In this document: piece by piece, positions 1-64,000 of the stretch
Position numbering within the stretch: position 1 is the stretch's first letter
Layout of the letters: the number at the start of each line of letters is the position of its first letter
Assembly (NCBI GenBank): GCA_010093815.1
Contig: ML996567.1
DNA length: 64,000 bases
Direction: 5' to 3' (one strand)
Source of the DNA: Pseudovirgaria hyperparasitica
Lineage: Eukaryota
Made by a program: the position numbers and the translations under genes
The notes under the pieces: model-generated
Seen by the model: only the letters and a program-made list of their open reading frames with translations
Told to the model about the DNA's origin: nothing
The model's database searches: none

Positions 1-614
1 TGCGTGACGAGGACGTCTGTATCGCTGGGTACTGTGCCGGACCATGCGTCAAGCCTAGGCTCATATTGGAAAGCGAAGCTCTCACGCGGCCCACAGGCAG
101 GAATTTGAGGTGCGCCATATATGCGGAGAGATCTAGATAAAGATGATGCGGACTTGATTGTGATTGTCGTCGATGAGTGCTGCAGATAGCGGATGCCTTT
201 CCAATCTAGACTTGCGCTTCGCTGTGCCGAGGACAGTGAGGGGCGGGTCCGTGGATCGAGATAGGTATCGTGATTTCCAGCAATAACGATCTTATGATGG
301 TATGGTAGAGAGGCGATCCAGGAGATCTGAGTTTGTAGGGATTGCGTGGAGCCATCGTTTGTGAGGTCGCCGGCGTGAATGAGGATGTCACCAGCCGGGA
401 GGTCAGTGATTTGGAGATCGTGGGTGTCGGAGATGCAGACTATACGTATAGGTTGCGTATCAGGAGAGAGCGTGGCGCGGAGAGAGTTTTGAATGTGGTA
501 AATGGTGTAGAGAATGAGTCGAACTGGGCATGTCAAAAGGAGGTAGACAAGAGACGGACGCTCGAAAGGCAGCGGCGCTTTAAAAGAGGGATAAAGAACG
601 ATGGCTGAATGCAT
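1..614 (-). CDS. Calcineurin-like metallophosphoesterase (MPPED/239FB-type), 3' end runs off the window
   Basis: Minus-strand frame open from ATG 614 to the window edge, so absent from the ORF track. It reads IRIVCISDTHD...GDILIHAGDLT...KIVIAGNHD...TDVLVTH, the metallophosphoesterase motifs DxH, GD, GNHD and H. Confidence 0.9.
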   Translation of the reverse strand, partial: MHSAIVLYPSFKAPLPFERPSLVYLLLTCPVRLILYTIYHIQNSLRATLSPDTQPIRIVCISDTHDLQITDLPAGDILIHAGDLTNDGSTQSLQTQISWIASLPYHHKIVIAGNHDTYLDPRTRPSLSSAQRSASLDWKGIRYLQHSSTTITIKSASSLSRSLRIYGAPQIPACGPRESFAFQYEPRLDAWSGTVPSDTDVLVT

Positions 615-919
615 CTTCAACTTGCTAAGGAAGTGAAGTGCTACAGCATAGTGTTGTCTTATTTGAGATTGCTATTACAACTGTACTTGCATGAAGTACG
701 CATTTCGAAGCTTGAAGCCGGCCTTGGGTCGCAAGTTCTTAGCTCGCGATTGAGCCGATTACGTCATCGCGGTCAGGAAAATTTCGAATATCATTCATGA
801 GTCTCTTACACCCACCGAGTTGGATGTAGAAGCACTGCGAATTCCCCCAGTTTTATTACATTGCAAATAAACTCCTTGCTCTGAACTGTGCATGTAATAC
901 ATGTGTGTCGATATTGGTA

Positions 920-2076
920 TTAACGCCTGTTTCCACCTCTTGGACCACGGCTGCGGCTTCGGCTTCGACTAGAGGTACCGTAGCTACTATATGATGGACT
1001 TCTCCGTCGTCTTCCATTTCCTCGAGCTGGAGGTGGACTATCACGTCGTCGATAGCCTCCAGAGCCTCCTCCTCTCCTTGGCGGAGGTGATCGAGACCTT
1101 GAAGGCGATGAGTAGGACTTTGATCTGCTTCGCCGCGGTGAGCGGGAGCGTGAGTACGAGCGAGGCCTGTATCGATAGTCACCGCCGCCATATCCACCTC
1201 GACGGGGTGGGGAGCGTCTTCCTAGTGGCGAACGGTATCGCGCACCTCTACCACCAGGCCCTGGAGGCGGCCCACGAAAGGATTCAGGAGGTCTACGTGT
1301 ATCGAAGCGACCAGGAGGTGGCCTTCGAAGTGGTGGAGAGCGTGAAAACCTACGGCGAGGTAGCACTATGGAGACGTTCAATACCATCCCATCTAATTGT
1401 CCTTCATGCATATGCGCCACTGCGCTTTCGGCATCTGCAGCTGCAAAGTATGTAATATATGCAGTTCCCCGGTTGTGATTGACTAGTTGAGTTAGATGTG
1501 GCATACGTGTCATCCTTGATCACCTACAATGCTTGTTCATAGGTAGGTCAAGCTCATCAATGGCGCCGTACGCCCCGAAAATCTCTTGGAGATGATCTTC
1601 GTTTACATGTTTTGAAAGCCTTTCAACAACAATCTACACGGTGTTAGTGCCGATTACAATGTTCTTGTGGGACATGTCCTTTAGTTCAAGCATACTTTAG
1701 AGCTCCTCGGCGGAGGAGTATGGCTTGCACTGCGAGTCCGTCTTCTGGACCTGTCACCAACAGCACTCCTACTCCTGCTCCTGCTTCTACTTCTGCTTCT
1801 ACTGTGCGAATAGCTCTTTGATCTACTCTGACTGCGACTTCTACTCAAGCTTCGAGTATTCCCATTGCGACGGGCATCTCTTCCGGACCGAAGCGATCCA
1901 GATCGACTGCGACTTCGAGATTGTGTGCGTGGAACTGATCGAGGTGATCCGGATTGGCGAATTGATCGTGAAAATGATCTTCGAGGCGAGTCTTTCAGGG
2001 CAGTTCTAGAACGTGTTCGTGATCGGCCACGAGATACGCTGCGGTCTTTGGAGCCTTCCTGCGATTGGGGTGGCAT
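920..2076 (-). CDS. RNA-binding protein with serine-rich domain (RNPS1-like, RRM flanked by RS regions), 3 exons
   Basis: RS-rich exon 2076-1696, intron ~1695-1634, exon IVVERLSKHVNEDHLQEIFGAYG, intron ~1527-1482, exon NRGTAYITY...HMHEGQLDGMVLNVSIVLP followed by an RS tail. Confidence 0.88.
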
Positions 2077-3529
2077 TGTGCTGCCGCGTTCGTGCTTTCG
2101 AGATGCTGGTCAAACTATAGCGCGGTACTCGATCAGAAGTGCAGAGAACTCAAGTGGGAAGTAATCAGTTTCGACGGCGCGCGATTGTTGCTTCTCCATG
2201 AAACACTGTAGGTTAGATGAACGCGTGGAAGCTACAGCTTCCAGCTGGTGCTAGCGTTCACTGCTGACTAAGATGCTATCTGGGCTTGACATAGGTACCC
2301 TTGGACCCTTGGACATGCAGACAAAAGCATAGATACAATACAAGCTTGGAAGCATTTAGTAATGGCAGTGCATGCTGATTCCGTCAATCTTGCTACTATA
2401 TGGAACTCAAAAGCGGGTGCTTGAGATGGTCTACTGGACTTGATATTCTAGCACACAATGAACAAAGTGCACTTTCGATCGTGGAAGCATAGGCTAGTAC
2501 CCTTTCGAAATAAGAGTTTTACACACACACGCGTAGTGTGGACTTATGCACTGTTGGTTGGGACCCGGGAAAGTGGAGTGGTATACAAGCATTGCTTAGG
2601 ATCAGTTGGAAAGGTCCAAGTTTGCATATACATACATCTAAGTCATTGTGTCGATTTGGTGGAGCGGTCAGATTCGATATGGGCAATGCTGCAACTGGTC
2701 ATGGGACATCCATATGTTCGCTATCAGCGGTTAGTACGATCCGGTAGTGCTACTTAAGTCGATATGCCTTTTGGAGATACGCGGACGTCGCCGTGAGCCT
2801 CCGTAGTCCGATATCTGCGAGCACCAAGACGCTTCAGTCTTCCTTAGTCTTCAGACTTCAGAAAAAATGAGACACTTTGAGTCACTCTGCCAGCATCTGA
2901 TCAACAACAGACGTGCAGAGAGCACGTAAGACGATGCCAGCACTACTCGGTTGCTTGCTCATGTCTCAGGCAATGAATGTGCGCCTCCACAGCCGCCATA
3001 TCATGTCGCGGGAAAAGGCGCAACGAGCGGCTGATATCTGATGATCATGATATAGAAGTTGAATGCGGAAGTGGTTAGGTTCGGAGGAGCAGTCGGAAAG
3101 AGAGTTGATACTGATATGCGATCTCGATCACACCTCGAGCATATCATTCACATTGAACATGCATGTTTAACAGGTTGGAGATTGAGTACAAAGTGCAGAG
3201 GTTGTCCAAAGGGAAGGAGCCTTCAAAATCTGCCCCACCCAGCCCAAAGAGAACCTTGGAAGCCCTTTGTTGACAAGCCTGCACCCTGCCCCTCCATCTA
3301 TCCTTCTACCCACCAACCCACCAATCCACTAACTCACCGTTCCCTGTCTGTCGCCTTCACTCTCTGGTCAACTTTGCAATCCTCGCCCACTTCTTTGGTT
3401 CTGACATTCATCTTTCTCCCACACAACACTCCAAGGCTTGTTTGATAGTTTCCTGCAACGCTTCGAGTTTCCCAGGCGCCCACAACACGAAAGTGCTCAG
3501 TTTTCCGACTCTCAAACAACCCACTCAGA

Positions 3530-4210
3530 ATGTCGTGGCAAGCATACGTTGATAGCAGGTATGGGTCTACTGAAGTACAAAGAGCATTGTGATCTGACTG
3601 GTGTCTTCAGCCTTGTCGGCTCTGGAAATGTCGACAAAGCAGCAATCTTCAGCAAAGCAGGCGACAGCGTTTGGGCTGCCTCGTCTGGCTTCACAGTACG
3701 TGGAACCTCGTCGTTGCCCAAACCCTTCATCGCGATCCGTAAATAGGCATAAGAGGATTGGAGCATCGAGGAATTTGCAAAAACCTACGACTAAAACTGC
3801 TACACCACGATGAATCAGGCGCTGACACGTGGTATAGCTTAGCAAGGAGGAGATTACTAAGATTGTCGAGTCTTTTACCGACAAAGGCGATTCTTCTGGC
3901 TTTAAACAAATCTCGGCCAATGGGTTCTACGTTGGAGGTGAAAAGTTTGTGACATTGTTGGCCGAAGGACGGAGTCTATACGGCAAAAAGGTAAGCATCT
4001 AAGGCAGTACTAGCGATTCATGCAAGGACATTGTGTGTCACACATATCAAAATGCTAACCACTTGTGTATCACAGGGTAAGGAGGGTATAGTCATCGTTC
4101 AAACCACTCAAGCGCTGCTCATTGCCCACTATCCCGAAACTGTGCAGCCTGGCGCGGCTGCCAACACCGTCGAACAGCTTGCCGACTACCTGACCGGCCT
4201 CGGGTACTAA
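3530..4210 (+). CDS. PFY1: Profilin, 4 exons
   Basis: Spliced translation MSWQAYVDSSLVGSGNVDKAAIFS...GFYVGGEKF...LYGKKGKEGIVIVQTTQALLIAHYPETVQPGAAANTVEQLADYLTGLGY*, with three GT-AG introns. Confidence 0.96.
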
Positions 4211-4523
4211 GCTTCCATTCACATGTATTTTAGTTGCATATACCGATGCTGGCAGAAATGAGCAAGGTGCCGCACGGCTTTCATGATGGTAGTCATATCG
4301 CATAGACAAGAGAAAAGAAAGGAATGAGTTATGGATCACATACTATGTATGCGTGTATGGCAAGATGAAGATTATATGAGTGAGCAAACTGAAGTTTTGG
4401 CCATTCATATTATTTCGCAATGACCTCCACATCCACACTGCTGTCCTATAAGACGAGGAACTTGGTGAAATCAGCCAATACCGACACCATGGCGGTCTCA
4501 TGAAAACGTAAGTGAATTCTGAT

Positions 4524-6583
4524 CTAGACCTTCATATGCTGAAGCTTCTCGACGACCATATCGAAGAATGCTCTCTGTAATCTCGCACCAACCTCCTCTT
4601 TCCTTTCGTCCTCATTTTCCATGATATTGAATGCCGTTGGACCCACGATACAAGATTTCACGACTGCCTCAACCGTGTTACCCAGATGGCTCTTCACGAA
4701 CCTCAAAAAGTCCTCGGTCTCACTTAATAACCGGTTCCGCACCTTTAAGGTCGTGTTTGGCCGCGCATTTTGCACGTTCGGAATTCCTAGAATCTGATCT
4801 ATTGGTTTCCAGTACGCAATCTCCAGCAGGATGATCCCTAGCGCATAAAGATCATAGCTTTTCTTGAATCCACCTGTCTGGTACGTAGGACCATTCGCTA
4901 CTGGTACGGCGTCGCGATTTCCCGACCCCTGAGTTCGTGGGTGTCGGTACAAGTCATGCGCGGCATTCTCGGGCGGTTTCTCGGTCATGTCCTCGTTCGC
5001 AGCGGGTCGCGAGTAGTCGAAGCCAGACACGTACGGCTGCGCGAAATCGATACCATCTAGCACATCAGCGCCGACGGGGTGCTCACTGAAGAATAGGATG
5101 TTTGCGGAGCGCAGGCCCTTGTGTAGCCAGTTGACAGCGTGTAGGCGCTCCAAACACTCCGCAATGCGTGTCATGAGCGTGATACGATCCGTCAGGGAGG
5201 GCATGTCGGCCTGTGCGTGACGGAGCAAGTCGAGCAGTGAGGTAGGCCGTGTAGACGGGTGCACGCCATGCGGTTTCTCAAAGACGAGGCCGAAGCGGCA
5301 ACTATCGTCCTCCGCGGAAGGGTCTACGTCACGGAAATAGCCCAGGCAGTGCGGTGCGCGGAATTGCTCGGTGCGATTGTTTTCCTTGAGAAGTATGGCG
5401 AGCTGGCGGATGCGCTCTTGGACTTTCGCGTCTGGGCCACCGTTGAAGTTTTGTGGATCGTAGGTTTTCCATTCGACCCAGACTTGCTGCTTGCCGCGGC
5501 GCGAGGAGGACGAGGTGCTGGGGAAGGTGTAGTACGCTTCGACGCGATGGGACTCCAGAGGGTCATCATTAAGCTCATTATCGAGGATTGTGATGTCTCG
5601 ACGAGGGAGCTCTACGTCTCTGATCTGGGAGGCGGTGTTTGTGAGCTGGAGATCACGAGCAAAGGAATCTGTGAGCACGGAATCGTCCTCGATTGCGGAG
5701 TTGAGGGCTTTGATCTGTGCGAGGGCAGCTAGATTGTGCATTTTAGATTCTCTAGGGATGCGGTCTTGAGCAATATTTGCCAGGCCCCGTGTCTGCAAGA
5801 ATAGACCAAGGGGATCGAGTGGTCCCCGAACGCTAGCGCTCTGCATATGCATAGCAGATTCGAATATCTGGAGTAGATGGTCGACTTTGCCGTTCAATTG
5901 CATAATTTGATACTCCGTCCGAACTTGCCTTGACTGCAGTAATTGGAGTTGATTGTGGTTGAGCAGCTCGCGCATGAAATCGTTAAGGGCAGTCAGCTTG
6001 ATGATGAGAGTTTCCACCTTCTGTTTGTCCCAGCTCGCCCACTGAAGTCGTCTGGGATAGGTACGCGCAGATTGAGCCCAGGCCAGAGACTTCGTGAGAA
6101 GTTTTTGAGAGCGCGGAAAGCGTCCCTCGAATGTCGTATCTGCTCGCTCGAGCGACATGCGCGGCTCCTCGTCCGGACTTGTGGGCTCAACATTGGTATC
6201 TGCAGGCATGTCTGAGACCAGTGGATGTCTCAATGCTTGATGTCGTTCATCAATTCTGCCGAAGCGATCGAGCGCTTGCTTCTGTTGGTCGAGGACGTCG
6301 ATAAGCAGCCCTTTGCTATGATTACTGATGAGCAGACCCTCATCTTGCTCATCTAGATTTGCGACTTCAGCCCAGTCGAGTAGTCGATATTGCTCAGTCT
6401 TGAGCCGGACACGTAGGTACTGAAATTCTCGGGGCATCCCTTTAGCCTCCGAAAGAAGCTGATATCCTTCGGAAAGTTAGCAACGTATAAAGCACGCCGA
6501 CAGGAAGACCTACCTTTGACACATCCTGAGAACAACTGGAACGTCAAAGAAACCACGCCAATCCCAACACCGACTGGATCCAT
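4524..6583 (-). CDS. HeLo (prion-inhibition/cell-death) domain plus C-terminal kinase-like (pseudokinase) domain protein
   Basis: Exon 1 MDPVGVGIGVVSLTFQLFSGCVKG, 47-nt intron 6467-6513, then YQLL...RLKTEQYRLLDWA...RRLQWASWDKQKVETLIIKLTALNDFM (HeLo signatures). Kinase-fold motifs follow: VWVEWK, LHKGLRSANILF, VSGFDYSRP, DLYRHP, DLYALGIILLEIAYW. Confidence 0.88.
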
Positions 6584-7870
6584 ATCGTCCTAGCTATAGT
6601 ATACAATAGACTAGACTGCGAGGTCGATTGGGGTTAATTTTTTTGGCATAAGAGATTCGACAGAGATCTCCAATATTAATATCTCGCTTCTTATGGCAAA
6701 CGACCGCCAGATATGCCTACAACAGTGACGGTCGACAGCCTTCTGGATCTTCAGAGGACTGCGGCAGCCGTCAGACTGGCTCAGCCTCACCGGTTAAGAC
6801 GCCCTGCATGATCTAGATCAAGTGGCTTTCGGAGAGTCGCTATGGGAACCTCAAATGCGTGAAACCTTGCAACGAGCATGGCTACAGTAAGGCAGCTTCT
6901 GTATTGATCGCATACACCCCTACCATGGTATTAATTCCAGATATGCCTTCAAATGAGCCTTGCAAGAGAAGTAGGTTGTGCATCTTCGACGTAGGGCAGA
7001 CAAAGAGGTAGGGTTCCTAGCTCCGCCTCGCACTAAGCCACAGCTGTACCGCCACGATTGTTTGAGACGATGCCGTAGATTCGTTTCGTGTGACTAGCAG
7101 ACTTGTGCATATAGTAGTGGACCGTTTGGAATATATTGAATTTATTGTATTGCAGTTTATCATGAGAATCATGCCATCAATCCCATTGTAGGTTCTGCAT
7201 GTAGTTCGGATGCCCCGTCTTAGAAATTGACCTCCCGCCCAAACACCGTTCATGCGTGATAAAATCAAGGAGATGGTCTTTCTGCAAGCTCAAAAAGATG
7301 GATATCATAGCTTGAATGTCATGCAACGCCGCTGATATGCAGAGTGGACCACCGGCTGGCTCCTCGACCCTAATAATGCCCAGAAAACCCTTACTCCGGC
7401 AATGATAGAATTATGACATGCGTTAAGATAGTAATGACAGATACAGAGAGGTTGGGATGTAAACGATGTTCCATGCTAGGTTTACATCGATGCGTTGCGG
7501 CCTGAAGACTATCGGGGCCTTTCCAACTGGGGGGAGATAGTTTGTTCGCAGAGATACCTATGCACCTCGAGATATTTGACTGTGAAAGTCAAGCTGGTTC
7601 AAGGCATCACCCATCGTAAAATAGGTAGATATGTCGCTCGTGATATTCGCAGAACTATTGTTGGCACGATGATCACTATAGCCAGCGACAGGTAAAGGGG
7701 CATCGATATCGAAAAGGAGATAGTCGTAGACAAGGGCAAATTCTGAAAGGGGATCTGGATGGATTGCGATGTGGCTTCGTCTGAACCGAAAGTTATTATC
7801 CACATCACGACAGAGAGGCAAATAGCGAGTGATGAGCGGTAGATCCAGTGTAAGTTGTGTTGAGATGCAG

Positions 7871-9744
7871 CTAGAGGACTGCACAAGCACTTCCGGTTAA
7901 CCTGTCAGCCAATGTCCGATATCAGCGTGTTGTGGCGAAGAGATATGAAGAGTATGACAGTGGGGTTAAGGGGAAGCGGGAGACTCAGGAGACTCTACAG
8001 CTTCGTCAGGATCTGGAGTATTGTCCAAAGAATTGGTGGCACCACGGGAGAACATATTGAGAAGGACCCACCACCTCTGACGCTCGATCCGGTGTATCCA
8101 GCAATTCACCACTTTCAGCCGATCTCGTACGCTCGTTGTGTGTAGCAAGACATACTTCTCCTCGTCGTGGATCGGAAGGACACTTGCAAACCAATACGGG
8201 AACGTTGCAGCATCCTCAGGTGGTCCACCGTAAGCTTCCACGATACGATCATCCAACCACCTTGCACTGGCAGTGCGCATTGACTCGACATACTCCCTGC
8301 CTTTTTGGAGTAGCTCCTGAGTTGTCATGGACTTCAACTTGGCGTTCAATTCAGCCGGTGAATAGGAATTTATTTGCGAAGTTTCGAGCTCTTGCGACTC
8401 ACGTGGGAGATCCGCGGCAGCAAGGATTTCGGAGGCTTCTCGCTCTTCCTCTTCTGCAATGCCTACATCGTCGACACGTTCGATATTCCCGGTGATGTAG
8501 CCGTCGACCATGGTATGTGAGCGTACTCGGAACCTGCCGACGCCACGAGTTTCGATATAGCAACGCCCATCGGCCTCATATTGGTAATTGATAATTTCCA
8601 GGAGGGTTCCGTATTGTACAAATTGGCTGGGACCAAGCTCCCCTTGAGGAGCTCCAGTACGATTATACATGACCATTCCGAACCTCCGATCTCGTTCTAG
8701 GGCGCGACGAATCATGAGGCGGTAACGTGGTTCGAATATGTGAAGAAATGTTGGCATGGCCGGGAATGCTAGTGTACAAACGAACAGTGGAATGGCGGAA
8801 TCCCCGGATCCAAACTCTTCTGCGACCACAGCTTCGGCGCGGGAAGCCACGAGCTCTGGACATAAGCCATCTAGAAGTGAACATAGAGCTGCGTTGCTAG
8901 GCCGATTGCCTAACGATGGTGGCATCGGCAGTGTGCGTCGACAGAAAGGACAATGGCGGGAATGATCGAGCACACGCGCGAGACATTTCCGGCAAAAAGA
9001 ATGACCACAGGTAGTTGTGACTGGGTCAAGCATTAGGTTGTAGCATACTTGGCAGTCGAGCTCCTTGTAGGCAGAGTCTCTCAGTTGGTGTAGGAAAGCA
9101 GTGTCCAATTGTTCGCATTCGCCACGCACCGGTGATGAACGATAGATCAGGTCAGAGGTGCGTTTGAGTTCGCCTCGTTGCGCCAAGAGATATGTCGCCT
9201 GTAGTCGACCAGCAGAAAGCTCCCAACAACGTGGCTCAGGACCCTTCTCTGTCAGAATCGATGACGTCTCCTCCGCGGGCCGGACTTCTTCCATGAAAGT
9301 CGAACATACAAGTCCAGCGTCATGACTTGCAGCAGTGGTGGCGATGGCCTCCATAACCTTGAGAAGTGTAACATCAACATTGCACTCACCCACGGCGTGC
9401 ACTGTGCTGCATTCTCTGCATTGGACTCCACGCTGGCGACCCGGTGTATTTGGATACGATATGTTTTCTCGTGGTTGCTCCTCGGGCAAACACTTACGAC
9501 ACATCGAGTGGCCGCAGGGCAGCGTGACTGGTAGTTCGTATGGCCGAGAGCAATACGGGCATTGGATTAGACGTATAACTGCCCTGGCATCCTCGTAGGC
9601 ACTCAAAGCAGTATGTGTCCCTCCACTGGCTGCAGATGACGACGCATCGTCGTTCATCGATTTGTTTGGCTTGTCCAACGATACACTGGGCGATTTCTCT
9701 TCCCCCTCAGCGAACGAGCGTCTCTGTGGTTCTAACAGATTCAT
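7871..9744 (-). CDS. Double RING finger + LON-N domain protein (LONRF / CrgA / CarS-like E3 ligase) ending in CaaX
   Basis: RING1 CPYC...CGHSMCRKC, RING2 CQVC...CGHSFCRKC...CPFC, LON-N IPLFVCTLAFPAMPTFLHIFEPRYRLMIRR. Predicted intron 7902-8071 (GTGGGT...CTGAT...CAG) joins QRW to LTGSACAVL*. The unspliced frame stops at 7966. Confidence 0.88.
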
Positions 9745-12050
9745 AGGGTGTAAGATATTTGGTGCGATCTCATGCGTGCCAGTGGTTGACCGTTGTAGTG
9801 GAAAAACGTTCCTTTCAAAAAGCGTCAGTTTTGGCTATGTTTGGCGCGTGGTTTCGGTAGGCCGAGAGAGGGTGGAATTGGAAGTCGAAATGAAGCAAGT
9901 AGATCTGACTAATATCAGAATTGCTTCGATGGCGATTAGTATGAGCTATGCGGCATACTCTGCCTTGAGTTTGATTTCGAGAAGTGTGGAACGAGTCGAT
10001 TCGCGTGGTCGAGGGTTACGATTGATTCAGTAGGAGGTCGTCAGCAATTCAGACTCGGACAAGGAGCGATCTGCACATGCTCTAGCAAAATGAGTCTATG
10101 CGAGAGGCAGAAAGAGGATCGTGGATTGAGGTCGTGGTTGAATGACGTGGTGGGGAAAGGAACAGTTATGCGACTGCAACGGCGAAGAGACGCGCGGGTG
10201 TATATGAGGAGTAGATAAAGTGTATCAGAATAGTAGACGGAGAATTATTGAGGAGACGGTAGTTGGAAGTAGACAAAATGTCTATGAGGACAAGACTCAT
10301 GACAGGCCATTGTTCGGTTGGGTTCTAGGAAGAGGAGTGGATGGGAGTGGATCGACGATGAGGAGCTTGTCTGTGTACGAGTGCAAAGCAAAACGGAGCG
10401 TTGTGGTTGGCCGGTTCTGGCCTCTCGATTTCGGCGTGCTCTCTCACTGCTACAGATCGAATATCCGCACTCGAATCTGCTTCTGCCTCTCAGCTTGCGC
10501 CCCACTAACATTTGGCTGTATTAGATATTAGTGTTTTGCTTTGTTTGTTCTTGTATGATGATATAACATCATATATCTCTTTCGATCGATAAACAGCAGT
10601 CAGAACCAGTTCTGTCAACATTTTCCTCCTGGACTCTATCACACGCAGAACATGTCTATAACCACCTCCTATCCTGTGTCACTAAGTTGTTTGTATCAAA
10701 TTGCTTGTGAATGCACGACCTCGGGACCCTTCAGCCCTGAGTAATTCGGCAACTGCAACTTCCGTATGATATGCAGCAGCGTGGTACGGGGACCGAATCA
10801 GAATAGCAGTAGATGAAGCTACGACGGCCGTCGCGTACCATTCCCGATCAGGGTTGAGTCGCTAGGACCACTTTACCACTTGTTGTTATTGCTGATTGTT
10901 TGGGGCAGAGGTAAATGCTTGGTCCAGGTGAGATTTTTGTGGTACGAATGCAATCATGATTCGTGGTTTCTCTGCGTGTGTGGCGGAAATGACTCCGTGA
11001 TCTCTATCGATTGCACTCACTACTCAGTGCGTGCTCGGTGCGTGCTCGTTGCTCGGTACCAGCTGCAACGTTAATATTGGGCATGTTTGGCGTGGATCAT
11101 TGCATGTGCTGTGGTGGCGGCAGCTTGGCCCCGAGCAGGGGAATTGAGGAGGGGAATTGAAGACTTTTAGGGGGGGGGGATACTATAGTCTTCGCTATAC
11201 CGCAAACGGTAAGACAGCAACAGACATCAGATAGAAGTCTTGCAACTACAGTCGTGATATCATTAGGAGTTGTGTCATAGCATCGCTCGTCATTTTCCAA
11301 TAAAGCGTTCATGGCGTCCTTCTCCATTGCAAGTACCACACCATTTATCATGGTGATTATGCTAGCAATGGGACTCGTGATGCATCATGTTACGCCGTAT
11401 ATTTCCCTTAGTACGCCTCGTCCTTAGTAGGCGTCATTGATTCTCAATCTGGCCTTAACCGCTCACATATCCGTTTGTTCGGGTTCGCAGGCATTTCTGT
11501 GGTTCCCTATACACTGAAACATCAGACAATAACGTCATTCATATCGTCCCGTGCATAAAGCTTAACTATTTGCAACGTCGATAGCCTCTCATCTACATAC
11601 TTGATTCCGGAGGCTACGACCGCAACTCGGCTATGCTATTGGTAGCATGAGCTTCTTGTCACCTTTGTTTACCAGCACGTTTCACCCTGCCATCATGCTG
11701 ACTGCATGCGTGTATCGCTATCTATTAAGAATTTTGCTTCCAAAGGTGTCTTATCCCAACACCGAAGACAATGCCCTATGATATGTCATTACAATACCCT
11801 GGAGGTGATAGGGCCTGGTTCTTATATGTTCTGATGTTCCAGAGCGTTCGCTGCTGGGCTGCACTTCTTGGTAGTCTTCGGTAATGCCGCAACCATTGAT
11901 GTGGTAAGACCGTGGTTCAGTATTCCATTAATCTCCTGTCGAATCTAGGTCATGAAGGAGAGGAAGTATCCCATCGCATGCTCCGAACCATCTTACGTAG
12001 TGATCGGAGCTTTCAATGTATTCTGTTGTGGTCAATAGACCAGACCCTCT

Positions 12051-15000
12051 TCAAGTTTCCACGTGTCCCTCTTGAGCGTCGTCGTCTGAACCCTCGCTGT
12101 CGACATCATTGTCGTCGTCGTCGTCGTCGTCATCGTTATTGTCCTCCTCCTCCTCCTCTTCCTCTTCCTCTTCCTCTTCCTCTTCCTCTTCTTCTTCTTC
12201 TTCTTCGGAGTTGTCATAGTTGTCATTGTCTTCGCTGTCATCTTCGCAATCCTCGCCATCCTCGCCATCCTCGCCATCCTCGCCATCCTCTTCGTTCAGT
12301 ATTTGTCGGAGGACATTCCGATCGAATAACTCGAGCACGAACCGACATACCCCGAGGTGGAAATGATGGCTTCCTAAAACTTGCATGACTTTCCGAAACA
12401 GTCGTGGGCTGTGGAATCCTACAGCCTTCTTTGCTTTGATGCTATACCATATTAGTGATCATATTCTGTATACAACTTGTTCGACAGACCTATGAAGATC
12501 GTTAGCAGCCTTCTTGGCAAGGACAGTATTGCCTAGATCCGTTGCTAATTTCAAGATCCGCGCGTTGGTTGGATCACTATCAGTCACAGATACTCTTGGC
12601 TCAAGTGCAGTTGTTCTTGCTCGAGACCTAGGTACTGTGGATGACCAGGATTGGACCTGCGTGGTGAATGAGCTATTGTAACTCATGAGAGCTATCCATG
12701 TAAATACTCACTGAGAATAGTTTCGTGAACTCCAAAGGGATACAATATCCGAGTGAATCGCCCATCTCGTTCACTGCCCCATCCCAACCGCACTCGAGCA
12801 GGATCTCTTGCCCGTGTAAGCTCCTTGAAATAAGGCCAAGGACGAAGAAAGCTGTGCCACGGAGTGATAGTACTAGCGACTTCTCCGCAATTTGAACAAT
12901 CCATTTTACGACATCTGACTTTTCGAGAAACGGAGCCCCAAGTGCCATAGACCCAACATTGCCGACAGCCCAGAGAGAGCCTTTGACCTTAATTATCGTT
13001 TCCGCATCTTCGTCTTCAAGGCCAAAGTCCTGTATTGTAGCTGTGAACTCATCAAAGTGACCTTTTTGTTCAAGAAGCTTGCACCCCTCTTTAGTACGTG
13101 TCAATTCGCGGTAGAAATGCGGAGGGACCAGACCGTAGTCTTGGGCCTCCAGGGTCTCCTCAAAACCTCCTTGTTGCTGCTGCGTTTTCTCGGGGACGTC
13201 GGCAAGTGCCCGTGCTAAGCTTGCTTCTATGAGAGCGACATATGTGTCGTTTCGTCCTAGAAACCAATCATCCATCTCTCTGCTTATATAATCAAGACCA
13301 TCCAAATAGTGGTAGCCAACGGAAGTGGAGAGGAATCGAAGTAAAAGAGGTGCACCAATTTCTCCAAGATGATCAAGAGCAGGTCTGCACTTCACCACAA
13401 ACTCCAGAGAATGCTTCTCGTTGCATGCCTCTTCCAATATCTTGATAGCAACCTCGCAGACCTCTATCTCGGGGTCGTAAAGCTGGGTGACAAGCAAACG
13501 AATGGCCCACTCCGCAGTGCCTGCTCCGGGAACATCAGGACTCTGAATCGGTTTGGTGGCATATCTTCGTAGTAGCCTTGTCGAGAATATCCGAGCATCC
13601 TTCGAGCAAGATGTCATAGCCTTCGAAACGATGATGCGTAGATGACCATCAAGATCATAGTCTAGATGACTCAAGAGGGTTTTGATCAGATCGTCACGCC
13701 GTCTGAGCTCTATGATATGATAGAACATGTTAATAATCTTCCACCGTTCAAGGATGTATAGGCCCTTAGGATCTTTGCTAAGCGCACCGAGCATAGCAAA
13801 ATATCCCCCAGTCAAAGTCTCACTGATGCGATCTACAGAGAAAATCGGTACGTCAGAAGTTATACCACTGAGTCGATCGAACTGTGACAAACATTCAGCA
13901 AGCTGCCGAATGAACTTGCTTTCCGCGAGATACTTGATCCCGTCAGGGTTTTGTAGTAATGTGCGGATCAGTGCACACCCAGCTCGAACGTATCTTTGAT
14001 TTGGTTTAGTATTCTTGATATCCGAGAAACGGTATTTGAACGGTCGATAGAATCCTAGCAAACGGTGCACAAACTTCGTACTTCGTAGGGCCTCGTCGAG
14101 ACGCTTCGGATTCAGTAATGCTCCATCAATGATGATCTGAATGAGAGGCCAATTCCACTTTGCATAATTTACAGTGTTCAAAACTTGCGTATCAAGCATC
14201 TGTGTACGGAATTGACCCTCATCGACCTGCGGGGCTATTTGAGGGGGTACCATTTCAGATTTCTTCTGCTCTTGCTCTGAATGAGTACCCGTCTTCGCAT
14301 GGAGTGAAGTTTGGTTCGAACGATACAAGGTTCTGCTAACGCTATCCACTTGATATATCGTTCCACTTGCAACAAAGCGTTCTTCGAAGCCGAGTTTTGC
14401 TGCTGTTCGGAGGAGTCCCGGAAGAACCTGCAAGTCGGCACCCCATGACTGCGGTAACATTTCGTGGGCCATTTTTAGTACTTCTCCAAGCAGAAGACTG
14501 GTTTTGCGCTTCATAGTCATATTAGTAGTATCTTCTTCGGCGAATAAGAGCGCCGGTATGAGACCTGAATGAATAAGTACAGATAGAACGAGCGACGTAA
14601 AGTGATCTACGAGGCTCCACTTCGTCGTTTCGTCTTCGGCGTCGATCTGGCTTTTGACCTTGTCGGTTTTCAAGTTCGTAACACGACCATAGGTTGTAAG
14701 TCGTCTCCCAGCCAAAAACGAGGAAGACCACGAGGGGGGCTTGATGCGCAGGATATCGAAAAATACCTCTAGAAGAACATTTCTGACGTGAGCTGTCGGA
14801 TTGTAAAGGGCAGCAACTAGGGATTTGATTGTGATAAAATCGTTCATGCAGAGCGTTAGCAGGCCGGGCCAACTCTTGAAGAGTGCAGCAATAACCTTGG
14901 CGTTCGCTCTCAGTCGCTCTTCGTGTCCATGGGCTTGTGAAGCGCTTGAGTCCGTGAAAGAGGCAAACGGACCACCCAGCTCGTAGCCGGATGTCAGAAA

Positions 15001-16230
15001 TCTGCGACGGTTCGGTACATCGAGGAGATATAGGAATGCCCCTGCAATGCTCTCAGCGGCGTAGTAGTTGCCCTCACCAAGAGCATCAGTCAACGCACCG
15101 ATTCCGCCCGCTGACACAAGAAGTGGGGGATCTCTGATAAGTATCTCAGCAAGTGTCATTGTGCAGATATTCCTCAATCGATCTTCACTGTGCTCGGCGA
15201 TCGCTACAATGATCCGGATTATGGATCTTGATATTTCCTGGACACCATCTTTCACATCAAGGAAAGCCCGTACAAATTTGAGTGCTTGCTCTCGTTCCAC
15301 ACTAGCTTTGCTCTCTTTGACCAGCGACAGGATAACCAGGTAGTCTGTGTGTAATGCCCGGATTGTTTGGAGGGAGCGGCGGTCTGTGATAGCATATCGT
15401 ATGAGTCGATATCCAGCCGCAGCTACTTCACGGCTGTCACTCAACAGCATTGTCTGCATGCGTAGACCAAATATGGACCATGCCAAATCATACTTGAGAG
15501 TCGGGTGTCGTTTAAATAGCTCCACAAGTGCATTCGCGTGTCCCACGTAGAATTCAGGTTGCATAGCGTCAGCTTCCAGTGCTTGAAGAATTTCAGATAG
15601 GACGAACGTAGGTGACTCGGTCTCCGGTTCGAATGTCTCTCCTTCGTCATCCGAGCCATCTTGCCGCGATGGCGATCGCCCGGGAGCGGTGCGGAAAAGT
15701 TGTGAAAGTCTCCCTGTGGTCTCTTTGGGTACGTCCCGTGAGCGTTGGATCTCTTCTTGTAGGTACAAATTCAATTGTTGGATCTTTCTATTAGATGAAT
15801 TCAATTCTGCTTCCACTCTTAGCTTCTGATCCCTAGATTGCTTCGCACTCTTGGAATTTAGTGCTTCTAGCAAATTCTCTGAACCAATTTTGATTTTCGT
15901 CTCCTTATCTATCTGGTCTCTTATCTCAGCTTGTCTTTGTTCTGAATTTGGGTTCCCATCTTCTTCAACACCCCCGAGATTTGAAAAGGAACCGAGCTCT
16001 GGACGAGGCGTCTCGCTCCGTGTGTAGGTAGATTTGAGGTCGGAACTGAAGCTCCCTGGCGGAGGCGCTGTGGTCGCATACGATTGGCCTCGACTCAATG
16101 CAGTAGCAGAAGAGTACGAACGACCATCTCGACCAATTCTTGTAGGCGCAAGTAAGGTATTGCCGTTTCCTTCATCACTCTGCCCTGAGACGGAGCGGCC
16201 AGGTAACGGCGGCCGAGGCGGAGGTGTCAT
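12051..16230 (-). CDS. TSC11: TORC2 subunit Rictor (Avo3/Tsc11; S. pombe Ste20), 3 exons
   Basis: HR1-like N-terminus (ETKIKIGSENLL), EREQALKFVRAF, LVTQLYDP, LWAVGNVGS, SLRGTAFFVLGLIS. Introns near 12711-12657 and 12489-12443 add ...KVMQVLGSHHFHLGVCRFVLELF and an acidic tail. Confidence 0.93.
12075..12296 (-). repeat. Coding simple repeats: (GAGGATGGC)n, (GAR)n, (GAC)n encoding a poly-Glu/poly-Asp tail
   Basis: The plus strand shows tcgtcgtcg, cctcttcctctt and (cctcgccat)4 tracts in the last Rictor exon. Confidence 0.9.
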
Positions 16231-16983
16231 GGGTATCTTGTGGTAGATCTTCTAGCCACATAATTTTCCTAAGTACCGAATCCTCAAGTTGTGTTATGAA
16301 TCCATCTCATTGTTGTCATTGTAGGTGAAAATGGCTTGATGGTTGCGAGGACGGTTCGCAGTGGTATGCGCACTTCAAGTCGCGTATAAGACGACGGTCC
16401 TCAACAAGGTTATGGACGAGGGCGCGATTAGAGTTCCAGTTGCGGACTAGAGATCTTCGACGCAGTGTACGATAACGGTCGGATTGAGGTAGTGAGGTTG
16501 GAGGGTCGTGTTGTGAAGGTGGATAGTAGTGGGGATATTGTTCTATCTAGGTAAGGTTCCCTAGCGGAAGCAAGACAGAAATTAGATAGGGTTGTGCCTC
16601 TCCGAATCAGGACATGAATGCGTCAGATGTGAGTTGGGAATCCTTCTATCCAATATACAATTTAGTAGGTATTCGATATTATTATATTCACATAGATGCA
16701 GTTCACAAGTAATATAAATCGTGTAACGCAGCATGTCGCCGCCCGATACATCCACTCTATCCTTGTATTATGCTAGCATAACCATGCTAGTGCTTCCCAG
16801 GACTACGCTGTGAAGTTAGGCTAAACCCATATAAGAACCATTGTGCGTGCGCTGAGCTCAAGACAAAGGTGGTAAGTCGTCTCAAGACAAACAACAATAA
16901 CGCAGGGTGGCCTCCAGTATGAAAGGCCTGTGAGAATCGATGCGAAAGCACACCCCTAGATGTCAAAGCCTTGTAGCTTTAGG

Positions 16984-17195
16984 TCGGCCGAACCCGACTA
17001 CTGTCCACGGTGAGGAAGATCCAGCGCTTAGTCAAGGTGCCCGGAGGCCGCCGAACAGCTACTTGTTGAACGACTCGCCATAAGTGTTCCTGGGTCTGGC
17101 CATTTCGCGGTGGACCACTGTCGACGCGTTTGCGAGGACTTCATAGTGAACAGCGTGCGGAGGCGGCCGCCGAGAGTTGCAGATCCCGATAAGAT
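16984..17195 (+). promoter_or_regulatory. UaY/Ppr1-type Zn2Cys6 sites (CGG-N6-CCG x3) and a GATA site upstream of uricase
   Basis: TCGG-CCGAAC-CCGA at 16984-16997, CGG-N6-CCGA at 17042-17054, CGG-N6-CCG at 17158-17169, GATAAG at 17188-17193. A TATA-like tract lies at ~17208-17221. Confidence 0.7.
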
Positions 17196-17321
17196 TTCTG
17201 CTTGAGCATAAAGGTATATATGGTCATAGGGTTTGCTATACTATAGCTTTCTGCCGCAGCCTGATACTCACTCTACTCTTCGAAGCCTATCGCTCAAATC
17301 TGTTTGCATATCACCATCAAA

Positions 17322-18329
17322 ATGTCTGAACTTAGCTACGCTCGCTACGGTAAAGACAATGTACGACTGTATAAAGTTCACCGCCATGAAGATGGATCAC
17401 AATCAGTCGTTGAGATGACAGTGAGGATATTACTCGAAGGCGACATTGAAACTTCGTAAGCTAGCTCAAAATCCATGATTGCCATCACTAATGACCATGC
17501 ATAGCTACACTGAAGCCGATAATTCCGTCGTCGTCGCGACAGATACCCAGAAACAGACCATCTACATCCTCGCCAAACAGAACCCAGTTACGCCTCCAGA
17601 GCTATTTGCATCGATTTTGGGCAATCACTTTATCGATACCTATTCGCACATCCACGCTGCACATGTCAATATCATCCAGCACAAATGGACACGAATGACG
17701 GTTGACGGGAGGCCACACCCTCACTCGTTTTTCCGCGACGGACAGGAAAAGCGACTCGTAGAAGCTATCACCAGGAGGGGCCAGGGAACGTCTATTCGAT
17801 CGGGCATCAGCGAGCTTCTGGTACTCAAGAGTACAGGGTCTGCCTTCTACGGGTTTCATCGCGATGAATATACTCGTCTTCCTGAAGTTTGGGATCGCAT
17901 TCTGAGTACAGAAGTCGAGTGCGGCTGGCATTGGAAGAACCTATCATCTATAGCTGAGGTAAGGTCTGTAGTTCCTCAGTTCGACCAAGCGTGGGAGAAA
18001 TCTCGCAACATTATCTTAGAAACGTTTGCGAAGGACGAGAGCGCCAGTGTGCAGAATACCATGTACAAGATGAGCGACCAGATTCTAGCTGCTGTTTCCC
18101 TAGTCGACAAGGTTGACTTCGCACTTCCAAACAAACACTATTTCGAAGTTGGTGAGTTTATTGAGGTTCGATTTTTCTGCCCTAGAATTGCTGCTGATAT
18201 GTCCCAGATTTGAGCTGGCATAAGGGGATCAAGAACACGGGTAGGGATGCGGAAGTGTATGCTCCTCAGACTGATCCAAATGGGTTGATACAGTGCACTG
18301 TATCAAGAAAATCGAAGGCAAAATTATGA
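17322..18329 (+). CDS. uaZ: Urate oxidase (uricase), peroxisomal, 3 exons
   Basis: YARYGKDNVR, SYTEADNSVVVATDTQKQTIY, VLKSTGSAF, ESASVQNTMY, LPNKHYF. C-terminal PTS1 -AKL*. Confidence 0.96.
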
Positions 18330-18530
18330 GACCAGCATCATGTAGCTGTGGTTATCATGATACAGGCGTTTAGGAGATCATATACCGATTATGAGAATCT
18401 TTAGCCTCGCCAAGGCGGGCAATATGCATTTCTATAGCTGATGTACAAGCTCTTAATATTATACATCATACGAACGATCCGTCCCAAAATTTATGATGCG
18501 TTATCAAGTGATAAAGAAAACGGTCACTTC

Positions 18531-19186
18531 CTACGATGAAGTCCCCTGACTCTTTCCGGCTTTTGCTGCTTGTGCCTCCACTGCTAGTTCCGCTATTATC
18601 GACGTTGGTCGCAATGTAGGTTCTCCGGCGGGCCGCGCACCAGGGTGACCGAGCCTCAAGATATTCTTCTTGTAGGGGTGAGCGTTGCCTTCAAATGCTA
18701 CAATTGGTCAGTACGACCCATGCAGCACACCTTATACCTCTCGTACCTTTTAATCGTGCTAGACGGGGTTTCCGTAGTCTGTTCTTTGGCAGCATGCCGC
18801 TCACAGCCTTGATCAGCACCTCTGAGCCACCCCATTTCTTGAACAGCCCATCCATGCTTATTGACTTCAGGCTTCCTGGCCTCGTGTTATGTGTGTAGTA
18901 CATCTTCTTTTCTCTTTTCTTGCCGGTTGTGTGTAGGTCGTGGCATCCTACAGCTACCACATAGTCTCCGCAGTCTGTAGAAGGATCATAAATCGGTTTG
19001 TGCTTGCCCATCAAGACAAGGGCAATTTGTGTTGCAATACGACCAAGCGGCCGTGTATCAGTCCCAACATCGATTACGTGCCATGCGCGGTTGTATGCCA
19101 GACGTGTCTTGAACATTGTTAGAACGCAATTATAAACTGATTACTGAGTGATGCAGTCCAGGTACCTTGCCAATAGTTTGGGACAT
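18531..19186 (-). CDS. MRPL23: Mitochondrial ribosomal protein uL13m, 3 exons
   Basis: MSQTIGK|TRLAYNRAWHVID...LGRIATQIALVLMGKHKPIYDPSTDCGDYVV...AVSGMLPKNRLR...|AFEGNAHPY. Confidence 0.93.
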
Positions 19187-19540
19187 TCCGGCCTGTCCTA
19201 CCGGCCGTGATGGATTAATAGATCAGAGAATTTGTAAATCGTATATGTTTTATGGAAATACAATGCAGTACTGGGCATGGGTCAGTTGTGGATGTTGCGT
19301 TTTGTTCCACTGACGTTGCTCTCGTTGCGCGCAAGATCGCGGGAAAACGCTCAGTGATCCTAGACGCCAAGACATCACATGACCAGGTTCCAAGTTATTA
19401 GCTACCTCCAGTAACGCCCGGTAGATAGTCGATTGTAAAGCCTTGGTCGTAGAACGGCATTTATTTGACAACCTAGAGTTAGACGTACGTCTTCGATGAA
19501 AGGTGACTCAAAATTACTACACTCATGGTCTATAATTGAG

Positions 19541-20538
19541 ATGATGTTTCCACCATTCCAGGTACGATAGCCAAATCTTGAGACGAAGCGTTTATTCCAC
19601 CATGCTACCTTCCGCCAAATCTTACATTGTCACATATGAGCCCTTTTTACCTTTTTCGCAAAGGCAGTAGTAGTGGCAAAAGCTTATGATTCTTAGACAA
19701 CGTTTGCGGTCCCTCTTTCGTGTGAAGACTGCATCGAAGATATTTCTTGGGCGCTTCACAAGTTGGATGGTACTTTTTTCAATTTCAGGTCGTATTCGAT
19801 CAAGTGGGCTCATAGTGATAGGCATTCTGAAAGTCAACGCAGATTTGGGGAACCAATTGGTGACAATTGAAGGCACAACGGCTCCGTCGGCAATTGTTGC
19901 TGCAATACAAGCAACGGGCCGAGATGCTATTCTACGAGGCAGCGGGACTTCCGACAGTAAGTTGTACCATAACCAAAGATTTTTCGCTTTTGGACCTCCT
20001 GGAAGCGGATGATTCTGACGTGTCATACGTAGGCGCATCTGTATGCATTCTAGAATCTCATGCTCCTAATATGGAGAACAAAGTAAAAGGTCTGGTACGA
20101 ATGGTTCAGGTTGCTCCAAACCTTACTATTATCGATCTGAGCATAAGAGGTGTATCACCAGGCAACTACCACGCCACAGTGCGCGAGAATGGCGATATAT
20201 CGCAAGGTCCAGAGTCCACGGGCGGAGTCTGGGAAACAGTCAGCGCCGGCCAGGAAGACAGGCCTTGTAGAGGTGTCTTGGGACCAGTCGAAGTAGGTCA
20301 AAGTGGCCTTGGAACCGTGTTCCTCGACAAGCCAATTCAAATATGGGAGCTGATCGGCCGAAGCATTGTCGTGTCTCAACAGCGAGAAGGCAAGTTTGAC
20401 AAAAATGATCGAGATACCATTGTTGGTGTCATTGCTCGAAGCGCTGGCTTATGGGACAACGACAAGATGGTATGTTCGTGCTCTGGTAAGACTGTCTGGG
20501 AAGAAAGAAAAGAGCAGTCGGAACGTGGCATGCTCTGA
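19541..20538 (+). CDS. CCS1: Copper chaperone for superoxide dismutase, 4 exons
   Basis: HMA-like domain (TTFAVPLSCEDC...VTIEGTTAPSAIVAAIQATGRDAILRGSG), SOD-like domain, and C-terminal GVIARSAGLWDNDKMVCSCSGKTVWEER. Confidence 0.93.
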
Positions 20539-21848
20539 AAATAGGACTAGGTCGCGCTTTTGGTGGCGTAGAAGATCACACCTGGTTTGACACTCAGACC
20601 TCTCGAGTCTCTACGCGGCTCCTGGTGAGCAGTGTCAGGTGGTAGTGCGCCAGGGATGATCTGTCAGAACTTTAGAAGCATAATGCTTCATGCGGTCTGC
20701 CCAGATATCAGTCAAAGCTATACGTTAAGTAGGTCTTATGATTTTTGACCTTCGTCTCAACACATGGGGCTAGGCTGGTGTGGCGGTGGACGTATAAGAT
20801 TGCCCTGTTACAAACCTCAAACAAGTCCTGTTACCAACTTTGAGCCTCACCAAACATGGTCGATCGACGGTCCGTCGTCCCTGGCGTGGTCATTCATCTC
20901 AGAATTATGGGCAGCTTCGACGATATTGTGGCATCACGATACCAAAGAAAGCCATAGGACTTAGCTGCTTGTCGAGATTGGGCAAGGTTGAGTCCAGACC
21001 TTCAGGCGTACAAGGCGAGGCTAAATATGGCAGCAAAGAATCCATTGTTAACAAATGGCAATAGCCGCTGTGCATGTAGGCGCCCTTGGAATGCTCGGCG
21101 CGGCTCGAAGGCGGTCCAATGGCTTGTAGTCGTCGGTAGAGCGCCCAATCGACCCCAATATCCCAGACAGACTGAGACACAACCGGAGACAAGTGGAACG
21201 CCAGGAGTAACGTAACGATTCTTCTGCCATTATACGCACGAGCTTGGCTAATCATTACATGGAGACATAACGCCGCATGAGTTACAGACCCAGCAGCTGC
21301 GCTGTTGTCTTTCCTTTGATTACGTTGCACTTCACAAAGCTTCTCCTGTTATCCTCCATTTACTCCTGCTGATCCGCCTGCTGAGCGTGCGCGCGATCAA
21401 TTTGCACGCCAATTCTACTGTCCTTAACGTCCCAACTGTAACCCAATTCTTATGTTATTGTACAATTTTTGGATTCCCGTTCATATATTACAGAAAGGAT
21501 CTAGAGAGCGCCGCATCGCAACAAGAGCAGGGAATACAGCCGTGCCCCGCAGACACTAAGAAAGCCCAGGCGGCTAGGGAGGGACTTCTTAGCAAATCAC
21601 CACGAATCACGCTCAGCCGAGCACGCATCAATCTTCGCCTTTACAGCGTCAATTCCAGACCGCGAACGTGGTAGCGCTGGGATATATTCGTCCGCGCATC
21701 CAGCCTCCCAGTGCTCGGGAATCGGCTTCTCGTGCGGATCTGGGGCATACTTGCGTCGACTTGCGACAGCGACACACAACGTCCTTGTATATACCTACTT
21801 CTAGCATCTACAGAGGCGCTCGAGCGGGAACACTGCACGCTTATTACC

Positions 21849-23658
21849 ATGTCCCTTAAACAAGTGGGTCGATTGCAATCGTGTGCGAGCACTGAGCTCG
21901 CGCTGACCTATATCTAGGAAATCGAGACATGGGTAGCTGCTCTCGGGCATTATGACAATAACGAGTTCGACGAATCCCTCAAGTCTTTCGACAGCATTGC
22001 AGATACCTCCAAGATTCTCTTCAACTGCGGTGTAATACATGCAACGCTCGGTGAGCATGAGAAAGCGGTAAGCATTACTATGGATGAAGGGTGCAGTGTG
22101 AAGAAGTTCTAACTATGGATTAGGTCGATTGTTACCAGCGCGCCGTCCGGCTGGATCAGTATCTGGCTGTTGCATACTTCCAGCAGGGAGTTTCGAACTT
22201 CTTGATGGGCGACTTCGAGGAGGCGCTGGCGAACTTTAATGACACTCTTCTCTATCTTCGGGGAAACAACAACATCGACTACGAACAGTTGGGCCTAAAA
22301 TTCAAGTTATATTCGTGTGAGGTTTTGTTTAATCGCGGCCTGTGCTACATATATCTGCAACAGAAAGACGCGGGTATGCAGGATCTGTCTTTCGCTGCAA
22401 AGGAGAAGGTCGTACCAGATCACGACGTGATTGACGAGGCGATCAGAGAAGAAGCTGAGGTTCGTTAACCCTTCGGGTAATCTGCCTGGTGATCTGACAG
22501 ACATAGGGTTACACAGTGTTCTCCATACCAGTTGGTATTGTATACCGCCCTAACCAGGCGAAAGTCAAGAATCTAAAGACCAAGGACTATCTGGGCAAAG
22601 CACGTCTAGTTGCCGCGTCTGACCGCGCAAATGCATTCACGGGCTTCGCTGGAACGGAAATGAAGAGAATACAAGAAGGTCTAGTGGCCTCTGCGAAAGA
22701 CGATCGACCAGAAGATAAGCTTTCCTTCGCTGCAACCAACCTTGTCAAGCCGGGGCTGGCATCACGAAGTCGGCAACAATCAGAACCTCCGATCTCTCGA
22801 AATATGTTCCCACCTACACCTCCCCCAGAGACTGAAACTCGCCCTGTCGAAAAGTACGCTACTGGCCAAATGACACGGGCACAGTCAGTCCGTGGAGGTG
22901 GACCGAAGCCTCAACCGCTAGAACTTGGACGTGCTGCCTTCGAACTAAAGCCCACGCGAACAGGAACTCAAAGATCGGCGTCGGAACGCCCTCGCACCGA
23001 TAGGGACAGGGCAATGTCAAGGGAACGCGAACGCGAACGGGGGTCATCAAGGTCACGAGACGAACGGGCAGATCGTTCAGATCGTTCACGACGGTATCAG
23101 TCCGACGAAGACTCTCTCGAGGAGGACGTGTATGATATGTACCAACCTCGTCGGTCCAACCAATCCACTTACTCGAGAAATTCAAAGTCAAGACGACCTA
23201 TGTATATTGAGGAAGAGGATGAAGACGATCTCGACGACGACATAGACGGAGCACAATTCGAGATGGTTTCCCGGCAAAAGTCCAGACGTGAAGCTCCTAC
23301 TCGCTCGGGGACCACCAGGAGAGGAGGGACTGATGTCTCGAAAATCCGAGTGAAAGTTCACGCTGAAGATACCCGCTATGTTTTGATAGACCCCAATCCC
23401 GCCTTCGCCGTTTTTGCAGATCAGATCAGAACGAAATTCGGCATCCGTAAGAACTTCAAGATCAAGATCAAGGACGAAGATGATATGATCACTATGGCTG
23501 ATCAAGACGATTTGGACATGGCTACTATGACCGCACTTGCATCTGCAAAACGTGAGAAGGCTGACATGGCAAAGATGGAGGTGAGTGTTCATGCCTAATT
23601 ACATACCGCTCTGACCCAATGCTAATTAACAAATCAGGTGTGGATTCAAGAAGTTTGA
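21849..23658 (+). CDS. noxR: NADPH oxidase regulator NoxR (p67phox-like; TPR, activation domain, PB1), 5 exons
   Basis: MSLKQ|EIETWVAALGHYDNNEF...LDQYLAVAYFQQGVSNF...IDYEQLGLKFKLYSCEVLFNRGL...KNLKTKDYLGKARL, then PB1 KIRVKVHAEDTRY...|VWIQEV*. Confidence 0.95.
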
Positions 23659-24215
23659 TCTAGGCAGCGGTTCTGGTTATACCCCGACTTATGGCGTCGA
23701 TGAATCTCCTTCGTGGTTACTCTGAGCGAGCATACTCACGAAGAAATGGCGTTTATTTACAGGCATAGTCTTTGATCTAATATTATATCATATAGGTTTG
23801 CCGAGGGTCATCGGCTGCGTAGATATTGTACTGCTTAGCGGTCTTGCTATTTACAGAGCTGAGTTGAATAGCCTAGTATTGAACACTTCTACGTTCGACT
23901 GTGACTGTCAAAGCGCGGCTTATTCCAGACCTCATTCTGATTTCCTTCTCTCAGTGGCCAAACGTCAATGTGGAAGTCGCGTTTTGTCAAAGCAGTGCAC
24001 GTGTGGACGGAGCAACGTATCCGTAGAACCGTCTTGTAGCATGTGTATTGATTGATCAATTCCCAGACGCCGAAAAGTGATGGCTTGTTTTACAGAGACC
24101 CGGCACAGGTCATGTCTCCTCCATAATATTACAATAGGGAATGCGCATCCCAAGAGTGCGCATCGCACCCTTCAAGTTCCTATGCATCGTTCTTTCCTAG
24201 CAGATTTGTTTTCGT

Positions 24216-24451
24216 TTACGCAGGGATCAGTATCTCGCTCCAACTACTGTGTAAAAAAGCAACGCCGGCCTGCTAGCAGGTTAGCATAAGATACATGCAT
24301 CAAAATGCCAGAAGAGCTGAGCTCGGACGATACTTACAGCGAAAAGTCCAACGGCCGTGACGATGGAGCGGTTGTCAGGAGATGTGATTGCTTGGTATGT
24401 GCTAGAGGCATATCCTGGAGCTGGACGGGCTACGTTGCGCTTGGGGGCCAT
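24216..24451 (-). CDS. TOM6: Mitochondrial TOM complex subunit Tom6 (about 56 aa, 2 exons)
   Basis: Not in the ORF track. MAPKRNVARPAPGYASSTYQAITSPDNRSIVTAVGLFA, GTAAGT intron with CTAAC branch, then AGVAFLHSSWSEILIPA*. Matches the filamentous-fungal Tom6 pattern (Y..lTS.eN.SvV....F...VAFL.SSW.E.L). Confidence 0.85.
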
Positions 24452-25188
24452 CGTGGAATCGGGTTTTCAGCGGTGAATGATTTGAAGATGTTCAGGTTGG
24501 TTGATGTAAATTGTGTATTCAGGTTGAAGTGTAGACTGGTAGAAGTTTGACATGCTACTGACTGGAGCTCTAGTTTGCGGCACAACTTCGGGTCCTTTTC
24601 GATCGCAAAAGACCAGCTTAGGATGATATATAATTGGTGTCACTTTTTGGGCTCCTTATTTCTCATTCTGTCAAGACCGCGACGCTATAAGATGTCAATA
24701 GATCTGAGGGAGTCTTCGGCTCGGTATATCTGTCCACGTTATAGATATCTTAGGAGGAAGTGAAGGGCTCCTAGGGGCCAATGGTTCAATATCTGAATAG
24801 CAGGTCTATGTAGTAGACAGGTCTCTGTTCGTGTCGCCCAGCAAGTTGTACGGTTGGTTGTCATACGATTGCTACGATATTTATGATTTCGCCAGCTCTG
24901 AGGCTTCGTACTAGCCGTCGAACAGAACCCTCTCGTGAGCAAAGGTCATCAACTTGAGATTCTTTAGCACCAGATAGATATGGATATTCCTATGGACATG
25001 GGAAGTTTTCCATATGGACCATATAGTCCTTAACCGTTTCATAATATTCCACCTTTTGACCACGATACCACCCATGCGCCATGCACAGTACCTTGCGGGT
25101 GCTCTTTACGTGTGACCCAAAACTCCAAGCGCCTCCAAATGTTATACTTCTAACTTTAAAGCAGTATTCAGAAATACTTGTTTCACTA

Positions 25189-25587
25189 TCATTGGCCTTG
25201 AGCTCGTTTGCTTGCTTCTTGTCGTCGCGGGTTAAAGGTATCCGCGGGATTGTATCTGATATCCATGAGTCTTTTGCTTCTAAGTCAAGGGAGAAGAGTA
25301 TACTTGAGGAGCTTTTCAATGAGATCAACATGGGTCATGACCATGCGCCTGCAACAATACCGGTTCAGACCAAGCTGATCCATGGCATCTCTGCAAGCTT
25401 ATGAGCTTTGTCTTATGAGTTTCTGAGCATATAGCCTTACCCATCAGGACTTCCATCATCTAGTAGTGCGAGGTAACGGTCCCAGAGGTCAGCAATGACC
25501 TTACACATTCGTTAGAATCGCAATCATTTCAGTGCTTATATCGAATTGTACCTTTCCACAAGAGAAGCACCTGATCGGAATAATCAT
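25189..25587 (-). CDS. RPB10: RNA polymerase I/II/III common subunit RPABC5, 4 exons
   Basis: [64 protein letters not shown]...*. Confidence 0.95.
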
Positions 25588-25874
25588 GTTGAGATGGGCT
25601 TCGGCGAAAATCGTAATCAAATATCCCAGGATATCGCACAGAGAGGAGAATCGTACAGTGTGGCAGACGATAGTGGCAGACTTTACTGCGAGTCGCAAAT
25701 GATTAGCAAGTATTAATTAGTAGTCGGCGCGTTGAAGTTCGAACAGCTAGCCGCTAGCGTCGAAAACGCTCGGTCCTCCAACCATAAAAAATATAGACGC
25801 TTAGGTAAAAAGCGTTCAAGATTCACGCGAGCTCTTCAACTTACCACGTTGATGTCTCAGTCAGACTAAGAACG

Positions 25875-28800
25875 ATGTCCACGGACCCGAAGACAGATAC
25901 CAAGAAGAGGAAGCGCCCAGTGCAAGACAACATGAATAAAGATTCCCCAAGACAAACGAAGAAGTCCAAGAAAGCTCTCGCAAATGGAACATGGGCGGGT
26001 AAAGCCTCTACACCTAAGCAAGACGGTACCCATTTGAAGGCGGAAGTGGCAACACCTGTTTTAAATGGGCAGGTGAATGTAGGAGGAAACCCTCAGAAGA
26101 TTGCGAAGAAGCACAAGACACCTGGGCCGAATGGGGTAACAGAAACGAAGGCTGAAGAACCCGACTATTATAACACGCGCGATAATTCAATACAAGATCC
26201 ATGGATTGACACAGACGATGTTTCGAAAAGAGCTTTACAGATGAAGACAACACAGCGAAGAGCGAGTGGCCAATGGGCTTCTGGGGAAAATGTTGTCGCA
26301 CGAACAGACACTTTGCAAAGCCAGACAATTGCTCCAAGAGAAAGCTGGAAACTGTCCAAATCAATAGGAGGACGATTCCTTGACCGTCCTCCAATATTCT
26401 CAGCTGATGAAAAGTTGGTGGACCGCTCCAAGATTCTTACTATACTAATAAGCTCAGGTATTTGATTCTAGCGAACGCGCGCGAGGTTCATGTCTACGAG
26501 ACTTCAACTTCACTCCTTACAAGGAGAATCCAAGTCTCCGGTACAAAATCGATTTCTTCATTGGTGCTATCACAGCTGAATCCAGAGAACCTATACGTCG
26601 CCACGCTTGCAGGCCATATATCTCTATGGCATTGGCCGTCCGGCACCATTGTTCAAGAAATACACCGCGAGTACTCCATCATAAATCTCTCGATATCCAG
26701 CGGTAATGCTTCCGGTGGCGAGACTATATACACTGTTGAAGATCCAAAACAGGCAAAGTCTGACTACGAAATCTCTGCTCACAGGTTAAGCGACCGTAAC
26801 GATGTCTCATCTACTATGGTACGGACAACGCCAAAAGTACCTAACATGGTCAAAGCACTTTCAGGCGGTAATGTTCTTTTCGTAAGCTTTGGAAATGTGT
26901 TTAGTGTGGGAGAAATAGAGAAAGGAACTTCTAAAGGCGTTCCATCAACGTACACGTGGAGGGAAATAGAGACACCCTCGAACATAACATGCTTTGACGT
27001 TTTTGCCAGCTCGTTGAGCTCATTAGACCAAGGAAGTTCAAACATGGCGCAATCCCAGGCGCAGATTGATGTAGCCTTTGGTCTTGAGGATGGAAGAATC
27101 TTCGTACATGAGGACTTACCGTCAAAGTTAGCTGCTTTCGATACTCACAGGAACAAGAATCGAGTGGAGCCTCGTATTCTTCATTGGCACAGAAGAGCCG
27201 TCGGTTCCTTAACTTGGTCTGCAGACGGTAAGTATCATGTTGTCAGTGGCAAAAGTATTATGCTCATTTCTTTGATAGGTCTGTACCTTATCTCCGGAGG
27301 TCAAGAAACAGTTCTTTGTCTTTGGAACGTTGACAATGCGAAAAGGAGCGAGCTACCGCATCTCGTCGCGCCTATACAGCAGATTGTTATCTCCCCTAGA
27401 AGTTCTAGCTACGCCATCTCCCTAGGAGACAATTCGGTCATTGTGCTCTCGACTGCTGACCTAAAGGCGACCACAAACATCGCCGGTCTTCAGGCCCAGT
27501 TTGCCCGGTCAGACGCACGATCGGGCGGCAAGCCATTCCTACTCGATCCAAGTAAGCCCAATCAAGCGCTATTTGCTGTTCCTGCTTCAATGAACACATC
27601 ATCGTGTCCATATATCCAGAGATTCGACATATCAACAGGCCGCCATATCATGAGGCAAGCTGTCGCCCGGAGTAATGCAACGTCATCAATGGACACACCA
27701 GGTGCAAAGCTTGTGGAGGAACCCAATGTGACCCTAATGCAACTCAGCTGTGATGGCATGTTCATGGCGACTCTGGAAGAGTGGGCGCCTCCAGTGGACG
27801 ACTTGAAGCACGTAGTGAATGGCACAACCAAGAATGAGGAGAGAGATGCTCGCAGAGAGATTCACCTCAAGTTCTGGAGAGTAGACGAGTCAAGCGGCTC
27901 TTGGAGGCTCATCACGAGAATCGAAGCGCCGCATATTCTCGAAGACGGGTATACATCCGGGGAAGTGTTTGCTATGGTTTCAAATCCCCAAGAAGTCGGC
28001 TTTGCTACGCTTGGAGAAGACGGGAATGTCAAGATCTGGACACCGAAAAGGAAGAACCAGGATGGTAGTCTGGTACGCAGCGCTTCGGGTGAGGCTGTAT
28101 TTTGGTCCTCAAGATATTCAGTCGCGCTGGAACGGAATGTTCATCAGCTTGAAGATTACGCGAAAGCTGGTCGTGAAGCCAGCAATGCATCCCTAGCATA
28201 TTCATCAGATGGTTCACTCCTTGCTGCGACCTTGGACGTACCTAACGGACCCTGCAACGGCCTTGTTCACATGATCAGCGCTGAGACAGGCAGAAATACG
28301 ACGTCTCTCCCGGGTTTATATGCACAAGATCTGATATCTATCGGCATACTTCAGCGCTACTTGGTTGTCCTGTCCGAGTCGCTCACTGTTTGGGATATGG
28401 TGAATGATGAGCTTGTATTCTCTCGTGGTCAAGACATAAACCTGAAGAAACACTTTGCCACGAATCCTATCGATATGACGTTCGCAGTATCATACTCAGG
28501 CGTTGACTGGGATTTAGGAAGGGATATCAGCAGAGTTTCGATATTCGCGGTCAACAATTGCGAGCCACTCGACTCGGTGGAGGTTCCCAACATGCCCATC
28601 TCCTTACAGGCTACGCCTGGATCCAACGGTTATGCTCTGCTGGACCACAAGGCTGAGATACGCATTATCAGCGCCGCATCTGCCACAAGCATAACGGTTT
28701 ATGACGAGCTGGCAGCGATGCCTGAGGCGGGAAGTGGAGAGGTCGATGCTGCAGAGATTGAAGACGAAGAGGACGAAGAGATGGTGGAGGAAGACGAACT

Positions 28801-28990
28801 TGAAAATGCGGGGGATAATGATCTAGATGAGCTGGAGGATGAGGAGAATGACAAGCCGATAGTTCGCCAGCAGCAGTTGGCAGACATTTTTGACGTCGGC
28901 CCATCATACGCGCTTCCTCCGGTCAAAGATATGTTCAAGGCTATCACGAGTCTGTATGCTAGGAAGCCTACCGCGCAAGCTTTGTCGTAG
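25875..28990 (+). CDS. NAN1: WD40-repeat SSU processome t-UTP subunit (NAN1/Utp17/WDR75), 3 exons
   Basis: WKLSKSIGGRFLDRPPIFSADEK, LHWHRRAVGSLTWSADG, YLISGGQETVLCLW, LPHL, LKFW, acidic C-terminus and LPPVKDMF. Introns near 26414-26457 and 27228-27279. Confidence 0.85.
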
Positions 28991-29132
28991 GACGACGAAA
29001 TCAGAAAAAAGAGCCTCGCGGGCAGTACAAAATCTATTCAGGAATATCTGACTCGCCACAGTCGCTGTTCTCGCCAGCCGGGCCAGTACTCATCTAAAGT
29101 CGCTCATAATATAATGCCAGCACGAACTGTCG

Positions 29133-29587
29133 TCATGTCCGCAACCCTACTCCGAGGACTGACTGGACTAGATTGTTCGACATGGTGCACGACCCAGTCG
29201 CACGCTTTCTAAAAATACACTGCACGCACTTTCCGTGCATCGGCGACCTTCTCTGACCATCAAGCACAGATTGATCGATACCGGCTTCGAGAGAAAAAGC
29301 TGGTGACCGAGGATCTTCGTTCAGGCCGGCCACGCCGCGGGCTGAGTCGAGCACGGATGTCCTTGGACACTGTGGAGAGCGACGATACTACAGAAATCAG
29401 CGATCCGGGAAACAAAATGCCTCACAGGGTGGTGGAACGCACTCAAGCTTTGTCTCCTAGTTGTCATCAACCTCCCTCTCGACTGAAGCGATTCGTACGA
29501 GGAGCATCTCATCAGGAGCGCCGGCTCGCTATCGTCGAAGTCAAAGTATTGCGTTGGAGACTGGGGCATGACAGGCGTTGCGTTCAT
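29133..29587 (-). CDS. Small hypothetical protein (about 138 aa, 2 exons)
   Basis: ORF 29587 joins ORF 29354-29133 in frame through a short GTGAGG...CTGAT...TAG intron (~29388-29425), giving ...LSAFHHP|YRRSPQCPR. A TATA-like tract lies ~25-35 nt upstream. Confidence 0.45.
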
Positions 29588-30508
29588 CTTGAGCAGGTGT
29601 CTTTTTGGTATAGATATATATTTTATCGCAACGAGGCGTTATCGAAAAGGTGGCTGTTGTAGAGGTTGGTTTGGGCGCGAGGTATCTTATGTATCTTATC
29701 GATGCAATGTTCTCCAGCCCGTCGGTGCCTCCTATATATACACTCCCACCTTGACATTGTTCATGACATTGAGTGACTCAAGCCTTTGGTCGTATGCCGC
29801 ATCCTGGACTGCTTTGCTTACTCTGTTCTCTCGGTCGGGCGCGTATGAAATCGACTGGGTACAAGCATTGGACGACCTCTGCCGAGCGCGTCTGGGGGCC
29901 CTGAGGGGAAGGGCGGGCGTTTAGAGGTCGCGGCCTTGGTCAAACGAGCACGCCTCACAACGTGACGTACGCAGTAGCGTCTCGAGATGCTATTGATCGA
30001 TTCCACATTCTTGGATCAAGGGATATGTTTCGCTACGATGCGTGGAAAAAAGTCAACAGGTAGCCGCTGGGAGAGCGTTTGGGGTTGCTTGCTTGTCGGC
30101 CAATCAAGACCAACGAACGCGGGCGCTAACAGAAACCACTGAGGAAACAGGACAGGACAGAGCACAGGAAACGCAAATACGTACAGTACATGCAACAAGT
30201 ATATTGAATGATACGTGATACATGCCAGCTGAGCCAAACTGGACGGGGTATCAACGATGGTGCTCACTTAATCTAAGCTAATATAACAGGAGGACCAGAG
30301 AGCTCTGCTCAAGTCTGTCCAAGCGAAAGCTTCATAGTATGTTATAAAAGGAAAAGTCCTTTTCTCACAACGAGTGCTGATCATATCTTTGTAGATGCCA
30401 TAATCCTCCTCCCGAGGTCGCCCTTTGCGGACGTCTCTCTGCACAATTTTCGCCCAATCTTAGCCGTCATCACCACAAGTCCTACTCTCCTCCACGAGTC
30501 TATGCTTC

Positions 30509-31792
30509 TCAGCCCGCCAGAGGCGCAACCCGCGCACCCATCCGCTGAATCGGCAGTTCCTCCGGGATCGTTCTCTCCACTTCGGGCGCCTTCACCGGCA
30601 GTCGGCTCGCCATGTTATCCGGGACCAACTCCGGCGTGACCGGCCTCTTCGGCATGACCACCGGCGGCAACAAGAACGCATCAGCTTTAGCTCCAATACC
30701 ACCAACAGGGCCACCTGCCGGACTCGTCTTCGGACTAGACAGCTCCTCGACAATAGCCGCACGCTTGACACCGGTACGCAGCTCGGAGCTAAGCCGCTGA
30801 CCAAACCCGCACTCATTAGCCACCGCCTCAATGCTGCGGAAGTACTTGACCGTCTTGACCTGCAGCTCGAGCGTGGCGTCATCATCAACGACAATGAGCG
30901 GATGCGGATGCAGCTGCAGACAGGACAGCGTCCACATATGATTGACGCCGCCCTCGATGCAGCGCTGCAGCGCAGCCGCCTTGTGCGCGCCCGTAATCGC
31001 AATGACGACCTCGCGCGCCTCCAGCACGGTGCCGACGCCGACGGTCAGCGCCATGCGCGGCACCAGCGCCAGATCGTGGCCGAAGAAGCGGCTGTTGGCC
31101 AGGATGGTGTCGTAGGCGAGCGTCTTGACGCGGGTGCGCGAGGCGAGCGAGGAGCCCGGCTCGTTGAAGGCGATGTGGCCGTCCGGCCCGATGCCGCCGA
31201 GGAAGAGCTCGATGCCGCCGGCCAGCCGGATCTTTTCCTCGTAGGCGATGCATTCGGCTTCGAGGTCGGGGGCGTTGCCGTTGAGGATGTGGATGGAGGC
31301 TGGGGGGATGTCGACGTGCGAGAAGAAGTGCTTGTACATGAAGGAGTGGTAGGATTCTGGGTGGTCGCGCGGGATGCCGACGTATTCGTCCTGGGATGGT
31401 TAGGAAGCGGGGGAGGTTGATAGGGGAGGATACGGACGAACCATGTTGAAGGTGACTACATTGCGGAAGGAGATGTCGCCAGCCTTGTGCCGTGCGACGA
31501 GGCTCTTGTATATCAAGATCGGGCTGCTGCCGGTGGGTAGGCCGAGCACGAAGGGTTTCTGGGGTGTGGGCTCGAAAGTGAGGATACGCTCTGGGAGATG
31601 GTCAGTCTGGTGTACAGCCGTACGGATCTTTGAAGCGGACGCATACCGATGATGTAATCGGCAATATACTTCGCGACCGTTTCTGGTTCTTCGCGGATGA
31701 TGAGCCTCCTAAGGCGAGCCGGCTGATTAGTCCATGTCTCGGAATGGAAGAGGTAAACTATTGAATTGATAGGAAGTGGCTTATGCATACAT
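30509..31792 (-). CDS. NAG1: Glucosamine-6-phosphate deaminase/isomerase, 4 exons, start codon split by intron 1
   Basis: [77 protein letters not shown]. Confidence 0.96.
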
Positions 31793-32447
31793 TTTGGAAT
31801 AGATTACGACAGATGCTGGAAGACTAGGTGTCGATTTGGCGAAGGTGGTGCGGAAACTCTGGTAGAACGATGCTCTCTGGCAGCCGTGGAATGGATTTAT
31901 TATCTACATGGGAGGACTGGATCTGATGTCACAGTATCCAGGTCAGAGGCGAGCATACTGGACATGAGTTCACGTCCAGAACGTAAGGGAATGGTGGGTG
32001 GTGGCATCATGGTGTTGCGAGGCAAAGCACCACTGTACCATCAACAAGTCGTTCTGGGTACACTGAAGCTGGTTCTAGGGTAGGACAAGAGAGGTAAGGT
32101 TCAAGCTGGATGCCACTCCGTTCGAACTGTCAGCCTTGTCACTTAACAAGGGTATGAAATATCATGTTGCGGCACGGGTAGAGTCGGTAGATGGTGCATT
32201 GCATGGGTGGGTGATTGGGTGGTGAGGGCGACTACAGGAGAGAGTGGAAGTCATGGATGGAAGTGCAACGTGAAAAGATAGGCGGTGTCACAGCAGGAAG
32301 ATGGAGAGGTGAAGGGAGGGTGTAGATAGATGGATAGATAGATCAAAGGGTTACATTTGCGATGATAGCTGGCAGCGTGATGGCGAAGGATGGTAAGGGG
32401 GTGAGGGTGGAGCGGGTGAGGCTTTAAGGTCGTTCAGTGTGGGGTTG

Positions 32448-32497
32448 TTTGTGGTGGTTGTGGTCCGCTGTGTGGTCGCTTTGTGGCGCTTTGTGGC
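32448..32497 (-). promoter_or_regulatory. Tandem Ndt80-type (MSE-like CRCAAA) sites in the NAG1/NGT1 divergent promoter
   Basis: TTTGTGGC at 32480-32487 and 32490-32497 (GCCACAAA on minus, 10-bp spacing), TTTGTGGT at 32448-32455, and a degenerate copy between them. Confidence 0.6.
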
Positions 32498-33507
32498 AGC
32501 GGGTGGAGAGGGAAAGGCAGCCCGTTTTTGGGGGAGGAGGAGCCCACTGTCGGGGGAGGAGGAGCCCATTTTCGGGGGCAGCTGGCAGCCCGTAGCAGCC
32601 CGGAGCAGCCTATACTACCTTTTGTCTACTACCTACTACCTACCACCTATCCACTACCCATCATCCACACCCATTATGCCGCCTCTGGACTGCCGCTATC
32701 CCGCCCGTCGTCGCAGGGGTTTTGTTGGTTGCTGTTGTTAACAATCATCTTACTGGGCGGCCTTGATCACACTGATGCAGCTATTATCTATCTGATCGAG
32801 AAACCAATTACTGCAGGGTTGCAGCCGGGTTGCACTGGTGACTCCGGCTTCTGTACGCCACAACACCACCAAATAGTCACCGTCTGCGCTTTTGGACCCT
32901 TGGATCTCCCTCTGACCTGAGGTTTTGCCGTCTTCGGCTTTGGCGGCTTGTCAAAATCACTATTGTTACTATTGTTACTCTTGTCTTTTGCTTGAGAAGC
33001 GTGCACTAAGCAGTTGATCATAGCTTTGTCCAATCATTCCGACACTCCAATAAACTCCCTGCAACTCTAAAACTTAATAGCTATCTATCTGTGGATCATG
33101 TCGCGTGCCTCATTGGAACGTCTTTTCCGTATTCCCAGCTCTTACGGCTGAAAAAAGAGATACACCACATACTCACACGCGCCCCATTGCCGGCACTACT
33201 TATGCATCTCTGTACCCCATCTTCCTTCTACGCCGCTTCTCTCTCCTCTTCACTGCTTCTCCTCCTCCAAGGAGACCTTCAATCCAGTCTTCTTCTTCGG
33301 CCGACCCTTCACTAGCCTGTCGCCATCACCGGCGCGAACCTGGACCTTCATCTATCTCAGGTTTCAACTCCCCACTTTGCTAATCCTTCGCCTCCTCGAA
33401 CATCTACAAGACTGCCCAGCCTTGCGCTCGTCTCTAGAGTCTTCTGAGAACCTCTCCTCTCTTATACAACTTCCTCCAACCCACCGCCTAATCCATCATA
33501 TAACACC

Positions 33508-35104
33508 ATGGCCGAGAAGACCGCCACTGGCGAGGTCTCGTCCCGCAACTCTCAAAGCCTCTCTGCTGAAGAGCAAGGTGCCGTGAACCGTCCGACAACA
33601 TGGATGTACAAGAAAATCAGAATCGGTTCCTGGACCGCTCCCTACTACGCCTCGCCATCCGTCCAGCTTGTCATCGTATCCTTTGTCTGTTTCTTGTGCC
33701 CGGGCATGTTCAACGCCCTGAGTGGAATGGGTGGCGGTGGTCAAGTCGACCCTGACGCAGCCAACAAGGCCAATATCGCGCTGTATTCCACATTCGCTGG
33801 TGTCGGCTTCTTCGCCGGAACAATCACAAACACCGTTGGTATCAAGGCTGCTCTCGCGTTTGGCGGTCTTGGTTACAGCATCTATGTGGCGTCCTTCCTC
33901 TCCTTCAGCCATACTCAGAACTACGGCTTTTCCATCTTTGCTGGTGCTTTCCTCGGTGTCTGTGCTGGTCTGCTCTGGTGTGCGCAGGGTGCGATCATGA
34001 TGTCCTACCCTGATGAGAAGAACAAGGGCAAATTCATCTCATGGTTCTGGATGATCTTCAACATGGGCGCTGTTATTGGCGGTCTGATTCCTCTCGGCCA
34101 GAACATCAACACGACGACCGCCAGCACCGTCACTGACGGCACCTACATTGGTTTCCTTGTCCTGACTTTGCTCGGCGCTGCGCTTGCCTTTACTCTCGTC
34201 AAGGCCAAGAATGTCATTCGCGATGATGGCTCCAAGGTTATTCTGATGAAGAGCCCCTCCTGGAAGACTGAACTCTTGGGCCTCTTCGAGACGTTCAAGA
34301 CCGATCCGTACATTCTAGCGCTATTCCCCATGTTCTTCGCCTCCAACTGGTTCTACGCCTACCACTTCAACGACATTAACGGTGCCCGCTTCAACACCCG
34401 TACTCGTGCGCTGAACAGTGTTCTGTACTATCTCATGCAGATTGTCGGTTCGTACCTTTTCGGATATGCTCTCGATATCCAGCACTTCCGCCGTACCACT
34501 CGTGCCTGGGGAGGCTGGGTCGCTCTGATGGCCTGTACCTTTGCTATCTGGGGCGGTGGTCTCCCGTTCGCGCGAACCTATAACCGTGCTGATATTGCCG
34601 CTGCAATCAAAGCTCAGGACGAAGGCGTGGTCGTCCCACAGAGTGCACTGATCCTGGACTGGGAATCCAGCAACTACGGCGGTCCGCTTGTCCTGTACAT
34701 GTTCTACGGATTCTACGACGCTGCATTCCAAACATATGCGTACTGGTGAGTAGTATCTTGGGGTTCTGGGCGTTTGAGACGAGTTACTGACAAGAGGACA
34801 CAGGTTCATGGGCTCCCTGACCAACAACGGCCGCAAACTCGCCAACTTTGCCGGGTTCTACAAGGGCATCCAGTCTGCTGGCGGTGCGGTCATGTGGTCG
34901 CTGGACAACAACCACACGCCTTACATCAACATGTTTGCCTCCTGCTGGGCTCTCCTCGCCGGCTCCCTCCTCTGCGTCGCGCCGGTCCTGCACTTCAAGG
35001 TCAAGGACACCGTCTCCCTGGAGGAGGATCTCAAGTTCACCGACGAGTCCTTTGAGGACGTCGCGCCGACCTCGGCGATCAAGGCCGTCCAGGCCGAGAA
35101 GTAG
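33508..35104 (+). CDS. NGT1: N-acetylglucosamine transporter (MFS, UNC-93-like), 2 exons
   Basis: QLVIVSFVCFLCPGMFNALSGMGGGG, GLLWCAQGAIMMSYP, FPMFFASNWFY, FNTRTRALN, ANFAGFYKGIQSAG. Multiple hydrophobic helices, and located inside the GlcNAc cluster. Confidence 0.92.
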
Positions 35105-35581
35105 GGGCGGCTGTCTTGGTTTCGGGGCGTTGTGAGAGTGAAAGCGATTTCTGCACTTTATATACACATCTATATGAGCACTTTGTACATGATTCTTTTC
35201 TGGCGCAATACCCTCCTCCTCTGGCCAATCAATGCTTAGAGTTTCGATCGCGGGCCAAGGAACAAGGGACAAGGGCAAGCAGCAGCGGTAGTAGTTTATG
35301 ACGAGTGTCACGAGATTTCTGAATGAGAGTTATGGCTCTGGTTAAATAATGCACGAAGCTCTGATGTGTGAATCGTGTTGGTCTGCTTGGTGAAGGCATC
35401 ACAGTGGAGTGCTATCCATGCCATGATGGTACATAATTTGTTACAAGGTAGGTACCTGATATACCGCACGCGCCAAGCTCATGGAGGTAATAATATCCAT
35501 CTGCATCTAACAAGGACTAGTAATTAGCGCAACGGGCGTGACAGCCGGTTGGTCCCTCGTGGAACTGTGGCCATGAGTACC

Positions 35582-36464
35582 GTTTGTTGTTGTTGTTGTT
35601 GTGGTGGTGGTAGAAACAAAGGCGTGTGAGAAGTAGATGAACGATACGGGCTGCTAGGTGTGGGTGGGTGAGGTAGGTAGTAGGTAGGTAGCAATGCAGC
35701 TCTGTACATGAGGCCGCCCGGGAGTGATGGATTGTTACTGCAGTCTTGCACGAAACGAAATGAACTGAAACGAATCGGACGAAAGCGAGTCGAGAATGCC
35801 ATCTGCGCGACATTATTCGTCGCGGCAGAAGGCCGAGAACGCGCGCATTCATCATTGTAGTACAGTACAGCATTGTGCGGATGGGAAGATGCGGACGATG
35901 GATAATGTATAGCTGCTGTCAGGATATAGAGCGGCTGGGGTAGATAGATCGATTTATGAGGTTCAAGGTTCAAGGTCAAGGTCAAGGCATGTAAATATCT
36001 CTCGTTCAGTATTAATTAGGTCTTGGAGGTCTTGTATTAGGATGATCAATCAATAGCATAATTAACATAACCTTACAGGTAAGCTCAAGCGGGCGTTCCT
36101 GACAAGAGGAAGCTTGGACCAGGCGTAGGGATGGGATCGGGATTCGATGGAGTAGTAGTGTAAGTGTTAAATGAAGTCCGCACCACAGCATCGTTGGTAT
36201 GACATGGCATGGTTACACCGAGAATCGGAGAAGGCGAGAGAGGGAGCATTTGGCAGTTCACACACACATGTCATGTCTCGGAGATGTTGTTGTTGTCGTT
36301 GTTGTCCTTGTTGTTGTTGTTGTTGTTGTGCCTGGCTGCTTGCTGGCTGCGCTGAGGACGGACGAGACGACAGGAGACAGGTGTGATTAGACGCAGATGC
36401 ATGGGACAGGCATGGAAGAGGCACAGGGTGTTGTAACTGCTTTTGTAAAGAGAGAGAGAGAGAG
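35582..36464. repeat. Microsatellite patches (GTT)n/(GGT)n, (GGTA)n, (CAAGGT)n, (GA)n
   Basis: Visible tracts at ~35582-35610, 35672-35690, 35960-35986, 36285-36328 and 36449-36464. Confidence 0.85.
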
Positions 36465-37954
36465 ATGGATTATTGACTGCAGCTGGTGTATTATGAGTTG
36501 TGAGTGAGTGAGAGTAATTATGTTCCTGGAATGGTGGACGGGCGGGGATAAAGTGTGGCGCATGCATGTATATGCACGTGGGTAGCTGTTGCTTGTTACC
36601 GTTACTGTTAGTGCGATGTATGTTATGTAGTATGTAATTATGTATTACTGTTACTGTACGCGTGCTGTGTATAGGGAGGGACTGTCTCTCTATCTTTACA
36701 AGGACAGAACTAGTATCAACACAAAGAGTTGCGACCAGTATCAGACTAATCACTGTATCATGCATGGCATTGCAGAACTGTAGAGAACTGCTGCACGCAC
36801 AATGGCTGCTGTTGTCGCTGTCGCTGTCGCTGTTCATTGTCGTTTGTGGCTGCAACGCCGCTAAAAGGAGGGCTTTGTAGTAGCATCACACCGTTACAAT
36901 GGATCAATCACCCTCTGCATTCTTCTTCTCTCGCCATTCACACTTCACACTTCATCCCACTAATTCTCAACTATCCCCAATCTTTCCACGTCACACTCTT
37001 CTAATTAACCTTATTACTTTGCCTATCTCACTTCTTCCAACCCTTCCCCCTTAACCTCAATGTTACTTCTCCCCCGTTCCCCCCCCCTCCACCAAGCGAA
37101 TCAGCGAATCAGCATGTAACCTCTACAGCCGGCCGCCTGTTTCGCTCTCGCACGCCTGTCCTATCTCCATGCGAGATGGAAACATTGATTGACAGTTGCT
37201 GATGATGATTGAGGGATCGGGACCAGAAGCAGGATCAGTCCTTGTTACTGTAATACTAGGAGGAGTTCATGCTAATAATGCTAATAATGCTACTACTCCT
37301 GTGATCCTGCTCGGCCCTTGCTTGCTGCTCCAACCGTCACATTCTTGCGACATTTTCCCCCGCCTGATGCAAAATTTCCTCCTCCTCTGTGCTCTCTTCT
37401 CTACTACTCATCTTTGCCCTGCGCCATTCCCACTTACTGCCGACGGATGGAACCTTGCTCTATTACCTATCAATTCACTAATTGCTATTACCTTTTGACT
37501 CTCTCCACTGCCTGCTGCTCCCTTTTCGTCGACTGACAATACCCATTTCGTCTCCAGTTGCTGCTACCTCACCTTTACTGTCAATCCACTCCACCTCCTC
37601 CTCGCCCTCTGCCTTCTTTCTACCACGCCACCCTATCACCATGCCAGCTTTGCTGCCGTAGTTCCACTGTTCCCTCTCTCTCTTCCTATACATTATACAT
37701 CCATTATGCATACCTCCTCTCCTCCTACCTGTCTGCCACCACCACCTGCACTACTTTTCCCCGGCTCTCTCTAAATACTCCTGCTTGCTGCTTCTCCACC
37801 CTCTCCCTCTCCCTCTGACCGCGACCGACCTTGCTGCTCACTCGACTTTTATCCGCTGACCCTGCTGCTTCACGAATCCCTTCACTCTCTCGCCGGCCTG
37901 ACCATTCCTTTACGCATTCAACCACCCCCTAGGACCCCTCTCCAAAACGTATCC

Positions 37955-39667
37955 ATGCCACCTCTCTTGCATATACCGACTTCTGTCATCGAACTCTGGC
38001 AGGCTCTAATGTCTCTGCTTGACTCGTATATCATCATGCCCACTCTGTCCGAGGTCCTATCTCCAACCCGACTGCGATTACGGAAGCGTGCCCGCGACGT
38101 TGTCCCCCACTCCCAACGAAATATGCACGATTTTCTGTTCGATGTGAAGAGTACTTTCGAGGCCCCTCTGAGCTTGGACAGTCTGCTGGCTATGTCTACA
38201 CAGCTTCAGGATGAATTCCGGCAGAAACTCCAGTCCAGCACCGAATGCATGCTTCCCTCTTTCAGCCACACCTTGCCAACTGGTGACGAACGCGGCACCT
38301 TCCTTGCGCTGGATGTTGGTGGTACCAACTTCCGCGTGGCTCTGGTGGAACTGAATGGAAAAGACTCGACCACGAGCGGCATGTGGATGTCAAAGATGCG
38401 AAGCTTCAGGATCGACAATGCAGTCAGGTCGCTTCCTGGTGCTGCTTTCTTTGACTGGATGGCGGAGAAGATCCAAGAGGTTCTCTCACAATCGGACATC
38501 CAGAACACTGCAGTTCTGTCAATGGGCCTGTCATGGTCCTTCCCTATTGCGTATGTTCGTCAATTTGGCAGCCTCGTGGGCTCGAGCTGATTACGTGCTA
38601 GACAAACATCACAAAAAACTGGAACCATACTGCCCATGGGCAAAGGTTTCCGCGCCAGTGACGGTCTAATTGGCAAAGACCTCAGCCTGCAGCTGATGGA
38701 AGCTTGTCGCTCCAAGGTGAGCGCATTTGCATAGTCCCTCAATGTGGCACGTGCTAACACATGTGCAGGATCTTAACGTGCGCGTTGAGGCCATCATCAA
38801 TGACTCTTCAGCAACTCTACTCACTCGTGCGTTTGCAGACAACGCTACCAGGATTGCACTCATTCTTGGCACTGGCTTCAACGCCTCTGCACATCTTCCC
38901 GTGAATCTGTTTTCGCAAGAAAAGTTTGGCTCGCGTCCGGAGACGTGGCATGAGAAAGCCGAAAATGTTCTCGTCAACACTGAGCTTAGCATGTTCGGCA
39001 AGACTGTCTTTCCCCTCACAAAGTGGGACGAGCAGATCAAGAAGAATCACCCAAAGCCCGACTACCAGCCGTTTGAGCACCTCATTGCTGGTCGCTATCT
39101 GGGAGAGATCACTCGATTGATCCTTCTAGACGCCATCAAGACTGCCGGACTGTTCGGTGGCGAAATACCAGGAAACTTTTCCGAGGAACACTCGTTTGAC
39201 ACTGCCATCATGGCTGCTTTTGAATCGTGAGTATTGACCACCATTCTTGCTGCATCCCATGCCTAACATTTCACAGCGACGAGACCAAGCACCTCTCGAC
39301 GGCCAGTGCCGCCTTCCTGGCTGCACACCCGCTGAAATGGACGCCCAGCCACAGCGAACTACATATGATCCGTCAAATCTGTAGCCTAGTAACTCATCGT
39401 GCTGCTGCGTTCCTCGCGACTGGCACCCATGCGCTCTGGTATCTCCGGACAACGGCCGAGGGACTCAACCCAGCCAAGTCCGGGCGCATCTCCATTGGCT
39501 GCAACGGCTCCGTCATCGAACGATACCCGTCATTTAAGACGGTGTGCCAAACCTATCTCGATGATCTGACTACCATGTCAGGGGCACAGCCAAACTCGGT
39601 AATGCTCGAGCCGGCCGTCGAGTCGGCCATCTTTGGAGCGGCCGTGGCAGCAAGTTGTGAAGACTAG
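37955..39667 (+). CDS. HXK1: Hexokinase-family GlcNAc kinase (C. albicans Hxk1 / T. reesei HXK3-type), 4 exons; alternative start at 38036
   Basis: FLALDVGGTNFRVALVEL, MGLSWSFPI, MGKGF, INDSSATL, LILGTGFNA, NTELSMFG, YQPFEHLIAGRYLGEI, NGSVIERY. Introns at ~38551, ~38717 and ~39227. Substrate inferred from cluster context. Confidence 0.9.
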
Positions 39668-39966
39668 ACGAAAACCTGCTCAAATCATCTATATCGACAC
39701 GGACAAGTCGTATCATCACACAACATCCAGCGACTTTGCATAGGCCAATCGGACACACGTCCTGCATGCATATTCGACACACGCAGCAAAAATGTACATA
39801 GTCCTCGCTGCTGCGGCGAAGGCGTTTTTCGGGGGGAAACACATATCTACGTGGCAACTACGGCAGGGGATATCACATATGAAGTCATGAAAGGAAACGC
39901 ATTTCGCGGTGGGAGTCTTATAACAGGATCAAGGATTTTGGGGATTTTCAGCATTTCAGATACGTG

Positions 39967-40150
39967 GGGTGTGTGCGTGTGTGTGTGTGTACACCCTTTC
40001 TGCATGGGCACACGTTACACGCACCTCCTTTACATCTTTTACATCTTTCTTCTTCTTCTTCTTCTTCTTCTTCTTCTTCTTCTTCTTCTTCTTCTTCGCC
40101 GCCAATAGAGGACCCGACTTTATACCGTTTACTACCACTACTACTACTAC
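39967..40150. repeat. (GT)n, long perfect (TTC)n and (CTA)n microsatellites
   Basis: (GT)n at ~39969-39990, perfect TTC run at ~40047-40097, (CTA)n at ~40131-40150. Confidence 0.95.
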
Positions 40151-40821
40151 TGCTTTACCACCCAAGAAGAGGATAATATATTAATGCCAAAAAATTAAGT
40201 CCATTCTTGATTACGTCCTAATTATTTCGCGTCTGAAGAAATATCCGAAAGTGCCCCTTTTTTATTTAATTATCGTTCCCTGCTCGCTTGTATGTTGCAT
40301 ATGTTTGCATAGGCTATCAATGCGGGCAGGGTTGCATCGCATCGGCGCGTTTCTAGTGAGTGGTAGGTACATATAGTAATATAGTATGTATATGTGTATT
40401 CGTCACGGCATTGGACGCTGCAGGCTGGTGCTGGTACAGGTGCAGGCTGGTGTGGCTGGTGTGCCGTGCATACATATATACATACAGATACAGCGATCGT
40501 TACAGAGGACGGAGGGAGGGGGGAGAGAGGGGAGAGGGGGGGTAGGAGGGTGTTTCTGGCGTGTCATGTTGTGATGTGATATGTTGTGCTCTGCTCTGCC
40601 CTGTGTGTATGGATATCATGTATGGTTGTTATGGATATATTTGCATGTTATATTCTCTCTGGCTAATGAGCTAGCGTTGTGATTGCAACTTGAGAGTAAG
40701 TAAGTGAGTAAGCAAGTAAGTATGTAAGTGAGTAAGTGACTAGGTATTATAAGAGCATGTAACACGGTACGATACGATACGGTATATATACGTACATACA
40801 TATATACATACATAGTATTAG

Positions 40822-40980
40822 CTGTCGTTGATGTCGTTATTGTCGTTGTTGTCTATTATTGTCGATTGTTGTCGATTGTTGTCGTTGTTGTCGTTGTTGT
40901 CGTTGTTGTCGTTGTTGTCCATTGTTGTCCATTGTTATCCATTGTTATCCATTGTTGTCCATTGTTATCATTGTTGTCAT
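40822..40980. repeat. Imperfect 9/10-bp minisatellite (GTTGTTGTC / ATTGTTGTCG / ATTGTTRTCC)
   Basis: About 16 consecutive related units, with the unit sequence shifting along the array. Confidence 0.85.
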
Positions 40981-41119
40981 CTTCGTTCCACCATTCTTCA
41001 TTCACCACTCATCACTCACCACTAGTCACTCATCACAGCCCAGTCCTTCCAAGTCCCACCAATTCCACCGCGAGGGAAATAGAATATACAAGATATGAGA
41101 AAGAGTCCAGGTACTACTC

Positions 41120-41430
41120 CCACTACCACTACCACTACCACTACCACTACCATGCATGCATACGCCCCTCTTTATATAGTCAGTATATAGTCCACAAACC
41201 AGCACAGCCATGACAGACCAAGCCAACAACAACAACAACAACCCACCCATCAATGGATACTCCAACAACCATACCAACCAGGCCAGGCAATGAAATATTC
41301 CAATGTCAACACACAAGTATACCACAACGGGACACGAGAAAAGTCTCACTGCACAATCAATCAATTCCACCACAAACAAACACACCAGAGGTAGTTTATT
41401 TCGGCCGTCTTTTGTATATTATATATATAT
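41120..41430. repeat. (CACTAC)n, (AAC)n and (AT)n microsatellites
   Basis: Tracts at ~41121-41151, 41224-41241 and 41415-41432. Confidence 0.85.
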
Positions 41431-42226
41431 ATAAATAACATCATCATGTTTTTCTCAAACATTTTCGACATTTTATATTCTTTCCAGAAAAAAAAGAATT
41501 TATCAAAGGTATACACACGTCATCTTTCCTTCTTTCCTTCTTTCCTCCATGCCTTATTTCGTTCATTCATTCATTCATTCGTACTTCCTCGGTCCGTCTC
41601 CTCCCTTCTCCCTTCTCTCTCGCCCATGTCCCGACTACCAAGTTTCTACCCTAATTCGTATCTCATCGGAATCCCCAGGCTTCCATGCACAGAGTACCTG
41701 ACCTGTCCTTGATCGTTCCCGACGCGACAAGGCCCCAGTACCGTACAATGCAAAGGAGACTCGTAGCTCTGCTCAGAAAAGCTTTGGTATCATGATATAT
41801 GCGAGCATTTTCTCCCAGTGCCCCAAAAGCCAGAAGCCAGAAGTCCAATACCAAGATTCACCATATTCTGCCGCATACATTAACGCCCACTTTGTGGCAT
41901 TAGGTCGTTACCGGAAGCGTCTGCCGAGCTTGCCATCATCTCTGTCATTTTCGAGGTTTGTTCGAAGAGACGGTCTGAATGTACGATACCTTCCGGGACC
42001 GTAAAAGGTATGTCGAGTGCGCCGTCACATCACTCCCGCTTATCGCTATGCGACCGGGCGCGTTTCTGGCATTGCCGACGTCAGAGAAACTTTGCTGTAA
42101 CAGCTCCTGTTCCTTCTACCAGACGATGCACGAGGGCCACGGAAGAAGCCGTGATTGGTCTTCTTATAACACATGCGTCATGCTAACTCTCTCTAAGCAT
42201 ATCACAAGGGTATACTCGCCCAAGAA

Positions 42227-43911
42227 TCACGCTTCGGTTTCCGCAAAGTAACGTTTTGAACGATTTTTCACGGCAATGGCCTTCGGGTCCTGGGGGAGGT
42301 TTGTGTGATGCACCACATGTGGACGATAAACTGCATCAACCGGTGGCATCCAATCATCCAGACCTAGCGGGAAATATTCGTAAAGCAGATCAGCACTCTC
42401 GTCTGGGCTACTGATTAGGTTGAGCGAGAATGAATGCGCTCGCCTTGGTGTCATTTTGACTGCCTTCCTGACGCCACCGTCCGACTGTGTTGGCGATTGC
42501 TTCGGCTCGTCTTCGGTCAGAGATAGCGTTATTGGAGCCTGCGGTGCACGAGAAGGAGGCGCGTTTCTTCCAAGATCTGGAGTTGATTGGGCATATGCCT
42601 GGCCGCCATTCTGTCCGAGGTTGATGGGCTCTGGTATCGCTGTCATTGCGCCTGGCTGAGTCGGCATTTTCCAGTCAAAGAAGTCCTGTTGGGACATCTG
42701 CAGATCATTTGTGTCATACTGGAACGGTATTGGCGGAACATCCGGCCGAGACGACTTCGATTCCTGCCGTTCTGCCCGGAAGTTGTTCGCAGTCTGTGTC
42801 GAGTCTCCTGAGGAATGTCGGGTGACTTGATTCGGCATGTGAGAAGATTTACGTGCGGTGCTGCCTCCGGCGCTGATGGGAAAGTCTTTCCGCGACTGGA
42901 AGTTTCTTGGACTGCGCCCTCGTACAATAATCGCACCGGAGTGGACCTCTGCGACTGGTATCTTCTGCCCAGTATGCAGCGTGGCCATCAACTTGATCCT
43001 GACGACAAAGTGTTGCTGGAGCTCTTTCCGCCGTCCGTTGTTTGCCGTGGCAATCCTGAACTGTAATCTTTTCCAGGCGATTGGAAAATTTACAAACTCT
43101 GAATCCATCTCTTGACCATTGCTAAGTTCGAGGGGTATCGAAGGTGGCTCTTTCTCACTCTTGTCCTCCACGACTTGGGCGCCATTCGCAGGTGTCTTCC
43201 ACGGGACCGAAATGATCTTGACTGAGTTGCCTTCTACCGACTCTGTTGCGGAGATTGAGAGCTCCTGCGCTATTATTGGAATCTGCTCATTCTTGTCCGT
43301 GTATATGCTGTGAAGTGTGCGTGGCAGTGTTATCTGTCCTGTGATCTGGAAGAGGTTCCTCCGGTAGCAGGTTAGCTCAGACGGGGGTCCTGCAGCGTCG
43401 CCGACAGTCGCCCATGGCGACTCTGCCAGGAAGAACATGCCATGTAGCTGAGCGGAGAGAGAAATGGAGGTTCGGCGCAATTGGTAGTCGAGCAGTTGAT
43501 AGTTGTAGACCGGTAGAGAGAAGCTTAGGAGCTTGTGGTTGCTATCGATAGACGATGTTTCCGTAGCACCATTGTGCTCCGGCTGCGGCTGCTGGTCGTA
43601 GCCACTGAGGGCGTCGGAGAAAGGGTCTTCATAGCCGCCGGGCATGCGCTGTAAAGGCTGTTGCTGTTGGAAGCCGTGCTGCGCAAATGTAGCGTCTTCA
43701 CTTCTGTACAGGAAAGTCAGCATTGTTGAGGCGAGCAGTGAGAGCGCCAGGCTGGAGCGTACCCTACGTAGGTTTCGGCATCGTAATTAGAATGGTGTTC
43801 TAAGCCATCCAGGGGCAGCATCGGCATGCTGAGAGGGTCTGGTGATGTTACGTGGTTGAGTGACATTTGGGGCGCCAAGTAGGACATCGTAATGGTGTCG
43901 AAGCCCTCCAT
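42227..43911 (-). CDS. RON1: Ndt80/PhoG-family transcription factor (RON1/XprG/VIB-1 clade), 2 exons
   Basis: AQLHGMFFLAE, ELTCYRRNLFQITG, WKRLQFRIATANNGRRKELQQHF, IIVRGRSPRNF, C-terminal LYEYFPLGLDDWMPPVDAVYRPH. Intron ~43705-43762. Confidence 0.92.
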
Positions 43912-45640
43912 GGCTGCTGGCTAAGCGGGCGGTCCCGGGGATGGGCTGGCAAGGTGCAGCGCGATGTGCATACGGTCATTAAAGTGGTCGTTGGTGAGGC
44001 CGGGGATGCGTGGAATTGTGGCAGAGATGGAGAGGATGTTAGAGGGGAAATCGGGCGGAATGAGAGAAGTGTACGAGTAACGAGTAAAGGACGACGGTTG
44101 TGCGAGCGAAGGGGCGGAAATGGAAGTTTACGTTAGCGGAACCCGGAAGGCTGGAGGCTGGTGCTTGTGGTCGTCGTGTTCACTCTTCACGGCGCCGGCC
44201 GTGGCATATGCGGGCGGGATTTCCGCACAAGCAGCAGCAGCAGCAGCAGTAGCAGAAGCAGCAGAAGCAGCAGAAACAGTTCAAACTGCTTCTGTCGACC
44301 AGGATTGTGGGATATGTAGGGGTTGTCACTGAAAGCAATTGCGCGCAAATCGGATTGGAATAACGGAGAGTCTAGGGGGGGGGGGAAGGGGAGGGGATGG
44401 ATGTAGAATGTAGATAGACAGCTGAGCTAAGAATAAAACCCATCCAGTCGCGATGCATCCTGAACTAGTCCCCTTCACTCTCTTCACTCTCTTCCCTGCA
44501 CAGCGACTTCTTCCAACATCCAATGTCGATTGTCGTATTTGGAGGGAGGGATGGGGGAATATGCGGCCAAGGCGTCCGCTATCCATTGGGTGGAGACGCA
44601 GAATGAAGACTGGACTTGGGGGGGGGACCAGCTGACGATGATGATGATGTCGCGCGAGTCACGATCACAGCAGCTCTATCGAAACGTCCAACTTGTGGAT
44701 CGTCTGGATATAGTATTGTACAGCATCTTTAGTGTTGTCTACTGCGATATAGTGACAGGTGTTGAAGCTTATCACCGGCTTGTGTCGTGTCTGCTGATGA
44801 TGATCATCATCATCACTCAACTTCCCATGCATCGCGAGCTTCTGGAAGCCCATTTGAGAGCGATGACATATTACGGGGATTTTCAGACAGCGCCTACGTG
44901 CAGCTGCAGATCCCTCCAACTGCCCGGTCTGCAACCTAGTCGTCAAGCTTGTTTGACGGGAATGCTTGGTATATTAGTCGCATGTTGAGATAGATAATTA
45001 CCGTCATCTTGAATGCGCTTTTCACCTTTCGCGTCGTGGCGCACAGTGTGATAAAACCATAAAAGACAGTGCTTGATAAGGCGATAATTAGGCGGCACAA
45101 TGGATAGACGCGCCCGGGATCAGGCTTGTCGGCGTGTCTATCATGTCTATCGTGTCTGTCTATCGTTTCCCATCACGGCAAGACGGCGGTACCGACTTGA
45201 TTAGCCACGCTCAACTTGCCATAACTGCCAGACCATCCAATGCAAGTCATGCCGAAAGTAAACAATTACCATCTCACTCTCCTGGCTTTCGCGCATGATT
45301 GGTCATACGAGTGTGCGTCTGCTGATGTCCGTTACGTTCATACTAGACTCGCTGCTTGCAGATGATCTAGGCAGGATGGGTAATCCGGATGCTTCATGCA
45401 GGGCTAATCACCCTGTTCCCCGCACTACCTTTGTCCATTAACCGTAAATGCTAATAATCAACACTCTATATTGTCGAAAATATCGAACTGGAAGGAAAGA
45501 TACCAATATCCAGAATGTGTACATGTCCGGACGCTTGACACGTCTCATGCGCCAAGTAAAACTGTGCTAGGGTATTGCCAACGCCCGCTATCGCCTTCGC
45601 CTTCTCAAACAACTGAACGTCATCGACGCCGTGCGCGTGC

Positions 45641-48600
45641 TCACGATGGGGGAACCATTGTCCATGTTGCTGCGTCGCAGCTCACCTCTTCAAAGTTGTG
45701 CAGGACGTCGAAGCCCATTGCCGAGAGTCCGTCAAAGTTGCCGTCTCCGTCCATCTGAAACACTAGTCGTCAGCATCTGTACTCGCCATAAATAGCTCGA
45801 AATCCGAGAAATCACTCACATAGTCAAGAACACATGCAGTGGCTCCTTGGCCCTTGATCTGCCTCATGCCCAGCAGGATGAGCCCTTGCATCAACGTCGA
45901 GTACTCTCCCACCGCTGGCGATATCACCGGTGACGAAATCCCACCTGTAGGCTCATCAAGGTCTTTCATCGCCGGTACGAACTCTGACATTCTGGACTGT
46001 GCAAAGTAGAGCACGACTGTGCCGACAATCGCTCCGTCTTCTGCCCTCTTAGCCCGTATAATGCCTGCCGCCGACGAATCTTGGAGCGCGAGCTTGTATA
46101 CCTCCGCAAGCCCCTGTCTATTATTGGTTTTGATGTGGTCCAAAACTGGTCCGGCGTACTCCCATCCGTACACCAGGTCAAATTCAGCACCTGCACTTGC
46201 CAGACTCTTGGCCATGCCTTCTGGAGGACTCCAAGTTCCGAGGTTACGGGCGACCATCGTACAGACCGGTCTTGACAGTGCTGTGTTCCATCCCATGTTG
46301 GAGAACCAGGATCTCAGTCTCTTTCTCTCGGCGCTGTGTCCGGTAGGTATACCAAGGAAAATGCTTGGCAGTCGTGTTCCTATCTGGAACCTCTTGATAC
46401 CCTCGTGCTGGAGTAGGGTACGGATCGCTCTGTTGTGGAGTGAATGGCCGATAGAGAGCTTTCTCCGTGCAGGATCCACAAACAATGCCCCAATTGCGCC
46501 TGTCCCGGTCGTCTTGAAAAAGTATGTCGAGCAAAACCCGTACAATGCTTGTGTGCTGCTATTCCGTACCACGAAATGGGCTTCGGTCACTTCTGCGTGA
46601 TTGAGAAGGAAAGAATTGGATGAGGCGCTGGAAAGCTCCGAGCGCTGGTTGGGCGAACTGCCTTCAGTGACTGTCTTGATCAACGCATCCAACGCGTTCG
46701 CATCACGCTCCTCGTTGAAATTCTCGACAAGCCAGTGATGACGTGACTGGTGTAGCTTCTGACTTTGACTTATCGTCCCAGGTAGATTCCCAGCGGGATT
46801 TATGTCTCCGTACAGCACCTTCACCAGAGAGTTAAGCGCAGTTTCCGTAAAATCGTACGTGCAGATGTACGTCGGTATAGACGGATCCATGGCAAAGTCA
46901 TAAGGCGAACTGACTGAGACAACGATGAGTGGCTTCTCTCGTTTCTCACCACCAGTCGTGTACTGCATGTTGCATATCATCGATACGTGCTTGGTGAAGC
47001 CATGCTGGTACAGGTTCCGGTTCGCATCCGCCGTAAGGATTACTACAGCGCTCGCTCGACTAATAAGGTTTTCATGAACTGGGCGCACGCCGTTTGCTGT
47101 GTAGGACGTATGCAGGACTCGACCGTTGCGCTGCCGAGCTAGAGACCTCCCTAGCTCGCGAAAAACTCTTTCTCCACTCATCACTGACGCACTTCTCTCC
47201 CATACTGCTGGCTCGGGTGAGCCTGATGTGACAGTGTCAGAGAGCGCCCGCGATGCTGCAGAAGCCGCCAACGGCTTGACGAGTGGTGTAAGAAGTAAAA
47301 GTTCCTCCTCTGGTTCGAGAATGTTGGTTAATGGAAGAAGTCTACTCTTGTCTCGCACCACCGTGATTGAATTATTGTAGGCTTTCGTTGATAGTGATGT
47401 ATGTGTGGGCTGTAGGTTTGCGAGATGCTCGATTCCAGGTGGATTCAACGCCTTTTCCCATGAGGTGCATTTCGACTTCATCGTCAGCACCCGACGTAGC
47501 GACTGCTGAATTCTGTCTCTTGAGATCATAGCATTCTCAATGCCAAGCTTCAGCCCGGCAATGGCCTCTTGTTGCACAGTAAAAGAGCGACAGAGGAGCA
47601 CGATGTCACAGCCGGCGTTTACAGCCATGACAGTGCCGCCACCTACACCTATGTTGTGGCTCAATGCCTCCATCTCTAGACACTCGGAGACCACTACACC
47701 GTTGAACTTCAAATCTCTTCTCAGCAGATCGTCAACAACTTGGTCAGACAAGCAGGCATGCATGACATTCAAACCAGCTGACGACATCGCGCATCCTCCG
47801 ACCATGACAGAGTCAAGACCCTGTGCAATAGCATTCTTGAAAGGTACGAGCGCACTGAGACTAAGCTGCTCGAGTGATTCCGTAATGATTGGAACGTCCA
47901 ACGCAGATCCCAAGAACTCCAGATTGCCGTAGGATGGAAAGTGCTTGCCAAGTGTAGCAAGTCCAGCTTCTTTATACCCTTTCATGAACGCGACCCCGTA
48001 AGCTGAAACCTCTTGAGGGTCATCACCCGTTGTTCGAACGCCTAGTGGCTGATTGCGAGCATTCGTCAGGACATCCAAGCAAGGACCAAATATCCAATTG
48101 ATTCCACACGAGGCTATCTCCTCGGCAGTGGCCTTGGCTACTTCAAAGACAAGTTCAGTAGACCCGGTAGCAGCCATTCCCATGGCACTCGGGTATTGGC
48201 GAATGTAGATTTCATCGTAGAGACTGTTCACTCCTCCATTCTCTTGATCGACTCCGATAGCAAGTGGGACTGGATGACCAGCATCGTGTGCTATCTTCTG
48301 GAGCTCGTAGACTAGTCTCGTCGTATCTTCGGCGGCTTGAAAAAGTCAGTGTACAGCAGCATACATACCAGTAGACACGGGCTCACATCTCAAGTTTTTT
48401 GCAGTCAGTAGGATGGAACCAAGGTGGTGTTTCTCAATTAGGGTTTTGATCTGTGGTGTTACAGTGGTGCCATCAAAGCCCATCATAAACAGTTGACCCT
48501 CATTGTCATCTTAGTCGCATGCTTTTCGCACTACCAATACAGTAACACTTCACATACCAGGGTTCTGGAACGATATCAGTTAAAGATCACATGAGGTGCC

Positions 48601-48671
48601 ATTGTCGCAATGAAATCGTACCTGTCCAGATCATCCCATACGGGATCAAGCTTTGAATCTTTCGCAGGCAT
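45641..48671 (-). CDS. NGS1: GH3 beta-N-acetylglucosaminidase-like domain fused to a GNAT domain (Ngs1/NAG3-type GlcNAc sensor), 5 exons
   Basis: GQLFMMGFDGT, GSILLTAKNL, LAIGVDQENGGVNSL, GKHFPSYG, LLRRDLKFNGVVVSECLEM, then GNAT motif A GAIGALFVDPARRKLSIGHSL. Includes a 7-nt exon at 48558-48564 and a terminal exon 45757-45641. Confidence 0.9.
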
Positions 48672-48780
48672 CGTGATGGCACTGCGCGATTCACGGCCGC
48701 GCGATACACTGTAATTCTGACAAACACAGTCGATAGCCGTACCTACGTGTCCCACTTAGTTACAAGGTGGTATCAACCAT

Positions 48781-49285
48781 ATTTGCGACAGAAAGATGGA
48801 TGGAGAAGTGGGTCGAGAACTGTTCCAGCGGAGGCGTTCACAGTGAGACGTTGCACCAGGCCGCACTATCAATGTTCAGTGAGTCAGAGTCGGGTTGGAT
48901 GCCGCAGCGTGAATGGATGAAGTGTCAAGAGGTTGAGGTTGAGGTTGCATTTGGCCCTGGGGTAAGCTATCAAGCGCCTTGACACTCGTGGTGTGACCAC
49001 CCGAGCAGCCAAGTGGAATAGCGCCCTGTCAACACACTTCTCTCCCCACCCAGTAGCCATCCAGACTTCAACGTTGCATACACCACCACCACCACCCTTA
49101 CATCAGGCCTCCTCACGATGCTGCTTTATCATCTCCATCTGCGATGAAATGCTATGGGGCTGCAGCTTACCATCGTCTGTTGCTACACTGGCGCTATCTG
49201 ATCGACGAGGATGCTGGCTAGGTACCTTGGTCGCCATGACGTTGCACCTTGCTTAGTCCACGATACCACTGCCAGAGTCGCAAAG
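48781..49285. promoter_or_regulatory. Two Ndt80-type sites in the NGS1/DAC1 divergent promoter
   Basis: ATTTGCGAC (GTCGCAAAT on minus) at 48781-48789 and GTCGCAAAG at 49277-49285, in opposite orientations. Confidence 0.55.
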
Positions 49286-49510
49286 ATGCCTTTGGATAAG
49301 CCATCACCACGACTAGATCTAGTGAACGCCTTTTGTAATCCAAAACTTGCTATGAGGTAACCCTGGACGGTTGACTTTTATGCTCTCTGCTGTCTTGTCT
49401 GTGCATGCTCTGTTGTTCCACCCCGAATCAATCTCACCTCTCTCCAAGCAATTGGTAGACATAACATATCATTCTGCCAGTACCAGTTCCTGCCATAGGG
49501 TGACACGAAA

Positions 49511-50854
49511 ATGCCTTCGGCCATCTCAGACTCGTCCACACTGGGTGCCCAGACCGGCATAACGAAGTTCACAAACTGTCTTCTTGTCAGAGACAATCAG
49601 CTTGTCACTGAAGACCTATGGATAAGCACGATCACAGGAAAGATCTTGAAGAGCCAAGAAGTCTTCTACGGAAACCAAGCTGCACCGGATCGTATCATCG
49701 ACCTCGGAGGACGTATCATTGCCCCGGGCTTCATCGACGCACAGCTGAATGGCGCCTTTGGCTTCGATTTCTCGCAAGAGCCGGAGAGCTCGACGGCCTA
49801 TATCAAGGGCCTTCGAAGTCTGAACAGGAATCTGATAAAGACTGGCGTCACATCATATACTCCGACCGTCACGAGTCAGAAGGCTGAGCTGTATAAGGAG
49901 GTGCGTCAACGTGAAGTTGTGCGCATGTGCTTCTCCTAAAGTACTTCACAGGTAGTCCCACATCTGGGGCCTTCTGGCGAATTGAGAGATCCTACTGAAG
50001 GCGCAGAATCCCTTGGTGCCCATCTCGAAGGGCCATTCTTAAACCCCACGAAGAACGGCATCCACAGCGTCTCCGTGCTCCGCGACGCCCCTACCGGCTT
50101 CGCAGACCTAGAAGCCTGCTATGGTGCCACGAACCTCCTCCCTCACAAGTCACCAATCAAATACATCACCATGGCTCCCGAACTGCCCGGCGCCATGTCC
50201 AACATCGCCGAACTCAAAGCCCGTGGAATCAGCGTGTCCATCGGCCACTCCGAAGCAACATACGAAGAAGCCTGCGCGGCCGTGTCTGCCGGCGCCACGA
50301 TGATAACCCATCTCTTCAACGCCATGCGCCCGCTGCACCACCGCAACCCAGGCATCTTCGGCCTGCTCGGAACAGAGTCTCCAAGTCTGCGCAAGCCATT
50401 CTTCGGCGTCATCGCTGACGGCATCCACCTCCACTCCACGTCCGTGAAGATTGCATGGAACGCCCATCCAGACGGCATGATCCTCGTCACGGACGCGATG
50501 AGTCTCGTCGGTCTGCCGGACGGCACTTACGACTGGACGAATGGCTCGCGGATCGTGAAGCGGGGCGCGTTACTGACGCTCGAGGAGAATGAGGATAAGA
50601 TTGCTGGCAGTAGCATCACGCTCGTGGGCTGCGTCAACAACTTCCTGAACTGGACTGGTGCTTCCATTCCCGACGCTATCAAAGCTGTCACGTCAACACC
50701 GGCAAGAATGCTTGGTCTCGAAGGCAAGAAAGGGTCTCTGGAGCCGGGTGCTGATGCAGATCTGGTGGTCTTGACAGAAGACGTGAGTGCCGAAGGATTG
50801 CGCGATCTTCGCGTCGAGCAAGTATGGAAGTTTGGAAATAAAGTTCACGAGTAA
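49511..50854 (+). CDS. DAC1: N-acetylglucosamine-6-phosphate deacetylase, 2 exons
   Basis: IIAPGFIDAQLNGAFG, GVTSYTPT, LGAHLEGPF, TMAPE, SIGHS, THLFNAM, IADGIH, LVTDAM, IAGS, GADADLV. Intron ~49901-49951. Confidence 0.96.
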
Positions 50855-51254
50855 TTTCGAACATTGTTTACTTTCACAAGGGCGTATTGATCACGGATTA
50901 GAGGCGTAAATTGGACCGTGTAATGATAACAAAAGAAACTGGCTGTCAATTATGAGAGACAGCCTAAGTGTTAGACGTACATGACTTCAGAAGGTTTCAA
51001 AGATACCCCATAGATTTATGTTTAACGAAGCGTGTCTGTATTTATCTCCAGTAGAGGAGTTTCCTGTCTCGTGTGCATATCTTGCTCTGTTGTATATATA
51101 TCATTAGCGTGTATCAATACCATATGAATCGACAAAGACTTCTGACGTGAACACGCCACAGCGAGCGCAGCATCACGGCTAGCCAAGGAAAACATGCACA
51201 AGAACGGTACGGCATCATCATTTCCAATTACATAAGACTCACACCGAGTCAATC

Positions 51255-53285
51255 TCATCCGTGTATCGCTTCTGCAGCGGCCCTGCCGACCATACCTGCG
51301 AGCTCACCAAAGAAGACACCTTTCAGAACAGTCTCGCCCTCATTCGCCGCCCACTGACCAGCCTTGGACAGGCGATTCTTCCAGATTTCCTTCTCATGCT
51401 TGCTCAAATCTTCCCACTTCTTCAAGTTCTCGTTTGCTGCGAGCTCTTCCAAGTCATGGTGAATATCGGTATCGACCTTATGAGGCTCGTCTTCGGAGCT
51501 GGTGACCACAATGGCTTTGTCTTCGAGATGCTCGTCAAGGTCCTTCGCTCGGCGATGCGGTAGGAGGTCGCGAAGGCTGTGACGGATTTTAGCAATCGGA
51601 ATATCATCAACACCAGGAATGACCTGCTGCTGCACAGGCTGATTTGATGGATGAAATCTATCACCAGCAGGTCGCAGGTTTGACATGATATCAAGAACTT
51701 GTTGTGGGAATATCCGGATTTCTTGACCGCCCTTCGCGTTGATATACGACTGGAGGAGTAAGAGGCTGACAAGGAAGGCGAAGCCCAGCACGAAAAGACC
51801 GGCTCCTTGTTCTAAGAGGTTGCTAGCACCAGTGTAGAGGACGTATGGTGAGCCATGTTTTTTAGCTTGTAGTGGTATGAGCGAAAAGGTGTCGACCACA
51901 ACAGTATTCCCAAATGAGGTCGATGCCACTCGTAGATACTGCGCGGTTGGTGAAGTCCTCCTATCTGAGTCTGGTGTACTTGAACTAGAGGTCCATGGCG
52001 AGTGAAAGGGTGAGAGCACCACTTTCGTTATTGACGTGGGATGGACGTCGCGGAGGACTGTGAAATTGTGTAAGCTGCTGAATGACTCCTTCTCAGGTCC
52101 TCGGTAGTCTATAGTAAACATGCTGATAGAGATATCATTCCCGGCGACAGCAATGGCTATTTGCCTAGCCCCCTTTTCATCGGGGTTGAGTTCGCTAATA
52201 TCCATGTCAACAGCAGCCTTGACATGTCTTGCGAGCTTCTTCGTGGATACGATTGTACCAGCCGAACGCGTGGAGTAGAGCTTCAGCACACGAAGCTCTA
52301 CACCCGACTGTTTTGGAAGGTTCACCAGCAGGAGTATATGTGAGGGACTAAGCCACCTCAATGAACGAAGCCGAGGCCGAACCTTGCCTTCAAATGTGTC
52401 TGGAGATGGCAGCGAGAAGACCGCCCTGGGAGTCTTTGGCGTTCCAATAGCTTCCTTCTTCTCGAAGTCGTATTTCACCTCCGAAATGAAAACCTCCTGG
52501 TCTGTGCAGTATGCAACGTTGAAGCCACCGTTGTCGCTCTCGAGTATGTCGATATCATTAGCTTCTACACCTTCAACAGGTGTGATGCGCTGGATGACCT
52601 GCCCCTCCGAGGGCTGCGCTACAGTCGCATCAAATATGACAACTTCATGCTCTTGTCCTGCGAGGCCAGAAGCGATTGCACCGATCCGCTTTGTGCTGGT
52701 CGCATTCTTCCTAGGCCGAGAAAGACGGAGTACACGTTGATATGCTTCCGACTTGACTGTATCCTTTTTTGGTGGCGTGAAAAGGCGTGCCTGTCCAAGA
52801 AGCTGTATCTCTCCTTGTATCCTTTCGGTAACCTCTGACTTCTTTTTCGGCAATTTGATCTCGAAGGATCGGAAATGCGTATTTCTAGACGCCTTGAGCT
52901 CTGCATCTGAGGAGTTTATGCCGGCAAACGTAATGATGCTATCCTTCTGAGCGAGATTTGCAAGAGAAGTTACTGAGTCTTCGTCTGTTGAAAGTTCTAT
53001 TTCAGCAGCAGTCGTGATTTCGGAACGTGACGAGACATCAAGGGCAGTCTAGAGGCCGTTAATCGGTGCGAAATCTGGCGTCTTGCGCATGCATACAATT
53101 TTGTTTTTGACGCCGCTTCTTCCTGAATTTCGAGTCAACCTCTACATATGCGCGTATCAAGGAATGTGAATCTCACCAGCTCCACCACCTCCACCAACGA
53201 CTAAATAGTTCCGGTAGGGGTCGAATGCGGCTGCGACAATGGGATAGGAGAGCGTACACTTCGTGAAAGAGACTGGAGGCGCCAT
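51255..53285 (-). CDS. SEC12: Sec12/PREB-like Sar1 GEF (beta-propeller plus single TM), 3 exons
   Basis: MAPPVSF...LSYPIVAAAFDP...LVVGGGGGAG|RSGVKNKI|TALDVS (K-loop), VHPTSITKV, TM segment GLFVLGFAFLVSLLLLQSY. Confidence 0.8.
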
Positions 53286-54227
53286 AGGGAACGGATTGCA
53301 GGTCCTAGGAGGGAATGAAATATTTACAATCTGCAAGGGTCAATAGAATCAGGCGTAACACATAGGTGATAGAGTGCAAGGGCAGCGCGCAACTTGGAAT
53401 CCAGGGAAACGCGAACGTGGTGCGCGCGGTGACGTTGTTACGGCAGACTGCTTGTACCACGCTAGCACTCTTTGTAGCTGCCAGGGTAAGGACTAGATCC
53501 ATCAAACATGCACATATACATTGCTTTAAAGTGCATTCCCCTCATCATTATGACACCTCGCTAAGTTCCTTTTTATGAAGTCGAGACGACACGCTCTCGA
53601 TGGGCCCGACTTGTTACGTGATTGTCCTTGTGCCTTTTGTTTTTCCCCACCAACCGTCCATTAACAAGCGCTGTATCAACCACTACGGAGATCATTCGCT
53701 TCGCTATGGTTCTCTTATATCTATGGACTAAAGCATTGAATATGATGTAAATAAGCTTTTTCAAGCGTGCTGGAATCTCGAGGTGCACTTCTGGCACCCG
53801 AAAAGTGATAAAGCTGTGCGTTTTTCGTTTAGCAATGAGAAGTGATGTGGAATGACCTTGTTCGACAGATCGTTGTTATATATCGAGCTGCTATTGGTCC
53901 CGGAATCTCCAGATCTACCCCAATATACTTTATAATATATGAACGGAGTTGTAGATCTCGTGTCCAGGAGTATGTACGTAGACAAGAAAGTTTCAATCAT
54001 GCGCCCTAGGTGCCGGATAAATTGCAATGAGTGGGGTGTCGAGCACGATCGTGCCATGGCTTAATTAATACCATTTCATCATATGGACAATCAAGCTCAA
54101 GATATTTCGTCAGAAGTTTTCGGATAAACTCGAATGGAGTGTATAAAAGAAAACGCCAATGGCCGTCGTCTTAATGCCATAGTCAACATACTGCAGTTCT
54201 CTTACATTTGCCAGAAGACCTACCACC

Positions 54228-54839
54228 ATGACGTTTACATTGGTGCTTTCAGCTTTGATTTTGGTAAGAGTATCACTCGCCCAGACGTACTCAGCTTCAT
54301 TCACTCAGTACGGATCGACAGACAGCTGGGGCTCCGGTAACTGCAATGTCAATACAGCAGCTTGTGGTTTCTATACAAATGTAAGGGGCTCTTTGAGCGA
54401 TTGCTCTGATTTTGGTTGACGCCCTCAGCCCGGATACTCTGCTGCGGTGTCTGAGAACCTCTACGGCGTCGGTCCAGGAGCTGGAGCGGGTCCAGCATGC
54501 GGTGCTTGCTACAGATTGACAGCACAGAAGGACAGCTCAGGCAACACACTCAGGAATGCGGGCACAAGTATTGTGGTCATGGTGAACAACCTTTGCCCAG
54601 GTATGTAGCACAGCCCGTTGAACCTTGCATATCTGAGACGCGCCTTAGCATCCGGAAATCCGCTTTGCAGTCAGAATGGTCTGTCTGGCCAAAACCAGTA
54701 TGGGGCAAATGTCAACTTTGATCTTTGCATTGACTCCGGAGCAGCCGGAGCACTGTTTGGTGATTCCGGAGTGGGACTGGCAACAGGTTCTGCTGAAGAA
54801 GTGGATTGTTCGCAGTGGTCAGGAACGCAACGGTCGTAG
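54228..54839 (+). CDS. Secreted DPBB protein, GH45 subfamily C / expansin-like endoglucanase, 3 exons
   Basis: Signal peptide, then ASFTQYG, ACG, AAVSENLYGVGPGAGAGPACGACY, IVVMVNNLCP, GNPLC, NQYG, NFDLCIDSG, EVDCSQWSG. Introns ~54381-54428 and 54601-54648. Confidence 0.8.
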
Positions 54840-55728
54840 ATTAAGGGCTCCTCTAAGGTACGACGCCAGGTGGCCAGATTAGCGACTGTGTAGGACTTGC
54901 TCGTACATAGATATACCAGGCAATGTGAAAATAGACTTACATGGAACAAAGAAACGTAGATGTATGTGACGCAGGATTAATGCGCTCACCACATGTGCCG
55001 GTATCGATAAGCCATGTTGACAATTCTAGCGTGCGCTCAGGTTGTGAACCCTGTCACAAATATCGAATCACGATCTCCGATCCACTGTCGCCCGGACAGC
55101 ATCTTTCAGCCTTCTGTCCTAGCCAACCACGCTCAGTGATGGGCTCGTTGTCAGGCCACACAGTGATGCGCTGTCTGGTGAGGTTCTTAGCTGCCATTGC
55201 TGACTGTTGCTATCGAAAAAAGTGATGGAATGGCAAGTTTATTGGATGGCAAAAGACTGCCAAAAATAGGAAACTGTCCATAGCCTAGCCGCCCAAATAG
55301 GCTTAGTGTAGTGTCTCTGCTCCATCTTGGACTGAAAGTGTGTTGGAGGCCGTGAAGCCTTGGCCGCGCCCCCTGTTGCACCAAGCGAGGGCGCCTTGTA
55401 TCCACCACCTTGCTCGTCTTTCTCTTCCGCCTCATCACAGCCATTCGCATCCTCACTCTTCGGCACACCCGCTCGCTCGTTGTTGCCCTTCTCTCTACCT
55501 CATCCTTCTTCTCCTTTACTCGTCACTCGCTTAGCAGGAAAAGGGAAGATTGAAAGACTTGTATACACTCCAAGGGGGGTCCAACAAACCTTTTGCTTTT
55601 GACTCGCCGGACATTTGACCACGACTTCACGATCCCGATCCCGTACGCCCTCGTTGTATCTCGCGACTCCTCCCCCGATATATTCTTCATTCAGTTCAAT
55701 CGCCTTTGCAAAATTCCTCCTATCCACT

Positions 55729-56672
55729 ATGAGGCCTTCTCAGCTCCTGACAACCGTGTTTGCCGCCTCTCTGGCATCCGCATTTTCCTTCGATTCTCTG
55801 AAAGACATAAACGCTGTTGGAGGAATTGAAGATATATTATATCGGCGGCAGGACAACAATGATGAGTCAGGTACGGCATTATACGATACTCCTGCGTATC
55901 GACGCCACTAACAATTTCATAGCCTCAGCGCGAGTGACAGATCCACCGAAGACCACGGGCGGCAAGGAACCATCACGAACAGGAGATAACACAGCTCAGG
56001 AAACTGGGTCAGAACAGACAGGCACCGAAAGAGGCACACGCACCATAACGAGCTCGCCTACCGAGTCCATTGACGTCGATCCACGTCTACCCGCCGGCGG
56101 CATTTCTATGATCACCCCCTCCGCCATCGCCGTGGCATCATACTACAAGATCGGCGACTGGGTCACTTTTGCGTGGAACTACACCTCTCTCGAAGTTACT
56201 CCGACTGCTGTTGACGTCGTCGCCTCATGTACAAAGAACCAGCAGCTATACACACTCGCCGTAAATCAGACATGGGAGGATAGCAACACAGTCTTCTGGG
56301 ATACAGGCGCATACCAGGCCTCGGCAACAGTACCACTTTTGACCGAAACGTACACACTGATTGTCTACGACGCCGACAGCAGTATCAGCGCCACCCCAAA
56401 AGCAGGATATCTTGGGTCGTCAGGCTCATTTACGTTTGGCATGTACGTCAGGCAGCCATACTCGGATCTCGACAGCAGTACGTATTCAACTCCTCATCAT
56501 ATCTTGCCTCTACTGACTCAATACAGACGGTAAATTCAACTGTCCAACATGCAACAGCGGCAGCAGTCTTCTTACCGGTAACGAGAAGCAAACGCTCGGG
56601 TTCCTATTTACCATGGCGACCATAACCGTGCTATCATTTACCTGGTTCGGCAGCGGCTTCGGCCTTTTCTAA
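55729..56672 (+). CDS. Secretory-pathway type I membrane protein similar to yeast Psg1 (Ykl077w), 3 exons
   Basis: Signal peptide, Kex2-like RR site, Thr-rich stretch, DPRLPAGGISMITP, YYKIGDWVTFAWNYTSL, CPTCNS, C-terminal TM LGFLFTMATITVLSFTWF. Confidence 0.8.
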
Positions 56673-57463
56673 GTCCAACACAGCGCTCCACCATTCTTAT
56701 CCTATCGAATAAAAAGGACTTGTCCGGCCGGACTTCACATCATATTTAATCGCAACGCCACCGGGATCGTGTGCGCCTCCATTCATTCACTGTGCATTAT
56801 TAGTTTACGACCACCACTATTGACGCCAACTATACTATTCAGGCTGGAGGGTGCATTCTGCAACAAAGACTATTGGCGTATTTGTGCGATTATAGGGGTC
56901 ATATGGGCCCTTGAGGCGGTGCAATCGGGTGGAATTTGACATTGTGTGAAAGAGGGGAATATGATGTGGTGATAGGGAACAAGATGTACCGACCTGTGGA
57001 AAGGTTATTATACAGTGAGCATGCTACTCGAGTGGAAGAGAATTGATATAATGAAGATTTGACGCTGCGCCATGTGAGCATCACCCTTTCTGTCAGGCCT
57101 TAAATGACACTAGCTCCAACTGTAACGCAGGATGCGCCTGAAATCGTTTTCATAATGCTTCATTTCTTTATGCTTGGTACTAAACTCCTGCTGTGAAGGC
57201 CATGATCCCATGATAAGAATGATATGTATATGACATTAGAGACAGATATGAGAATGGTATGGCTTAATGCCTGCACTAGCCCCGCTTTCTCAGCCCATCC
57301 TTTCATGCATGCGAGCGACAGAATGTATTAAAATGTGTTAAAGAGCTTGAAGCTAGAAGAAACGGTCGAGTGATGGTCGTTCACGGACTTCCAACGTACC
57401 GTACCTGCGGTAAGAAGCATGTGTGTCACTAGCGAGGGTCGAAGATGACGCCGACGACGTCCA

Positions 57464-60400
57464 TCAGGTTGTATGCATGTCGGAAGATGTAGGTGGGACA
57501 GGATGGACTTCAACTATAGATCCAGTGTTCATCGGATGTGGTGAGGTATCGAGACCCCATTTGTTCAGTTCTTCCCCACTGTCCACATAATTTTCTTCTA
57601 TGTCGACAACGTGAACAGCTGGAAGCCCTGTCGTGGACTCATCATCTGAGCCACAATCATCCAATCGGGCTGACTCCGTTAAGGGCCCTAGTATTGTGGG
57701 TGGAGGTGATTTGGGTCGCAGTGGCTTTCCCGCGGCTGTTTTGCTGTCTTTTTGTGATATCGTCCTGAATAGGACATGTGCTGGAGGTGTTGGACTTCGT
57801 GTCTGAAACTTGCTATGGACATCTTTTGAGCGAGAATGCGTTAACATCTCATCATCATCGTCGTCATCACAGGGAGGAGTGTCCCGTTTTGCATTGGTAT
57901 GCTTCGATCCTGATATATATTCAATGGAACTGGCTTCATCCACAGATGAAGTTTCCGAGTCGCTGGCTAGCGCTTTTCGGATCGTATCGCCGAAAGAGTT
58001 CCTAGAATAACAATCATCGTCATCCGGATCCGTAAATGGCATAGCAGGTATCTCCTGTGAGATTGAGACCGGTACCACCGAACCTTGCTTAGAGCTTGGT
58101 TCGACCAACCTCTCTTCGGATAATTTACAATCAGACAACGTCTTGTTCTCTGATGTATGCCGCGTTGATCCTCCAGCGCTGGTTGCCGCATTGGTCTCTA
58201 CAGAATTAATAGGTATGCCAGTGGACTTGCTGGTGAGATCGTCCCTATTGGCTTCTCCATCCCATGGAGTTTTATGAAGATCGTGAGGCATTGATCGACT
58301 TGCCGGCAATATATCCTGTGTCCCACCATACGGATTGACAGGGCGATCACACCGTGGCAGAGCGGGTCCGCCTCCTCTGATACCGAGAACAGTCTGATGC
58401 GCTTCAAACTCCGCAGTGACGGTGATTTCGGAGTCGTCAGATATGGAGTCCAAGCTCTTGTTAGACTTACGGCCATATAGCCGCGCTTCGATTTCACATA
58501 TCATTTCATCCGTAGCCTCTTCGCTCATAGTACCAGATTTAGAAGGACTTCGAGAAAACCAACCTTTGAACCGAGCTGGTAGACTGTGTCTATCACGCCG
58601 CACTTTTGGCTGCACAACGGGCTTCGGACTAGAAAGACCTTTCAAAGCCTTTCTTAGCTTTTGTTTTCGACGGGCTTTCACCAATAAGCGATGAATGAGA
58701 TCTACCTCGGCAAGGTCCTCGACAGTCGTACCGATTCTTGCCATAAGATCGTAGAGCACGGGATCATCAGTGTAGTAGCTTTTGGACTTGGGGGTGTCAT
58801 CCGGGGATCTTGGATCATCTGATGAGCCCTCCTCCTGTGTTCCTGCAAATCCTTCAACAGACGGAGGTTTCGGGCATCGTTGACTTTCTAGGCCAAACCA
58901 AGCAAAGCTCTCCGTAATCCGTGGGTCAATTGAAGATAGATAGAGATCTTTCAGTGATTCAAGATGAGAGATCGACACATGCGATGATGCGTGACTACGC
59001 GATGTGTCGGATTGAAGCTGATGATCCGTCAGACTTTTGCTTCGCATGAGTCTGCGACGATGTTTGGCAGCCGATGAAGACTGTGGACTATCATCGAACA
59101 GTCCAAAATGGTCGCGGGCTTGTTGGATGTACTCCGGAATGAGCCCAGCCTCTCCCCAATTTGAACTTCGCTGGGTGAGTCTCGACGTGCATCTTTCACT
59201 CCGACTTGGCGGAGTGTCTACTACATCTCTACCAGGAACGCAATCAGCTTCAACATGGTAAGATCCATTAGCTTCCTCGTATCGTCTCTCTCTGTCAGCT
59301 CTAGACCGTTCAAACTCATCCTTGGGACCCATGCGAGCGGGCCGCGGAGAAGGCGTACAAAGTCTTGATTGCATCTGAGTCTTCGAGTTTGGAGGGCTAC
59401 ATGAATGGAGAGAATCTTTCGGGTCCGCGTTGGGCTCTGATGGTTCTCTCTTAGCCGTTGGACCCTCTGTCGACTCTATACCATTGAGTTCTTCACGCAG
59501 GCGGTCCAAAGTATCTCCACTCCTTCCAAGGATCCCAATACCACAATCCGGTGGCTTTGAAGCAATGCAGCTACTAGCAATTGGGAAAGGGTTTGCTGAG
59601 ATCGGATAAAGGTCGGTGTAGGCCGGTGGGATCGGATCACTATAAGCTTCATCCATTGCCATTGTGGTCCCTGGCATGGGAGTAGGCATCGGGTCTACTG
59701 CAAATCGCAGAGGTGAACCAGCAAGCGAGATATGCAATGTTTCGGACCTGGATTTGACTGCTGTGGGACTCGGCTCGTTCGCGACTAGGTCATCAAATGG
59801 ACTAGGCTCCTGAGGTATACTTCCAACGATGAAATTTTGAGGAATAACGCGAGAAGGCTTGGGGGTATCGCTTCCCATCGTACATTTCAAAGCTGATGGA
59901 ACGACGATGGGAGAAGAGCGTGGTATATCAGCTGTGATATCGTTCCCTGTTTTCCAGAGAGAACCAAAGTCGCCCCACTCGGACTGGTCAAGAGTGACAG
60001 AGGGCGCAACAGAGGGCGCTATGGGGAAGAAATCCGGCGTTGGAGTGGCATCTGATCGCTCCAAATGTGTATCCATTAGAGTTTCATGGCCTTCAATGTC
60101 ATCGGCGATTTGTACTGGTCTCCTCGAAGAAGGATGCCGTAACGTGTTTGACCAGAGACTGAATCTCGTTGATGACGTCAGGGTTGCAATTGGCAATAGG
60201 CGTCGCTCATCGACTGATGAGATCGTGTTCCTTCTTTCCAAAGTCGTGGGCAAGTCTGGGGTCGATACATTGCGAGTGGGAAATTTGGAGCGTCTAAAGA
60301 CAATTAGCTTGTTGTCACTGGAATGAGACATCTTTTCGAGGCACACATTTGCACGTCAGGGCTGCTCTGAGCCGAGTTGAACAAGCTAAGTAGACTCTTT

Positions 60401-60531
60401 TTGGCCTTGAGGCCTGTTTTGGTGAAGCCATACATGAGTTTCTTTGCAGAAAGCTTCGCGTTGCCCGAGGATGATCCTGGAGATCCATGATTGCTCGGTG
60501 GTGTATTTTCGTCGGTCCGTAGTAGACCCAT
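57464..60531 (-). CDS. Large hypothetical Ser/Pro/Asp-rich, largely disordered protein (about 1000 aa), 2 exons
   Basis: A 960-codon open frame. The upstream ORF at 60531 joins it in frame through a GTGTGC...CTAAT...TAG intron (~60294-60346). No domain recognised. Confidence 0.75.
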
Positions 60532-61267
60532 GGTAGCAGATGATCGGTAGACTACATGGAACAGAGACGTGAAACCCTTACAAAGAAGGACAACAGGTAA
60601 TGATGGCGCTCGTGCCGGAATGTGAGAGCATACGACAGTAGTACAGTGAGCGGATGATAGTGTCCGAGATGTTGATGGAGAAAAGGGAACACGGGAATGA
60701 ATGAAGCAGGGAGAAGGCGATCTACTTTCAGAACTTACCTATGTTTTTAATGGTGATGGCAAGGGCACTCTCCATGTTGTTCAGGCATATCAGACCAGAG
60801 AAGGAGAGGCTATGCACCTGCGCCTGCGGTGCTGCCGTCAGAAGTACTTGTTCTTCACATGTTGTCAAAGTTTGATCTCTAAGTAATTTATATAGCTGGT
60901 TCGAATCCACGGACTGAGGCTGTACGAATGGCTCCAACCAATTGATACATTATCATAAGGGTACTTTGCTGTGTTGTGTCAGCGTGTTGTAGCCTTTGAG
61001 GTTGGAGTCGGAGTCATAGTGTGGGCCTGAGGCTGACTACGCGACTCGCGTAAGGGCCCAAGCTCCGAATTAAATTCATCCTGGCTCTAGCTGGAGCGCG
61101 TTTTCCTAGTACTTACCCAACGGCTCCACTCCAAAGCCCGCAAGCGCTCATTCATCTCTACGATACTCACTGCAGCGCAATAAATCCACGACGGCATATA
61201 GAGCGAAGTCCTACAGCTGACGGTCCGATATTTTGATCCTTAAATACTTCGCCCACTCTCAGCAGCC

Positions 61268-62352
61268 ATGGCTGCCACAAAGGACAAGCTGTCTTTGGAT
61301 GACATGCTCAAAGCAGGTACAATTTGCGGGGTTTCAGCGCTGCATGCATGTCGTACTGACAGGTCACAGACAGGAAAAAGAAGAAGAACGAGGAACTTTT
61401 CAACTCTATCAGGAACAAGGATAGGAGAACAAGTGCGCCCGGAGCTGGTGTGGTAAACTCCAAACGAGGCGGAGCTGGAGCAAGCCTCGCGAGCAGAATA
61501 GGCATTAATAAGGTCCGCAGAGCTTGATCCCGAATACTTTCTCGTCGCAGTAGGCCATACTAATGCTCATGTTCTCTAGCGCTCTAACTCGGTTCAAAAT
61601 CTGAAGACCAGTGCTCGTGGCGGTCGAAGCTCTCAATTGGCACGTACCAACTCTACTTCAAATTTTGAGCGAGGAAACAAACTCTACGCCCAACTGCAAA
61701 GTCAGTCTGGTAGTAACATCGGACAAATCTCAAGTGTTACGAGCCCACTTGGGCACACCGGTGAGATCAGCATAAGAGGACGAGCCAGCCCTCCAGCCTA
61801 CACGGTTGTCGCCAGCAACTTCGCGCCCGGAACGACAGCCAGCGATATCGAGTCCGTGATGTCCCCGTTTGGCGACCTGAAAAGCTGTAGGCTCATCAGT
61901 GCCGTGCCTACCGTGATAGCGGAGCTGGCGTTCAGCGAGCGCTCTGCGGCACAGAACGTGATCGACTACTTCAACAACAAAAAGGTAACCTTCGATCACA
62001 CCTTCTAGTTACTCTCGGACTAATGCTTGTGTAGGCTGATGGTCGACTACTATACGTGTTTCTGAAGGACTCAGTCTCGAATACGCATCCGTCCAAGCCT
62101 CAATCTCGCCCTGAGGTCGTCCGGCCAAATCCTCAAAGGGATGTAATGGATGTAGATATGGAAGACGATCAACGAAACATTCAGGTACGAAGAGCAGACC
62201 CGTCGCTGCAAGATGGGAGATACGGTTTCGGTGACAACAACTACACGGCTAATGGTAGTGGAAGACGAAGGGATCACACCTTTCAAGGATCGGGTTTAAG
62301 GTCTGATGATATGATAGGTCGAGGTCGCGGCTTCAGGAGACGAGGGAACTGA
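61268..62352 (+). CDS. RRM-domain RNA-binding protein with RG-rich C-terminus, 4 exons
   Basis: LSLDDMLKA|DRKKKKNEEL, SLASRIG, ISIRGRA, VVASNFAPGTTASDIESVM, AQNVIDYFNNKK|ADGRLLYV, GRGRGFRRRGN*. Confidence 0.8.
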
Positions 62353-62805
62353 AGCCCTTGACGTTGGAATTGGGGTTACAAGCGATAAGGGACTATGAAT
62401 GCTGGATACCTTGTTCTCCTGCTATGTATCAAGAGATCACTTACCGAGTTCATGATGGAGAAGGTCTGGCACACAGGCTTGGTATTACTCGGTCACCCTT
62501 CGCATGCTGAGCTGGAGTCATCTTGAAGCACTCTTATAATATCTGGACGACATGTTATATCTGGTTGATATGTCTCCTTCTCAGGCTCCCGACCCTTCCG
62601 GTTGTATACATAGAAATCTGAGATGATCAACTTTTGTGTCGCAATTACCGTATAAGTACTAGTCTGATCGGTCGGAGTACCCTTAGCCTCCCACTGACCC
62701 GCAAACGACCAACAGGACCTCCGTGAGAACCAAAGCTAGGTTTCAAGTCCCCTGGGGATAGTTCCCAAAAAGTAACATTGGTGGCAACAGTATCACGATC
62801 AGAGG

Positions 62806-63791
62806 ATGGCTGAGAATGATAATACAGAGTGGGACGAAGCCCAATGTAAGGAAGCACTTGGTCGCCTTGAGAGGCTTCAAGAGCAGGTTAGTATGGGCTA
62901 TGTGTTCCTCATGACTGCTGCAACTACTAATCATTCTTTCTCAAGCTGGACTGTCTGCGTCCGTGTATTCCACATATCCTTGACCTGCTTCGCAACCCGC
63001 AGCCATCGCCTCAGCATCTCGTGAACGAATATAAGGAGACTGCTATTGGCTCATCAAGAAAACTTACTGCTTTCAAAGCAGCATGGGAGTCACAAGAGAC
63101 GAGAAAGATCATGGGCCAAGCGCAACAGAGTTTTCGAAATGATATGGATCTGACAGCAGGCTACCAAGTCCCTCATTACGGCTGGGCCAACGCAATGGAG
63201 CACACAATCGCGACAGAAATCAAGAACGAATCAAATGAGAATCAAAATTCTGAGTCCGATGAGTCGGAAGTAGATGTGTCGGTTGTAGTCAAAGACTTCA
63301 GAAATAAATATCCACATATCAAGATTATTACCGAATCAGAAAACAGCGTGCTTAAGGTGCGTAGTTGATACAAGTGTGGGCAGTTCTATACTGAAACATT
63401 TAGATTCGTGTCCCTTTCGACCTCTCAGCACTCAGATTCACTATTTCGAGAAACATCAATCTGGACGAGGACAAAGCACTCAAAGTACAATGTGGGGGTT
63501 CTGGTTCATTCTCTGCGGCTGTGACAAGATGTATAGCTTCAAGACCATCGCCTAATCATCTGCCTCGCCTTTTGGTATGTCCAGCAGTATCATATACGAA
63601 CAAGTATCTGACAGTAATAGGACATGATAGCAGCGTTTCATAATTCTGGCTACAATCCCTGCGCTCGTTGCAAAAAGATTATTGATGACAATGGGTTGAA
63701 GCCTGCTGCACGACGATCAAGATCTCCAAAACCTCTCGGTGCTGATGACCTTTCCTCCTGGGAGTCCTGGCACGAAGGCTGTCTCAATTGA
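62806..63791 (+). CDS. MED27: Mediator subunit 27 (fungal Med27), 4 exons
   Basis: WDEAQCKEALGRLERLQEQ|LDCLRPCIP..., C-terminal RPSPNHL..LL|DMIAAF...CARCKKIID...PAARR...WESWHEGC zinc-binding pattern. Confidence 0.78.
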
Positions 63792-63824
63792 TCTTGACGT
63801 AACTTTGGCAAGTCATACCCCAGA

Positions 63825-64000
63825 TCAATGCTGGATCCAGTGAGGAAACTCTTGCCACTGGGAGTATGTGCCGTCATATCCTCGCCACCTGGCTGCAATC
63901 GGCCAACGTCGCTTGTCGTTAGAGCCTCTCCAGACGGCATCTGAGTATGTCAAAGGGTTGACACTTCCGTACCTACGACTACGGAAATCGTACCTCTGAT
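63825..64000 (-). CDS. Possible last exon(s) of a convergent gene entering from beyond the window
   Basis: GTACGA donor near 63993 and TTGAC...CAG acceptor at ~63941. One frame gives DAVWRGSNDKRRWPIAARWRGYDGTYSQWQEFPHWIQH*. The frame cannot be confirmed from this window. Confidence 0.3.
   Translation of the reverse strand, partial: QRYDFRSRRYGSVNPLTYSDAVWRGSNDKRRWPIAARWRGYDGTYSQWQEFPHWIQH

What the first reader, a model, noticed from the sequence alone, without database searches (positions are those of the whole stretch)
4524..6583. Fungal MLKL-like necroptosis-executioner candidate: HeLo + helical brace + pseudokinase
Seen: an N-terminal Gly-rich hydrophobic helix and HeLo domain, then a helical linker and a kinase fold. 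The catalytic-loop HRD is replaced by HKG (~5117-5125) and DFG by GFD (~5016-5024), while the beta3 Lys (VEWK) is kept. Established: the HET-S HeLo domain is a membrane-targeting death domain related to the MLKL 4HB domain, and human MLKL carries HGK and GFE at the same two positions. Inference: this could be a pseudokinase-gated cell-death executioner activated without an amyloid motif. HeLo-kinase fusions have been noted bioinformatically in fungi, but I know of no defined activation pathway. It sits as a lone immune-type gene between housekeeping genes.
Basis: partly seen in the sequence, partly recalled or inferred. Interest (0 to 1): 0.72.

Follow-up and report, generated by a model that had tools for sequence, protein, structure and literature searches.

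The report
Unpaired fungal MLKL-like HeLo pseudokinase
This fungal gene encodes a membrane-attack-type domain joined to a dead kinase, like the animal cell-death protein MLKL; many relatives sit next to a working kinase gene that could switch them on, whereas this conserved copy has no such neighbour.

Summary
The gene is real: two exons, intron spliced out in public contigs, 670 aa. Its N-terminus is a HET-S-type HeLo domain (Pfam E 2e-25; Z 13.3 to HET-S). Its C-terminus is a kinase fold with HRD→HKG and DFG→GFD, so it is almost certainly catalytically dead. HKG is not human MLKL's HGK: it aligns with the HKD of a fungal kinase family, and the fold prefers MLKL no more than other kinases. 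The gene is also not an accessory insert: its orthologues stay beside profilin under purifying selection. New evidence for a switch: activation-loop Thr518 is Ser/Thr in 138 of 143 distant relatives. In 11 of 16 non-orthologous locus groups an active-type kinase gene (often with TPR, ankyrin or Hsp70 domains) lies just upstream, and some relatives are fused to one. This resembles RIPK3–MLKL. The orthologue groups have no such neighbour (0 of 8); three unlinked candidates exist in this genome. Killing, phosphorylation and binding are all untested. The architecture is noted in a review; I found no paper on the pairing. This scan reported the pairing before on other DNA.

The parts
6514..6583 (-). 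Exon 1 (Met1 to Lys23 plus one base); encodes the Gly-rich hydrophobic N-terminal segment
   Evidence: hydropathy 1.78 for residues 4-22; sub-threshold PF14479 match E 0.009
6467..6513 (-). 47-nt GT..AG intron with a GCTAAC branch-like site
   Evidence: skipped in contigs of runs X3 and X4, not in X1
4524..6466 (-). Exon 2, through the stop codon
5874..6571 (-). HeLo domain, residues about 5-221 (spans the intron)
   Evidence: PF14479 E 2.3e-25; best structural match HET-S 2wvo Z 13.3; HET-s/HET-S are the top 4 Foldseek rows
5625..5873 (-). Helical linker ('brace'-like), residues about 222-304; the least conserved region
   Evidence: helices 218-237, 242-249, 268-283, 290-295; 22-55% identity to six orthologues against 53-68% for the kinase fold
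4527..5624 (-). Pseudokinase domain, residues about 305-670 (C-lobe matches DUF7580)
   Evidence: kinase fold Z up to 20.2; PF24476 E 1.2e-6; no GxGxxG in 97 of 97 close homologues
5466..5477 (-). VEWK: beta3 Lys357 kept, with an invariant Glu355 two residues before it
   Evidence: K in 95 of 97 and E355 in 97 of 97; K in 106 and R in 21 of 143 distant relatives
5115..5123 (-). HKG in place of HRD (catalytic Asp lost)
   Evidence: 119 of 120 homologues, 1 gap; aligns with HRD of PERK and HKD of the partner-family kinases
5016..5024 (-). GFD in place of DFG (Mg-binding Asp lost)
   Evidence: G505 and F506 in 119 of 120; GFD 73, GFE 43, DFG 0 of 143 distant relatives; aligns with DFG
4983..4985 (-). 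Thr518, candidate activation-loop phosphorylation site, in a loop modelled with low confidence
   Evidence: Thr or Ser in 97 of 97 close and 138 of 143 distant relatives; residues 508-519 pLDDT under 50
3530..4240 (+). Neighbour, not part of the gene: profilin-like gene lying tail-to-tail (coordinates approximate; name recalled from its sequence)
   Evidence: same arrangement in 14 of 17 orthologue loci with 2 kb or more downstream

Best explanation
A phosphorylation-gated membrane-attack switch that works like MLKL. The dead kinase domain and helical linker hold the HeLo domain shut (inferred). A separate active kinase of the family that neighbours or is fused to many relatives phosphorylates activation-loop Thr518 (inferred). 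The protein then oligomerises and frees its hydrophobic N-terminal helix to insert into the fungus's own membrane, as HET-S does, giving regulated cell death or local permeabilisation (inferred from HET-S and MLKL). This copy is a conserved, unpaired member of the family, so its kinase would be encoded elsewhere in the genome. Shown here: gene structure, folds, loss of catalytic residues, conservation of the Thr, kinase linkage in relatives and its absence in the orthologues. Not shown: phosphorylation, binding, membrane insertion, death.
For: HeLo domain with a conserved hydrophobic first helix (median hydropathy 1.57 in the 39 of 120 homologues whose N-terminal motif my pattern matched). HET-S kills by freeing such a helix (PMC3531502). 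Both catalytic aspartates are lost. Thr/Ser518 is kept in 138 of 143 distant relatives; Lys473 and Arg510 are invariant in 97 of 97 close ones, at the spacing of the phospho-Thr pocket of RD kinases (PKA numbering recalled). A kinase gene lies within 4.5 kb upstream in 11 of 16 non-orthologous locus groups (9 head-to-head), against 0 of 12 downstream and one weak hit in 291 kb of far flank. Several carry TPR, ankyrin or Hsp70 domains. Kinase fusions: P0179, P0191, P0215, P0264, P0360. The focal clade lies in a 99/97 clade with three kinase-ankyrin-paired loci. Three partner-family kinases occur unlinked in this genome.
Against: No partner-family kinase in the 64-kb window or the 10 kb to its left, nor upstream in 0 of 8 orthologue groups. 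None of the three own-genome kinases falls inside the clade that partners the closest paired relatives. Kinase and pseudokinase distances of 14 linked pairs did not correlate significantly (Mantel rho 0.13, p 0.20). Stable synteny and purifying selection are unlike typical allorecognition genes. Plant MLKLs can act without killing (bioRxiv 10.1101/681015). Locus groups are related by descent, so the Fisher p-values (0.002, 0.0003) overstate independence. Conservation counts come from sequences picked by similarity to the query.
Confidence: 0.5

Rival explanations
1. Same phospho-switch, but this conserved clade has been put to a non-lethal routine job (membrane, septal or cytoskeletal signalling or scaffolding) after losing its linked sensor kinase.
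For: Orthologues keep synteny with profilin in 14 of 17 testable loci and dN/dS at or under 0.2 in 10 of 12 computable pairs for the kinase fold; spliced contigs show that it is transcribed in the one sample laid; plant MLKL immunity can be separated from cell death.
Against: The hydrophobic N-terminal helix is kept. The protein diverges fast for a housekeeping gene (35-38% HeLo identity to three orthologues). A downstream executioner shared by many sensors would also be conserved.
Confidence: 0.27
2. It is an executioner, but it is triggered by something other than the partner kinase family: an NLR, proteolysis or an unrelated kinase.
For: No linked kinase. Relative P0265 is annotated as joined to an NB-ARC-TPR protein. 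Own paralogue L002 lies downstream of NACHT-type (NPHP3_N) and ankyrin reading frames. A metallophosphoesterase gene fills the head-to-head slot in 15 orthologue loci.
Against: The Thr and its basic neighbours stay conserved in the unpaired clade, and partner-family kinases are present in the genome.
Confidence: 0.13
3. It is a decoy or brake: a substrate mimic that binds partner-family kinases or paralogues and dampens death signalling.
For: Unpaired, conserved and transcribed, in a genome with three more HeLo-pseudokinases.
Against: The HeLo domain is under purifying selection (dN/dS 0.04-0.17 in 9 computable pairs) and keeps its hydrophobic helix, which a pure decoy would not need.
Confidence: 0.06
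4. It is an active but atypical kinase in which Asp507 and Lys357 support catalysis.
For: Lys357 (95 of 97), Asn479 (90 of 97), Arg476 (95 of 97) and Asp507 (95 of 97) are conserved.
Against: Catalytic Asp absent in 119 of 119 aligned close homologues and present in only 4 of 143 distant ones; DFG in 0 of 143; no Gly-rich loop in 97 of 97. Position 507 varies (D, E, G, N, H, Q and others) in the wider family.
Confidence: 0.04

Closest known systems
Vertebrate MLKL with RIPK3 (necroptosis)
   Same: Helical bundle, helical linker, pseudokinase; beta3 Lys kept; GF[DE] in place of DFG; Ser/Thr in the activation loop; in relatives, a dedicated active kinase next door.
   Different: The bundle is the larger HET-S-type HeLo fold (Z 13.3 against 7.0 for MLKL). 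The catalytic loop is HKG, not HGK (human) or HRN (mouse). The candidate site is 13 residues after the GF glycine, not 8-9. No structural preference for MLKL among kinases (rank 33). No RHIM or amyloid step found.
HET-S and HELLP (fungal amyloid-activated HeLo executioners)
   Same: HeLo domain with an N-terminal hydrophobic helix; the LFxxC stretch and the 'W(A/x)xxD' stretch align with HET-S.
   Different: No C-terminal prion-forming domain; a 365-residue pseudokinase instead; no adjacent NLR with an amyloid motif.
Plant MLKLs (AtMLKL1-3; wheat Pm13 seen in search listings only)
   Same: HeLo, brace and pseudokinase; described as convergent with animal MLKL.
   Different: No Ser-rich tail. 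Relationship to the plant proteins not tested; no plant MLKL chain appeared in the rows listed.
Fungal HeLo/HELL plus kinase-like proteins (PF14479 + PF24476 DUF7580), noted in a review figure legend (PMC12881547)
   Same: This protein has exactly that architecture; 3,924 representatives at 50% identity score E <= 1e-10 with its profile (the count includes partial matches).
   Different: The passages I read give no mechanism, partner kinase or test.
Fungal gasdermin-protease gene pairs
   Same: Logic seen in the relatives: an executioner gene beside an enzyme fused to repeat-type sensor domains (PMC12881547).
   Different: Kinase and pseudokinase rather than protease and gasdermin; this locus is unpaired.

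Membership tests
HeLo domain family (PF14479) | Profile match above the curated cut-off | tested here: met
   90.1 bits against 23.2, E 2.3e-25
HeLo domain family (PF14479) | HET-S-like helical fold at the N-terminus with a hydrophobic first helix | tested here: met
   HET-S is the best of 48,161 chains, Z 13.3, rmsd 4.0, 197 aligned, next row 8.2; hydropathy 1.78. Rests on a predicted model and a simple hydropathy scale.
HeLo domain family (PF14479) | Membrane insertion and cytotoxicity when activated | not testable with these tools
   needs an experiment
HET-S/HELLP amyloid-activated executioners | C-terminal prion-forming amyloid motif | tested here: not met
   The C-terminus is the helical end of a kinase fold; no amyloid-family Pfam hit at E <= 1; two motif patterns absent
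Pseudokinases | Protein kinase fold | tested here: met
   Z 16.7-20.2 for all 50 listed rows, all kinases; one search agrees
Pseudokinases | Loss of catalytic HRD-Asp and DFG-Asp | tested here: met
   HKG aligned to HKD/HRD and GFD to DFG; conservation
Pseudokinases | No measurable phosphotransfer | not testable with these tools
   needs an assay
MLKL (vertebrate family) | Order: helical bundle, brace, pseudokinase | tested here: met
MLKL (vertebrate family) | GFE-type motif in place of DFG | tested here: met
   GFD here; GFE in 43 of 143 relatives; MLKL GFE from PMC6013482
MLKL (vertebrate family) | Catalytic-loop motif HGK (human) or HRN (mouse) | tested here: not met
   HKG; residues differ position by position
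MLKL (vertebrate family) | Common descent of the pseudokinase domain with MLKL | tested here: inconclusive
   Rat MLKL Z 17.1 at rank 33, below CRAF 20.2; no tree with MLKL was built
MLKL (vertebrate family) | [quoted passage not shown] | not testable with these tools
   Indirect only: conserved Thr518; kinase neighbours in relatives
Linked kinase + HeLo-pseudokinase gene pairs (seen in relatives) | Active-type partner kinase gene adjacent or fused | tested here: not met
   No hit in the window or the 10 kb to its left; 0 of 8 orthologue groups

The most novel reading that the evidence does not exclude
Ascomycete fungi have an amyloid-free, RIPK3-MLKL-like death pathway built independently from their own kinase family: repeat-bearing sensor kinases phosphorylate HeLo-pseudokinase executioners. 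In Dothideomycetes one executioner, this gene, has left the gene-pair format and become a conserved hub served by several unlinked sensor kinases.
Probability: 0.35. Interest if true: 0.85.

Novelty: new variant of a known kind. Interest (0 to 1): 0.62.

Why it matters
The fungal HeLo executioners whose activation I could find described are triggered by amyloid templating, or sit inside an NLR or an allorecognition protein. Whether fungi also use kinase-triggered necroptosis is open; the review passages I read note the architecture without a pathway. This family supplies a named candidate site (Thr518), a candidate kinase family and natural gene pairs, so the question can be tested in yeast with two genes. 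If true, it would be a third independent assembly of an MLKL-like switch, after animals and plants. For this locus the added point is that a conserved, unpaired copy exists across Dothideomycetes, suggesting either a shared executioner or a non-lethal role.

Tried and rejected
1) Special kinship with MLKL: MLKL was not among the 60 rows shown of 204 in the sequence search of solved structures and ranked 28 or lower by Foldseek and 33 by VIA-align. This is inconclusive on ancestry, but gives no support. 2) Co-evolution of linked kinases and pseudokinases: Mantel test on 14 pairs not significant (rho 0.13, p 0.20); nearest neighbours agreed in 7 of 14, which shared descent explains. 3) Own kinase L102 as partner: its orthologues occur in 10 named species that also have the focal orthologue, but any conserved gene would do so, and it does not group with the kinases partnering the closest paired relatives; L101 is nearer (94/92). 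No partner is identified. 4) No complex prediction is available for any kinase-pseudokinase pair, so binding has no verdict. 5) The kinase 3.7-3.9 kb downstream in three orthologue groups is a canonical HRD kinase far outside the partner family and was dropped from the strict count (it is the 3 of 8). 6) Expression level: no run is on record as RNA, and the contig joins this gene to its neighbour, so depth says nothing about it. 7) The C-terminal 330 residues of paralogue L003 gave no Pfam or PDB sequence hit. 8) Trees: one search is the quick tree (105 rows, careful search unfinished); one search left out 41 of those rows (near-duplicates and four long branches, including the three own paralogues). 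10) The 2016 PNAS paper on HELLP was not available, and no supplements were opened; either could mention these proteins.

Full report
Observation. The feature is an intact two-exon gene on the minus strand: exon 1 at 6583-6514, a 47-nt GT..AG intron, and exon 2 at 6466-4524, giving 670 residues. A deposited 670-residue protein, P0001, is identical over the 646 residues queried; its source calls it a hypothetical protein of Pseudovirgaria hyperparasitica. Contigs of two runs from one sample skip exactly this intron and three introns of the neighbouring gene, while a DNA run does not. The two runs are not labelled as RNA, so 'transcribed and spliced' is my inference from those joints.

Domains. 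Pfam gives HeLo at E 2.3e-25, DUF7580 at 1.2e-6, and kinase models only below their cut-offs. The full model is confident (pLDDT 84, pTM 0.87), except for the first residues, residues 508-519 and two short loops. Residues about 305-670 form a kinase fold: all 50 listed matches are kinases, led by CRAF (Z 20.2, rmsd 3.2, 268 aligned); rat MLKL is at rank 33 (Z 17.1, rmsd 4.4, 248 aligned). A separate model of residues 1-298 matches HET-S best (Z 13.3, rmsd 4.0, 197 aligned). Rx-CC follows at 8.2, MLKL at 7.0 and NRG1.1 at 6.8, values that helical bundles reach commonly. The HET-S match extends to residue 281, so part of the 'brace' may correspond to the later helices of the HET-S domain. No amyloid domain was found.

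The kinase is very probably dead. HKG is present in 119 of 120 homologues (one gap) and G505-F506 likewise. Among 143 more distant representatives (those new among the 150 listed of 5,399 hits), the catalytic Asp is present in 4 and DFG in none; GFD occurs in 73 and GFE in 43. None of 97 close homologues has a GxGxxG loop. By eye, invariant Glu355 sits at the alanine of VAIK and invariant Arg375 at the alphaC glutamate; the profile comparison did not cover this lobe, so this is inference. It suggests weak or no ATP binding. These sets were chosen by similarity to the query, which inflates conservation.

The MLKL motif parallel is half right. Human MLKL has HG330K331 and GFE351 (PMC6013482, passages); mouse has HRN (PMC12463104, passages). 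GFD matches GFE by position, but HKG is not HGK. A profile comparison aligns HKGLRSAN with HKDIKPGN, SGFD with CDFG and YRHP with YCAPE of a fungal kinase family (probability 96.8, E 2.2e-10 for the pair). The simplest reading is that HKG came from HKD by loss of the Asp, and that the likeness to MLKL is convergent, as proposed for plant MLKLs (bioRxiv 10.1101/681015, passages). I built no tree with MLKL, so ancestry is not settled.

Evidence for a phosphorylation switch. Position 518 is Thr or Ser in 97 of 97 close and 138 of 143 distant relatives. It lies 13 residues after the DFG-equivalent glycine. Lys473 (HRD arginine position) and Arg510 (five after) are invariant in the 97. From memory, these are the spacings of PKA Thr197, Arg165 and Lys189, the phospho-Thr and the pocket that binds it. 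So the catalytic residues are lost while the phospho-sensing ones appear kept.

Relatives are paired with kinases. Of 80 metagenome loci, I assigned 30 to the orthologue clade and 50 to others, using the tree, and merged loci at 90% identity. Among groups with at least 4.5 kb of flank, a kinase gene lies upstream in 11 of 16 non-orthologue groups (9 head-to-head, 2 on the same strand), downstream in 0 of 12, and upstream in 0 of 8 orthologue groups. One more locus, L067, with a shorter flank, has it directly downstream. Far flanks (291 kb) held one weak hit. These kinases group apart from a canonical-kinase outgroup (100/100), most show Asp in both the catalytic loop and the DFG position, and several carry TPR (L067, L072, L077, L078), ankyrin (L026, L032, L057) or Hsp70 (L074) regions. 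Five database proteins join such kinases to a HeLo-pseudokinase; they are gene models, so some may be mis-joined neighbours, which still shows adjacency. The groups are related by descent, so the Fisher p-values (0.002 and 0.0003) are optimistic, and a Mantel test of co-divergence over 14 pairs was not significant (p 0.20).

This locus is unpaired and conserved. The partner-kinase profile finds nothing in the window or in the 10 kb to its left. The gene lies tail-to-tail with a profilin-like gene (name recalled from sequence), and so do 14 of 17 orthologue loci with at least 2 kb downstream; none of the 50 other loci shows it, though many have short flanks. A metallophosphoesterase gene is head-to-head in 15 orthologue loci and lies 4 kb beyond the gene's 3' end here. 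Pairwise dN/dS among orthologue loci is 0.04-0.17 for HeLo (9 of 13 pairs computable) and at or under 0.2 in 10 of 12 for the kinase fold, with two pairs at 0.54-0.59; several synonymous distances are near saturation, and the focal gene itself was too distant to measure. In the finished tree the focal gene groups with the profilin-linked loci (89/96) inside a 99/97 clade that also holds the three kinase-ankyrin-paired loci. Loss of a linked kinase in this clade is a reasonable reading, but the tree is unrooted and the order of events was not tested. The genome has three other HeLo-pseudokinases and three partner-family kinases, all unlinked. L101 is nearest to the kinases of the closest paired relatives (94/92), L103 has ankyrin repeats, and L102 has many Dothideomycete orthologues. 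None can be named as the partner.

Mechanism. Most likely (0.5): an unlinked kinase phosphorylates Thr518, the pseudokinase releases the HeLo domain, and its hydrophobic first helix enters the membrane as in HET-S (PMC3531502, passages and section 22), causing regulated death or permeabilisation. Every step of that chain is inferred. Rivals: a non-lethal role for this conserved clade (0.27), another trigger such as an NLR (0.13), a decoy (0.06), an atypical active kinase (0.04).

Literature. [quoted passage not shown] I also read passages of PMC10197012, PMC9262711, bioRxiv 10.1101/2022.03.16.484565 and PMC4835503; none of those passages describes kinase pairing or a test of such a protein. 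Eight searches for the fungal system listed no paper whose title or abstract start does so. The library lacks most subscription papers, including the 2016 PNAS HELLP paper, and I opened no supplements. This scan has reported linked kinase plus HeLo-pseudokinase pairs on other genomes; I saw those notes after finding the pairing, and they are not independent proof.

Verdict. The protein works, most likely, like MLKL but should not be filed as an MLKL family member. It is a conserved, unpaired member of a large untested fungal family whose gene context points to kinase-triggered activation. Novelty: new variant of a known kind. Interest 0.62.

Noticed in passing
window 3-458 (-); L007, L009, L014-L018, L020, L021, L023, L024, L028, L048, L063 (0.7-1.1 kb upstream), L006 (3.1 kb): A calcineurin-like metallophosphoesterase gene sits head-to-head with the orthologue in 15 loci, in the slot that a kinase fills in paired relatives; in this genome it lies beyond profilin and the RRM gene. 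Could be neutral synteny or a brake on phosphorylation.
   Followed up: partly
L082 6481-6951, L083 13736-14206: A distant, kinase-paired HeLo-pseudokinase locus also has a metallophosphoesterase gene about 2 kb downstream, and its kinase is sister to own-genome kinase L101.
   Followed up: no
L041, L043, L045, L046, L056; P0267: A second unpaired clade of HeLo-pseudokinases is followed by a carboxylesterase gene, and two members have a Zn2Cys6 transcription-factor gene upstream (L041, L062).
   Followed up: no
L003 / L097 5373-9038 (G000 C6 about 79-83 kb): Own paralogue with a 1222-codon frame: HeLo, pseudokinase with HKD kept, and a long tail that looked protease-like by eye but gave no Pfam or PDB hit.
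   Followed up: partly
L095 4918-6786 and 8420-9901; L096 485-1210 (G000 C2 about 1.087-1.093 Mb): Own paralogue L002 lies on the same strand just downstream of NPHP3_N (NACHT-associated) and ankyrin reading frames, a possible NLR-executioner pair.
   Followed up: no
window 3302-7902: Spliced contigs join the profilin-like gene and this convergent gene in one piece, which may mean overlapping 3' ends; contigs cannot prove it.
   Followed up: no
P0094 against P0284-P0286; P0270, P0271, P0095, P0278: Orthologue variants within one species differ at 8-9 of about 650 residues, and some Alternaria variants are shared across named species. Too little to claim balancing selection.
   Followed up: partly
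L011, L012, L019: A subclade of orthologues shows dN/dS 0.54-0.59 in the pseudokinase domain, against 0.2 or less elsewhere.
   Followed up: no
P0360, P0265, P0269: Other architectures in gene models: HeLo-pseudokinase-TPR-kinase, NB-ARC-TPR-HeLo-pseudokinase, and HeLo-pseudokinase-ankyrin.
   Followed up: no
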